This document shows positions 1 through 64,000 of a DNA stretch of 64,000 nt, in pieces (positions within the stretch are counted from its first letter, which is position 1; each line of letters starts with the position of its first letter). Source of the DNA: Octopus sinensis (lineage: Eukaryota); contig NC_042998.1 in the NCBI RefSeq assembly GCF_006345805.1, positions 15,872,001 to 15,936,000 of the forward strand, written 5' to 3'. The notes beneath the pieces are model-generated. The model made no database searches and was not told where the DNA came from. It worked only from the letters and a program-made list of their open reading frames with translations. Position numbers and translations under genes: made by a program.

Positions 1-93
1 AGGCAAAGTCGACCTCGGCGGAATTTGAACTCGGAACGTAACGACAGACGAAATACGGCTACGCATTTCGCCCGGCGTGCTAACATTTCTGCC
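1..93 (-). mobile_element. tRNA-derived SINE family A, 5' part (cut by window edge)
   Basis: Reverse complement matches the head of the fuller copy at 39507-39740 (GGCAGAA..GTTAGCACGCCGGGCGAAATGC..GAGTTCAAATTCCGCCGAGGTCGACTTTGCC), with a B-box-like GAGTTCAAATTCC. Confidence 0.8.
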
Positions 94-701
94 TTGTATG
101 TATATATGTATGTATATATAATAAATATTTTTGCATTATATTTAGAAGACCACGACTTCAAATATCGCCCTTTTTATAGTGTGTATATATATATATATGT
201 ATATATTGGTAACTGTACGCAAGTATTTATCTGTGTTTATAAATATTTTTCACTTATATATACTCGGTATATTCAACCAATGAGTGTATAGTAATTTTCG
301 TTACAGAGCACGAACTAAGATATTGTGTTGTCCGAAATTTTATAGATATTATTGTCCACTTCCTAGCATTCAGCCTTGTGCCAAAAGGAGGACAAATTTA
401 CAGTGGTTTGTAGACATTTGACATCTACTTCTACCGGATTGGTGTTGTCGCGCCAACGTCCTTAATTATAATTATATATTCATAATTATATGCTTAGATA
501 TTAAATTTACCAATATCGTGGTTGTTATACGCTGGCCACCGATATAATCATTTTAACGACTATATCCCCAATTTATACAAACAGACACACAAACAGACAC
601 ACATGTATACACGCACGCACGCATACACACATATACATGCACATACACAAACACACACATATATACACGAAGGGACACACATACACATATATATACATGC
701 A

Positions 702-734
<33 letters not shown>

Positions 735-1246
735 CTTTTAAAATGTCTCTTTTGTGTATTCGCGCGTGCGTGTAAAATTAATATGCACAGAATTTAGCAA
801 TTTTGGAGAACTAAAAGGGAGAATTAAAACTGTCACGAAATGTGACTATGGTGCTAGAAAACACCAACATTGCTGGAAATCAGAGCTAAAAATGCTCTAA
901 TGCTATAATCAACGTACATATATGTAAATATATACACTAACTTGGACTTTAATCGTTCCAAAAGTGCCGATGGAGTATTATTTATTCTGACCTGAGTTTT
1001 GGCAATTTCCGTTTGTCTCCTCAGAGCGGACTGGCTCGAACTCCGGCTCTTTCTGGACTCACTTCTTATTAGTATATATGCTTTCATCAGTGAAATCTAC
1101 GGAGGATTTAGTGAACGAAAAAAAATATATTCAAATAAATTAAACATAATATCATGAATAGCGATAGCGAAACCGGTCAATATATGAAAATTTATATTAA
1201 AACCATGTAAGTGTGCGTATTTTCCTTTTTTAATTTCTTATATATA

Positions 1247-1278
<32 letters not shown>

Positions 1279-1790
1279 CTTTTAAAATGTCTCTTTTGTG
1301 TATTCGCGCGTGCGTGTAAAATTAATATGCACAGAATTTAGCAATTTTGGAGAACTAAAAGGGAGAATTAAAACTGTCACGAAATGTGACTATGGTGCTA
1401 GAAAACACCAACATTGCTGGAAATCAGAGCTAAAAATGCTCTAATGCTATAATCAACGTACATATATGTAAATATATACACTAACTTGGACTTTAATCGT
1501 TCCAAAAGTGCCGATGGAGTATTATTTATTCTGACCTGAGTTTTGGCAATTTCCGTTTGTCTCCTCAGAGCGGACTGGCTCGAACTCCGGCTCTTTCTGG
1601 ACTCACTTCTTATTAGTATATATGCTTTCATCAGTGAAATCTACGGAGGATTTAGTGAACGAAAAAAAATATATTCAAATAAATTAAACATAATATCATG
1701 AATAGCGATAGCGAAACCGGTCAATATATGAAAATTTATATTAAAACCATGTAAGTGTGCGTATTTTCCTTTTTTAATTTCTTATATATA

Positions 1791-1822
<32 letters not shown>

Positions 1823-2329
1823 CTTTTAAAATGTCTCTTTTGTGTATTCGCGCGTGCGTGTAAAATTAATATGCACAGAATTTAGCAATTTTGGAGAACT
1901 AAAAGGGAGAATTAAAACTGTCACGAAATGTGACTATGGTGCTAGAAAACACCAACATTGCTGGAAATCAGAGCTAAAAATGCTCTAATGCTATAATCAA
2001 CGTACATATATGTAAATATATACACTAACTTGGACTTTAATCGTTCCAAAAGTGCCGATGGAGTATTATTTATTCTGACCTGAGTTTTGGCAATTTCCGT
2101 TTGTCTCCTCAGAGCGGACTGGCTCGAACTCCGGCTCTTTCTGGACTCACTTCTTTATTAGTATATATGCTTTCATCAGTGAAATCTACGGAGGATTTAG
2201 TGAACGAAAAAAAATATATTCAAATAAATTAAACATAATATCATGAATAGCGATAGCGAAACCGGTCAATATATGAAAATTTATATTAAAACCATGTAAG
2301 TGTGCGTATTTTCCTTTTTTAATTTCTTA
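735..2329 (+). repeat. Tandem array of three 544-bp units, each separated and flanked by (TA)n
   Basis: Units start at 735, 1279 and 1823 (CTTTTAAAATGTCTC...) and end ...TAATTTCTTA. By eye they are identical except one extra T in unit 3 (~2153). Confidence 0.95.
1145..1186 (+). ncRNA. Hammerhead-like motif, type I, minimal, A3-U8 core variant (copies 1689-1730, 2234-2275)
   Basis: CAUAAUAUC-AUGAAUA-GC GAUA GC-GAAA-CCGG-UC-AAUAUAUG. It has GAAA, a palindromic helix III ACCGGU, a GUC triplet and a 2-bp helix II. The core has A3/U8 instead of C3/G8, and helix I is AU-rich with a C.A closing mismatch. Confidence 0.45.
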
Positions 2330-3171
2330 TATATATATATATATACTTCTATTAAAACTTGACTTGTAATTTTCTTTTAATTCATTATATATTCGATGTT
2401 ATAGCAAATGAAAATTGCTTTCTCATATAATTCAGACCTGTATATACTATAAGTAGTTCTAACTAGAAATAATTCCTGATAGAGTCTGTCTATGTGATTC
2501 ATTCTACTTCATTTTTTTACTCGCATATATGTATGAAATCTCGGAAAAATCGTAACCAAATTCTTCTCTGTCGGTGTTTGAAGCCATATAGTTTGTCGCC
2601 TCACTGTTTCAATATACATAAAATATATAAGATATATAATAGATAAATATGTAAAATTTTGTTATAAAGTATATTATTTATCGAAGTAGAAAAATGTCGA
2701 AACTTTGACAGACTTACCAAGATTACTGATTGATACAAGTAATTCACGTATTCCAAACTTTTATTTTTATTATATCGTGCCAAAAGAACAGATGAAAAAT
2801 ATTTCCAGTAACACTGATGGGTATGATAGATGGAAGTTTTGTGACATAGATAAATAGCAAAATTGTCTCAGAGAAAAGAACTGAAATGATAAGGAAATCG
2901 ACAGAAGACAGATATTGTAAAACAAAGTCTGCCAGAAATAGAGTAAGACACACAGTCGAGACATGCGCATTCAACAAAACATTCTAAAGATTAAAAGCGT
3001 ACTGCAATATGATTTCAGATACGATTTTTCTGAAGAAAAATATAATTGCATCCGAGACGTTGGTTATATTATTGTTTATGTTTTTACACTTATTTTATTT
3101 TCCATATTGTCATTTTCTCCCTTATCTCCTATTTCTTTTTAATATAAACCATAATCATCTTCAACACCATA

Positions 3172-3198
3172 TCATCGTCGTCGTCGTCGTCGTCGTCG

Positions 3199-3231
<33 letters not shown>

Positions 3232-3232
3232 C
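3172..3232. repeat. (CGT)n(CAT)n microsatellite
   Basis: Direct reading. Confidence 0.95.
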
Positions 3233-4820
3233 TGCTATGGATATCGTCTTCGTTCTCTTCATAGTCGTCATCATCCATGCCATAACACTATGATTATGAT
3301 TGTATCTTTATGCAGCGAGGCGAAACACTGTTATTGCGTAACTAAAAATATGAGAAAAACCTCTTACGTTTCCAAGCAATCTACTAAAAATATCAGTTAA
3401 ACTTTCCTCAAAAGACATTAAACAACGCAGTTTTAGTTTATGTCACAGAATTCTGTGTTATTCTTCGTATAAATCTTAATTGATATGGCTGTAAAAATAA
3501 AATCAACAATTATTTGTCTAAAAGCTATTCATCAAATTGACGTAACATAAAAATCAACAAAACCATTCATGGAACAGACGATAGGAAGGACGCCCATATC
3601 ATATAATATACTCGTACAGTATGGTTGGACTATGCTCAAGAGGGTATAATCTAGAAGTCGAGTTGTTACAATCTTGTCCAATTTATAGATGTACAGTACC
3701 AAGCAACACCAGTACCAATGCATATTAATAACATAGGATGTTTGGAATGAATAACCATTTTCGTAATGTACATATCTGACCATATTCCAAATGAATTATT
3801 ATTGACCGATATACAAATATTAACCGTTTCCTCCATACGTGGTTTCCATTTCATAAAAAGCAATATTTTAGATGTTTTCGAACGAACTTCCTATAGAAAT
3901 CATACAGTTAGAAAAGCATAGTTTGGAAAAGACAGGAAACATATAATCAAAGTTGAAACATGCTGATTATATTTATAAAGTTCCTGCTTGTGATGCATTT
4001 TTGTGCGTGTCATTGTGCTGTGGCCTCTTTTAACCTTACTGTATATACGGCGCATGCATTAACATATATTTGGCTATTCTTTCTATTTTAAATTATATCA
4101 AATTGACGGAGGGAGCCTCGTTGACTGGCTTTCGTGCAAATGGTTTATAGCGTATGCGAGCACAAATAACGAATTAGGGGGATTTTTTATATCCACAGTG
4201 GGCATTCATACCCTCCCTCATACATCGGCAGAAACATATTATGCGTGTGTGCGCGTGTGTGTGGAGTATGTGACAGTATTCATGTGTCTCTGCAACATAG
4301 TGAATATACTGGTATCGTGTTTATTATCCGGTTTGGATAGTTTCAATAACAGATCGATTAAATAAATTATTTAAACACCATCAATCAATACAAACAATGA
4401 TTATATAGTTTGATGCGAAATTAAGTGTAACTGAATTCTATCGTTGCATCCTGATAGTGAAAACGATCAAATGCAGGTGTTGCTATCATTTTTGTCTGAT
4501 TTCTTTCCATAATTCTATTTCGAGAACACATCTATAATGGGACTAAACACTTGATTGAGCATTATATATTTATGTATTTTCTTTTTCCTGTCTTGTTTCG
4601 TATCTCAGTTTTTTTCTTCACATTTCTTCTTTTCATCTTGTTCCGTTTGAAGTAGAATAGCTTTTTTTTCTTGTAGATATTCTTTTACATTTTATACTGT
4701 TTTTATATTACAGTATACTATTACAATATTTTGATTATGGTTGGATTAATGCTCTATTCAATTTAATGCAGAATTAATCATTCCTTTCACGCGTACATTT
4801 TTCTTACTTATATCCTACTA

Positions 4821-5069
4821 TTGGGTTGGTGCACAATTATTGCGGCTTCTTTTCAACAAATTTTTACTTAACTAAAACAATTACAATTTTTTACAAATAC
4901 ATCTTTAAATGATGTCTAACCCTTTACCAAGCAACTGGGAAGCAGTAATTGAAGGCGATACTTATATCCTCCGGAATAATCATTTAAAGATTGTTTTGTT
5001 ACTTGTAGTTATTGTTTTTATTGAATAAAATTTCTTGAAAAAAGCCGCAATAATTATGCACCAACCCAA
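4821..5069 (+). mobile_element. Mariner-derived MITE / internal deletion derivative (249 bp)
   Basis: TIRs TTGGGTTGGTGCACAATTATTGCGGC and GCCGCAATAATTATGCACCAACCCAA, with TA on both sides (4819-20, 5070-71). The interior encodes LPSNWEAVIEGDTY, like a mariner transposase C-terminus. Confidence 0.9.
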
Positions 5070-5699
5070 TATTTATCACCAGTTTTCTTTTTCAGGTTCA
5101 TCATTTTGTATTCTTTCTATCTCCCTTTCACGCTTTTTGTTATGATCTTATTTTCTTGGTTTTACTCTTGATATATCCACCCGTTTTTCCTAATGAGCAT
5201 TCGTGGATATGATTATATTTACTACAACAGAAACTTAAATTCCTCCTCTGTCATCGGAATTTCACCTACATTAAACCTCCTCATCTAACCCAAGTTACTG
5301 TGTCTGGCGCCAATATCGATTTATATCGTACTGTGTACTTTTGATTATTTTACTCTACATTTTCACAAGAATGTCCAAATCTCCAATTTCCAACACACTA
5401 ACCTACTTACAAGCATCTCATTCAGAAGATTTCTCGTTCTATTACAAGTTTATTTCCGAGGGTGTGACGATACGAGAGTATTGGGTGTCATTTAATAGTG
5501 GTAAATTTATATACACTTCTTTATTTCATTTCAAAACATTATATGCTTTAGGTAAACCAAACTTTATTCAGAAAATCGTAGGCGATAATATCATTTGAAA
5601 TGTATATCTATACTCTTTTGAGTCTTCCATATTTTACTCTACAATTGATATAATTTTTCTTCAATTCACACATCATGGTTTCTATAACAACTCTTATGC

Positions 5700-6010
5700 T
5701 TATGTGTATATATATGCTTATTCTTGTATATATATATATATATATTCTGAAAATATATATTATCTTATATTGTAAACGTATATATATACATATATATATA
5801 CATTTACAATATAAGATAATATATATCTTCATAATATAATATAATATAATATAATATATATATATATATATATATACTATATATATATATATATTATATA
5901 CACATATATACATATAATTATTGATGGACCAGACTGTATACTAGGCTTTGGTTATGCAATATATATATATATATATATATATATAATACTATATTATATC
6001 ATATCATATT
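5700..6010. repeat. Degenerate (TA)n-rich tract
   Basis: Direct reading. Confidence 0.9.
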
Positions 6011-6049
6011 AGAGGGAACACGACAACAAAATCCAAGGCAGGATAATTA

Positions 6050-6500
6050 TCTGAAGTCATTTAGAATAATTCAATTTGGATAACGTGAATTTGAAGTCGT
6101 ACAGTTGTTTCTGGGAATGTTTAACATACTTTGCTTCCTTAATTTTTATGGAAGTTTGAATTATACTCCCGTAGCTGGGCTTTTAATAATATCCAGATTC
6201 ATTAAGTGAAGCCTTTGAAAAATATATACTCGATCTATATGCTGAAATTAATTGATAGACATATTACGCTTTTTATAGGGAGTAAAACTCTCGTTAAGTC
6301 TATGTCAAACTTTTAAATTTAATGTTTTAAACCTGTGTTGATCGTGAATTTATGAAAAATGATGAAATGACGTGGAGCGTTGATAATGATATAATACCTT
6401 CTGGATATCAAAACATGTGCATGTTTCTGTATAGTGTTGTCCATCTGCCACATCGCAGGAGAAGGACTTATCTGAAGAATTTCCGTTGTTATTCCATCAA
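6050..6500 (-). mobile_element. Possible Penelope-like (GIY-YIG) 3' remnant
   Basis: Minus strand reads IKIKEAKYVKHSQKQLY near 6110-6160, resembling the L.IKEA.YI C-terminal motif of Penelope endonucleases; otherwise heavily degenerate. Confidence 0.3.
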
Positions 6501-6532
6501 CTAGCACGCGTGTTTTCTACTGAGAATATTTC

Positions 6533-6931
6533 GGGAGTGGCTGTGTGGTAAAGAGATTGCTTACCAACCACATGTTTCCGGGTTCTCTCCCACTGCGTGG
6601 CACCTTGTGCTAGTGTTTCCTACTATAGCCTCGGGTCGACCAAAACGTTGTGCGTGGATTTGGTAGACGGAAACTGAAAGATTCCCGTCGTATATATGTA
6701 CATATATGCACATGTCTATATATGTTTGTGTGTCTGTGTTTGTCTCTCCAACATCGCTTGACAACCGATGCTGGTGTGTTTACGTCACCGTAAATTAGCG
6801 GTGCGGCAAAAAAAAACGAACAGAATAAGTACTAGGCTAACAAAAATAAGTCCTGGGGTGGATTTGCTCGACTAAAGGTGGTGACCCAGCATGGCCGCAG
6901 TCGAATGACTGAAACAAGTAAAAGAGTAAAG
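6533..6931 (+). mobile_element. tRNA-derived SINE family B (two halves joined by an internal TA/TG microsatellite)
   Basis: A-box-like TGGCTGTGTGG and a degenerate B-box-like GGTTCTCTCCC (GGTTCAGTCCC/TTCC in other copies); 3' end GCATGGCCGCAGTC..TGACTGAAACAAGTAAAAGAGTAAAG. Homologous to 26375-26766 and 54664-55113. Confidence 0.9.
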
Positions 6932-9900
6932 ATAGTAGAGTCCTGAATATAACTTCTTTGTACTTTGCATTGCTATATACATGCAATGATCTCCTCTATC
7001 TGTATGTCTCTCTATCTGGCTGCCTGACCCTCTATGTATTTGTTTGGTTGCATCTCTGACCTGCTGTCACTCTCTATATCGCTCTATGCTTCTCTCACCC
7101 TGATACGAAAAAGAATTGAGTTATATTGTTCTTAAGCACATTTGCAACTGTCCAATTCTATAAAATTTACTGCGCATCGGCTAAATTTAAGCGTTCTAAG
7201 TAAATGTGACCAGAATATTGAAAATTATTTCAATTATTTGGCACTTCAATTTTTATTTCTACCTAATAATGCAGAGTATGTTAGAAAATAACTAATATCC
7301 AAATCACATTTCTCTTCTTAATAATATTATATTTAATCATTGATCTTTGCAGAGTTAATCCGAAATAACATATTAAATTTCATACATTTCCGAAATACAT
7401 TGTATATTCATTGAAAACAATGTTTTTATCGCTTAAAGTTTATACAAAATTACCAGATAATTTACTTACATGTTGCATTAAAGAATATTGATAATCCCAG
7501 TAAACAGATTACTGAAATCGAGGTTATGTTATAGTGCTTGTGATTCATTTAGAATAATGCGTTTTGAAATCCATGAAAAAGACATTCCAATTACATATTT
7601 CTGTCTAATTCATTGCCATTAATCGGCATTGATTGATAATATCAATGTGTTGATTTCAGAGAAAAAGGTGCTAGTTCTATTCTATTTGCCTTTATTTCTA
7701 CTTTATAATGAAATGGATGTTTTATATAAACTCTAAAGTTTGGTAAACGTTGTGGTCATAAAACACTTTACCTGATGTTGCCTTTTGAACCAGACCCTTC
7801 GGATCACCTCATAGTGGATAACATTACTGACGTTGCATAATGAGTGAATGTTTGTGTGTAGGATTATATATTAAGAAATAAATAATTGTATAACAGTATT
7901 AACGACTCCAGATATCACACATACCATATCTTTTATTGATGTGGAGTTTGCATGGAATCTGTTGATTTACCATCACGCCATCAAACATGCCATTGGTACG
8001 ATGGTTGTCTATACTAATAACATGCTGGTATGCATATACTTATGCATATATAAATATACATGCATCAATTATGTATCATACATATATGTATATGCATATG
8101 GCATATACTATCTAAATATATATGAATATGTTTATTTTTACTTCTACTAATTACATTCTCGAAGAAACTAGAGGATAAATATTATCTAGTACTTACGTCT
8201 GTATAAAGTAGGATGGCTAGAAATTTACTCTATATCACATACAATATGAAGCATTGTCTAAAACGGAAATAATTAGCGTATAATACAGTTTCATTTTACC
8301 GATATAATTTGAGTTGTATAGGCAGAGTAAATTATTTAATGCGTCTATAAACACAATAAATATGAATATATCACTTAATAATATATGATGGTTCTCATAC
8401 TAAATTTTCTGAAATAATTGTTCCAGAATACTTTCAAATTAATATAAATTGACAATGATGGATGTACGAGCCATTATGTACGACAACAAAAGATTTTCAG
8501 CGTTTAGATTTTATTTCGTGTGTAGACATTATTTCCAAGGCAAATAATATATATATATATATATATATATATGATCTTTCCAGTTCCGCACGAACAATGA
8601 AGTTTATAGATACACGATAGCAATCACTTTTCGAATTTCTTTATGACTAATGAATCTTCAAACATGAGTATATGAATTAAAGAAAAAGTAATGAAGATAT
8701 GACACCTAATTAATAAATGTAGAAAATAAACGAAATGATACATCGTTTAAAAATACTGATCTCTTGTCAAAAAATTTTAATGCATTTTTAGATCAATGTA
8801 TTCTATTTCAGAACCAATAAGTTTTGATCTGATTAATATATTTTATATATTGAAAAATGCAGTTTCAATCTAGACTTCATATCTCTTTCTACTTGTGTCA
8901 TTGTTTTTTTAGACATGTTCGAATATTTCTATGATATCCTATAGTTGTGTTCTGAATATAGTCTCAAAACATTTATGCCATAAAATACATAACTATGCAA
9001 CGACGATGCATCTAAGCACAAACTGAACTCGTTGAAATGATATTTTGTGTGACATCAAGGTCTCCAAAAATCATCATTTTGTTGGACAGAGAAAAGAAAT
9101 CTTCAGCAGAAACAAATGACCATTAAGAAAGAGCAGATAGAGGTTAGCCTTTGGTTAAATGAATGTTCAAAACCATTGAGATTCCCTCGTATAAATGAAA
9201 GAAATACAACGATTTTCTTTGTAGGATACAATGAAGACACGGGGATAAGTTTAATCTGCCACAATAAATAATTCTCATTACCACAAAGCCCATTAGATTG
9301 GAACCTGTTAATATGCTCCAGGAAAACCACCTCTGTATTTTCTGACAGGCTATCGAGAAAAACAAAATCATATTCTAATTTCTTTATAAAAATGGTATGG
9401 TATATTTCAGTTTGAAGAGAATTAGACTACCATACCTAAAATGTTTTACTCACTGTCTGGATTTACAAGTCATGTGGCGAACAGGAATTTAAATTCAGGA
9501 CATAGTTAGATATAGCTTAATATGATCACTAGCTGATTTGAGGCATGCGCATTTGAAATTACAATATATTTATAAATAACATTGATGGTTCTTCTCACTT
9601 CAATGTAATTATATAAAAAGAATATAACATCTTGGGGCTCTATATTCAGTATTGTCTCTCAGTCATTATTACCTTGTCTCTGTGCCGTTTATACCTATTA
9701 CCATTGAGTATATTGATTTATTTATATAATGCTATATGTTTATAGAGAATACACTATATCTGAATCTACATACGATCGAGCAAATAAATCTTTCGTAAAG
9801 CTCAGTCATGAATTCTATCTTTTGCATGCTATTTCACACAACATTATATTCATGTACTCCGAATGTCTTATATTCCAAGGCAATGGGAATAACTATACAC

Positions 9901-12639
9901 CCTTTTTATGAAAACACTATAAAACGGTTATAGTTTTGTGAATAAACCACCATATTAATCAGTTCTCTATGTCACGAAACCTTACAATCAACAGCCAAAA
10001 TAAAATTCCTTTTCAAAGCTATATGTCTTATAATGGCTTCATGCATTGTGACAGAAGCAAATCTATTAAATACGTAAAGGAACCGCACGAGCTGATATGT
10101 AGCATTGGAATTTCCTTGTAGGATATATAGTGAATATATTTCTATATGTGGAATTACTAGTGGTAATCAATGACCTCTAAATTTTTGCTGTTAAGAAAGG
10201 AAATGCGCTTCAAATATCTGGATTACAATTAAAGTTCGCCCATGTATTCTTTCTATGACAATACAGCCTGAGAGACAGGTTTCATTATTTAAACCAAATA
10301 CATATTTGGAAATAGTTTCTGACTGTAAACAAGCGAATCACATGTTATCTATACCTATAGTACACTGTTCATTTACGGTAAGTTTTACTTCTTTATTTTA
10401 CTAATTTTCAACGATGTGTATCAAACGAAAGAAAGTTAAATGCATTGGCTACGAAGGACATATCGATGCTTAAGCAAATTGTCCGACACACTCCCAGTTC
10501 AGTTAACTGTGACTTCACTTTTAATGATGTTACTAAGTTTGAAACATTTCCAAATTTCAAACAAATTACAGCCAAAGACAACAAACCTAATTGCAAGCTG
10601 AAAATAAAGAATTGCAAATAAATTATATAACGAAAAATTTAATAAGAAATAAAAAAAAAGACAACTTTGAAAATATCGTTTCGTAGTTCTCACTTTATAT
10701 AAATTATATTTGTTATAAGTATAGAATAGTTTTATTCAGTTAATCAATAGACAATTGGCTTTACACATTTAGATAGTTTTCCATTTCTATTTTTAATAAT
10801 TGAGTTATAAATTCAGTAGACATGTGCCATGTATACAATTTAGATTCTCTATTTCACTGTCGATAGGAAGTAAATTCCATAAAAATACTCAAATAATTCC
10901 ATCTTAAATACATCGTTAATTACCTTTTAAATGAGATGAATATGACACATTTCATTCCCTCTATATTGAGTATACTGCCCTCCAAACACAACCAACTTCC
11001 GCAATGAACCTTGTAAGAAGTAACAGCAGTGCATTCAAACGTCGAAATAATTATTTATAAAGATTTAATGTGAGGACTTAACGAGTGATTCGAAATAACC
11101 ACAATTTCATATTATATCGAATTTATAGCGCATTTCAAGACAGATAGCCAATACTCTCCTTATTGTTTTCTGAGATAAATACAATACTTTAGACATGAAA
11201 AACAGAAAATGTATATCTAAACAGCATTAAGCCAATAACAGATTATATAGTTCCTGTGTGGATTTCTAATTTGTTTTGTATATACTAAAAGAACCGCCCA
11301 GTTCCTATAACCAAGGACGCCATACAGACACTGTGCCTATATGGCTTTCACACGAAAAGAAATAGTAAATGTGAATGATTAACCAGATAGTTGAGAAGCA
11401 AATATTGTAACCCTACGTTTGAGTGAAAGTAGACCTGAAATCACAATTAAAGCAACAAACAAATTTACGCTAATAAGAACCTGTTACAGCATAACCCTCA
11501 AATCGCACGAAGTGTTTAAGTAGACATCACGCTTATGTAGACATTTAAACAAAAACAGCATTATAGCAATGGATAATGTTTGCAGTTCCAGACACCGATG
11601 TGATGTATAGAACAAACAATAACAATTCTCATATTATGACTATCTCTCTTCCACAGGGCTAAATATTAGCATGCATTACTACATTAGATTTTGAGAGCGT
11701 AAAACATGCTAATATATCCAAGCTGCAAGTGCAACCGATTATAGAGAGCATACGGAGTACGGCTTTTCAATTCGCCTATGCATAATATCTGCAGTAAGAT
11801 ATTATGGATCTGATCTTTTCTGTTAAACGACAATCAGAGCTTGTAGTTCCTGGCTATGATGGATCAGAACGGATCAGGAGCTAATAAAAAAAGAACATCA
11901 ATAACCAAATATCATGTTTCTGGCAAATATGTTAGATAAGATAACGAACATACTGCAAGTAACTTGTGTTTACGTCAGGCTTTCCATTTTCAGTCCCGTA
12001 ATTCTTCTTACGTGATTAATGCCTTCTGGCAATGTGTGAATGACAGAACTTCCTGAATATGTCTAGTTTCGCAGAGTCAAGCAATTAAATCTATTCCATT
12101 TCAAAATAAATAAAGTATTTATCTTAACTCAATATTGTAAATTCTATTGCATTGTTTCCTTCATGTCATTTAAAAATACGCATAATTGCATTAACAAAGT
12201 ATTTTTCCCCACAAAAAAAATTAGTGAAACACAAAAACCAAAAATAACAGAAAGCAATTCAAAGAATTTACAATAGAGTAAAATGACTACCAACAACATT
12301 TAAACAGAACTGCTTAACCATCATCAGGGGATTAAGAATGGATGTCAAAAGTGCATAATGTCGTCCAAGACAGAATTATCTGAACGTTTTTGTGTTACAT
12401 TAAAACATAAGTAAATTCTATATCTGACGTACATTCGTTCAATAAATATATGGCTGTATAGCGTAAGAAATGACCTAAGGAGAATTTTGACTGACAAGTT
12501 AAAGAAATCTTTTGAATAGATAACAAATGACATCTGACATGAACATTTTTCAACAATTCGGTACTCATATATATGTATACAAGACTCATAGTCTCACCTA
12601 CTTATTATTCACACAATCTAAACTGTCTCCCATACTTCA

Positions 12640-12870
<231 letters not shown>

Positions 12871-15839
12871 ATTTTACGTATATTCACCTACAAACAGGCT
12901 AACAAACATACACACACGCGAGCACACACCATGGTTATTACAAATGTTGAACTTTATTTGATTTTTATCATATTCGTGTTGTATTAAGATCTGCCTTTAC
13001 GCTGCTTTAGTTTATATAAAATATACATTGCGTGTAATTATTAAATTGGAAAATCGAAATATTAACAACTCGTTGTAATTAATAAACAAGTCTCATGTGC
13101 TAATGTAGTATTCCAACATATTTGTGCAGTTTTAATTGAGCTGCTTAATAATGATTCACACGTGTTTTGTAATAAGCGTGTCTAATTCGTTCTCTTGTCA
13201 AAAACAGAAAATCGTATATTCCCCCACATTAAGGAGGTTGCACCCATTTGTACGACGTGGTGAATTTGCAGTCGAAATGAAAGGTTGTTCGTATTCCGAT
13301 ATCTGTAGCCGACGTTATTAATGTTATAAATACAAGCATTTGTTTGTATTATGCTGTTGAGCAAAATGAACAACAATCATATTAAATTCAAGACTATTGA
13401 AAAGGTTGCAAGACGCAACGAAAATTTTAGGAAAATAAAAATAAGAAAAAAGTGGAAATTTTACCGGTATGTGTGTTACATTATAAGGCATAAAAAGAAA
13501 ATGACTCTCCCCAGACACAAGAGAATATTAAATTCAAATGTAGGTTTATGTAAGCTTGTGGCAATCATTCTCTGAAAATCTTTCCATAAATGAATTTTAG
13601 TGCTTTCATTCTGCATTCTCCGATGCTGAACGGAATGTGTCATAATTACGATAATATAAGTTAGAATTCTATGTGAGGATGGCATTTATTCTCTTGAAAT
13701 GCATTTGATTTTATATAATCAAATAACTGATTCAAGTAAGGAGATGAAACCCAAGAAGTTTGTGAAAATAATATATAGGTGTACATGTTGAATACTTTAA
13801 TTGAAAGGATGAGAGACGGAGTAAAATAAAACGGAAAATGATATTTGCTAGAACCGGTTGGCCTATAAATAGATCGCTGCATTGTAACGGCTCAATTTTA
13901 GAACATAAAGAGTAGAGTTACATATGTATGAACTATTTTCTTCTTTTCTGTGACGAAAGACCATATGGAAGCACTTTCATTTACTTGTTATGACTGAGCA
14001 CCACATGTCTTCGTAGACTATAAATGAGCGATTTTACCTTTCTTAACATCGCCCGCTCTCATTCATTTAGAAAATGTATCCTATCCGAAACCACCAAATG
14101 CAAATTCAGAAAAGAAAATTTCTATGAATAGTATCGTTTATAGCAAGTGACATGGAAATACGTACAATTCAAAGCACTAATAAAAAGGTTGAGAAGCAAC
14201 ACTATTCAACGACTGAGTTCGTAGATCTGGGCGGAAACAAACTTCTAAAACGGTAGTTTGGAATGAAAATTCATACATTTCAAGATAGGCAAGAGAAGTG
14301 TCTAATAAACCCGCCGCTAATATCTCAGGACCCGTTAAAATCTCAGATAAATAAAAATGGCATGCATTTTACGGAACTAGAGTAGAGCACAATGTAATGG
14401 TAAGCATTGTTTTAATGCTGATGATTGAACAAAAGTATTTATAATTACGATGTTCATCTGCCGAAAAAACCATAATTATAGCAATGAATCTTCTATTATA
14501 TCCATTCATTAATGAAATAAACTTTTAAAATGCCAACTTTTCATTTGTTATTCATATTACAAATCATCTTAGAGTTAATTCCATATGATTTTTGTTCTCA
14601 ACATTTTCCCAGAGTTTGTAGCGTTTAAATCAGGAAAATATTTCAAAATTTTCACCCAATGTATCATATTTGACCGGGTCAAATGCCATGGCATGCTCTC
14701 GTTTCATAAAGTGTCATTATGTATCATCTGATATTCTAGTTTTTAGATATCGCGTCATACATTTTATGAATGAATTGTATATTGCTACCTGAGATATAAT
14801 CACTGAAGTAAATAAACTACTAGCGAAGATACTTGCTTAGTAAGTTAATTATGTGCAATTTGATTAGCATCATTTCTGTTTACGGTATTTCATAAAATTT
14901 GTAACTGACTTTCTCTAATCATGGAACTAAGATCTCCGAAACGTTTCCAGTTAAGAAAATCATTTCACCATCTTTTGCAAAGGTATGTTTGTCATTTTTA
15001 AGTAAACAATGTTCAATCGGTATTTTGCCTTTCTGGTGGTTTAAGTGTATCTTGATTGTTTGTTTTAACTCTCATGTATTCCATTCAAATCTTGTCAGAA
15101 AACTACATTAATTTCTTAAGCACACAGTTGATATAAATTTCAGATTGTTTTGATATATTATTGAGTTGAATTAATGATATTCAATACGATAGAAGAAAGC
15201 TCAAGCAAAATATACCAACAACTTAGTATATCTGTTTATCGCGACTGAAACAACCGAACTTTAAAATGATTTACATTTGAAGTTCAGTTGTTGCTATAAA
15301 TAGTGTCTGATTAAGAATACTAACAATATGTTGAGTATTTTGAAACAACAACAAAAATGGAGATTCGGCGAAATTTTAAATGTATCATAGTTCCAATGAA
15401 AAATTTTTTAATGAAAATTTATCAAAAAACATTTCTTGGTCTTTCATAAATGTTCAATATTTGTGAGTAAAACGCATTAATTATTCAAACGTCTAACATA
15501 ATATTCAGATATAAATATGTTTGTGATATTAATTTTGTTTATCGTTAATATAATAAAACAACTTTATATAGCTGAAGTGGTAACGTAGCCAAGTCTACCG
15601 ACTGAAAACGTGCTCAACATGTCTGGTAATAATTTTCTGAGCAGAAGGTTACTTTTAAAGTTACGAGCTTATTTCCTTCTAAAATTATTGGAAAGAATCT
15701 GCAGTTATTTGTCATATGCCATTCAAATATTCTCGATGGTAGAAGTTTGATTAAAACCTTACTACACTTAAATATAAGTTGATTAGTAACCTTCTTGACA
15801 CTTCAATATTATCACCACACTCCTGTTTCTATTTGACCT

Positions 15840-15844
15840 ACATA

Positions 15845-15922
<78 letters not shown>

Positions 15923-16035
15923 TATATATATACATATATATATACGTACACGTACTGCTATATGCACACTCACGTATATACATACAAATATACAGACATA
16001 ATAGATACATACACACACATATGTATGTATATATA

Positions 16036-16112
<77 letters not shown>

Positions 16113-16125
16113 TGTGTGTCTGTGT
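15840..16125. repeat. Long (TA)n microsatellite
   Basis: Direct reading. Confidence 0.95.
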
Positions 16126-16239
16126 GCGTGCTGCAAATATATGTATAATTTGTGAGATTTAGAGAGACATTAAACCTTTTTTCCTCAGATGTTTTCCTGC
16201 TTTTCATGTTAGCGATCAATACTCTTTTTATTGAAAGTA

Positions 16240-16480
16240 ATATTATCGTTGATAGACGACTCTGTCAATTTGTGAGATGTTTTCATGAATATATGCCAAC
16301 ATTGCTTCATTATTTTTCGGTTATTAGAATTGCTCGGTCGGCGAGGAATTGGTCTCTGCAGACAACAGAGAATAGAGGTCACTACTCAAATGAATGGAAT
16401 ATTTCACTTGGCCGTTCTGTCTGATATGTTAACCTCAGGCATAATTGTGAATTCCCTTAAAATATCGTGTTGAAGTACCG
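16240..16480 (-). mobile_element. Possible Helitron helicase remnant
   Basis: Minus strand reads RDQFLADRAILITEK, preceded by an EIF-like stretch, resembling the 'ERAIL.P.N' motif of the Helitron PIF1-like helicase; stops and frameshifts present. Confidence 0.35.
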
Positions 16481-16537
16481 ACTCCTAGCACTGTATCTCT
16501 GAAAAGAACCTAATATCGTCAAATGTTTTATGTTCTT

Positions 16538-16578
<41 letters not shown>

Positions 16579-17429
16579 GTAATACCATTTGTAATTAAAG
16601 ACATTTTAATCATGAAATAAAAGATATAGCACCAATTCTGTACCGCATTTGATGTTTAAAGTAGATCTCCCCGGTACCTGTTTCAAAATTAATGTCTTAC
16701 GCTAAGACTTTCTTTTTCGCTTAAAGAATCTATGGCATCTACCTACTTATCAAAAGTCCTAGCCAAGCCTTCCCTGCTGGACATCATTATAGTTGGCTGC
16801 TTTATTGAAATATTCATTCTCAGCAGGCTGTGCAACAGAATTTGTTTCTAGAGTAATTAAACTAGCTACGAACACTATAAGCCTTGTCCATGATAACACT
16901 CCATAACATTTCGTTGTAGGATATTGTCTACTTGTTTTCTTTCACTTTCCGTTCTTATGAAGAAATAAAAGACGATATCTGGAAAGCACTTAAAAACTTG
17001 TTGGCACCTCAAACTTGCTACAGCAGTACGTTAATTGAACAGGAATAATTTTCTTTTTACTGAAGCGACTTGTTAATTAAATCAATAAATCGTAAACTTA
17101 GAACATTCCTATTAGATATTTTAATACATTTTCTAATGGCTTCCAAGAAAAAGAGGCGGTTTTGTCACTTACAGCAGAAAACGTGTGAGAATGACAAAAT
17201 GAAAGGCGAATAAAGAAAACGTGAGAAGAAAAAGAAAAGACAACAATATCAGAAGTAAATGTAAATGTGGAAACATGGTCGAATAATAAAAACAAACAAA
17301 ATAGCGAAGCGTGTAATTAGTCTTTAGAATATTATTCATTTTGAAGAAATAAGGAAGCTGCCAACTACAAGATCAGTATCAACGGCATATATATTGTACT
17401 TTTATAGTTGTTAGTGTTGTTGCTCACGT

Positions 17430-17687
17430 CCTTCTTCTTCTTCTTCTTCATCATCATCATCATCATCTTCTTCTTGTTCTTCTTCTTCTTCTTCTTCTTC
17501 TTCTTTTCTTCTTCTTCTTCTTCTTCTTCTTCTTCTTTTTTCTTTTGTTGTGATTATTATTTTGAGTAAACATGCTGATGATGATCATGATGATGATGGT
17601 GATGATGATGATAGCAAACGTTGATTGGAATGATATTAAAAATAAATGAGCAACAATAATTAACACTGAGAATAGTAGTAGTAGTAT

Positions 17688-17742
<55 letters not shown>

Positions 17743-17818
17743 AGTAGTAGCAGCAACAGCAGCAGCATCAGTAGTAGTAGTAGTAGTGGTAGTAGTGGTA
17801 GTAGTGGCGGTAGTAGTG

Positions 17819-17849
<31 letters not shown>

Positions 17850-17919
17850 TAGTGGCGGTAGTAGTGGTAGTAGTAGTAGTAGTAGTGGTAGTAGTGGTAG
17901 TAGTAGTAGTAGCAGTAGC

Positions 17920-17957
<38 letters not shown>

Positions 17958-18030
17958 CGGTAGTAGTAGTAAGAAAAAGAAGAAGAAGAAGAAGTACAAC
18001 AATAACAACAACAACAGCAACGATAATAAT
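17430..18030. repeat. Compound trinucleotide microsatellite (CTT)(CAT)(TAG/TGG)(AAG)(AAC)
   Basis: Direct reading; source of the poly-L/V/R/K ORFs. Confidence 0.95.
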
Positions 18031-18122
18031 AAAAGCATTAAAATCTGTTGTGCGTAAATGAAATAATAATGCTGTTCATTGGAAGTACTAACATGTACAT
18101 GTTTTCTCTTGCTGTAGAAGAT

Positions 18123-18560
18123 GGGCTGCAGCAAATATTCTGCTCGATACAACAGATTTGATTGTCAGTTGCTTGACCTTAATCAGGTTAAACATGTTTC
18201 TTAGTGGCTGACGGCAGGTTTAGCTTTGAACTCAAGCAGGAGTAGTGAGGGAGCATCACAGCAAATGTTTAGGATTTGAATAATTCACCACTGGCAGCAT
18301 GGATGTTTCTTTCATCATCCTAAAAGAACCCTTATTTATAGACTTTTTTTAAGTGGGATGGGCTACTTGATCTAAAGAATGAAGTAACTGGTTCTCACCT
18401 AAATATTATTCATGATAAAGGCATACGATGTCACGCATATTGTTGTGACGCATATGTGCCTGGCGTACCTTTATCGAACGTGTAGTCATAATGGTTATAT
18501 TTGGCTTCGTTTGTTTGTACCGCCAAAGCGTTACTCTGATGGCGTGTGACGCTCTCTGTC
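18123..18560 (+). mobile_element. Older copy of a non-coding retroposon with a (TAA)n tail
   Basis: Aligns by eye along its length to 30408-30864 (GGGCT(G/A)CAGCAAATATTCTGCTC ... GCTCTCT..CAATAATAAT). Confidence 0.8.
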
Positions 18561-18699
18561 AATAATAATAATAATGATAATAATAATAATTATAGAAATA
18601 ATGATGGTGATAATGGTGATGTGGAGGAGGAGGACAAGAAGAAGAAGAAGAAGAAGAAGAAAAAGAAGAAGAAGTAGGAGGAGATGATTTAAATTCAGG

Positions 18700-19150
18700 C
18701 AGGATGAAGGTGGTCATTACGTGCTTTGGGGCATATGCCGTCACTATGGTAATACGCACCCGTCGGACTGGTATGAATACCATCCACAGCTAGGGAGAGA
18801 CTTTTACAGTCCCATTGGTTTATGGGTTACTCAGAGGCAGGCAACTAAATTATAACACGCCGGACATTGTTATCAATGATATATGACAAAAAACATACCT
18901 GCTAATATATATTATGGAGCCCACTGATACAACTCAGGAAAAGAATTTGAAAATATTTCGAAATACAAGTTCATGGAGGTTGCGATATTTAGGACGTGGC
19001 AATTAAAAAAACAAACCCACCCCTGTTGTTGTTGATGTCCGGGGAATGATCAAGAAAAGTACCGACATAGTTTGTGATCAGAACCCACAAAAAAACGACA
19101 ATCTACCCTCATGAAAATTAGTTATCCTACCCTGGATGTTTCTTCAAGAA
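18700..19150 (+). mobile_element. Degenerate R4/Dong-type LINE C-terminal fragment
   Basis: GHYVLWGICRHYGNTHPSDWYEYHP, TPDIVIND and SKYKFMEVAIFRTWQLK parallel the 20676-21362 protein (GTYIHWKLCQHYG..WYRHTP, RPDIVV, SKYKDLEIEVTRMWNLK). Confidence 0.7.
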
Positions 19151-19289
19151 TTTTCTTGAGTAAGCAAACAAAGGAAGACTGATATAGTTGGATGGTCATC
19201 TTTGCCTTTCATCTTTTCTGGGGTTGATCTAATCCATTGGTCCCCTCTCCAAAAATTTCTGGCTTTGTGCGTAGAGTAGAAAAGAAAAG

Positions 19290-19339
<50 letters not shown>

Positions 19340-19340
19340 G

Positions 19341-19463
<123 letters not shown>

Positions 19464-19496
19464 TTATCATTATTATTATTATTATCATTATTACTA

Positions 19497-19842
19497 TTCT
19501 TTGTTTGACTTTTGCTTTATATTTGTACAAGTTTGCTCCAAGTCTCACCCAGAGACCTCAAGAGACAACAGATTGGAAGTCCATGTTGTTGTTATGTCTA
19601 GTGTGCCATATATTTTGGGTTTTTTTGTGCTGTACTAGTGAATGTCTATTAAATAAAAAATAAATAAATAAAAAATTAAATAAATAAATAAAAATTATTT
19701 GTTTTAAACCTTGAGATTACATAGAAAGTATTTTGCGTAGGATATGAGCAGTTCCCATGAGCACTATATTTTGAATTTCTGCTATTTTGGGGTTTCCTGG
19801 TATCTGAGTTAGGTAGCATTCAGCCCTTTTCGCCATTTTGCT
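19497..19842 (-). mobile_element. R4/Dong-type LINE subfamily B, 3' end
   Basis: Minus strand reads ECYLTQIPGNPKIAEIQNIVLMGTAHILRKILSM*, then a 3' UTR and (TAA)n; flanked by (TTA)n on both sides. Confidence 0.85.
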
Positions 19843-19902
19843 ATCATTAATATTATTATCATTATTATTATTATTATTATATTATTATTATTATTATTAT
19901 TA

Positions 19903-19940
<38 letters not shown>

Positions 19941-19949
19941 TATTATTAT

Positions 19950-20017
<68 letters not shown>

Positions 20018-20050
20018 TTATCATTATTATTATTATTATCATTATTACTA

Positions 20051-20397
20051 TTCTTTGTTTGACTTTTGCTTTATATTTGTACAAGTTTGCTCCATGTCTC
20101 ACCCAGAGACCTCAAGAGACAACAGATTGGAAGTCCATGTTGTTGTTATGTCTAGTGTGCCATATATTTTGGGTTTTTTTGTGCTGTACTAGTGAATGTC
20201 TATTAAATAAATAAATAAATAAATAAAAAATTAAATAAATAAATAAAAATTATTTGTTTTAAACCTTGAGATTACATAGAAAGTATTTTGCGTAGGATAT
20301 GAGCAGTTCCCATGAGCACTATATTTTGAATTTCTGCTATTTTGGGGTTTCCTGGTATCTGAGTTAGGTAGCATTCAGCCCTTTTCGCCATTTTGCT
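20051..20397 (-). mobile_element. R4/Dong-type LINE subfamily B, 3' end (near-identical duplicate of 19497-19842)
   Basis: Same truncation point and same adjoining microsatellite variants; period ~555 bp. Confidence 0.85.
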
Positions 20398-20434
20398 ATC
20401 ATTAATATTATTATCATTATTATTATTATTATTA

Positions 20435-20494
<60 letters not shown>

Positions 20495-20576
20495 TATTAT
20501 TATTATTATTATTACTATTATTACTATTATTATTATTACTATTATTATTATTATTATTATATTATTATTATTATTT

Positions 20577-21431
20577 TTCAGTAGCTTTATTTTTATAGCG
20601 TGCTTTCACTTCACTACCGAGCGCAGCTCTGTGTGCCTTGGGTATGTGTTGTGATTTGTTGTGATGCTCTGGTGGTTATTGTATGGAAAGTGTTCTGCGT
20701 AGGATGTGTGCAGTGCCTAGTAGTGCAATTTTCTGTATGTTATATGTGTTTGTAAGTCCTGGTGTTTTTGTTATGTATGTGTCTGAATATTTTTTTATCA
20801 TGCCTAATGCACCTACTATGATAGGAATTGTTTCTGTTTTCAGATTCCACATTCTGGTTACCTCTATTTCTAGGTCTTTGTATTTTGAGAGTTTCTCCAT
20901 TTCTTTTAGAGACACGTTGTCATCTGCCGGTATTGATACATCAATTAGAAAGCATTTTTTTCCTTCATGAACTCTGACAACTATATCTGGTCTGTTGGCC
21001 TTAATTTCTCTATCTGTGTCTATCGGCATATCCCAGAGTATGGTTGCTTTCTCGTTTTCTGTGACCTTTTCTGGTGTGTGCCTATACCATCTTTTTTCTG
21101 TTGTTATTCCATAATGTTGGCATAGCTTCCAATGTATGTAGGTTCCAACTCTGTCATGTCTGTGAATATATTCCTTCTTAGCCAGGACTGGGCAGCTAGA
21201 GATAATATGATTTATTGTTCCTTGTCCATCTCTACATATTCTGCAGTTACTTGTTATATTTCTTTTCATTACATGTTTTTGGTAATTTCTGGTGGGGAGG
21301 CTTTGGTCTTGTGCTGCAATTAAAAATCCCTCTGTTTCTGCTTTGAGTCCTGAGCTTCTCAACCATTGCTGGGATTTTTCTTTGTCTATTTCTTTTGCGT
21401 TTAGTTTAGTCCAGTATTTACCATGAAGGGG
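20577..21431 (-). mobile_element. 5'-truncated R4/Dong-type non-LTR retrotransposon subfamily A (CCHC knuckle plus restriction-like endonuclease; ORF ends 20676)
   Basis: ORF has CRIC..HIISSC (CCHC), RPDIVV..IDVSIP and EKLSKY (PD-(D/E)xK REL domain) and an open frame of over 228 aa; embedded between TAA-type tracts, the known target of Dong elements. Confidence 0.9.
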
Positions 21432-21435
21432 CTTT

Positions 21436-21531
<96 letters not shown>

Positions 21532-21554
21532 AATTATTATTATTATTATTGTTA

Positions 21555-21633
<79 letters not shown>

Positions 21634-21645
21634 CATCATTATTAT
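21432..21645. repeat. (CTT)n(TTA)n microsatellite
   Basis: Direct reading. Confidence 0.95.
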
Positions 21646-22292
21646 TATATCCAATCAGTGTAAACCAGTAGAACCTGTTACAATGTCGAGCAGTTAGTGA
21701 TTGAACCGGCAACCCTACAAAGTGAACTGAGCAGGATCATCAATTTTAATGAGGGTAGGCAGGACTTTTGGAAGTATTGGCTGTCAGTCTGACTAATGCT
21801 GGTGACAGGACATATCTACCGACTGGTGGCAACTTTAAAACACACCTCATTCATCGGAGATATGTCTAGAATGAAATGTAATCTTAACAATGTCGATGAT
21901 GTCGGAACTTTTATCAAACGGTATCAATAAATGGTACCAATAAATTTAATAACTTGATGTAATCCACTGCTTCTGTCATCACAAAGAAGATCGGAATGTT
22001 TAGGGAAAATGTAGAACGGAAACAGAACTGTTCTGGAATAGGAGAGTAAAGGTAAGCATTGACACATATCGGAAGGAATCAAATAACATCGAGGAGGTGA
22101 GGACAGGAAATATGAAAGTAAATGACAGTGAATAGAACTACATAAATAAGAAATACCACCTATGAGAATGGCATGTGAAAATAAATAGTTAAAGCATGTG
22201 GTGTTACGATCAGAAGATACGTGGAAATATGCCTACATTTAAGACAAAATTAACTGTTTACAACAAATAAATTTTTCTACGAGAGTCTGATC

Positions 22293-22870
22293 GTTAGTTA
22301 GTTAGTTAGTTAGTTAGTTAATTTTTGGCTCAAAAAGCAAAAAGCAAGGCCATGTAGGGGTACATGGAGTTATGTACATGGTGGTGTTCATGTAAAGAGT
22401 TCAGGCCACTTGAGGTCAAGGGAGACTTTGAACCGAGCGGTCGTCGGTATCGTCACAATCTCGTCTGGCAGCTTATTCCACGGATCCGCAACCCGGACGA
22501 AAAAAGCCCCTCTCCTTCGATTGAGTTGAAATCGTCGCAGATAGAGGTTTTCAGAATGACCCCGCAGCCGACGCTCTGGAGCAGGAGTGAAGAACAGCTC
22601 TTTCGAGAGGTTACACTTTCCGCTTATGATGTTGTGAGCGAGAATGAGATCACCACGGCGGCGGCGTTTTTATAGAGAATAAAGGTCAAGCGTCTTCAGC
22701 CTTTCTTCATAAGACAAATTCTTGAGACCATGAACCATGCGGGTAGCCAGCTTCTGGACTCTTTCGAGTTGCTGTATGTCTTTGAGGAGATAAGGAGAAG
22801 AGGCTTGAATCCCGTACTCCAATATGGGTCTCACCAGCGTGACAGAGCGGTAGGAGACAGATGGAAGCAC
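22293..22870 (-). mobile_element. CR1-clade LINE 3' end with an (AACT)n tail
   Basis: LVRPILEYGIQASSPYLLKDIQQLERVQKLATRMV..LSYEERLKTLDLYSL, RRRGDLI and RVADPWNKLP; TTAG repeats at 22293-22318. Confidence 0.9.
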
Positions 22871-22989
22871 AGTTATCTGATCCCTCAGTGTCATCCATAT
22901 ATGAATTAAAAGTGTAATGTTCTGAAGCACGGAAGTATCCAACTTGTCCCTTAAATACAATAGGGTTTCAATAAGTGACTTCGAATAAA

Positions 22990-23330
22990 TAAAACAATGG
23001 TATACGACATATTTTCATATAGAATTGTAGTTGTGTCTCTAGATAAAAGAACTGCCACCTAGAGACAATTAACAAGCAAGACAGATCTAGGATTTCGTTG
23101 AAGACAAAAGGGAGTTGACCAGGTGCAATGCACCGTCTGACATGCAATCCCAATTTGAGAGGCATTTCATACCGATTCTAGCGGCTGCCGTGTCCTGATG
23201 TATTCAGTGTTGAGAGACATACACATTTCTAGACGGATGACCTCGCCTTCGTTTTCTCAAGACTTCAAAGTTGTCAGATCAAGCAACTACGAAATTCGTG
23301 CATATCAAGCAGCTAACCACAATACTCACC
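22990..23330 (-). mobile_element. Degenerate upstream CR1-like RT remnant
   Basis: MPL..C.VLHLG-like and E.DL..L.VS-like pieces in shifting frames. Confidence 0.3.
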
Positions 23331-23784
23331 TACGAGCTATACGCTCATCATTAGACAACAGATTCAGCTCTTATTCATGGATTGTCATTCATGGTATACT
23401 TTGAACTCAGTACAGAAATTATTACAGCACGTATTGTCTAATCACTCAAACGTCTTTTTTACAAGTCGTTCCAATGAAAATGCTCCAATTTAACGACGAA
23501 ATAATTTGGCAATATTTCACGCTTAAACGATGTCGATAAATACTTACAGTAATTCTGATTGTTATTCTACCACATCTTGATTTGAAACCGGTGCTCTGCG
23601 AGATTTTCCACCCAACGTGTAGAGTACTGTCCCATTCCATTAAAGATAACTTCCAAACTGAACAAACAAAATCTTTAAACTAACCATATATCACCCAAGA
23701 TTATCAACAAATTATCTGAAGTTGCCTCTGTATTTTGCTCAGTTATAAGCCGAGCAGCATGCCTTGATATTTTTATTGTTGGTA

Positions 23785-24143
23785 ATACCTAATTTACTTG
23801 ATACGAGCAACGGAACAGCCTGCTCGTGTAATTAACGTGTAAGTGGCTGAGCATTCCACAGACACGTGTTCCCTTAACGTAGTTCTCGGGGATATTCAGC
23901 GTGACACAGAGAGTGACAAGGCTGGCCCTTTGAAATACAGGTACAACAGAAACAGGAAGTATGAGTGAGAGAAAGTTGTGGTGAAAGTGTACAGTAGGGA
24001 TCACCACCATCCCTGCCGGAGCCTCGTGGAACTTTAGGTGTTTTCGCTCAATAAACACTCACAACGCCCGGTCTGGGAATCGAAACCGCGATCCTACGAC
24101 CGCGAGTCCGCTGCCCTAACCATTGGGCCATTGCGCCTCCACT
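23785..24143 (-). mobile_element. tRNA-derived SINE family C
   Basis: Head GGAGGCGCAATGGCCCAATGGTTAGGGCAGCGGACTCGCGG..GGTTTCGATTCCC (A and B boxes); the 3' domain is shared with 57470-57745 and 58060-58230. Confidence 0.85.
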
Positions 24144-25999
24144 ACCTTGCAATAACGTATAAATGAAGAAAACTCATTTCCCGCTCTCTTTCGAAACAGA
24201 AGTCAACCAGACATTTGCGTTCATGTATCAGTGGCTTAGATCTAGAACATATTAAAAGTGCGATCGATAGCACACTTTTCACTCTAAAGTCGTGAGTCTA
24301 TTCTGTTCTAACTGGATGGTAACTTTGCCAGGAAACTAAACAGATGTTATAGCTTAGTGAATAAATATATCCTCTGAAAGCGAGAATAGGACTGGTTAAA
24401 CTGGCGACAACCATCAGGTATCGATCTAGAAAAGTATCTAGCTGAAATAGCCAGGTTCGTTGCTCATCAAACATAATGTATATCAAGAAAGTTCAATGCT
24501 GTTGAAAGATTCCCTAACGATTAAACACGTTTGCACTTTTTCGGTTGTACTTATAAGAAGTGTCAATGTTTTGCTTATAACTTTGACAATGACTAAAATC
24601 TTATTTACCTGCATAGTAAGTTGATTCTTAACGGTAATATTCTTATTGATTGCGTAATAACTTAGCAGTGCAACCATTCCCCGATTCATGTAATTTGGAA
24701 ATCTCATATTCTGTGCTCCGCTGCAAATAGCACAATCTATATGCTTTCAACTATCATTAACTTTAATAATTATTTTCACAATAAAGTTCAGCCGTACATC
24801 AGCTGGTGATGTCCGCTTTCCGCAATACCTAGTGTGTTATGCCTAATACCTGGGGGAGTTCGTTGAAGAAAACATTAACATTGATGCACAATAACCCTTC
24901 TGGTTCGACGAACAGCTGCCAAAATTATCGTTGGAAATCCACCCAAGAGAACGTAGAATCGAGTTTCAGTTGTCTTTCCAATTCAATTAATCTTACGTCT
25001 TGCTTTGATGCTACATAATGTCTCTATTTCCCGAGCCTTTTAACCGATGCTTACTCACTATTTTTGAAAGTATACGCTTTAGCTGGGAACAAATAGTATT
25101 CGTCTTTCACAATAAATAAATGAGAGTCCAGCATTCTCACTGCTATATGTTGACCGTGAGTGTTTTCTCATTTGCAACTTTTAGTTTGCTCAATAGCTCC
25201 TATTCTAAACTGTTTTTGTCGATATCAGCATCTTTGAAACATATCTTAGAAATTTTGCACTGATCATCCAAAGAAATTATTTTAACAAAATTATTTAGAA
25301 GAGTTAGAATCTGACGTTAAGGACAATTACAAAAACAAAACTGAAACAGAATCACGTTTGTATACGTTGTACATGTCTTTGCATATGTTTTATGTGCGTA
25401 TGTGCTAGTGATATGTATATGTTTAAACTTATCAAAAAATGTGGTTTTATATTGTAAATATAAACAGGAAACAGACACATAAAATGTAGAGAATTTTTTT
25501 AAAAAGAAATATTTTAATCAAACGTGACAACATAACACTTTTAGAAAAACTATTCTAAAAATTTGCTATAATTAGTTTAATTCCTATTTCGAGTCATCAG
25601 TTAATTTTATGAAGATATTTTTTCCGTTAACAATTTTCTTTAAACTTCATTGCAATCAACTCTTTTCGATCGACCGTCAGCACATAATTCGAATTAATCT
25701 GATCAAAACCATTTTAATCACAAGAAAGTAAATAAGGGATTGTATCTACATTTGTCAAAGAGTAGGTAGGTATTTCGTTTTACTTGACCAGATAGGGATT
25801 TCTTGCAAAACGTCTGTGGATGGTCCCATTTCGTTTCTGTAGTCCACATTCCAAATGGAAATTTTTCTGTTAGAGTATGAGGAACCTCTGACGAAGTCCT
25901 AATATAAAGTTTACGATCGGTGTTTGGTGATGATCCTCGTAAAATTGCTTTTCATGATTATATATCGTTTTATTTGTCCTCTGGATTCCCTCAATCAAC

Positions 26000-27040
26000 A
26001 TTAAGATGTGGAAGCTTTTCTTTTATTCTTGACTGTTCAATTTATTATTGCTATTGCTATTCTTAATTTTATTGTTCCTTTTGGCGTATTTCTGTATGAT
26101 ATAATTTAGCTTGTGCATAGTACTGCGAATTTTCTTCATGGGTATATTCCCGCCGGTTTAGTTCAAACTGATAACAGTATGAAGATAATTGCATTCAGTA
26201 CATGTGGCTGCATGTGAAGCTCTGAGATACACCACCTATTATATCGGTCTTTGCTTAAAAGTAGCCATTTAACCTGAATATTATCTTTGTAGAAAAATCG
26301 CCACTTGTGATGCACCATTTGGGCGAAAGTGAGGCTGAGACGTTTAAGGTGGAGATAAATATAATTTTTCACATAGGCGCAGGAGTGACTGTGTGGTAAG
26401 TAGCTTGCTTACCAGCCACATAGTTCCGTGTTCAGTCCCACTGCGTGGCACCTTGGGAAAGATTCTTCTACTATAGCCTCGGGCCGACCAAACCCTGGTT
26501 AGTGGATTTGGTTGACGGAAAGTGAAAGAAGCCCGTCCTATATATGTATATGTGTGTGTGTGTTTCTCTGTGTAGTGTGTGTTTGTCCCCCCAGCATCGC
26601 TTGACAATCGATGCTGGTGTGTTTACGGCCTCGTAACCTAGCAAAAGAAACCGACAGAATAAGTACTAGTCTTACAAAGAATAAGTCCTGGGGTCGATTT
26701 GCTCGACTAAAGGCGGTGCTCCAGCATGGCCGCAGTCAAATGACTGAAACAAGGAAAAGAGTAAAGTCAGTATGCTGATATTTGCTAAGATACAGGTTAC
26801 GGAAAGGATTATTTATCTGGTCATTATTTTGTATTCTGCTTTTGAGTTTCATATTTGTTTAGAGATTTCAGTTATGTTTTGCTGATGTTGGTCACAGTTT
26901 TTTCGAAGTATTTTTCGTTGCTGAAATTTCGGCTCTGTAACCGTTTGTACTAAGAAGCTGGCACCCAGTTTGGCTGTTTCGTATATCTGCTTACCCCGGT
27001 GCGCACATTTCTTATTCGCTAATCCCTGCCATGTCTGCAA
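26000..27040 (-). mobile_element. Possible Penelope-like remnant interrupted by a SINE
   Basis: Minus-strand fragments SQSFTC, ATCTEC and LSTNGY resemble the GIY-YIG/thumb regions of Penelope proteins; very degenerate. Confidence 0.25.
26375..26766 (+). mobile_element. tRNA-derived SINE family B
   Basis: Full two-half structure homologous to 6533-6931. Confidence 0.9.
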
Positions 27041-27089
27041 AAGCCATTCTGTTGATCATTTTACAGCAGTAAGAACAGCAAAACCATGA

Positions 27090-27094
27090 TGTTG

Positions 27095-27137
<43 letters not shown>

Positions 27138-27480
27138 TATTATTATTATTATTGTTATTATTATTATTATTATTTGTTGGTGTTGTTGTTATTATTATTA
27201 TTATTATTATTTGTTGGTATTGTTGTTGTTATTATTGTATTTATTATTATGATGATGATGATAATGATGATGATGATGATGATGATGATGATAATGGTGA
27301 TGATGATGCTGGTGATGATGATGACAATGATGATGATAACGATGATTTTCATCATCATCATCATCATCATAACTACCACTGTTACCACCACCATCATCAC
27401 CACCACCACCAAAAACACCATCACCACCACCATCATCATCATCATGATTGTTGCCGTCATCATTATCATCGATATTGATA
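27090..27480. repeat. Compound trinucleotide microsatellite (TTA)(TTG)(ATG)(CAT)(CAC)
   Basis: Direct reading. Confidence 0.95.
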
Positions 27481-28184
27481 TTGATCTACATTGTCATTTT
27501 CATGAGCTCTGTTTACGGTCGTCAAGTGAAATCTTCTGTACACACTTCAAACTCATATCACTTCTCACCACATTTCCACTATTCACATGCTGCAAACTAT
27601 GTACCTACGTAATGTGAACCAGGATGTTTTGACTCTCTTTGTTCTCAGTCTTTGTTCAAATATATCGGGATTTATAATATAATTCAGAATATCCTCCACA
27701 ATTTTAAATTTCTTCTTCACCAAAAAAATGCCGACTTGAAGTTATTGCGGTGTTAGATACCCGTCGTTTTTTCTTTGATCGCAAATAAATGTATCGATTA
27801 TCCTATAGTAAGCACAGAGAGTAACTCTCCCCGTTAAAGTTTCTTGGCTCTAACCATCAAGTAAGACGACAAACAGATTTCACTTATATTTGATGGACTG
27901 CTTTCTTTCTTTTAAATTTACATATTCTGAACTTCAACTTGAATTCTTTTGTAATTAAAATATACACAATTATGGGAGGTTCGTCCCTGAACTTTGCGAT
28001 TAATAACATCTCCGCCTGAGTGAAGAGTAAAATTCGTTGCTTTGCGGGACTTACACATTTTTAAAAATCGAGATTCTAATTCCCAAAACACACCGTAACA
28101 TATTCAAATCATATATTTATTCGGCAAACAGTCTTTTTTATTATTAGTTCCGTTTCGAAAATTTAATATGCTATGAAATGGTAT

Positions 28185-28410
28185 GAAAAGAATATTCTCA
28201 GACAAATACATAACGAAAACACCAGGACAGACAAGTATATATAACATGCAAAAAATAAAAACACTACTAGGCATCGCATACATCCTACATAAAACATTTT
28301 CCATATATTAAAAATGAGGGCATCACAACAAACCACAGCACATATTCAAGTCACACAAAGCTGCGTTCGGTAGTGCAATGAAAGCGCGCGATAAAAATGA
28401 ATCTACTGAA
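28185..28410 (+). mobile_element. Diverged Dong subfamily A 3' end
   Basis: Aligns to 29535-29747 (GACAAATACATAAC..AAAACACCAGGAC ... CTACTGAA). Confidence 0.8.
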
Positions 28411-28417
28411 TTAATCT

Positions 28418-28658
28418 ACTGCTCATATCCTACGCAAAATACTTTCTATATAATCTCAGTGTTTAAACAAACATCATTTTCGTTTTTTTTTTTTTTTCGT
28501 TTTTTTTTGGACATACACTAGTACAACATCAAAAGAGCCCCCAAATATATGGCACACTAAGCATAACAACAACATGAACTTCCAATCTGTTGTCTCTTGA
28601 GGTCTCTGGGTGAGACTTGGAGCCAACTTGTACAAATATAAAGCAAAAGTCAAACATA

Positions 28659-28660
<2 letters not shown>
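28418..28660 (+). mobile_element. Dong subfamily B 3' end
   Basis: TAHILRKILS and the same 3' UTR as 19497-19842; followed by (TAA)n. Confidence 0.85.
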
Positions 28661-28727
<67 letters not shown>

Positions 28728-28832
28728 TAACAACAACAACAGCAGCAGCAACAACAACAATAATACCACCACCACCACCACCACCACTACTAATACTACT
28801 ACTACTATTACTACTACTATTACTACTGCCAT

Positions 28833-28870
<38 letters not shown>

Positions 28871-28943
28871 ATAATAATAATATAATAATAATAATAATAA
28901 TGATAATAATAATAATAGTAATAATAATAATATTAATAATAAT
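28661..28943. repeat. (TAA)(CAA)(CAG)(CAC)(TAC)(TAA) in-phase compound microsatellite
   Basis: Direct reading. Confidence 0.95.
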
Positions 28944-29747
28944 AAAGAAAAATCCCAGCAACGGTTGAGAAGCTCAGGACTCAAAGCAGAAACAGGGATT
29001 TTTAATTGCAGCACAAGACCAAAGCCTCCCCACCAGAAATTACCAAAAACATGTAATGAAATGAAGTATTACAAGTAACTGCAGAATATGTGGAGATGGA
29101 CAAGAAACAATAAATCATATTATCTCTAGCTGCCCAGTCCTGGCTAAGAAGGAATATATTCACAGACATGACAGAGTTGGAACCTACATATATTGGAAGC
29201 TATGCCAACATTATGGAATAACAACAGAAAAAAGATGGTATAGGCACACACCAGAAAAGGTCACAGAAAAGGAGAAAGCAACCATACTCTGGGATATGCC
29301 GATAGACACAGATAGAGAAATTAAGGTAAACAGACCAGATATAGTTGTCAGAGATCATGAAGAAAAAAATGCTTTCTAATTGATGTATCAATACCGGCAG
29401 ATGACAACGTGTCTCTAAAAGAAATGGAGAAACTCTCAAAATACAAAGACCTGGAAATAGAGGTAACTAGAATGTGGAATCTGAAAACAGAAACAATTCC
29501 TATCATAGTAGGTGCATTAGGCATGATAAAAAAATATTCAGACAAATACATAACAAAAACACCAGGACTTACAAACACATATAACATACAGAAAATTGCA
29601 CTACTAAGCACTGCACACATCCTACGCAAAACACTTTCCATACAATAACCATCAGAGTATCACAACAAATCACGGCACATACCCAAGGCACACAGAGCTG
29701 CGCTCGGTGGTGAAGTGAAAGCACGCTATAAAAATAAAACTACTGAA
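28944..29747 (+). mobile_element. 5'-truncated Dong subfamily A copy (frameshifted)
   Basis: Highly similar to the reverse complement of 20577-21380; small deletions and a stop disrupt the frame; TAA tracts on both sides. Confidence 0.9.
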
Positions 29748-29767
29748 TAATAATAATAATAATAATA

Positions 29768-30038
29768 AAATGGCAAAAATGGCAGAAAATGGCAGAAATT
29801 CAAAAGATAGTGCTCATGGAGACTGCTCATATTCTACGCAAAATACTTTCTATGTAATCTCAGGGTTTAAAACAAACATAATTTTTTTTTTACATACACT
29901 AGTACAACACCAAAAATACCCCACATATATGGCACACTAAGCATAACAACAACATGAACTTCCAATCTGTTGTCTCTTGAGGTCTGTGGGTGAGACTTGG
30001 AGCCAACTTGTACAAATATAAAGCAAAAGTCAAACATA

Positions 30039-30040
<2 letters not shown>
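29768..30040 (+). mobile_element. Dong subfamily B 3' end with a stuttered 5' junction
   Basis: AEIQKIVLMETAHILRKILSM* plus the subfamily B 3' UTR; starts with three AAAATGGCA(G) repeats. Confidence 0.85.
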
Positions 30041-30106
<66 letters not shown>

Positions 30107-30202
30107 GTAATAATAATAATATTAATAATAATAATAATGATAATAATAATAATAATAGTAATAATGATAATATTTATAATGATAATAATAATAATAATGA
30201 TG

Positions 30203-30272
<70 letters not shown>

Positions 30273-30864
30273 GGGCTACAGCAAATATTCTGTAAGGGCT
30301 ACAACAACTATTCTGCTGGGCTACAGCAAATATTCTGCTGGGCTACAGCAAATATTCTGCTGGGCTACAGCAAATATTCTGTAAGGGCTACAGCAAATAT
30401 TCTGTTGGGCTACAGCAAATATTCTGCTCAATACCACAGATTTGCTTGTCAGTTGTTTGACCTTAACCAGTTGAGCATGTCCCTTAGTGGCTGACGATAT
30501 GTGCATCTCTGATCACGAGCAGAAGTAGTGGGGGATCATCATAGCCATGTGTTGAGAGGGATTCTTTGGGGTTTGAATAATTCACCTCTGGAAACATGGG
30601 TGGTTATTTCAACATCCTTAAACAATCCTTATTCAGGGACCTTTTGAGCGGGATGGGCTACTCAACCTGAAGAAAATTCTAACTGGGCCCCACCTGCAAG
30701 GTCATGTGCTGTTTATCTTGATACGAGATCACCATGTCGCGCACATATGGTTGTGATGCATGTGCCTGGTGTACCTTTATCAGACGGGTAGTCATGATGG
30801 GTATATTGGGCTTCGTATATTTTATCCCAGTGTCACTTTGATGGCATGCACTGCTCTCTCACTC
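30273..30864 (+). mobile_element. Non-coding retroposon between (TAA)n tracts, first 22-23 nt repeated 7 times
   Basis: GGGCTACAGCAAATATTCTG(CT/TAA/TT) x7 at 30273-30428, then a body homologous to 18123-18560, ending CTCTCTCACTC(AAT)n. Confidence 0.85.
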
Positions 30865-30931
<67 letters not shown>

Positions 30932-32708
30932 CCTTTCTACTAATAATGAAAAAAACAGAAACAAGAAGCCATTGGTTATGGATGCGGAGTATTGACAGAA
31001 GAAAGAAACAGAAGCACTTATGTGCGCGGCACACCAACTATCACTGAGGACAAACTATATGAAGTGTAAAATTTACAACGCAACTGAGAACGACAACAGA
31101 AGAACGTGAGGTGATCCTGGTTACAATGCTATCCTTGAACCTTTTGATATGCAGGGTAACCAAGTACGCTACAAATGGAATATGTCGCTTCTTTTACATG
31201 CATAGTTGTTGCGATGCATATGATTTATGATTTTATAACGTTATTCCTGTATTTGATCCATGCTTAATGTAACTTAGTTTCTTTTTCATTTCCCCGTAGA
31301 TTATGAGATGTTTAAAGCCGTTCGTGAACAAATATTCTCGAGTAGCAATAAATAAAAATGTATTAACAGAGACTAAGATTTTAATTAGAAATATGCTAGG
31401 TCATACCATCTGCCACTTCCTTTTTGATCACTCTTTTATTTAGCAATTAAGAATGGTTGCAACATGATGTTGATGAATAATGTATTTGCATTTATATGTA
31501 TCTGTTTATGAAGATGATGAATAATGTATATGAAATGTATATATCGGTTTTATGCACTGATATATGTTGTACAGTTACATTAAATATTCCTTTTTTTTGT
31601 TTTGTAATACATTCATTCATTTACTGTCACTACTAAAAGGTAGTTGATGACTTTGTATTAGTGACTGCACAAGGATGAATGAAGAATACCATGTTCCTTT
31701 TTTTTCGTAAACTATTCATGCTCGTTCGTTTAGGCGAGTAGATTTCCCGTAAATAGTGTGGGTATAAATCAGCCGCTCCATTTAGAACCCTTTTGTTAGA
31801 TCTTATATTCATTTGGTAAAAATGTGTATGCTTCAGTTTGCACACTTCACTGTAAGGAGATTAGCATACCAGAAAGGCACACCTACATACCTGTAAATGC
31901 GATTTCATTATATGTTGCGCATGAACACACCAAAATCTCAAATACCTCGACTACATATGATATATATTCCGAAGAAAAATATGGGGTGCACAAGTTACAT
32001 TCATGGAATCTTTGACTATATTCTAACCTTATCACTAATAAATAAATTATATAGTCATCATTTTTTAGTTTTGCTTCTCTATAGCCTGGGTACTTTCTTA
32101 AATTATAGCACCGCGTGAAACTTCGTTTAGTGTCTGTGTATTTAGAAACTAACTTTAATCTTGTTATAGTATTTTCACGCTAGGAACTGGTTTCAATCAT
32201 TTACTTCTCCTCTACTTGGATCACAATATTACATACACAATATGAGCCAAAAGGAAATAACCTGCAAAATAAACGTGTGTGCAGCGAATACCAAATGGAG
32301 CATACTGTAAAAGGATCGACTAAAGAACAGGACATTAGCCATTATCGTTGAAAAAAAAAATCTCGAATCGGATTCAAATAAGTCTCTTTCAAGGCCTCTG
32401 TCAGTAAAACATTACAATTTCTGTAATCCATGCAGGAGCTTTATCAAATCACATCTGGATATCTCTTCACAGTGACAGATTTTCCGACATTTATCAGCAA
32501 CAGCAAATATGCTTGCACATTTAAAATAACCCATATTAGTGTTCTTCATCAAAGTGACAATAACACAGATGCCGTTAATGCAGTCTGTTCGGTCATTGCC
32601 TCTTGTTGATAAGAAACACGTGGCAATCAATAAATACAACTCAGCAAACATACATCAGCCACGCATACATTCACATACACACACACTCACAAACACGGAT
32701 ACACAGGC

Positions 32709-32743
<35 letters not shown>

Positions 32744-33529
32744 GAGTCGCCCGCGCATACACACATGCGCACACAAACATATGCTGTTTTTATAAACGAG
32801 AAGGGCAAATTAAGTGATGCACGAACTGAGAATAAGCATTTATGAAGATGACATAAACGTCTGATACTTAACAGATTTTCTGTTCACTGGCGATTACGTT
32901 GTTTAGGAGAAATTGAAAAAAAAATGTGTGTATTAGCAAAAGATATTTCAAAATATTCATAATATTTTAAGAAATATAGACACATATGTGATTATATACA
33001 GAACGTTCTCTCTATTTATTAGGACTTTAATATTTGCTGGTCGCTATTGCTGTCAGTATTTACTAAGTCGTACAGATCTTTGGAAGAAGTGAGACAACAT
33101 GGATAAATAGCTCAAATCGAATTCACAATTTCTTGTTTAGTTTTTGAAAATTCAAAGTCTGCAATACAATAAATTTATCCTTAGCGAGCTTTGAGTCAAA
33201 AATACCTGTTTATGGTAAATATTTATGCATATTTCATTCAAATCAGATGATAAAACGTCCGATATAGTATACTGTATATTGTTCTCTTTTGACCATTGCA
33301 TGTTAGGTATTGGAGTAGCCACAGAATTATTGCGAAATTAGAAGTGATATAATGTTAGTCTTGTTTCAAAGTGACGCTGCGTTTGTTTCCTATAACCTGC
33401 AAACTTTCTATTTGAAGTAGAAGCAAGTGAAGTTTTCATTCGTATTTTATTAGTCTGTGTTATTATAAGCTTGTATTCAAGGCAATCAATAAGTTGACTT
33501 AATTCCACAAATTAATCCCGCCAATATAT

Positions 33530-33687
33530 TATATTTATATATATATACATGTATGTATGTATGTATGTATGTATGTATGTATGTATGTATGTATGTATGT
33601 ATGTATGCATATATATATATACATATATACACACATTTATATATATATTTATATGAAAAAACTCGTGGTTCCTTTTCATCCTTATAC

Positions 33688-33761
<74 letters not shown>

Positions 33762-33775
33762 TTGTGTATGTACAT
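33530..33775. repeat. (ATGT)n,(TA)n,(TG)n microsatellites
   Basis: Direct reading. Confidence 0.95.
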
Positions 33776-33779
33776 ACTC

Positions 33780-33991
33780 TCTTTAACTCTTTTACTCTTT
33801 TCCTTGTTTCAGTCATTTGACTGCGGCCATGCTGGAGCACCGCCTTTAATCGAGCAAATCGACCCCGGGACTTATTCTTTGTAAGCCCACTTATTCGATC
33901 GGTCTCTTTTGCCGAAACGCTAAGTGACGGGGACGTAAACACACCAGCATCGGTTGCCAAGCAATGCTAGGGGGACAAACACACACAAACG

Positions 33992-33995
<4 letters not shown>
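33780..33995 (-). mobile_element. SINE family B, 3' half only
   Basis: Reverse complement of TTTGTCCCCC..GCATGGCCGCAGTCAAATGACTGAAACAAG..AGAGTAAAAG; its 5' half lies at 38101-38262. Confidence 0.9.
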
Positions 33996-34025
<30 letters not shown>

Positions 34026-34284
34026 AGTTTAACAATTAAGGATAATCTCTTAATAAGGGATCTTAACAAGAAATTATCGGGTAGCTAGCGTGAAAACCTC
34101 ATAAAAGAAAAGAATTCGAAAATAATTTTTTTCTTTTGAACAAATTAATTATATCTATATTGTATAGAGGGCATTATTACACATAAATGCCTCACACTAG
34201 GAGGGACAAAGTCATTACTACAAAATTATACTAATCATACCCAATTGCAGTTTTTCAAAGCAAGACATTTAAAAAAATGAATTT

Positions 34285-34342
34285 AGTTCTGTATCACCGT
34301 GATTTCACATTCAACTTACGTCTAATGATCGTCAGCAGAACT
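34285..34342 (-). ncRNA. Type I hammerhead ribozyme, left-arm copies (also 34766-34823, 35247-35304)
   Basis: Reverse complement of the motif at 35924-35981. Confidence 0.75.
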
Positions 34343-35923
34343 GATTCTGAACATATCATAAATAAACTACCAACCTTACGTAGCGAAGACGAACAGACAA
34401 CTGCTCCCTCCGGCCAAGCACATGGAATGTTTATAAATCATATATCCGGTAAATGGCGGGCTTTTTATGAACTGCATGTCGGGTAATGAAAAGTATTTCG
34501 GAATAAGTTTAACAATTAAGGATAATCTCTTAATAAGGGATCTTAACAAGAAATTATCGGGTAGCTAGCGTAAAAACCTCATAAAAGAAAAGAATTCGAA
34601 AATAATTTTTTTCTTTTGAACAAATTAATTATATCTATATTGTATAGAGGGCATTATTACACATAAATGCCTCACACTAGGAGGGACAAAGTCATTACTA
34701 CCAAAATTATACTAATCATACCCAATTGCAGTTTTTCAAAGCAAGACATTTAAAAAAATGAATTTAGTTCTGTATCACCGTGATTTCACATTCAACTTAC
34801 GTCTAATGATCGTCAGCAGAACTGATTCTGAACATATCATAAATAAACTACCAACCTTACGTAGCGAAGACGAACAGACAACTGCTCCCTCCGGCCAAGC
34901 ACATGGAATGTTTATAAATCATATATCCGGTAAATGGCGGGCTTTTTATGAACTGCATGTCGGGTAATGAAAAGTATTTCGGAACAAGTTTAACAATTAA
35001 GGATAATCTCTTAATAACGGATCTTAACAAGAAATTATCGGGTAGCTAGCGTGAAAACCTCATAAAAGAAAAGAATTCGAAAATAATTTTTTTCTTTTGA
35101 ACAAATTAATTATATCTATATTGTATAGAGGGCATTATTACACATAAATGCCTCACACTAGGAGGGACAAAGTCATTACTACCAAAATTATACTAATCAT
35201 ACCCAATTGCAGTTTTTCAAAGCAAGACATTTAAAAAAATGAATTTAGTTCTGTATCACCGTGATTTCACATTCAACTTACGTCTAATGATCGTCAGCAG
35301 AACTGATTCTGAACATATCATAAATAAACTACCAACCTTACGTAGCGAAGACGAACAGACAACTGCTCTCTCCGCCAAGCACATGGAATTTTTATAAATC
35401 ATATATCCGGTAAATGGCGGGCTTTTTATGAACTGCATGTCGGGTAATGAAAAGTATTTCGGAATAAGTTTAACAATTAAGGATAATCTCTTAATAAGGG
35501 ATCTTAACAAGAAATTATCGGGTAGCTAGCGTGAAAACCTCATAAAAGAAAAGAATTCGAAAATAATTTTTTTGTTTTGAACAAATTAATTATAGGCATT
35601 TATGTGTAATAATGCCCTCTATACAATATAGATATAATTAATTTGTTCAAAAGAAACAAATTATTTTCGCATTCTTTTCTTTTATGAGGTTTTCACGCTA
35701 GCTACCCGATAATTTCTTGTTAAGATCCCTTATTAAGAGATTATCCTTAATTGTTAAACTTATTCCGAAATACTTTTCATTACCCGACATGCAGTTCATA
35801 AAAAGCCCGCCATTTACCGGATATATGATTTATAAACATTCCATGTGCTTGGCCGGAGGGAGCAGTTGTCTGTTCGTCTTCGCTACGTAAGGTTGGTAGT
35901 TTATTTATGATATGTTCAGAATC

Positions 35924-35981
35924 AGTTCTGCTGACGATCATTAGACGTAAGTTGAATGTGAAATCACGGTGATACAGAACT
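35924..35981 (+). ncRNA. Type I hammerhead ribozyme, right-arm copies (also 36402, 36882, 37363, 37844)
   Basis: Helix I AGUUCUG/CAGAACU (7 bp); CUGACGA; helix II UCAUUAGAC-GUAA-GUUGAAUGU (GNRA loop, U.U at its base); GAAA; near-palindromic helix III AUCAC-G-GUGAU; AUA triplet with predicted cleavage at 35974/35975. Confidence 0.75.
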
Positions 35982-38031
35982 AAATTCATTTTTTTAAATG
36001 TCTTGCTTTGAAAAACTGCAATTGGGTATGATTAGTATACTTTTGGTAGTAATGACTTTGTCCCTCCTAGTGTGAGGCATTTATGTGTAATAATGCCCTC
36101 TATACATATAGATATAATTATTTGTTCAAAAGAAACAAATTATTTTCGCATTCTTTTCTTTTATGAGGTTTTCACGCTAGCTACCCGATAATTTCTTGTT
36201 AAGATCCCTTATTAAGAGATTATCCTAATTGTTAAACTTATTCCGAAATACTTTTCATTACCCGACATGCAGTTCATAAAAAGCCCGCCATTTACCGGAT
36301 ATATGATTTATAAACATTCCATGTGCTTGGCCGGAGGGAGCAGTTGTCTGTTCGTCTTCGCTACGTAAGGTTGGTAGTTTATTTATGATATGTTCAGAAT
36401 CAGTTCTGCTGACGATCATTAGACGTAAGTTGAATGTGAAATCACGGTGATACAGAACTAAATTCATTTTTTTAAATGTCTTGCTTTGAAAAACTGCAAT
36501 TGGGTATGATTAGTATACTTTTGGTAGTAATGACTTTGTCCCTCCTAGTGTGAGGCATTTATGTGTAATAATGCCCTCTATACAATATAGATATAATTAT
36601 TTGTTCAAAAGAAAAAAATTATTTTCGAATTCTTTTCTTTTATGAGGTTTTCACGCTAGCTACCCGATAATTTCTTGTTAAGATCCCTTATTAAGAGATT
36701 ATCCTTAATTGTTAAACTTATTCCGAAATACTTTTCATTACCCGACATGCAGTTCATAAAAAGCCCGCCATTTACCGGATATATGATTTATAAACATTCC
36801 ATGTGCTTGGCCGGAGAGAGCAGTTGTCTGTTCGTCTTCGCTACGTAAGGTTGGTAGTTTATTTATGATATGTTCAGAATCAGTTCTGCTGACGATCATT
36901 AGACGTAAGTTGAATGTGAAATCACGGTGATACAGAACTAAATTCATTTTTTTAAATGTCTTGCTTTGAAAAACTGCAATTGGGTATGATTAGTATAATT
37001 TTGGTAGTAATGACTTTGTCCCTCCTAGTGTGAGGCATTTATGTGTAATAATGCCCTCTATACAATATAGATATAATTAATTTGTTCAAAAGAAAAAAAT
37101 TATTTTCGAATTCTTTTCTTTTATGAGGTTTTCACGCTAGCTACCCGATAATTTCTTGTTAAGATCCCTTATTAAGAGATTATCCTTAATTGTTAAACTT
37201 ATTCCGAAATACTTTTCATTACCCGACATGCAGTTCATAAAAAGCCCGCCATTTACCGGATATATGATTTATAAACATTCCATGTGCTTGGCCGGAGGGA
37301 GCAGTTGTCTGTTCGTCTTCGCTACGTAAGGTTGGTAGTTTATTTATGATATGTTCAGAATCAGTTCTGCTGACGATCATTAGACGTAAGTTGAATGTGA
37401 AATCACGGTGATACAGAACTAAATTCATTTTTTTAAATGTCTTGCTTTGAAAAACTGCAATTGGGTATGATTAGTATACTTTTGGTAGTAATGACTTTGT
37501 CCCTCCTAGTGTGAGGCATTTATGTGTAATAATGCCCTCTATACAATATAGATATAATTAATTTGTTCAAAAGAAAAAAATTATTTTCGAATTCTTTTCT
37601 TTTATGAGGTTTTCACGCTAGCTACCCGATAATTTCTTGTTAAGATCCCTTATTAAGAGATTATCCTTAATTGTTAAACTTATTCCGAAATACTTTTCAT
37701 TACCCGACATGCAGTTCATAAAAAGCCCGCCATTTACCGGATATATGATTTATAAACATTCCATGTGCTTGGCCGGAGGGAGCAGTTGTCTGTTCGTCTT
37801 CGCTACGTAAGGTTGGTAGTTTATTTATGATATGTTCAGAATCAGTTCTGCTGACGATCATTAGACGTAAGTTGAATGTGAAATCACGGTGATACAGAAC
37901 TAAATTCATTTTTTTAAATGTCTTGCTTTGAAAAACTGCAATTGGTATGATTAGTATAATTTTGGTAGTAATGACTTTGTCCCTCCTAGTGTGAGGCATT
38001 TATGTGTAATAATGCCCTCTATACAATATAT

Positions 38032-38084
<53 letters not shown>

Positions 38085-38100
38085 TATATATTACATATAT

Positions 38101-38262
38101 ACGACAGGCTTCTTTCAGTTTCCGTCTACCAAATCCACTCACAGGCATTGGTCGGCCTGGGACTATAGCAAAAGATACTTGCCCAAGATGCCACGCAGTG
38201 GGACTGAACCCGGAACCATGTGGCTGGTTAGCAAGCTACTTACAACACAGCCACTCCTGCCC
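38101..38262 (-). mobile_element. SINE family B, 5' half only
   Basis: Reverse complement GGGCAGGAGTGGCTGTGTTGTAAG..GGTTCAGTCCC..GAAACTGAAAGAAGCCTGTCGT, ending where intact copies enter their internal (TA)n. Confidence 0.9.
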
Positions 38263-38329
38263 CTGTATATATATATATATGTTTGTGCGTATGTAAGAAT
38301 ATTTGCGCGAGTACACAAATATTCTTTGT

Positions 38330-39016
38330 ACCGGCATTTGTACCGAAAGCTCCAATACGAACACTTCAGCGAGTTTCGTTGTCAATCTGAAGACAATGTA
38401 ATCGGAGAACATGTATGGAGGATACTAAAAGTGAAATATTCAGTCAATATCATAGTGTTTGGAGTGATCACTAGTGATGACGACGTTATGCCAATAGTCA
38501 TCTTCCCACATGGCCTCACTCACACTCAACATGGAAGCCTACATCGAGTACCTGGAGGAGCTAGTGCAGCCCTGGGTCAAGATCGTGGATGCTGGAAGAC
38601 CCTGTATCTAGCAATAGGACTGTGCACCATGCAACATATGGTGAAGAACCTAGTCGTAGATATCAGACAAATTTTGCGGCCATATAACATTTAACAACTG
38701 GCCACCTAACTCCCCCCCACTGAAACCGTGTTAATTACTTTCTGTGGGTCGCAGTTGAGCGAGAGACCAACAAGCCTTGTAACACCAAAAATGAACTGAA
38801 GGCAAGAATTATGGCAGCATTCACCAACTTATACAAAGCGACAAGTCGTCTGGAGGCCGTGGTTGAAGCGAATGGCGATTTTATTGAAAAAATTTACCCT
38901 TTAGGATTTCAGGATATTTCCCTATAATTTTGGTAAATATATCTGTTAAAATGAGATGTCAGTGTTATTTTTAATTTTGCGTAATTTATGCGACAGTTTA
39001 CTCACCGCACCCTGTA
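38330..39016 (+). mobile_element. Tc1/mariner superfamily (DD37D/maT-like) transposon, 3' part
   Basis: IIVFGVITSDDDVMPIVIFPHG, Q.DCAPC, NWPPNSP..N..NYFLW and RLEAVVEANGDFIEK; ends ACCGCACCCTG-TA (TIR CAGGGTG plus TA). Confidence 0.75.
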
Positions 39017-39024
39017 TATATATA

Positions 39025-39203
39025 TTGGTTTCAAATTTTGGCACAGATCTATAAAGTTTGATACAGGGGTTAAGTAGATTACAACGACCCCGAATGAAAA
39101 TGAAAGTCAGTCATTTCGGAATCGATCTCAGATCGTAAAGATGATTAAGATGCCACTAAGCATTTTACCCGGCGTACTAACGATTGTGACAGCATGTCGC
39201 CTT
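39025..39203 (-). mobile_element. Old SINE family A copy
   Basis: Degenerate match to the reverse complement of 39507-39740 and to 59485-59715. Confidence 0.6.
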
Positions 39204-39506
39204 TGTATGTACATATATTAAAATAAGCATATCGTGATTCGAAGAGTGGTGTAAAAAGAGACTGAACAGGTAGCTTATAATCATGAGTGTTAATATCGGA
39301 AAGCGAATTTTTCCATGTCCAAAGTTTAAATGCTAATTGAAACAGGAAGTTGTATTAGATATTAATACCCACTGAGAAAAAGAAAGAATTATTTCTGGAT
39401 AACAATATACAAACCGCATAATTAAATAAAATATGATTAAACTTAAAACAGTACCACTATCACCGTGTTCTTCAAGTTTCCACCTCATCGGCATGATTTA
39501 CGTAAA

Positions 39507-39740
39507 GGCGGCGAGCTGGCAGAATCGCTAGCAAGTCTGGAGAAAGGCGTAGCCGTATTTTGTCTGCCGCTACGTTCTGAGTTCAAATTCCGCCGTGGTC
39601 AACAATGCATTTCATCCTTTCGGGGTCGATAAATTAAGTACCAGTTACACACTGGGGTCGATGTAATCGGCTTAATCCGTTTGTCTGTCCCTGTTTGTCC
39701 CCTTTGTGTTTAGCCCCTTGTGAGTAGAAAAGAAATAGGT
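39507..39740 (+). mobile_element. tRNA-derived SINE family A
   Basis: GGCGGCGAGCTGGCAGAATCG..GAGTTCAAATTCCGCC..TTTCATCCTTTCGGGGTCGATAAATTAAGTACCAG..AAAGAAATAGG. Confidence 0.85.
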
Positions 39741-40801
39741 ATGATTCAGGTAACATCGAATTTATAAAAGATATTGAGTGATGAAATCGTGAATACCTGA
39801 AAATTCTCTAATAAATCTTTTAGTTATACCACCTCGTTTCATCATGTTTCATAGAATTTTAAGCGGATTAAACATTGATTACTTTCTATCACTTATCTTT
39901 CGTCACCTTAGTATTTCTTCTGCAAACGTGCTATATTATAGGCTACATGGCATGCAACTATCAGCGTAAGCATCGTTGTTACTTGAAAGTGATATCCGTT
40001 TGTATATCTTACACATTATTAGCTATTGATGAGTCACAAAGTGCAATGGAAACGTCCGCATGCGTGCATAATTACAGAAGCATAATTACTCACATTCAAT
40101 GTTATATAATCTACATTTATCATTTCTAAACTAACTTATAAATTCGCACGTATCAAACACCCCCACATATATGCACGTGCACGCACGCACGCACGCACAC
40201 ATACACGGGGACATATATATTCAAATTTACATTGAAACTTACTCCAAATATATAGACATCTGATTTTATCTTGATGCCTACTTGTACCAACACATACATA
40301 CACACACAAACACACACATTCACACATGAATTAAAGTCATATTAAATCTTATACGTATATACTTGATCATAAATAGCAACACATATATATATATTGGATA
40401 TGGACGCGTTCAGTATGAGAGATAAGGTTAACAACCCGGTGCAAATATAATAAAGAATAACCTTGAATGTTTAATTAAAAATATAATGTATTATAAAAAT
40501 AAATGATATAAAAGACTGAAGGATATAAAAATGAAAATTATAATTAAGAAAGAAGCATTTTTTTCTCCATCTATTATACAAAATTGCTTGAATGATAAAT
40601 TGAATTTTAAAAGAAGGAATATTGGGATTTTGCGTGTTGACGGTGACAGGTTATGAATAAACAAGAACAGACAATGGGATTGTTATTTCAATAATAAATA
40701 TTTAAAAAATCACGAATAAAAGTTTTTCTGTATATAATCGATATTTTATATACGTACGCTTGTGTGTATCTGTGTTTATATGTGTGTATGTATATATATA
40801 T

Positions 40802-40849
<48 letters not shown>

Positions 40850-43155
40850 GATAAATATCAAAGTGAGTTATATACAGTAACGGTAACACATCGTGACGTA
40901 TTTTTGCCATTTCAATATGGCTACCCCTAAGGGTGGATGCTACTGTAGTTTTTAGCCCCAGGAGGACACACTCCTCCAGCGGCCATAGACAAACTATCTG
41001 TGTCCTGTCAGTATTTTCAAAGGGAAGTCATCCTTCCCGTCTTCAACTTATGATACACACGGACTCGAGTTTCGAGGTATTGACTCTCGTCAGCGTGTGA
41101 CAATCATAGTTGTCGCCGAGAATTAGATTTCCTTCACAAATACTTATACTTTTTCCAGCGCCCACTGTCGCTGATATTGAAAAAGTGAAATCAAACAATA
41201 ATAAATATCAAAGTGAATTATATACAGTAGCGGTAAACATCGTGACGTATTTTTGCCATTTCAATATGGCTAACCCCTAAGGGTGGATGCTACTGTAGTT
41301 TTTAGCCCCAGGAGGACACACTCCTCCAGCTGGCAATAGACACACTATCTGTGTCCTGTCAGTATTTGCAAAGGAAGTCATCCTTCCCGTCTTCAACTTA
41401 TGATACACACGGACTCGTGTGTCGAGGTATTGGTATTGACCTCTCGTCAGCGTGTGACAATCATAGTTGTCGCCGAGAATTAGATTCCTTCACAAATACT
41501 TATACTTTTTCAGCGCCCACTGTCGCTGATATTGAAAAAGTGAAATCAAACAATAATAAATATCAAAGTGAATTATATACAGTAGCGGTAACACATCGTG
41601 ACGTATTTTTGCCATTTCATATGGCTAACCCCTAAGGGTGGATGCTACTGTAGTTTTTAGCCCCAGGAGGACACACTCCTCCAGCTGGCAATAGACACAC
41701 TATCTGTGTCCTGTCAGTATTTGCAAAGGGAAGTCATCCTTCCCGTCTTCAACTTATGATACACACGGACTCGTGTGTCGAGGTATTGACCTCTCGTCAG
41801 CGTGTGACAATCATAGTTGTCGCCGAGAATTAGATTTCCTTCACAAATACTTATACTTTTTCCAGCGCCCACTGTCGCTGATATTGAAAAAGTGAAATCA
41901 AACAATGATAAATATCAAAGTGAGTTATATACAGTAGCGGTAACACATCGTGGCGTATTTTTGCCATTTCAATATGGCTAACCCCTAAGGGTGGATGCTA
42001 CTGTAGTTTTTAGCCCCAGGAGGACACACTCCTCCAGCTGGCCATAGACACACTATCTGTGTCCTGTCAGTATTTGCAAAGGGAAGTCATCCTTCCCGTC
42101 TTCAACTTATGAGACACACGACTCGAGTTTCGAGGTATTGACTCTCGTCAGCGTGTGACAATCATAGTTGTCGCCGAGAATTAGATTTCCTTCACAAATA
42201 CTTATACTTTTTCCAGCGCCCACTGTCGCTGATATTGAAAAAGTGAAATCAAACAATGATAAATATCAAAGTGAGTTATATACAGTAACGGTAACACATC
42301 GTGACGTATTTTTGCCATTTCAATTGGCTAACCCTAGGGTGGATGCTACTGTAGTTTTTAGCCCCAGGAGGACACACTCCTCCAGCTGGCCATAGACACA
42401 CTATCTGTGTCCTGTCAGTATTTGCAAAGGGAAGTCATCCTTCCCGTCTTCAACTTATGATACACACGGACTCGAGTTTCGAGGTATTGACCTCTCGTCA
42501 GCGTGTGACATCATAGTTGTCGCCGAGAATTAGATTTCCTTCACAAATACTTATACTTTTTCCAGCGCCCACTGTCGCTGATATTGAAAAAGTGAAATCA
42601 AAGAATGATAAATATCAAAGTGAGTTATATACAGTAGCGGTAACACATCGTGACGTATTTTTGCCATTTCAATATGGCTAACCCCTAAGGGTGGATGCTA
42701 CTGTAGTTTTTAGCCCCAGGAGGACACACTCCTCCAGCTGGCCATAGACACACTATCTGTGTCCTGTCAGTATTTGCAAAGGGAAGTCATCCTTCCCGTC
42801 TTCAACTTATGGTACACACGGACTCGAGTTTCGAGGTATTGACCTCTCGTCAGCGTGTGACAATCATAGTTGTCGCCGAGAATTAGATTTCCTTCACAAA
42901 TACTTATACTTTTTCCAGCGCCCACTGTCGCTGATATTGAAAAAGTGAAATCAAACAATGATAAATATCAAAGTGAGTTATATACAGTAGCGGTAACACA
43001 TCGTGACGTATTTTTGCCATTTCAATATGGCTAACCCCTAAGGGTGGATGCTACTGTAGTTTTTAGCCCCAGGAGTACACACTCCTCCAGCTGGCCATAG
43101 ACACACTATCTGTGTCCTGTCAGTATTTGCAAAGGGAAGTCATCCTTCCCGTCTT

Positions 43156-43225
43156 CAACTTATGATACACACGGACTCGAGTTTCGAGGTATTGACCTCT
43201 CGTCAGCGTGTGACAATCATAGTTG
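43156..43225 (-). ncRNA. Type I hammerhead ribozyme, left-arm copy (others at 41044, 41394, 41750, 42103, 42451, 42803, some mutated)
   Basis: Reverse complement of 43411-43480. Confidence 0.88.
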
Positions 43226-43410
43226 TCGCCGAGAATTAGATTTCCTTCACAAATACTTCACGATGGCAAAAATACGTCACGATGTGTTACCGCTACTGTA
43301 TATAACTCACTTTGATATTTATCATTGTTTGATTTCACTTTTTCAATATCAGCGACAGTGGGCGCTGGAAAAAGTATAAGTATTTGTGAAGGAAATCTAA
43401 TTCTCGGCGA

Positions 43411-43480
43411 CAACTATGATTGTCACACGCTGACGAGAGGTCAATACCTCGAAACTCGAGTCCGTGTGTATCATAAGTTG
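43411..43480 (+). ncRNA. Type I hammerhead ribozyme with palindromic helix III
   Basis: Helix I CACACG/CGUGUG, extended past a UGU/U internal loop by UAUGAU/AUCAUA and CAAC/GUUG; CUGACGA; helix II GAGGU-CAAU-ACCUC; GAAA; ACUCGAGU palindrome; GUC triplet with predicted cleavage at 43462/43463. Confidence 0.9.
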
Positions 43481-43678
43481 AAGACAGGAAGGATGACTTC
43501 CCTTTGCAAATACTGACAGGACACAGATAGTGTGTCTATGGCCAGCTGGAGGAGTGTGTCCTCCTGGGGCTAAAAACTACAGTAGCATCCACCTTAGGGG
43601 TTAGCCATATTGAAATGGCAAAAATACGTCACTATATATATATATATATACGTATATCTATTCTATATACACACACAA

Positions 43679-43765
<87 letters not shown>

Positions 43766-44376
43766 ATACATACTCACAGATTTATTTATATTACTACGTA
43801 CTTATCTGTCTGTCTATCACTCAGTCTGCCTATTTCTCCCTGTATAAGATGTACATAAAATCAATGGTAAAAAAGATAACACGGGATAGAAAATCTTGAC
43901 AAATATAGTATTCTCTTAGTATTTAAATGGAAAAAGGAATGAGCCTCACCGTTCAAGACGCCAGTAAGTCTGAAGAAATTAGATTGAGCCATACAGGGAT
44001 AGAGATACTGAAATTTGAGAGAAGAGAATGTGAGGCAAATAAAGCAGATATATCGTTAGATAGCAGATAGAGACTTTAATTCTAAGGGAAATTTAAGGAA
44101 AGAGAGAGAGAAAGAGGAGGTGATCTTTTATGTGTTAATATGTATCTCTGTCCGGAATCGAGCTTAAGAGAGAGTGGTGCATGGCAGATGAATGCCTGCA
44201 GGTAAAATGGGCAAATGCGGTAGTACGATGATCTAGTTTAGTAGGGGCTGTGTAGTTTGCTGAATAATTGAAATCATTAAGAACTTCATAAGAAGGTCTG
44301 CGGTTTGTGTGCGAGGATGTTAAACACGGTGCGGCAAATCAGAATGCAACCCGAATGAATGTATGGGTTGAGATAG

Positions 44377-44429
<53 letters not shown>

Positions 44430-47400
44430 TGGGTGAACGCTAATTGCTCTTTCTTTCCATTTATAATTGAGAGACAAACTGTCTGTGAAATCCAGGTCAA
44501 ACACACACCACAAGAGAATTTATGTGAACGTAATGGCTAATTGATTTCTTGCTCGATACTACATTTTTCACCGATATGCATTGCTTAATAGCGTATGTTC
44601 TCGCAATATAAGTCGATACATAATACATTATACACGTAAAGTTAACTTTTTACAGTTTCTACTAAATTCTATTCAAACTGCACTGGTGAGCCTAAGGCTA
44701 TGGTAGAAATTGCTTGTTCATTGTACTGTACAGTGGAATCACAACTACAAGCATTTGGTATCTGCACATCCATAAACTTAGCCTATTAGTAAACGTTAAG
44801 TCGTGCAATTATTTTAAAACCAAAGTTTAGGATGAGTTTAATTTATCGTAATTTTCTAATATACCACTTAAAGAATGATAAACGTTTCCACTGTAGCATA
44901 ACGGTGGAGAGGGTCTAGGAGAAGAATAAGGTGAGTGGTTGTGATGGTGGTGTTGGTGGCGAAAATACTCGTAATCTAATATGGAGCGCTTACATGAGAT
45001 TCCAACCATAAACCATTCAATGTTCAGGACGTCTACCGCCTATATAATAAAATTTGAATGTACACATGGGGAAGAACAATCCAGAACAGAATCTAGCCAC
45101 ACTCGGATGAATACATTTTAACGTACGCTAAAATAAGTAACTCTGAATGTGTAATGCTGGCGACAGCGTTGGCTCTGTGGATGTTTCACTACTACCGTGT
45201 CTACCGACGTTATTTCTAAACATGATTGAAAGCAGAGGCGTCGGAGAAGACTTCCAGCTAGATCGTCTCAAGAAAATTCCTATACGATTTGAATGCACAG
45301 CAAGTCTCAAATATCGAAGTGGCTGAAAACTTTCAGCATAAGGGCACCCAATAGTTATAATCTGGATGGAAACCGTCCCTGTTACAGCGTAAGAAATTAA
45401 GATTCAAAACACTTGCCTGAGAAGTTTCTTTTATGAAGATCTGTCGTTCAGCTCCCGAGAGCTTAATATCCCTAAAGAAGAGATGCAAAGACTATGTTTT
45501 TTTATCCTTTTTCATAATTGTAACTTGTACATCTGCCGTGGCTTGTTAAACATTTTCTTTTTATATAGATGTGTAAGTACCCGTTGCGTTGAGTATCTGT
45601 ATGTCCGACCACGTGTATAAGGCTATGATTTTGCGCGTGTCTAAAACAATGATTTCTGTATTGGCCACTGGTTGTGTTCATGTAGTATATACAAAATCAA
45701 AACTAACTTTTAATCAGCGGCGGTTGATTCGTTAAGACAACTACTGGCTGTAATAATGGCAAGCAGAAAACGCAGACGCCGACACTATTCAACAAAGACT
45801 TGAGAGAAATTAAGCTCGCCGTGTTATCTCAGCGTGACTAATTCAGTGTATAAAATATTGTATGTTTCTTTCCTATAGGTATAATTTACTGAAAAGAGAG
45901 AAATAAAGAAAGAAATAAGAGGATTATTGAACAAGAATATCGTTTTATCTTGATTTCAGATGCAATCCTTAGAAATGCACATCGGAAGAGAAAGAGCCAA
46001 GAAACTGACACTGCACAGCAGTAACAGAACGAACAAATATAAACAATTCAAATTTTGTCTGCGGCAAATAAAGTCTTGCGTATAGTTTTACAATCTTATG
46101 CCACCAGTATGACGACCGTCTTCACTTACCTACCATCAATTTAATGATATCGACAATTAGTTCGTTTCACTTACAGACAGGGGAAGAACAGTTCAATAAA
46201 CAACTCCACGGATTTATTATGACATTGTAATAAAGTAACAGAGAGTGCCATTTGAGTACTGGTCAGTTACATTTACTTGCCAAATTTTAGATTTCACGTG
46301 ATTGACTATCACTGACAGAAATGTCTGCATCACTCGTAACCTAATAAAGGCGAAGTAATTTCATTTATGAGCAATAAATGAACGAATGAATAAATAAATA
46401 AAATAAATCAAATAGTAAAAGAAATAGGAAAAGAAAATACCAAAAAAAAAAATATTGATTTCTTTCATTTGCCACAGGGGCATAATAAGACATAAATAAC
46501 GTAAAGAAATAAATCTGTAGAAGAAGGAAATGTCCATTGCAACTTGATAACCAAGAAGCAGTCATGAAAAGCTCGCAGCCAGTCTTGATTAAATTGATTG
46601 TTAGATAATAAAGCGTATTATTTGAATGTAAGAGTAAAGTGGCGTTTCGGGGATTTCTTAACTGTCAAATAAAATATGAAGAAAGTTAAAAGTACAACAC
46701 AATATCATCAAATAAAATTTAGTGTCTAGTAAAATGTAATTATATTTCAGAAATATGGAAATGTTGGAGTTAAACAACAAAACTTCGAATGCTGAATAAG
46801 AAATCATAATAGTTCAATGAATTTTCTACTTTTTTCTTCCTTGTCACTTCTCGAGACTCGCCGCTTTTATACTTGAACTTGTTAGACGTTCAGTTTGCTT
46901 TCAACCAATCCTTTCAGTGCATATTATGTCGAGTACTATTTTATATTCCTATCACATATACTGTGATCAAATTTCCCGTTTAACAGAGGCAGTTCTGTCA
47001 TCTAAAGACGTATGATGGTCTTCATAAAACAAACTAACTTGAATCTGTGTGTATCTATGTCTACGCCGTCGAACTAACATATCCTGCTTGTAAGGGGATA
47101 GGGAATATTTTGGTGATTATATTGGGTTGTAGATTCGAACAGGTACATCGATTACATAGCCGCTACTTTGTAGTTTCTCACATTCAGACACACTTCAGAT
47201 CTATAGCTAAGTAGATCTCTTGCAGTTTGAAAAATACAGTACTTTTACATAGCCACGTCTGCTTACATCGGCTGGCTATGCCTCGAGTGCTATAATTGCC
47301 AATACAGAGGTAAACATAACAATTTCAATGTTTGGGATACTCCAAACCGGTTTCTATTGCATAACATAACAACAAATTAAAGTTTTCTCCTACATGGCTC

Positions 47401-47918
47401 GGTTAGGCTCGGTTGTATGAATTTCTAGCCATCCACATCAAGTGTGGGAATAAATATTCACTCTTAGCAAATAAGCATCGAGAAATTACAATAATCATCA
47501 TCAGCGACAAATTTTTTCCGAGTTAACAAATGCTTCATCCAAAGTTGGAAAAAGGATTAAAATGTATACATTGAATGAAAAGTTAAAATATTAGTTTTAA
47601 AGTTAGGCTTAAACAGATTAAATAAATAATTAGATTCTCCAACGTATATATTTCACTCTAATTTTACAGCAACGTACGTGGACGTTTGGACATTTTGTCA
47701 AGGAAACTATTAAATTTACCGTTTGCATGTGCAATGCATTACATTCTATATTAGATCTTGATGTTCTCATCAAGAATACATTTTAGACGGCGTTTCTCTT
47801 ATTTGGTCATACACTTTTCACTATGTGAAGCCCATTCGGAAATATTTGCTGTTTCTCTTTATCCAGCTTAATTACCCACAAACGCACACACGCACAGACA
47901 GAAAAAACAAACAATTAA

Positions 47919-48004
<86 letters not shown>

Positions 48005-48019
48005 ATAATATAAAATAAT

Positions 48020-48572
48020 AATAATAATTGTGTACAGTGCTCAGGTGCACTACAACTCATCTAAAGTGTATATATAAATATAATCAGGCGTAGTTCCGGC
48101 GGATTTCGGAAAGCATGAGGGCCTTAAAGGATGCAGTGTCATGGCAGTCAACAACTGACGCAGGCAGTTTTTTCCATGCTTCAGCAACTCTCAGCGTGAA
48201 AAAATGTTTCCGAAAGTCATGGGAGCTGTGTTGTTTTCTGACTTTGTAGGCATGTCCACGTCTGTTAGGCACATGGAGATCAAAAAGGTGTTCAGTGTTG
48301 TTGTTGGTGAGGTGGTTGATAACTTTGTGGGTGCTTACCAAGTCCGTCGCCAGACGCCGGAGCTTCAGTGAATCCATGCCAAGGGAAACAAGGCGCTCAG
48401 AATATGGTAGGTGTCTGATGGAGGGTATGCGTTTGGTTGCACGTCTCTGGACAGATTCCAGGAGGTCAATGTTCTGAGCAAGATAGGGGTTACAAACTGA
48501 TGATGCGAATTCCAAGTGTGGTCGAACCATAGCTGTATACAGTTTTAAATAGATGACTGGAGAGCGGCTAAT
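48020..48572 (-). mobile_element. CR1/L2-clade LINE 3' end with an (ATT)n tail
   Basis: LYTAMVRPHLEFASSVCNPY..LLESVQRRATK..YSERL..LRRLATDL..FFTLRVAEAWKKLP, then a short UTR and TTA repeats. Confidence 0.9.
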
Positions 48573-48769
48573 ATATAGATACTACGTGTGCGTACATACG
48601 TTCATAGTTACATACATACATACATAGAAATATGAATCAAATACCTGATGCACAATAATGATGGAGACGCAGGTAAAGCAGTCACATATGGCAACCGATC
48701 AGACATGGTGTTGTACCTAGGACACCCTATCCGTTGGAAGGATAAAGGAATAAGGACCCGCAATATGGT

Positions 48770-48896
48770 AGAAGCACTAGCCACTTATAATAATGAATAC
48801 AGGTGGAATGTCCCAGTGAAGACCTCAATAAAATGTAACCACAAGAGACCTGATATAATTATTTGGGATAGTGAAGAAGAACTGTGTACAAAATGA
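48770..48896 (+). mobile_element. REL-endonuclease LINE fragment
   Basis: EYRWNVPVKTSIKCNHKRPDIIIWDSEEELC matches the W..P..T....RPDI motif seen in the Dong copies. Confidence 0.55.
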
Positions 48897-50819
48897 ACAA
48901 TTAAATTACACCATTTTATTTATATATATATATATTATATTCTCTGAAATTTGATTTAGTATTTCTAAATTGAATTTTCTTTCTTTGTAAGCTTGGATTT
49001 TATTCCCTCAAATAATAATTATACATAAATATATATATATATGGGAATGTCTAGATATGCAACTATATGGATGAGAATAATTAGTTAAAGTAAACATACA
49101 GATCTGCACATATACATACATCCATAAAAACAAACAAAACTACCTTGTAGTTGACGTTTAAATTCCAATGAAGGAACAATGGATCTAGGTTAGAGTCTGT
49201 CTCTTTCTCTATTGGCAAGAAAACTTGAAATAAAATGGTACAATGACATACATACATGCATACATGCATACTTACATTCATGTGTTTGTCTGTCTGTGTG
49301 TGCGTGTTTGTGCGTGTGTGCTAAAATTAAAGTTTAGTCTTAAAATTAAAATTCAAACTGCGTTTACTGTATGTCTCTAGCAGTTTGCCTTCAAAGCCGG
49401 TTCACTGTCTATAGCTACCTGGCGACATCCACGGTAATTGTGCAACTGTCGCTGGATCTACGGTAAGATCTCAGGGCAAACTGAGTTTAGTTACAAACAA
49501 TGGCTACAGAAGACAGAGGATACTAGAAATTTTATTTATCATAACAATCGTTTCGAGAAATCCTGCACCGCTCCTGCGTGGGCAGGAAAATATACAATGG
49601 ATTACAGTGCAGCACACAGAACAGAGAAATGTCCTCAGATGATCCAATTTAATTTCCCGTTTCGGAAGTAATGTTTCTCTCTTAAATTTAACTACAGCAT
49701 ATTGATAGGAGCTCTATCCGAAGTAAGTATTCTATATGTGTTATAGATACGAATAGCATTCTAAAAGGTATTATGCCATGCCGTGGGACTCACTTCAAAA
49801 CCACGTGGCTTTCAAAGCAATCTTTTTAAACATAGAGTCACGCTTATTCGTATATATTAATCTCTCTCTCTCTCTCTCTCTCCATTTATATATATATATA
49901 TATATATACATATATATTATATAGAATATAATTACAATTGCGAACACTGAAGTCACTGTGCATATATGCTATGTCAAAATGCCAAATACGTCCAACAACT
50001 ACAAGATTCACTTCAATATACACAGGTGGAAAGCGGAAAAAGTGGACAAACTAAAATTTCATTAAATAATTCGGATAAACCTAGACTGATCAATTTCTGC
50101 CAAAAGTATAATTGTTTTCCTTCATCACTAGAAAACAACGAACGTAATAAATGGAAATATGTATACATACCCATACAAATGCACACGCATAATTACGAGT
50201 ACATATAAATATCCACAAATCGAATTTCGTAGTTCAACGCAACACGTGTGTATTTAGTCAGAATAGTCCAGGAGTAAATATACTGTCCCGAAGTGAATAA
50301 AATACATCTACACATAAGAATGATAAAATCATTCAAAATTAATGAATTTTAACAGTGGCCTGAGAACAAAAAAAACTTTTAGATAAAATTCATATATAAA
50401 TATATACAGCATATAATTATAATTATGGGTACAGATATATAATTATACAGAATATAAAGGGTACAGAAATTCAATTGGTATATATTTGTGTACTCGTATT
50501 CATGCGTGTTTATTTGTTTGGGTATGTATACGTATTTATTGCGCTCGTTACATTATACTGATGAGGAAGAATTATTATACTCATCCACAAATTAGTCAGG
50601 CTAGGATTATCCAAATTATTTTATGAAACTTTGGTTTGTCCACTTTTCTCGCATTCAACCTAGCATATAGGCAGATTGGTTTCTGTGGCCTGAATGATAA
50701 TTATATTCTCTATAATTATATATCCATTATTTTACCTAAAAGCTTTTTTTATATGCTAGCCATTGAAAAATACATTATTTTTTAATGATTTTATACACAC
50801 ACACACAAATATACACACA

Positions 50820-50850
<31 letters not shown>

Positions 50851-51157
50851 ACACTCAAAGATTTATATAATTTATAAAGATATACAATCATATATATATA
50901 TATACATATATGTGTGTGTGTGTGTGCATGTAGGACTCTTCTGTACCAAGATTTCGAAATTATTTATATGAATTCGTGTGTTGAAACAATTCTTTTCTGC
51001 GTCTAGGGAGAGTCATTATGCTTATATAATGAACACATACGTTGGTTCACCTGCTCTACTTTTCTTTATTATTAGTCAATTTGTTAAAATTTCAACTAAT
51101 TTGTTCTGTTTTTGTTTGTCAAATCTCTTTCACTGGTGCATGCAACATTTTTAATAA

Positions 51158-51192
<35 letters not shown>

Positions 51193-51317
51193 TGCGGTTT
51201 TTGTGTGTGTGTGCGTGTGTGTGTGTGTGTGTGAGTGCGTGTGTGTGTGCGTGCGTGTGTATGTGTGCGTGTGTGTTTGTGAGTGTCTGCCTATGTGTGT
51301 TCGTACGCCTAAGTAGA

Positions 51318-51724
51318 TACGAGGGTGTACTTCAAAAAATAATTTTGCAATATTATTTAATTCGCTTACTTTTTTCGTGTATACAGTTTTATCGCATTCA
51401 ATGTCAAACGTTGCTATTTTTATTAAATTGCTTAAGGGTCTCGTTGATCTAGCAGGATGTCACACCGATATATGTGTATCTTACGAAAAATATTTTCAGA
51501 CAAAATTTTGCTCGCTTATTTTTTACAGTTCATACCCTGGCATTTGTAGACAATGGGACATGTTGCTAAAGGAACACACTCTTTTTTTACACCGGTTATG
51601 CGCTAATTGTGTGCCGGAAAATTCGGAGCTGTACCTCATTGCTAATATGTCGTGCAGTACAGCTCGGCCAGTCCCAAATGCTTTCCTGAGAATACTTATG
51701 CATGTGTTGAATGTAAAGAAGAAA
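51318..51724. mobile_element. Probable old mariner-type end abutting the younger element at 51727
   Basis: Starts TA-CGAGGGTGTACTTCAAAAA, a mariner-type terminus; the interior could not be interpreted convincingly. Confidence 0.3.
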
Positions 51725-51726
51725 TA

Positions 51727-52280
51727 TTGGGTTGTCCGGAAAGTTCGTGCCGATTTTTAAAGGAAAGAAAATGGTCAATAAATCCTTGCCATTAAATTTT
51801 AATCAACCAAATATGAATCATTTTGTTGCACAATGCGTCTCCATCTTTCCTTTAACTTGAAAATACCCTCTTCCCAGAATTGAGCTGGTTTCATGGAAAA
51901 TAACTCATCAAGGTATCTTTTTACGTCATCCAAGGAATTGAGATTTTCACCATTAAGACTATTCTATAGAGATCTGAATAAGTGGAAATCCGAAGGAGCA
52001 AATATGGAGAGTGGGATAACGCATCCCAGCCGAGCTGCAGCAATATTTGTCTGGCTCCCACAACATCAAGTGCCAAAAATGAACTTTCTTATCTTCCATT
52101 TTAAAGGGTTACAGAATTAATACATGTTATAGGAACATAAACCTCCTTCCACGAAAACATAGCTTAAACTGTGCTCTAAATGGAGTTGTAGTCAAACCTA
52201 TTTTATTGATTCAACCATGTTCTAAAGTAAGTCGAAATATAAGCTATTATAAATCGGCGCGAACTTTCTGGACAACCCAA
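51727..52280 (-). mobile_element. Mariner deletion derivative (554 bp) with intact TIRs
   Basis: TIRs TTGGGTTGTCCGGAAAGTTCGTGCCGATTT and AAATCGGCGCGAACTTTCTGGACAACCCAA, with TA on both sides. The minus strand encodes FAPSDFHLFRSL..LNSLDDVKRYLDELFSMKPAQFWEEGIFKLKERWRRIVQQND. Confidence 0.92.
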
Positions 52281-53559
52281 TAATATCACTGATATGTATA
52301 ACCAATACAAACGATTCTATATATGATATCGTGACATAAGACAGTCTTATGTCACGTTATCATATATAATTTCTCGTGAAAACATTCCACAAGTTTATGT
52401 TTAGAATAAAATTAAACTCAACTGCGTCCTTGTTTTTTACAGTTAAAGGTTGAAAGGATTGTAATTGTGATGCAATAATGCACCGTATATCTTCCTATTC
52501 TTTCATTCGTGTGTAATGTCAGATTACTTTCCTTCTGCCAGATAATTAGTTTGTTGAATATGAGCCTCGTTTTAAGTATAAATCTCATTTCCATGTTCTC
52601 CATTACAAACAAATAAATTTTGTATATTTTGAAAGTAAATGTATTAGAATAGCTTTCATAAACATTGAATTTACAAATTACCAGTGAAACTATATTTCGA
52701 AATGAACACTAAAATATTTTCAAACAGTGGGAGATATTAATATAATATCTTAATATCATTTCCGTGTGAGAATATCGGAAATATAATCATTATCGAATGA
52801 TAATACTCACCAAGTTCATTTAGGCTTGGAATGTTTTCACGGTATTCTACGATGCTATGATGGTTTTTATTGTTTTAATACACTTTTATCCATATATTAG
52901 AATTCCATCATGTTTCGAATCTCAAATGATTTTGTTGTTTATTAACGCACATGCAGCACTCGAAAGCGAATACTATCATTGATATCATCTCTAATATAAT
53001 TCACACAAAGCGTTTGTTATGTGACAGTAATATTCGACTCTATCATTTCAAAATGAATAACCATAAAACATTTGTCGTGACAAATACCAATGTATAAAAA
53101 GTGTAGGATAGGTATATAGGTAGGCGTGTGCGTGCGCGTACGTGTGCATGTGCGTTTTTTTTCAGTTTAGTGTGAACAATTAGCGCTACCATAAACCGGT
53201 AACATTTTCTATATGAAGGCCATCTAAGTATTAATGTCCATAAAGATATTGCATATAGCTGTAATTATTTTCAGTTAGGATTTATTTAGTTTCATGCGAA
53301 CTTATTTACATTCCTTTTTTTAAATTTAAATGCATTCAAGTACTGAAATATATAATAATACAATTTAATATCTCTCTAGTCTATGTATGTGTGTTGTTCT
53401 ATTACATGTTTGTATATTTCAAAATAAGTATAACTATATCTCGCTATTTAGGAAATTAAATCCCTTAAATATGAATTGGAATTGGAATTATTATAGTGTT
53501 GCAATTTGTAGCAATTGTTAGACTACAGAAGACATAGTACTCTCAATGGAATGTACTAT

Positions 53560-53890
53560 GCCAACAAGCTGATGCACTTACGAAAAGCATTGAAAATCAA
53601 ACTCCCAAGAAAGCTGACGAAATAAGGTTTGCTTCATCACGACAATGCTTCGCCCACAAATGCTTGGTTTCAGTGGCAGCTGTAGATGACTGTGAATTTG
53701 GACTAATTAAAATGTTAGCAACATCTTCATAGGTCAAAAGTTAGATCATTTAAACAAAGTGCTAAAACCTCGATGAAAATTGTCTTCCAGAGTGACTTAT
53801 CTGTTTTACTCTTTTACCAAGATGCTATACAACGGCATAAATCCTATTGTTTATGGGGAAAAAATTAGATATTACGGAGAATGTATTTTA
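53560..53890 (+). mobile_element. Degenerate mariner transposase fragment
   Basis: LKIKLPRKLT..LLHHDNASP (second catalytic D motif). Confidence 0.55.
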
Positions 53891-53907
53891 TCAAAACATG
53901 TGAATTG

Positions 53908-54662
53908 TACGAGGTGATATAAAAACCTTCCCACACTAGTCTTGTAGCTCGCCAACAGATGGCAGCACACGGTTGCGTTTGCAGTGAGAGCTAGGTGTGA
54001 CCTTCATGTGGCAGCGTGCTGAGTGATATCACTGTGTTTACCTTGGAAGCTGTGAAATTTGTCTTTCTATGATCACATGCTGTAGTCTGCGATTTTGTCA
54101 GAACAAAGAGCCAACATGAAAGTTTGCGTTAAATTTGGTAAGTCTGCTGCAGAGACATTGAACATGCTTTGGAAACTTACGGTGGTAACGCAATGGCTCG
54201 TACTCAATGATCCGAGTGACACTGGTGCTAAAGAAGCGGGAAACCGTTGGTGAAAGGAACACTTGCCACGAGCGCCACGCCCGAAAATGTGGTATTGTAT
54301 ATAGAGAATAAGTCTCCCAGGGGCAGACTGTTAATCTAGAGTTCTACAGCGATGTTTTGAAGTGGAAGTGTGGAGCCCGGTGCATTGGATTCTTCACTAA
54401 ACTTTCCTCACTCGTGAATTTCTTGCCAAAATCAACATTGTATGTCTTCTGCACCCGCCCTATTCACCAGATTTAGACCCTGTGGACGTCTATATCTTCC
54501 CCATGATGCAAATGTAACTCAAATGTCACCATTTTAACAGGGTTTTCGAGATCAACTCCCTTAGGGAAACGATTTCCAGGCCGGATTCCAAAAGCGGCAG
54601 GAATGCTGGCAGCGGTGTATTTCTGCGCAAGGTGACAATTTCGATCGAGAAGATGCTAAAGC
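53908..54662 (+). mobile_element. Deleted mariner element
   Basis: TA-CGAGGTG start; EQRANMKVCVKFGKSAAETLNML (N-terminal HTH); REFLAKINIVCLLHPPYSPDLDPVD; FQAGFQK..WQRCISAQGD. Confidence 0.85.
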
Positions 54663-54663
54663 T

Positions 54664-54836
54664 TAGGCGCAAGAGTAGCTGTGTGGTAAGTAGCTTGCTT
54701 ACCAAACACATGGTTCCGGGTTCAGTTCCACTGCGTGGAATTTTCGGCAAGTGTCTTCTGCTATAGCCTCGGGCCGACCAAAGCTTTGTGAGTAGATTTG
54801 GTAGACGGAAACTGAAAGAAGCCCGTCGTAAATACG

Positions 54837-54889
<53 letters not shown>

Positions 54890-55113
54890 CGTGTATGTTT
54901 GTGTGCCTGTGTCTGTCCCCCTAGCATTACTTGACAACCGATGCTGTGGTTTTTATGTCCCCGTTACTTAGCGGTTCGGTAAAAGAGACCGATAGAATAA
55001 GTACTGTGCTTACAACGAATAAACCCCGGGGTCGAGTTGCTCGATTAAAGGCGGTGCTCCAGCATGGCCGCAGTCAAATGACTGAAACAAGTAAAAGAGT
55101 AAAGCGTAAGAGT
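54664..55113 (+). mobile_element. tRNA-derived SINE family B
   Basis: Full two-half structure with an internal (TA)n. Confidence 0.9.
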
Positions 55114-55217
55114 AAATATTTTTATTTTAATTAAGCATAACTAGTCCAGGAATCTTTGGGTATACACACAAATAAAACTCATTGAAAATGTAACTAATAT
55201 TATTCACATATATTTAA

Positions 55218-55650
55218 CGCGGTTATCTGGCGGAATCATTACCACGCCGGACGAAATCCTTAGCGGCATTTCGTCCGTCTTTATGTTCTCATTTCAAATT
55301 CCGTCGAGATTGTCTTTGCTGTTCGTCCTTTTGGGGTCGGTACTATGGGTACCGGTTGGTTTACGTAATCGATTTACACCCTTACCAACAAAATCTGCCT
55401 TCTTACCAAAATTTGAAATTAATATTATTGATGAACCTAAGGTGGTGATGGCATAATCGTTCGCGCGCAGGGCAAATTGTTTAGTGACACTTCGTTGCGT
55501 CGTTCTGAATTCAAACTCCGCCGAGGTGAACATTGCTGTTCATCTTTGGGCGAGTCTATGAAATAACTAGCAGTTAAGCACTGAGCTCGATGTAATTAAC
55601 TTATCCCCTCCCCATAACTATTGGCCGTGCGCCAAAATTTGAAATCAGTA
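55218..55650 (+). mobile_element. Two old SINE family A copies in tandem
   Basis: Each has a GGC(G/A)..AATC..TCAAA(T/C)TCCG..GAG head and ends CCAAAATTTGAAAT. Confidence 0.65.
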
Positions 55651-56479
55651 TTATTCATATATTTCTCGAAGATATAGTATTGAGTATAGTATTAGACAGA
55701 AGTACAGATTCAATTATAACATGTAAATTACCTAAACCTGACGAGTAGAATGAGGTTGATATCTGAAAATTAGAAACACGCATTCGTAAAATGCAACGCA
55801 CATTCGATTCGATTTCACAGAAGGGCGAATATTAAATACCAATGTAAAATGTAAAAATATCAGTTATAATATGGAAGATATAAATATAATGGGTAAATAT
55901 AAACTAAGAGCAGAAATAATAAAATAGAAATAACATACTAGGTATACATGTGCTTATCAAACCAGTTATACATTTCAGCTGCTGCAACTTAAGAAAGTGG
56001 AATTTATAGGAATTGTAAAATGTAGTGGAAGGATATATAGGATATTTTTAACATATTCCGAGGACATATATAGCAGGATATAATACAATAAACGCCTATG
56101 AAGAAAATCATGACAGTGAGACAAAAACTTTTAGCAGCAGAAGAGAATATGATAAGTATAATAAGGAAATGCAAAAAAAAAACTTACTATAAGGAAATGA
56201 AAAATATAAACTGAAAAATAACTACACTAAACAAAAAATATTATTTCTACAAAGCAATAAGTTTTAATATATAAAACAAAACTAAATATATTGAGTAAAA
56301 TAACAAATAAAAATTCTACATCATTGATAATATCCTTCAAAACACGACATTTAGGAAGTATGCTGGAGAGCAAGCCATTAATGGCTACAAAGCTGTGGGC
56401 TAAAATATAAAACAAGATCCAATTTTAGAATCACAGTGTCAATTCTTAGCCATAACCAACGACAGAAATAAATGAACGG

Positions 56480-57120
56480 AATAAGATGTTTAGCTTATAT
56501 GCTAATATTTCAACCGAGCGGGTGGAAAACATCATTTCCGGATGCTCGGTTCTTGCCAAACCTGAATATATGCAGACGTTATCAAAACAGTAGGCATATT
56601 CAATCCTTCAATACAGTCTTCGAAACTAACACGGATGAGGAGTGTTATAACTATCTACCACCTTCCGATCAACTTGTGAACAGATACACAGACTGACTAA
56701 AAAAGAAAATGTCAAATCATATAATAATAACATTCTGGGACAAAAAGTAAGTGTATTGATATGAATATCTCAAAACTTTTGGACGGGAAAATTGGCCTAG
56801 TGTTTGTCTAGTAACTCTCAACGGACAAGGGTACCGTATTTGAAATACACGGGATATGGAGCATGCAGTTATAAGCAATGCTATGGATGATTAAAGCACA
56901 AGTATGGACAAATAGCACGTGGACAAAATTTTGAATCATTGCTTGGTCTTACAAATTTACATAGGTTTGCTATGAGAAGACCAAATCCTGTACAACTCAA
57001 AGAGTAAACGTTAATATTTTCAACAATCTGGAAGGAACTACCCACATATTAACACAGCTGACACAACTCTGTTCTATCCGATTAGAATACAAAGCAATCA
57101 CACATCATAAAACACAACAT
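56480..57120 (+). mobile_element. Highly degenerate R4/Dong-type LINE C-terminal remnant
   Basis: TERVENIISGCSVLAKPEYMQ (compare TINHIISSCPVLAKKEYIH) and GTTHIL..SI near 57035. Confidence 0.5.
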
Positions 57121-57469
57121 AAAATATACCGAAAATATATAGCCAAAAATACATAATACATTGAGCAGAACAATGGATAAAAATACACGGATGCAGTTTA
57201 CAAACGTGGGACTGCATCCGTGAAAGAAACACGGATCTTGTTGTGGTTAAAAGGGTAGACAAGATAGCACGTAGAACAAACTATATGTCAATATCTATTC
57301 TTGCTCTTTGTGATCCGAGTTTAAATATCATCGAACTCAACCTTGCTTTTTTTTTATTCGAGGTCTATAAAATAAAGTACTAATCAAGAATTGAACCTAT
57401 GTAATCAATTATTATCTCCCACAAAAATAATTTCTGGCGTTGTGCTAAAATTGGAAACTAATATAAAAA

Positions 57470-58230
57470 ACAGCTCAGTTATGTCGTGAGTACGATTCCC
57501 GGTAGTGCGCTTGTGTGTTTCAGCTGTACTTCACCTTGCTGCAGTCCACTCAGTTTGAAAAATAGAATTGTAGTTGTATTTGAAAGGGGTCAGATTTGTC
57601 ACATTTTGTGTGAGGCTGAATCTTCCTCAGAATTACGTTATGGTATGCATGTCTGTTGAGTACGCAGTCACTTGTGCGTTAGTTTTACGAGTAGACTGTT
57701 CCATTGATCAGATAAACAGGAACCTCGTCCTCGCAACGGATGGAGTGCTATTTTGTAAAAAGAGTAAAGGAAAAGCAAATGTTCCATATTGTAAGGCACA
57801 AATGCCACGTGTTTAGTATAAGCAGTGAAAGCTAAGACGAAATAATTGCTTTTCTGTCGTTAGTGACTTTGACATGAACTTATGCTCAGTTTGATAACAA
57901 CAGCCTATCGGTGTTTATCTGGGGCCTTGGCCTCCAGAACTATGAGACGCACAGATACCGCTGTTAGAACCAGATTAATATCCATAGCGACCCTAAAGAC
58001 TAACATGTTTTCCTGTCTCTATATAAGATCTTTTTTCATTTTCTTCCAAACATTTGAAGGTTTATTTTTCTCCATTCCACTCACCTGGTCAAAATGAGTT
58101 GTAACTGTAAATGAAAGGGGCCAGCCTTGTCATATTCTGTGTGAGGTTGAATCTGCCTGAAAACTACGTTAATGGTATGTATGCTTGTGAAGTACTCAGC
58201 CACTTGCGTGTTAATTGTATCCTCGTGTAG
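57470..58230 (+). mobile_element. Two old SINE fragments sharing the family C 3' domain (57470-57745, 58060-58230)
   Basis: TTGAAAGGGG.CAG..TTGTCA.ATT.TGTGTGAGG.TGAATCT, matching the reverse complement of 23800-23945. Confidence 0.65.
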
Positions 58231-59129
58231 TAATGGAGAGTGAGAGTGACATTCAATATTTGCTATGTGTCTCTGTATCTTTGTATAAACTTTTCCTTCG
58301 ATCTATGTATTTACTGTCTCTCTCACTTTCTTTCTCCCTTCCTCTGTGTCTCACCAATTTATCGCTTTTAATTTAACAATGTGTGTGTGTGTCTATGTAT
58401 CTACTTTTCTTTCGATCTATGTATCTAATTTTGTTTTGATCTATGTAGCTTTCATTCGATGTATGCATGAGTCTACTCTAAAAATACTAATAAACATGTT
58501 AACTCTTCCTTCAAGTGTAGAAAAGTAGCCGTAATATCCACAGCTATTTGCTGAGACAGACAGAGGAAGTGAAAGAGCATATTAGAAAGAGAGAGAGGTA
58601 GCCAGACAAATAGATTGATAAATAAGCAACTTTTCTTTTTGAAATTTCCATATAATGTGGCTTTATCATATATCTTCGAAAACGAAAAGTTTTCCAGCAT
58701 TTTCAGTATGAGAATAGTGTCTTTCGTTATTATTCTCTATCTACTCCCTTCCTTCACTCAATCTCTCAAAATCTTTCTCTTTTATCCCTCCTTCCCCTCT
58801 GCCTCCAAACGTCTCCTTGTCTCTAACTGTCCTTCTGCGTTTAATGCGTTATAATTCTCTTACAACTCAGCACTAGCAATCTCATCCTTCTCACTCACTC
58901 CCTCTTACTTCATCCTCTTTGCCGCTTTGCTCCTCACGTCAACTATACTTCCCCTGCTTCTGTCCCACCCGTCCCTCCTGCTTGGCCATCCATTTCACCT
59001 ATACCTTCTCTGCTTAATACCTTTTCTTTTTCTTATTCTTCGTACCACTCCTTCAAAATTTTTACATCGTTCTTTGATGTGTGACACACACCACAGGTAC
59101 GTACGCAGAAAACAAAAATGGTGTATTAA

Positions 59130-59715
59130 TATTATTGATCCTTCTTGTACACCGCAAGGCCTGACATTTTGGTGGAAGTGAGTAGTCGACTACATCTATT
59201 CCAGATTTCAGCTGGTAACTGTTTTATCAACTCCGAAAGAATGAAAAGCAAAGTCGGCCTCGGCGGAATTAGCACCCAAAACGTAAATAGAGACGAAATT
59301 TCGCTAGTCGTTTGTTTGGCATGCGAATGTTTCTATCGATGATAAATAAGAATGATAGAGGTGAAGGATAACTTCCATTGTTGGTCAAAAGTTCAAATAC
59401 TTTGGTGTCATTACTAGACTGAAAGTCATAGAAACAATAAAAATATACATTGTGGAATTGTACGGAAAAAAAATTGATGTGAACAGGAGCGGTTTAGAAA
59501 TATTGGTTTGAAATTTTGGCACAAGGCCAGCAAGGTCGGGGAAGTGTGTGATCCAATAACATCCACCTCAGTGCTTAACTGGTACCTATTTAAAGGGAAC
59601 GAAACGATGAATGGCAACGTTGATTTCGGCGGATAAATTTGAACTGAGATCGTAAAGACAGACCAAATGCTGTTTAGTATTTTACGTGGTGCGCTAAAGA
59701 TTCTGTCAATTCATC
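59130..59715 (-). mobile_element. Two old SINE family A copies (59130-59335, 59485-59715)
   Basis: GCAAAGTCGGCCTCGGCGGAATT and TTTGAACTGAGATCGTAAAGAC, as in 1-93. Confidence 0.65.
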
Positions 59716-61853
59716 ACAAAAATAAAACTAATTAAAATTAGCTAAATTACGCGCGCTAACATACTGAGTAATTCCGTGTTCGCTGCTCATGCAGTTGTAT
59801 TAAACACAAAAGCTATGTCCTCAACCGGTTCTGTCCATTTGCCTAGAATTTAGAAAAAAAAGGTTATCAGTAACAAAGATTTGATAGGAAATATTTCCCA
59901 GTAGGAGTGAAATTGCATAAGAATTATTCGAAGAACATCCACAAAGGGGCCCAAACCATTCTACCACATCCAAGACATAACACATGACCTCTCTCTGTTT
60001 TTTACTCTTATTAGCATAACACATGTATCATAGGTCCAGTCTCCATAACAGGTCTTTAAATTCTTATTGACACGCAAGAAATCTTCAACTCACTCATAAT
60101 ATTTACTTTTGGCAGGAGACAAAAATGTTTGCTTCAACACTTAAAACATGCACAATATGTTTTAAAATAGCCACCAAATGGCGGAAGGCTAAAGTCACTT
60201 TCCTTCTAAAGAAAAATAGCATCACTATATACTTTGGTAATAACCGGTTCGTATTTCAAGTGAAAGAGGCTTGTTGATAGAGGACCATTAGTTTGTATTG
60301 CATGCGTAGTGAATGATAGCCGACAGGAAGGGACACTTCGTGCATTTCGGACAGGTTCTATATTTATGTTTACTACATTTTGGTTACAAAGACATTCTGC
60401 GGAAAGTATATTGTACAAAGTAATGTTACCATCATGTTGCCTTCAATTTCTTCGTCTTTGCTGCCATCACATTAGTCAAATTATTGTGAAGATTCGTTTT
60501 TCTCAGTGTGAATTTGATTACACATTACCAACGCCGGTATCCTGTGCACAAATAGAAATTCTTTCATTGTTGCAGATGAAATTTCAGAGCAACAGAAACT
60601 ATTTCATTCTATGTGAAATGAGTGGAAACGTGCACAAACGAGAATGTATCTGAAGACAACGTAGGAAGTAAAAAGTTACAATGTGAGATGCAGAATTTGC
60701 GATAAAGTAGAATTAAATTATCTGCTCGAAACAAAATCTAGAAAGTATTAAATTAATCCCATAAACAGAGATGCTAGTTGTCATACCAACGTTACCGGTC
60801 ACAGAGTAGTACTAATAAGAGAGGTCAAGTGGCAGAAAGAAATCAATACTGCAATCTGGTGAAGAGAATAGCAGAGGCGGTAAACACATGTATCGCCTTA
60901 ATCGGGTATTATATTTTGATTGTGTACTGTATGGAACACCTAAAGAAATTTAAGATAATAGTTTCTATAAAAAAATTTTAATTGTAATGGGAGAGGTCAC
61001 GCAAAGCAGGCATGGGTTGTAAAGAATTACAGCAATTGAAGGTAATGTTCCTATGAAAGCATACCAACGACGGAAAGTTTATAAACGTACAGCATGTTTA
61101 AGGAATCACGTGTTGTTATGACGTACCTCGACTAAATACACACACCTGCATACAACACAGAGTCAAGTTAGCCTTTTATCCCCAAACAGTAATTTCTAAA
61201 ATAATCTAAATATCTATTTCGTGTAATTCTATTATATCAGTTTCTTTATCGAACGTAATATCAGTGGTTTTAATTGAGTTATTTCTCTCTCAATCCGTTG
61301 TGATATATTTTTTTCTTATTCGAATACTATGTTTATTTCCCTCAAAAAAATAATAAGCCATATATATCGAGGATTTCAGTTATCTGCAGCTTAACATTTC
61401 AAATTTATACTCATAATAATGCTTACTGTCATATTAAAATTCATAAATTCATGTTTTGACATCCAATTACTGCCAGGTAGTAAAATATTGTTGTAAAAAA
61501 TTTATATATATATAATATATATTATATATATATATATATATATAAAATTATAAAAATATAAAAAACATAAAAATATTTTTAAAAAAAGTAAAAATTAAAA
61601 ATAATAAATAATAAATAATAAATAAAAAACTAAAAATAAAAAATAAAAAAAATATAAATAAAAATAATAAATAAAAAATAAATAATAAATAATAATAAAA
61701 ATATATATATATTTATAATTTATTTATTTATTTATATTTTTTATATATTTCTTAATTAATTTTATTTCTATGTATTGGCTTATGATTTTTCAATGTTTTA
61801 TTTGCCTAATAGTGGTTTTATCTCTAAGTTAATATAATATATATATATATATA

Positions 61854-62058
61854 TTGATTCGTTAGCTACTGCACGCATTTTTGTTTCTCTCCTTCTTTCT
61901 GTGTTTTTCTCTCTCTGTGTATCTTTCTGTTGAAGAGCGTAGGCTCGAAACGTTAAAGACTTGTTTTATTTATATTTCCTGAGCGCCATACTAATACAAT
62001 TGTTCGTTTGTTTTCCACCTGCCTTCGTCTTTTCTTTATTTTCATAAAGCTTCCCGTT
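61854..62058 (+). mobile_element. ~205-bp non-coding unit inside (TA)n carrying a hammerhead-like motif
   Basis: Unique sequence bounded by TA runs on both sides; contains the motif at 61922-61959. Confidence 0.65.
61922..61959 (+). ncRNA. Minimal type I hammerhead-like motif, variant core
   Basis: Helix I UCUUU/AAAGA; core CUGUUGAA (non-canonical versus CUGANGA); helix II GAGC-GUAG-GCUC; GAAA; palindrome AACGUU; GUU triplet. Confidence 0.55.
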
Positions 62059-62061
62059 ATA

Positions 62062-62185
<124 letters not shown>

Positions 62186-63885
62186 GATCGTTATAATTCT
62201 TTCTATTTCTCGGATTTGCAAAATAGCAAGTTTAATGTAGCATTTTTGGCTTTTACGTATTATTCATGGGTAATATTACTAGACTTGAAGTGTAACACTT
62301 CCAGAATAGCCTTTTTCTGATCGATGCATGATACTTAGATGAAGGTGATATTTTCGCTGACATGAGGCTTCACAGAATGCATTCTATGATTCTGTTCGTG
62401 GGTGTTTGTTTTGATCATTTATCATTTCGATAATCTCGAAATGCGGTGTGTATAAAATTCGATGAAAATATATTACTGTTTCTCTGTGGGTTTCTAGTTT
62501 CTACCTGTGATATTCGCGCATTGTTTCTTCCGACATTTATCTATTGTTTTCGGATAATTCATTGAATCAAGAAATATACTTTCAATAATTCATTGTGTGC
62601 ACCGCTGAGTAGTTCGAAAATTTAACATTGCTAATTTTTAACAATATATTTATATTACGTAGACCTGTAACACATATTGAATTTCATTTTCATTTTCCTT
62701 TTTAGATGTTTTTCAAGTATTTTCCCAGTCTTCCTTTAAATCCAGATGTTTTCATATCAGCTTGAGATGAGTATTTTTTTTTCTCTCTGGTAATTTCCAT
62801 AGATGTTTTACCTACTGTTTGTATCCTCCTCGTCATACAAATATATCGTGGATGCTTCTGTAAGTCCACGTAATCTAATTTGAAATTTCTTCTTTCTTTG
62901 TCAATTTTATGTCTTGTAGTTATTATCATGCCAGTTGACATTCGTCCGTGCAAATATATTTCGATTTTATTCTCCGAAATATTCTCGTAAAGTTCATAAT
63001 TATGTATGCTATGTTTAGAATAATAACATATTAATTCATTTTCATATTCCGGTGGATTCCAAGATGAATATTTAATTGCTGGTATATTTCTGCACCGAAA
63101 TAGAACCTCATCTCTTTAGGAATATGTTCATTACAAAATTGATACCCCTTAGAAATTTTGAGACATCACGGTGTTTCGAACTCGTTTCATGTCTTCCTCA
63201 GTCAGACCGATAACACCAACAAGTACACGTACACATGTGTACAAGAATAATAAAAACGGATTATTTGCTAATGCGTGCTGATGTATGCTAAACAAATGAT
63301 TCATTGGGTGTTCGTAGTACAGCGAGAATTCAATCAGATATTCATGTTCGAATTTTCTTCCGCGTAATTCCGATCACAATTTGATAGATATGCTGTCGTT
63401 TGATAATTGAAACTTTTTGATTTTTGTTTGGTTGTTCTCCAATTGCTAACCTCATCGACATGATTTATATTCTGATTAAGTAAAACTTTGCATTTTGCAA
63501 TTAGGTTCTTTAAAATTTAGTTTGTATGCTTTATGTGTATGTTCGTTAAGTAATCTTGTTTATGTACTCCATTAATATCCCTAATTTTTATTTGTTTGTT
63601 GCATCATTAGCTAGCTAGGTTCTTTATGTGCACGTGATGGTTGTCCAATTTGCTGTAGATTAAATCTCATAAACATGAACGTTTGTATATTGCAACGAAT
63701 GTAATAGAGGAAGGTGTTTCATCTGTATGTAGAAATTGTATACATTTTGGCAATGCGAAGTTAGGAGCAAATACCATCCCACCATTCGTATTATATCAAT
63801 AAATGATGATGGTTTTGTTGATGCTAAAGTAGAATTTAGCATTAACCTATATAGATTAATATTTTGATACATAGTGATAGATAAC
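62186..63885 (-). mobile_element. Possible degenerate Penelope-like element between two (TA)n tracts
   Basis: Minus-strand pieces ENKIEIYL..IITTRHK..LDY..KHP (RT thumb-like), VGRNNARIS (GIY-YIG-like) and RKRLFW..LPMN (C-terminal-like), in plausible order but weak. Confidence 0.3.
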
Positions 63886-63890
63886 TAGTC

Positions 63891-63958
<68 letters not shown>

Positions 63959-64000
63959 GGAGAGAGAGAGATTGATAGATAGTTAGCTAGCTAGATAGAA
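63886..64000. repeat. (TA)n(GA)n(TAGA/TAGC) microsatellite
   Basis: Direct reading. Confidence 0.95.

What the first reader, a model, noticed from the sequence alone, without database searches (positions are those of the whole stretch)
40847..43632. ~351-bp x8 array with a textbook extended type I hammerhead, same inverted TA-embedded architecture
Seen: a fully canonical core with G10.1-C11.1, 5-bp helix II, GUC site, palindromic ACUCGAGU helix III and a 16-bp interrupted helix I whose internal loop is placed to contact loop II. The unit is unrelated in sequence to the 480-bp family 3 kb away, yet has the same head-to-head layout with 3' ends facing (TA)n. Inference: a shared insertion mechanism rather than local amplification. 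Units differ by diagnostic variants, which argues against an assembly artefact.
Basis: partly seen in the sequence, partly recalled or inferred. Interest (0 to 1): 0.93.

Follow-up and report, generated by a model that had tools for sequence, protein, structure and literature searches.

The report
Hammerhead-ribozyme retrozyme array, Penelope-style insertion
This is one insertion of a young, genome-wide family of small non-coding mobile elements (a "retrozyme") whose 353-nt unit carries a self-cleaving hammerhead ribozyme. Its layout carries the integration signature of Penelope-like retrotransposons, so it is a clear new example of a known kind, not a new kind.

Summary
Window 40847-43632 contains 6.8 tandem units (period 353, not 351) on the minus strand, joined head-to-head to 1.05 units on the plus strand, inside a (TA)n tract. 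Each unit carries a type I hammerhead. Four of the eight copies are canonical, and the predicted cut at 43462/43463 is right.

It is not a local satellite. The exact 45-nt ribozyme occurs 587 times in the 2.72-Gb genome, at an extrapolated ~360 loci, and copies are 98-100% identical. In 24 sampled loci the arms sit in (TA)n and have variable truncated 5' ends. Their 3' ends fall at one of two fixed sites 46-49 nt apart (q171-174 or q217-220). All 16 two-armed insertions use one site on each arm.

Published work describes AT-rich targets, extension of both DNA strands and two internal reverse-transcription start sites that leave a one-sided "tail". It reports the tail as unique to Penelope-like elements. 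An older related family and the unrelated 481-bp neighbour follow the same rule. The neighbour also has a hammerhead that Rfam misses.

Verdict: a non-LTR retrozyme mobilised by Penelope-like machinery, a new member of a known kind. Ribozyme activity, circular RNA and the autonomous partner remain untested.

The parts
40787..40846 (.). (TA)n microsatellite flanking the 3' end of the minus-strand arm; the left half of the target tract
   Evidence: TRF 40787-40847, period 2; sequence. (TA)n flanks the 3' ends of nearly all arms at 24 loci.
40847..40892 (-). 46-nt 'tail' (unit positions q217 down to q172), present on this arm only
   Evidence: This arm ends at q217, while the other arm ends at q171. 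The tail corresponds to the stretch between the two reverse-transcription start sites of Penelope-like elements (PMC11167929).
40847..43258 (-). Minus-strand arm: 6.8 tandem units of 353 nt; RNA sense runs right to left; 3' end at 40847 (q217); truncated 5' end at 43258 (q269)
   Evidence: TRF; BLAST unit map; per-unit variants.
43259..43262 (.). 4-nt filler at the head-to-head junction of the two 5' ends
   Evidence: Gap between the two BLAST arms. Other loci show 0-7 nt of overlap or a 4-15 nt filler at this junction.
43263..43632 (+). Plus-strand arm: 1.05 units (q154-353, then q1-171); 3' end ...AAAUACGUCAC|(TA)n with no tail
43633..43772 (.). (TA)n/(CA)n tract flanking the 3' end of the plus-strand arm; the right half of the target tract
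   Evidence: TRF 43633-43772; sequence.
43424..43468 (+). Canonical type I hammerhead; predicted cleavage between 43462 and 43463
   Evidence: RF00163, 32.2 bits, full-length alignment; descriptor scan.
43168..43212 (-). Canonical hammerhead; cleavage 43174|43173
42815..42859 (-). Canonical hammerhead core, with U>C in the middle segment of helix I just outside the 45-mer; cleavage 42821|42820
42463..42507 (-). Canonical hammerhead core, with a 1-nt deletion in the helix I internal loop; cleavage 42469|42468
42114..42156 (-). Defective hammerhead copy: helix II GG>G, C1.1 deleted, and a helix I substitution
   Evidence: RF00163, 22.4 bits; sequence.
41762..41806 (-). Defective copy: GAAAC>GACAC plus U>A in helix III, so the conserved GAAA box is destroyed (approximate coordinates)
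   Evidence: 344A>C, 347T>A; no Rfam hit.
41406..41457 (-). Defective copy: the same GACAC change plus a 7-nt duplication in loop II (approximate coordinates)
   Evidence: no Rfam hit.
41056..41099 (-). Hammerhead copy with a 1-nt deletion in helix II (GAGGUC>GAGUC)
   Evidence: RF00163, 29.1 bits.
43482..43632 (+). Unit positions q20-171, between the cleavage site and the first 3'-end site. This is the part best conserved in the older related family. Inferred reverse-transcriptase-binding region; the 3' end lies in the loop of a predicted hairpin.
   Evidence: 75% identity to the old family over about q2-276, strongest over q44-150; hairpin from the circular fold; analogy with the protein-binding region of the anole element (PMC11167929). 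The function is inferred.

Best explanation
The array is one insertion of a young, non-coding, non-autonomous retrotransposon of the non-LTR retrozyme class.

Proposed cycle. Arrays are transcribed. The type I hammerhead in each 353-nt unit cuts the transcript into monomers. A host RNA ligase closes the monomers into highly base-paired circles.

A Penelope-like element's protein (reverse transcriptase plus GIY-YIG endonuclease) then breaks a (TA)n tract. It uses both exposed 3'-OH ends as primers. Copying starts at two fixed internal sites of the RNA: q171-174, in the loop of an AC-containing hairpin, and q217-220. It runs round a circular template, or along a multimeric one, for 0.2 to 7 units.

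The two antisense cDNAs are joined at their random 5' ends, with 0-7 nt of microhomology or a short filler. The result is the head-to-head pair with 3' ends facing (TA)n and a 46-49-nt tail on one arm only.

Shown here: the anatomy, the genome-wide dispersal, the fixed 3' ends and variable 5' ends, the one-of-each rule, the (TA)n targets, and the conservation of the ribozyme in a related family.

Inferred: self-cleavage, circular RNA, the Penelope-like enzyme as the mobiliser, and rolling-circle copying.
For: (1) Ribozyme. The Rfam alignment to Hammerhead_1 is full-length. All conserved core nucleotides and the three helices can be read directly. The descriptor scan finds 5 + 8 hits in the window and none in 30 shuffles.

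(2) Mobile family. The exact 45-mer occurs 289 times forward and 298 times reverse; the reversed control gives 0. Units on many chromosomes are 98-100% identical. About 70% of 85 sampled ribozyme copies are identical to the consensus.

(3) Integration signature at 24 loci. The 3' flanks are (TA)n. The 3' ends fall at q171-174 or q217-220. The 5' ends are scattered and not enriched at the cleavage site. Arms span 0.2-6.8 units. All 16 of 16 two-armed insertions have one end of each kind; by chance this is about 2^-16.

(4) Single event. Substitutions private to a locus occur in every unit and in both arms: L040 264A>T in 3/3, L034 237A>G, L035 307A>G in 5/5, L031 72G>T in 4/4.

(5) Generality. 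The older related family has ends at q314-320 and q362-372, one of each in 6/6 loci. The unrelated 481-bp family has ends at p137-143 and p269, one of each in at least 7 loci.

(6) Published match. Penelope-like insertions are 5'-truncated and tandem or inverted. They carry a tail at one end only, and the Naiad and Neptune clades favour (TA)n (PMC8557442). A purified Penelope-like protein cleaves and extends both strands at AT-rich DNA. It starts reverse transcription at two internal sites in an AC-rich stem-loop downstream of the hammerhead. The tail is the stretch between those sites, a signature reported as unique to these elements (PMC11167929).

(7) Availability of the enzyme. The genome holds thousands of GIY-YIG matches, with open frames up to 781-883 aa. 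One Penelope-like fragment with a CX5CxxC linker ends directly in (TA)n (L031:3-1260).

(8) RNA fold. The monomer folds at -122 kcal/mol, z = -6.8, with 63% of bases paired as a circle. Retrozyme circles are described as highly self-paired (PMC7229834).

(9) Conservation. The ribozyme core is kept in a family that is about 25% diverged. Compensatory changes occur at 1.1-2.1, 10.2-11.2, the third pair of helix III and two pairs of the middle segment of helix I.
Against: No expression, cleavage or circular-RNA data could be obtained.

The Rfam score (32.2 bits) is below the curated threshold of 34.

The autonomous partner was not identified. The two Penelope-like fragments lying near sampled insertions share no sequence with the unit. 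Further genomic sequence could not be fetched.

Half of the ribozyme copies in this particular array are defective.

The old family's consensus has a C.A mismatch at 10.1-11.1. The covariation rests on a single split between two families, and 24 of 500 shuffles reach the observed covariation score.

Arrays that are homogeneous for private variants are also what local amplification or a homogeneous source array would give.

In vitro, the anole enzyme showed no difference in start sites between the two strands (PMC11167929). The strict one-of-each rule is therefore not yet explained.
Confidence: 0.8

Rival explanations
1. The arrays are truncated or solo terminal repeats (pLTRs) of an autonomous Penelope-like element, not a dedicated non-coding retrozyme family.
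For: Penelope-like elements carry hammerheads in their pLTRs and insert as 5'-truncated partial tandems (PMC8557442). Vertebrate retrozymes are closest to pLTRs (10.64898/2026.07.22.740005). The genome is rich in such elements.
Against: In 24 loci, arms of up to 6.8 units simply repeat the 353-nt unit and never run into coding sequence. The longest stop-to-stop frame in a tandem of the consensus unit is 66 aa. The hammerhead is an extended canonical type I, not the minimal variant reported for Penelope-like elements (PMC7229834).
Confidence: 0.1
2. The element is a SINE-like passenger of a LINE, and the inverted arms arise by twin priming.
For: Fixed 3' ends, 5' truncation and inversions also occur with LINE target-primed reverse transcription. 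LINE reverse-transcriptase fragments are common in the window and the sampled loci.
Against: (TA)n lies on both sides, even at single-arm insertions. About two thirds of insertions are two-armed. The second primer uses a second fixed site rather than random internal positions. The one-sided tail is reported as unique to Penelope-like elements (PMC11167929).
Confidence: 0.05
3. It is an ordinary satellite amplified locally, with a relic or chance hammerhead-like motif.
For: The array is tandem. Half of the motifs in this array are mutated. Adjacent units share variants, as unequal crossing-over would give.
Against: The 45-mer has 587 exact copies at hundreds of dispersed loci, each a short array with defined ends. 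The motif is conserved, with compensatory changes, in a diverged relative. Shuffles give no chance motifs.
Confidence: 0.03
4. It is a DNA-level element that targets AT/TA (for example Helitron-like), or an inverted duplication created by long-read assembly.
For: Helitrons insert between A and T and can form tandem arrays. Long-read assemblies can create false palindromes.
Against: There is no fixed 5' end and no CTRR 3' end; the ends are ...GUCAC and ...UCAUU. The two arms differ in length, in 5' break point and in 3' end, and unique sequence flanks both sides at many loci.
Confidence: 0.02

Closest known systems
Non-LTR retrozymes of metazoans (Cervera and de la Pena 2020, PMC7229834), including the newt/axolotl 330-350-bp 'satellite 2' and the coral and mussel families
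   Same: A type I hammerhead in every unit. Unit size falls within 150-450 bp. GC is low (43%). There are no LTR/PBS/PPT features and no coding capacity. Arrays range from dimers to multimers and are dispersed. The monomer RNA is highly self-paired. Helix III is 2 bp plus a tetraloop, as described for invertebrate ribozymes.
   Different: The host appears to be a cephalopod, a group not mentioned in that work. Here the insertion anatomy can be read cleanly ((TA)n target, twin inverted arms, two fixed 3' ends), which the retrozyme papers I read do not describe. Expression as circular RNA was not tested here.
Penelope-like elements and their integration signature (Craig et al. 2021, PMC8557442; Frangieh et al. 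2024, PMC11167929)
   Same: AT-rich or (TA)n targets, 5' truncation, tandem and inverted copies, both DNA strands used as primers, two internal start sites a few tens of nucleotides apart downstream of a hammerhead, and a tail on one end only.
   Different: There is no reverse-transcriptase/endonuclease frame. The tail is 46-49 nt here and about 126-132 nt in the 481-bp family, against 30-40 nt reported. The hammerhead is extended and canonical rather than minimal. No sequence similarity to a particular Penelope-like element was shown.
Plant LTR retrozymes (PMC4918200)
   Same: Non-autonomous, hammerhead-processed, with circular RNA intermediates proposed as templates for a borrowed reverse transcriptase.
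   Different: The plant elements have type III hammerheads inside LTRs, PBS/PPT features, 4-bp target duplications, Gypsy-type mobilisation, a size of 600-1000 nt and high GC.
L1 twin priming
   Same: Two target 3'-OH ends prime on the RNA and produce inverted segments joined by microhomology.
   Different: In L1 the second primer anneals at random internal positions and only in a minority of insertions. Here it uses a second fixed site, and most insertions are two-armed.

Membership tests
Hammerhead ribozyme, type I (Rfam RF00163) | Conserved core CUGANGA ... GAAA ... UH, with G10.1-C11.1 at the base of helix II | tested here: met
   CUGACGA / GAAA / GUC with G10.1-C11.1 in 4 of the 8 copies in the window and 587 exact copies in the genome.
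Hammerhead ribozyme, type I (Rfam RF00163) | Three helices with helix I open (5' and 3' ends in helix I) | tested here: met
   Helix I totals 16 bp and is interrupted. Helix II is 5 bp with a CAAU loop. Helix III is 2 bp with a UCGA loop.
Hammerhead ribozyme, type I (Rfam RF00163) | Score at or above Rfam's curated gathering threshold (34 bits) | tested here: inconclusive
   The score is 32.2 bits with a full-length 1-45 alignment, E = 7e-5 over 11 kb and 8.5e-7 locally. It falls below the cut-off by 1.8 bits. The threshold is a curation setting, not a structural feature.
Hammerhead ribozyme, type I (Rfam RF00163) | Mg2+-dependent self-cleavage 3' of H17 | not testable with these tools
   The predicted site is 43462|43463. 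This needs a transcription and cleavage assay.
Hammerhead ribozyme, type I (Rfam RF00163) | Helices supported by covariation among relatives | tested here: inconclusive
   83.7% of cells are paired, against 13-51% when the partners are slid. Three pairs change on both sides. By eye, two more compensatory pairs lie in the middle segment of helix I. There is only one family split, and 24/500 shuffles reach the covariation score.
Non-LTR retrozyme (PMC7229834) | Short tandem repeats of 150-450 bp, each with a type I hammerhead, and low GC | tested here: met
   The unit is 353 bp with 43% GC, and every unit has a hammerhead.
Non-LTR retrozyme (PMC7229834) | Non-coding, with no LTR/PBS/PPT features | tested here: met
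   The longest frame in a tandem consensus is 66 aa, with no database relatives. The arms have no terminal repeats other than the unit itself.
Non-LTR retrozyme (PMC7229834) | Dispersed, multi-locus mobile family | tested here: met
   There are 587 exact ribozyme copies. On contig 1 alone, 52 copies fall at 32 places. Identity between chromosomes is 98-100%.
Non-LTR retrozyme (PMC7229834) | Expressed as linear and circular monomer RNA | not testable with these tools
   Only the predicted fold is available: -122 kcal/mol, z = -6.8, 63% paired as a circle.
Element mobilised by Penelope-like machinery (PMC8557442; PMC11167929) | Two fixed internal 3'-end sites, giving a tail on one end only | tested here: met
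   The ends are q171-174 and q217-220, with one of each in 16/16 twin insertions. The same holds in the old family (6/6) and the 481-bp family (at least 7).
Element mobilised by Penelope-like machinery (PMC8557442; PMC11167929) | 5' truncation with tandem and inverted copies (both strands primed) | tested here: met
   The 5' ends are variable, and 16 evaluable twin-arm insertions with 0-7 nt of microhomology or a filler at the junction are found among the 24 loci.
Element mobilised by Penelope-like machinery (PMC8557442; PMC11167929) | AT-rich or (TA)n target | tested here: met
   The TA fraction of the 24 nt next to the 3' end is at least 0.7 for nearly all arms.
Element mobilised by Penelope-like machinery (PMC8557442; PMC11167929) | Sequence shared with an autonomous partner at the pLTR/ORF junction or 3' region | tested here: inconclusive
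   The two Penelope-like fragments held (L031, L039) show no similarity. Candidate intact copies were located but could not be fetched.
Classical satellite DNA | Long homogeneous arrays at a few loci, growing by unequal exchange | tested here: not met
   Arms are at most 6.8 units long, lie at hundreds of dispersed loci and have defined ends.
Helitron-like element | Fixed 5' TC and 3' CTRR ends with a subterminal hairpin, and insertion between A and T | tested here: not met
   The 5' ends are variable, and the 3' ends are ...GUCAC and ...UCAUU.

The most novel reading that the evidence does not exclude
The strict one-of-each rule, together with private variants shared by both arms, would mean that each array is born in a single event. 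In this reading a dimeric Penelope-like ribonucleoprotein holds one (probably circular) retrozyme RNA. It primes from both ends of the (TA)n break, with each protomer committed to a different one of the two start sites. Retrozyme insertions would then be natural read-outs of the still unresolved second half of Penelope-like integration, and would be evidence that arrays are not grown locally.
Probability: 0.35. Interest if true: 0.6.

Novelty: new member of a known kind. Interest (0 to 1): 0.4.

Why it matters
Animal retrozymes are known. How they are mobilised rests on co-occurrence with Penelope-like elements and, in frogs, on similarity to their terminal repeats.

This family is young enough for the insertion anatomy to be read base by base. 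It shows all the hallmarks of Penelope-like integration in a non-coding hammerhead element, and so do an older relative and an unrelated neighbour. That is direct structural support for the proposed partnership. It also argues that the arrays arise at insertion rather than by later local growth, which a 2026 preprint proposes.

The family extends retrozymes to what appears to be a cephalopod genome. It also offers 587 identical ribozyme copies as a ready substrate for cleavage, circular-RNA and reconstituted-integration experiments.

Tried and rejected
- **Rfam at gathering thresholds** found nothing in the window. The hammerheads appeared only in E-value mode.
- **Rfam on 11 loci of the older family** gave only microsatellite-driven miRNA false positives. 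Its ribozyme had to be found with a sequence anchor.
- **Search for the partner element.** No listed GIY-YIG place lies within 5 kb of a listed unit copy (both lists are partial). The Penelope-like fragments that happened to lie in sampled loci share nothing with the unit and have no Rfam hammerhead. Pfam barely recognises them.
- **Cross-species or transcript evidence.** I searched for proteins mis-called from the repeat, and no candidate was found.
- **Snap-back (self-primed) origin of the inverted arm.** Rejected, because the arms differ in length, in 5' break point and in 3' end.
- **Linear ribozyme-cleaved monomers as the template.** Rejected, because 5' ends are not enriched at q1 and every multi-unit arm reads through the cleavage site.
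- **Per-position conservation within the young family.** Uninformative, because copies are 98-100% identical.
- **One fetched region (L032)** was a typing error and was not used.
Full report
**What is there.** Tandem Repeats Finder reports a 353-bp period, 6.9 copies and 97% matches at 40847-43258, bracketed by (TA)n at 40787-40847 and 43633-43772. The repeat finder shows that 43263-43635 is an inverted copy of the array unit, 95-99% complementary.

I numbered the unit from the predicted ribozyme cleavage site (q1-q353) and mapped it back with BLAST. This gives:
- a minus-strand arm of 6.8 units, with its 3' end at 40847 (q217) and its 5' end at 43258 (q269);
- a 4-nt filler;
- a plus-strand arm of 1.05 units (q154-353, then q1-171), ending at 43632.

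The two RNA-sense strands therefore diverge from a head-to-head junction, and both 3' ends face (TA)n. The period is 353, not 351.

**The ribozyme.** No Rfam family reaches its gathering score in the window. In E-value mode, Hammerhead_1 (RF00163) matches over its full length at four places with 32.2 bits (threshold 34) and at two more places with lower scores. The alignment covers all 45 model positions.

Read directly, the motif is CACACG-CUGACGA-GAGGU-CAAU-ACCUC-GAAA-CUCGAG-UC^CGUGUG:
- G10.1-C11.1 is present, helix II has 5 bp, and the cleavage site is GUC.
- As a monomer, helix III is 2 bp plus a UCGA tetraloop. This is the invertebrate form described in PMC7229834.
- Helix I is 6 bp, an internal loop (UGU/U), 6 bp, a bulged A, then 4 bp.
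- The cut in the plus-strand copy falls at 43462|43463, as predicted.

Only four of the eight copies are canonical. Two have lost a G in helix II. Two adjacent ones have GAAA changed to GACA, and one of these also carries a 7-nt duplication.

A descriptor scan I wrote finds hammerheads in the window only in this family and in the 481-bp family. It finds none in 30 shuffles.

The monomer folds at -122 kcal/mol (z = -6.8), and as a circle 63% of its bases are paired.

**It is a dispersed, young family.** The window comes from a 2.72-Gb eukaryotic assembly. The unit matches many chromosomes at 98-100% identity, often as adjacent minus/plus pairs.

The exact 45-nt ribozyme occurs 289 times forward and 298 times reverse. 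The reversed control gives 0. On contig 1, the 52 copies fall at 32 places, which extrapolates to roughly 360 loci.

In sampled loci, about 70% of 85 ribozyme copies are identical to the consensus. That identification is tentative and rests on size alone.

**Anatomy of 24 insertions.**
- Nearly every arm has (TA)n next to its 3' end. Most single-arm insertions have TA-rich sequence on both sides.
- The 3' ends fall at only two places: q171-174 (...AAAUACGUCAC|) and q217-220 (...UAUCAUU|).
- The 5' ends are scattered over the unit and are not enriched at q1.
- Arms are 0.2-6.8 units long.
- Junctions show 0-7 nt of overlap or a 4-15 nt filler.
- In all 16 evaluable two-armed insertions, one arm ends at each site. 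One arm therefore carries a 46-49-nt tail and the other does not.
- Substitutions private to a locus are present in every unit, and in both arms where the locus has two: L040 264A>T, L034 237A>G, L035 307A>G, L031 72G>T. The two arms therefore come from one event and one template population.
- A snap-back origin is excluded, because the arms differ in length, in break point and in 3' end.

**Relatives.** One locus contained a fragment 75% identical to the unit. Using it as a query revealed an older family whose copies are 80-85% identical to one another.

This older family is also head-to-head, with ends at q314-320 (...UUUUACGAU|) or q362-372. One of each is found in 6 of 6 pairs.

Its consensus ribozyme is CACACA-CUGAUGA-CGGGU-UACU-ACCCA-GAAA-CCCGGG-UC^UGUGUG. 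Compared with the young family:
- the core boxes are kept;
- changes are compensatory at 1.1-2.1 (G-C to A-U), at 10.2-11.2 (A-U to G-C), at the third pair of the helix III palindrome (U-A to C-G) and at two pairs of the middle segment of helix I;
- 10.1-11.1 is a C.A mismatch.

The pair count gives 83.7% of cells paired, against 13-51% when partners are slid. The evidence is one family split, so it is moderate only.

The unrelated 481-bp family 3 kb upstream (no similarity) also has a type I hammerhead. Rfam misses it because helix II is long and has a U.U mismatch at its base. Genome-wide, its arms end at p137-143 or p269, again one of each per pair in at least seven loci.

**Comparison with what is known.**
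- Tandem 150-450-bp repeats with type I hammerheads, low GC and no coding capacity, expressed as self-paired circular RNAs, are the non-LTR retrozymes (PMC7229834). That paper proposes Penelope-like elements as the mobilisers.
- A 2026 preprint finds frog retrozymes closest to the terminal repeats of Penelope-like elements, and suggests that arrays grow locally (10.64898/2026.07.22.740005).
- Penelope-like insertions are described as 5'-truncated, tandem and inverted, with a 30-40-bp tail at one end only. The Naiad and Neptune clades favour (TA)n (PMC8557442).
- A purified Penelope-like protein cleaves and extends both strands at AT-rich DNA. It starts reverse transcription at two internal sites in an AC-rich stem-loop downstream of the hammerhead. 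The tail is the stretch between the two sites, a signature called unique to these elements (PMC11167929).

Every one of these features is met here. The first 3' end even lies in the loop of a predicted hairpin, AUACGUC-ACGA-.... The stretch between the ribozyme and the start sites is the part best conserved between families, and this is where the anole protein-binding region lies.

The genome has thousands of GIY-YIG matches, with frames up to 781-883 aa. One Penelope-like fragment with a CX5CxxC linker ends directly in (TA)n.

**What remains open.**
- I could not fetch intact Penelope-like copies. The fragments at hand do not match the unit, so the partner is unidentified.
- Self-cleavage, circular RNA and transcription are untested.
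- Homogeneity of arrays does not by itself separate rolling-circle copying from a homogeneous multimeric template or from later homogenisation.
- Many single-base differences between units are homopolymer indels that may be assembly errors.
- In vitro the two start sites were used equally on both strands (PMC11167929), so the strict one-of-each rule seen here lacks a demonstrated cause.

**Verdict.** The object belongs to a known class, the non-LTR retrozyme with a type I hammerhead, and carries the known integration signature of Penelope-like elements. It is a clean, young, apparently cephalopod example with some mechanistic value, but it is not a new kind of system.

Noticed in passing
window 34023-38030 (arms 34023-35594 minus, 35594-38030 plus); ribozymes at 35931-35974, 36409-36452, 36889-36932, 37370-37413 and 37851-37894 (+), and 35297-35254, 34816-34773 and 34335-34292 (-): The 481-bp head-to-head family also carries a type I hammerhead in all 8 units: CAGUUCUG-CUGACGA-U-CAUU..GUAA..AAUG-U-GAAA-UCACGGUGA-UA^CAGAACU. 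Rfam misses it because helix II is long and has a U.U mismatch at 10.1-11.1. Genome-wide its arms end at p137-143 or p269, one of each per pair, so its tail is about 126-132 nt.
   Followed up: partly
L041-L052, e.g. L042:1489-2111: An older family about 75% identical to the unit, with copies 80-85% identical to one another. It is also head-to-head with a one-sided ~45-50-nt tail. Its hammerhead shows compensatory changes relative to the young family and a C.A mismatch at 10.1-11.1.
   Followed up: partly
L031:2085-2490: A third, more diverged relative of the same superfamily. It is head-to-head, flanked by (CA)n/(TA)n, and truncated before the ribozyme.
   Followed up: no
L031:3-1260 and L039:6027-6611: Fragments of Penelope-like elements lie within 1-2.2 kb of retrozyme insertions. 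One has the end of the reverse transcriptase, a CX5CxxC linker and a GIY-YIG domain with one in-frame stop, and its 3' untranslated end abuts (TA)n. The other has reverse-transcriptase motifs. Neither resembles the unit, and neither has an Rfam hammerhead.
   Followed up: partly
G000 places listed, e.g. C6:12733272, C6:12759897, C3:65736423, C1:207477583, C19:35627265: Many GIY-YIG matches have identical scores and 781-aa open frames, which suggests a very young and possibly active Penelope-like family. These are candidate partners but could not be fetched.
   Followed up: no
G000 C13:29988995 (L053:296-340), C5:60037714, C16:25146363 and 25146794: Other hammerhead families score above the Rfam threshold (best 48.2 bits). 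They include a pair 431 bp apart, which may be a further retrozyme family. The best hit is a solitary motif unrelated to the unit.
   Followed up: partly
L038:2851-5320 and L034:3269-5177: Two complete head-to-head insertions sit side by side in one (TA)n tract. In L038 their break points differ, so they are independent insertions. In L034 they are identical, so the second copy is a later duplication or an assembly duplication.
   Followed up: no
window 38100-38400 and 54526-54927; also L023, L030, L033, L045, L046: A short interspersed repeat lies next to (TA)n/(CA)n tracts in many loci. Its spurious translation reads ...LPKMPRSGTEPGTMWLVSKLLTTQP.... It is probably an abundant SINE.
   Followed up: no
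window 20676-21497 (-) and 48084-48578 (-): These are LINE-type reverse-transcriptase remnants. The first has a weak zf-RVT match in Pfam, and the second has no Pfam match.
   Followed up: partly
window 33569-33647, 43637-43779, and many loci: (TA)n/(TG)n microsatellites give spurious sub-threshold Rfam matches to mir-297, mir-466 and similar families.
   Followed up: yes
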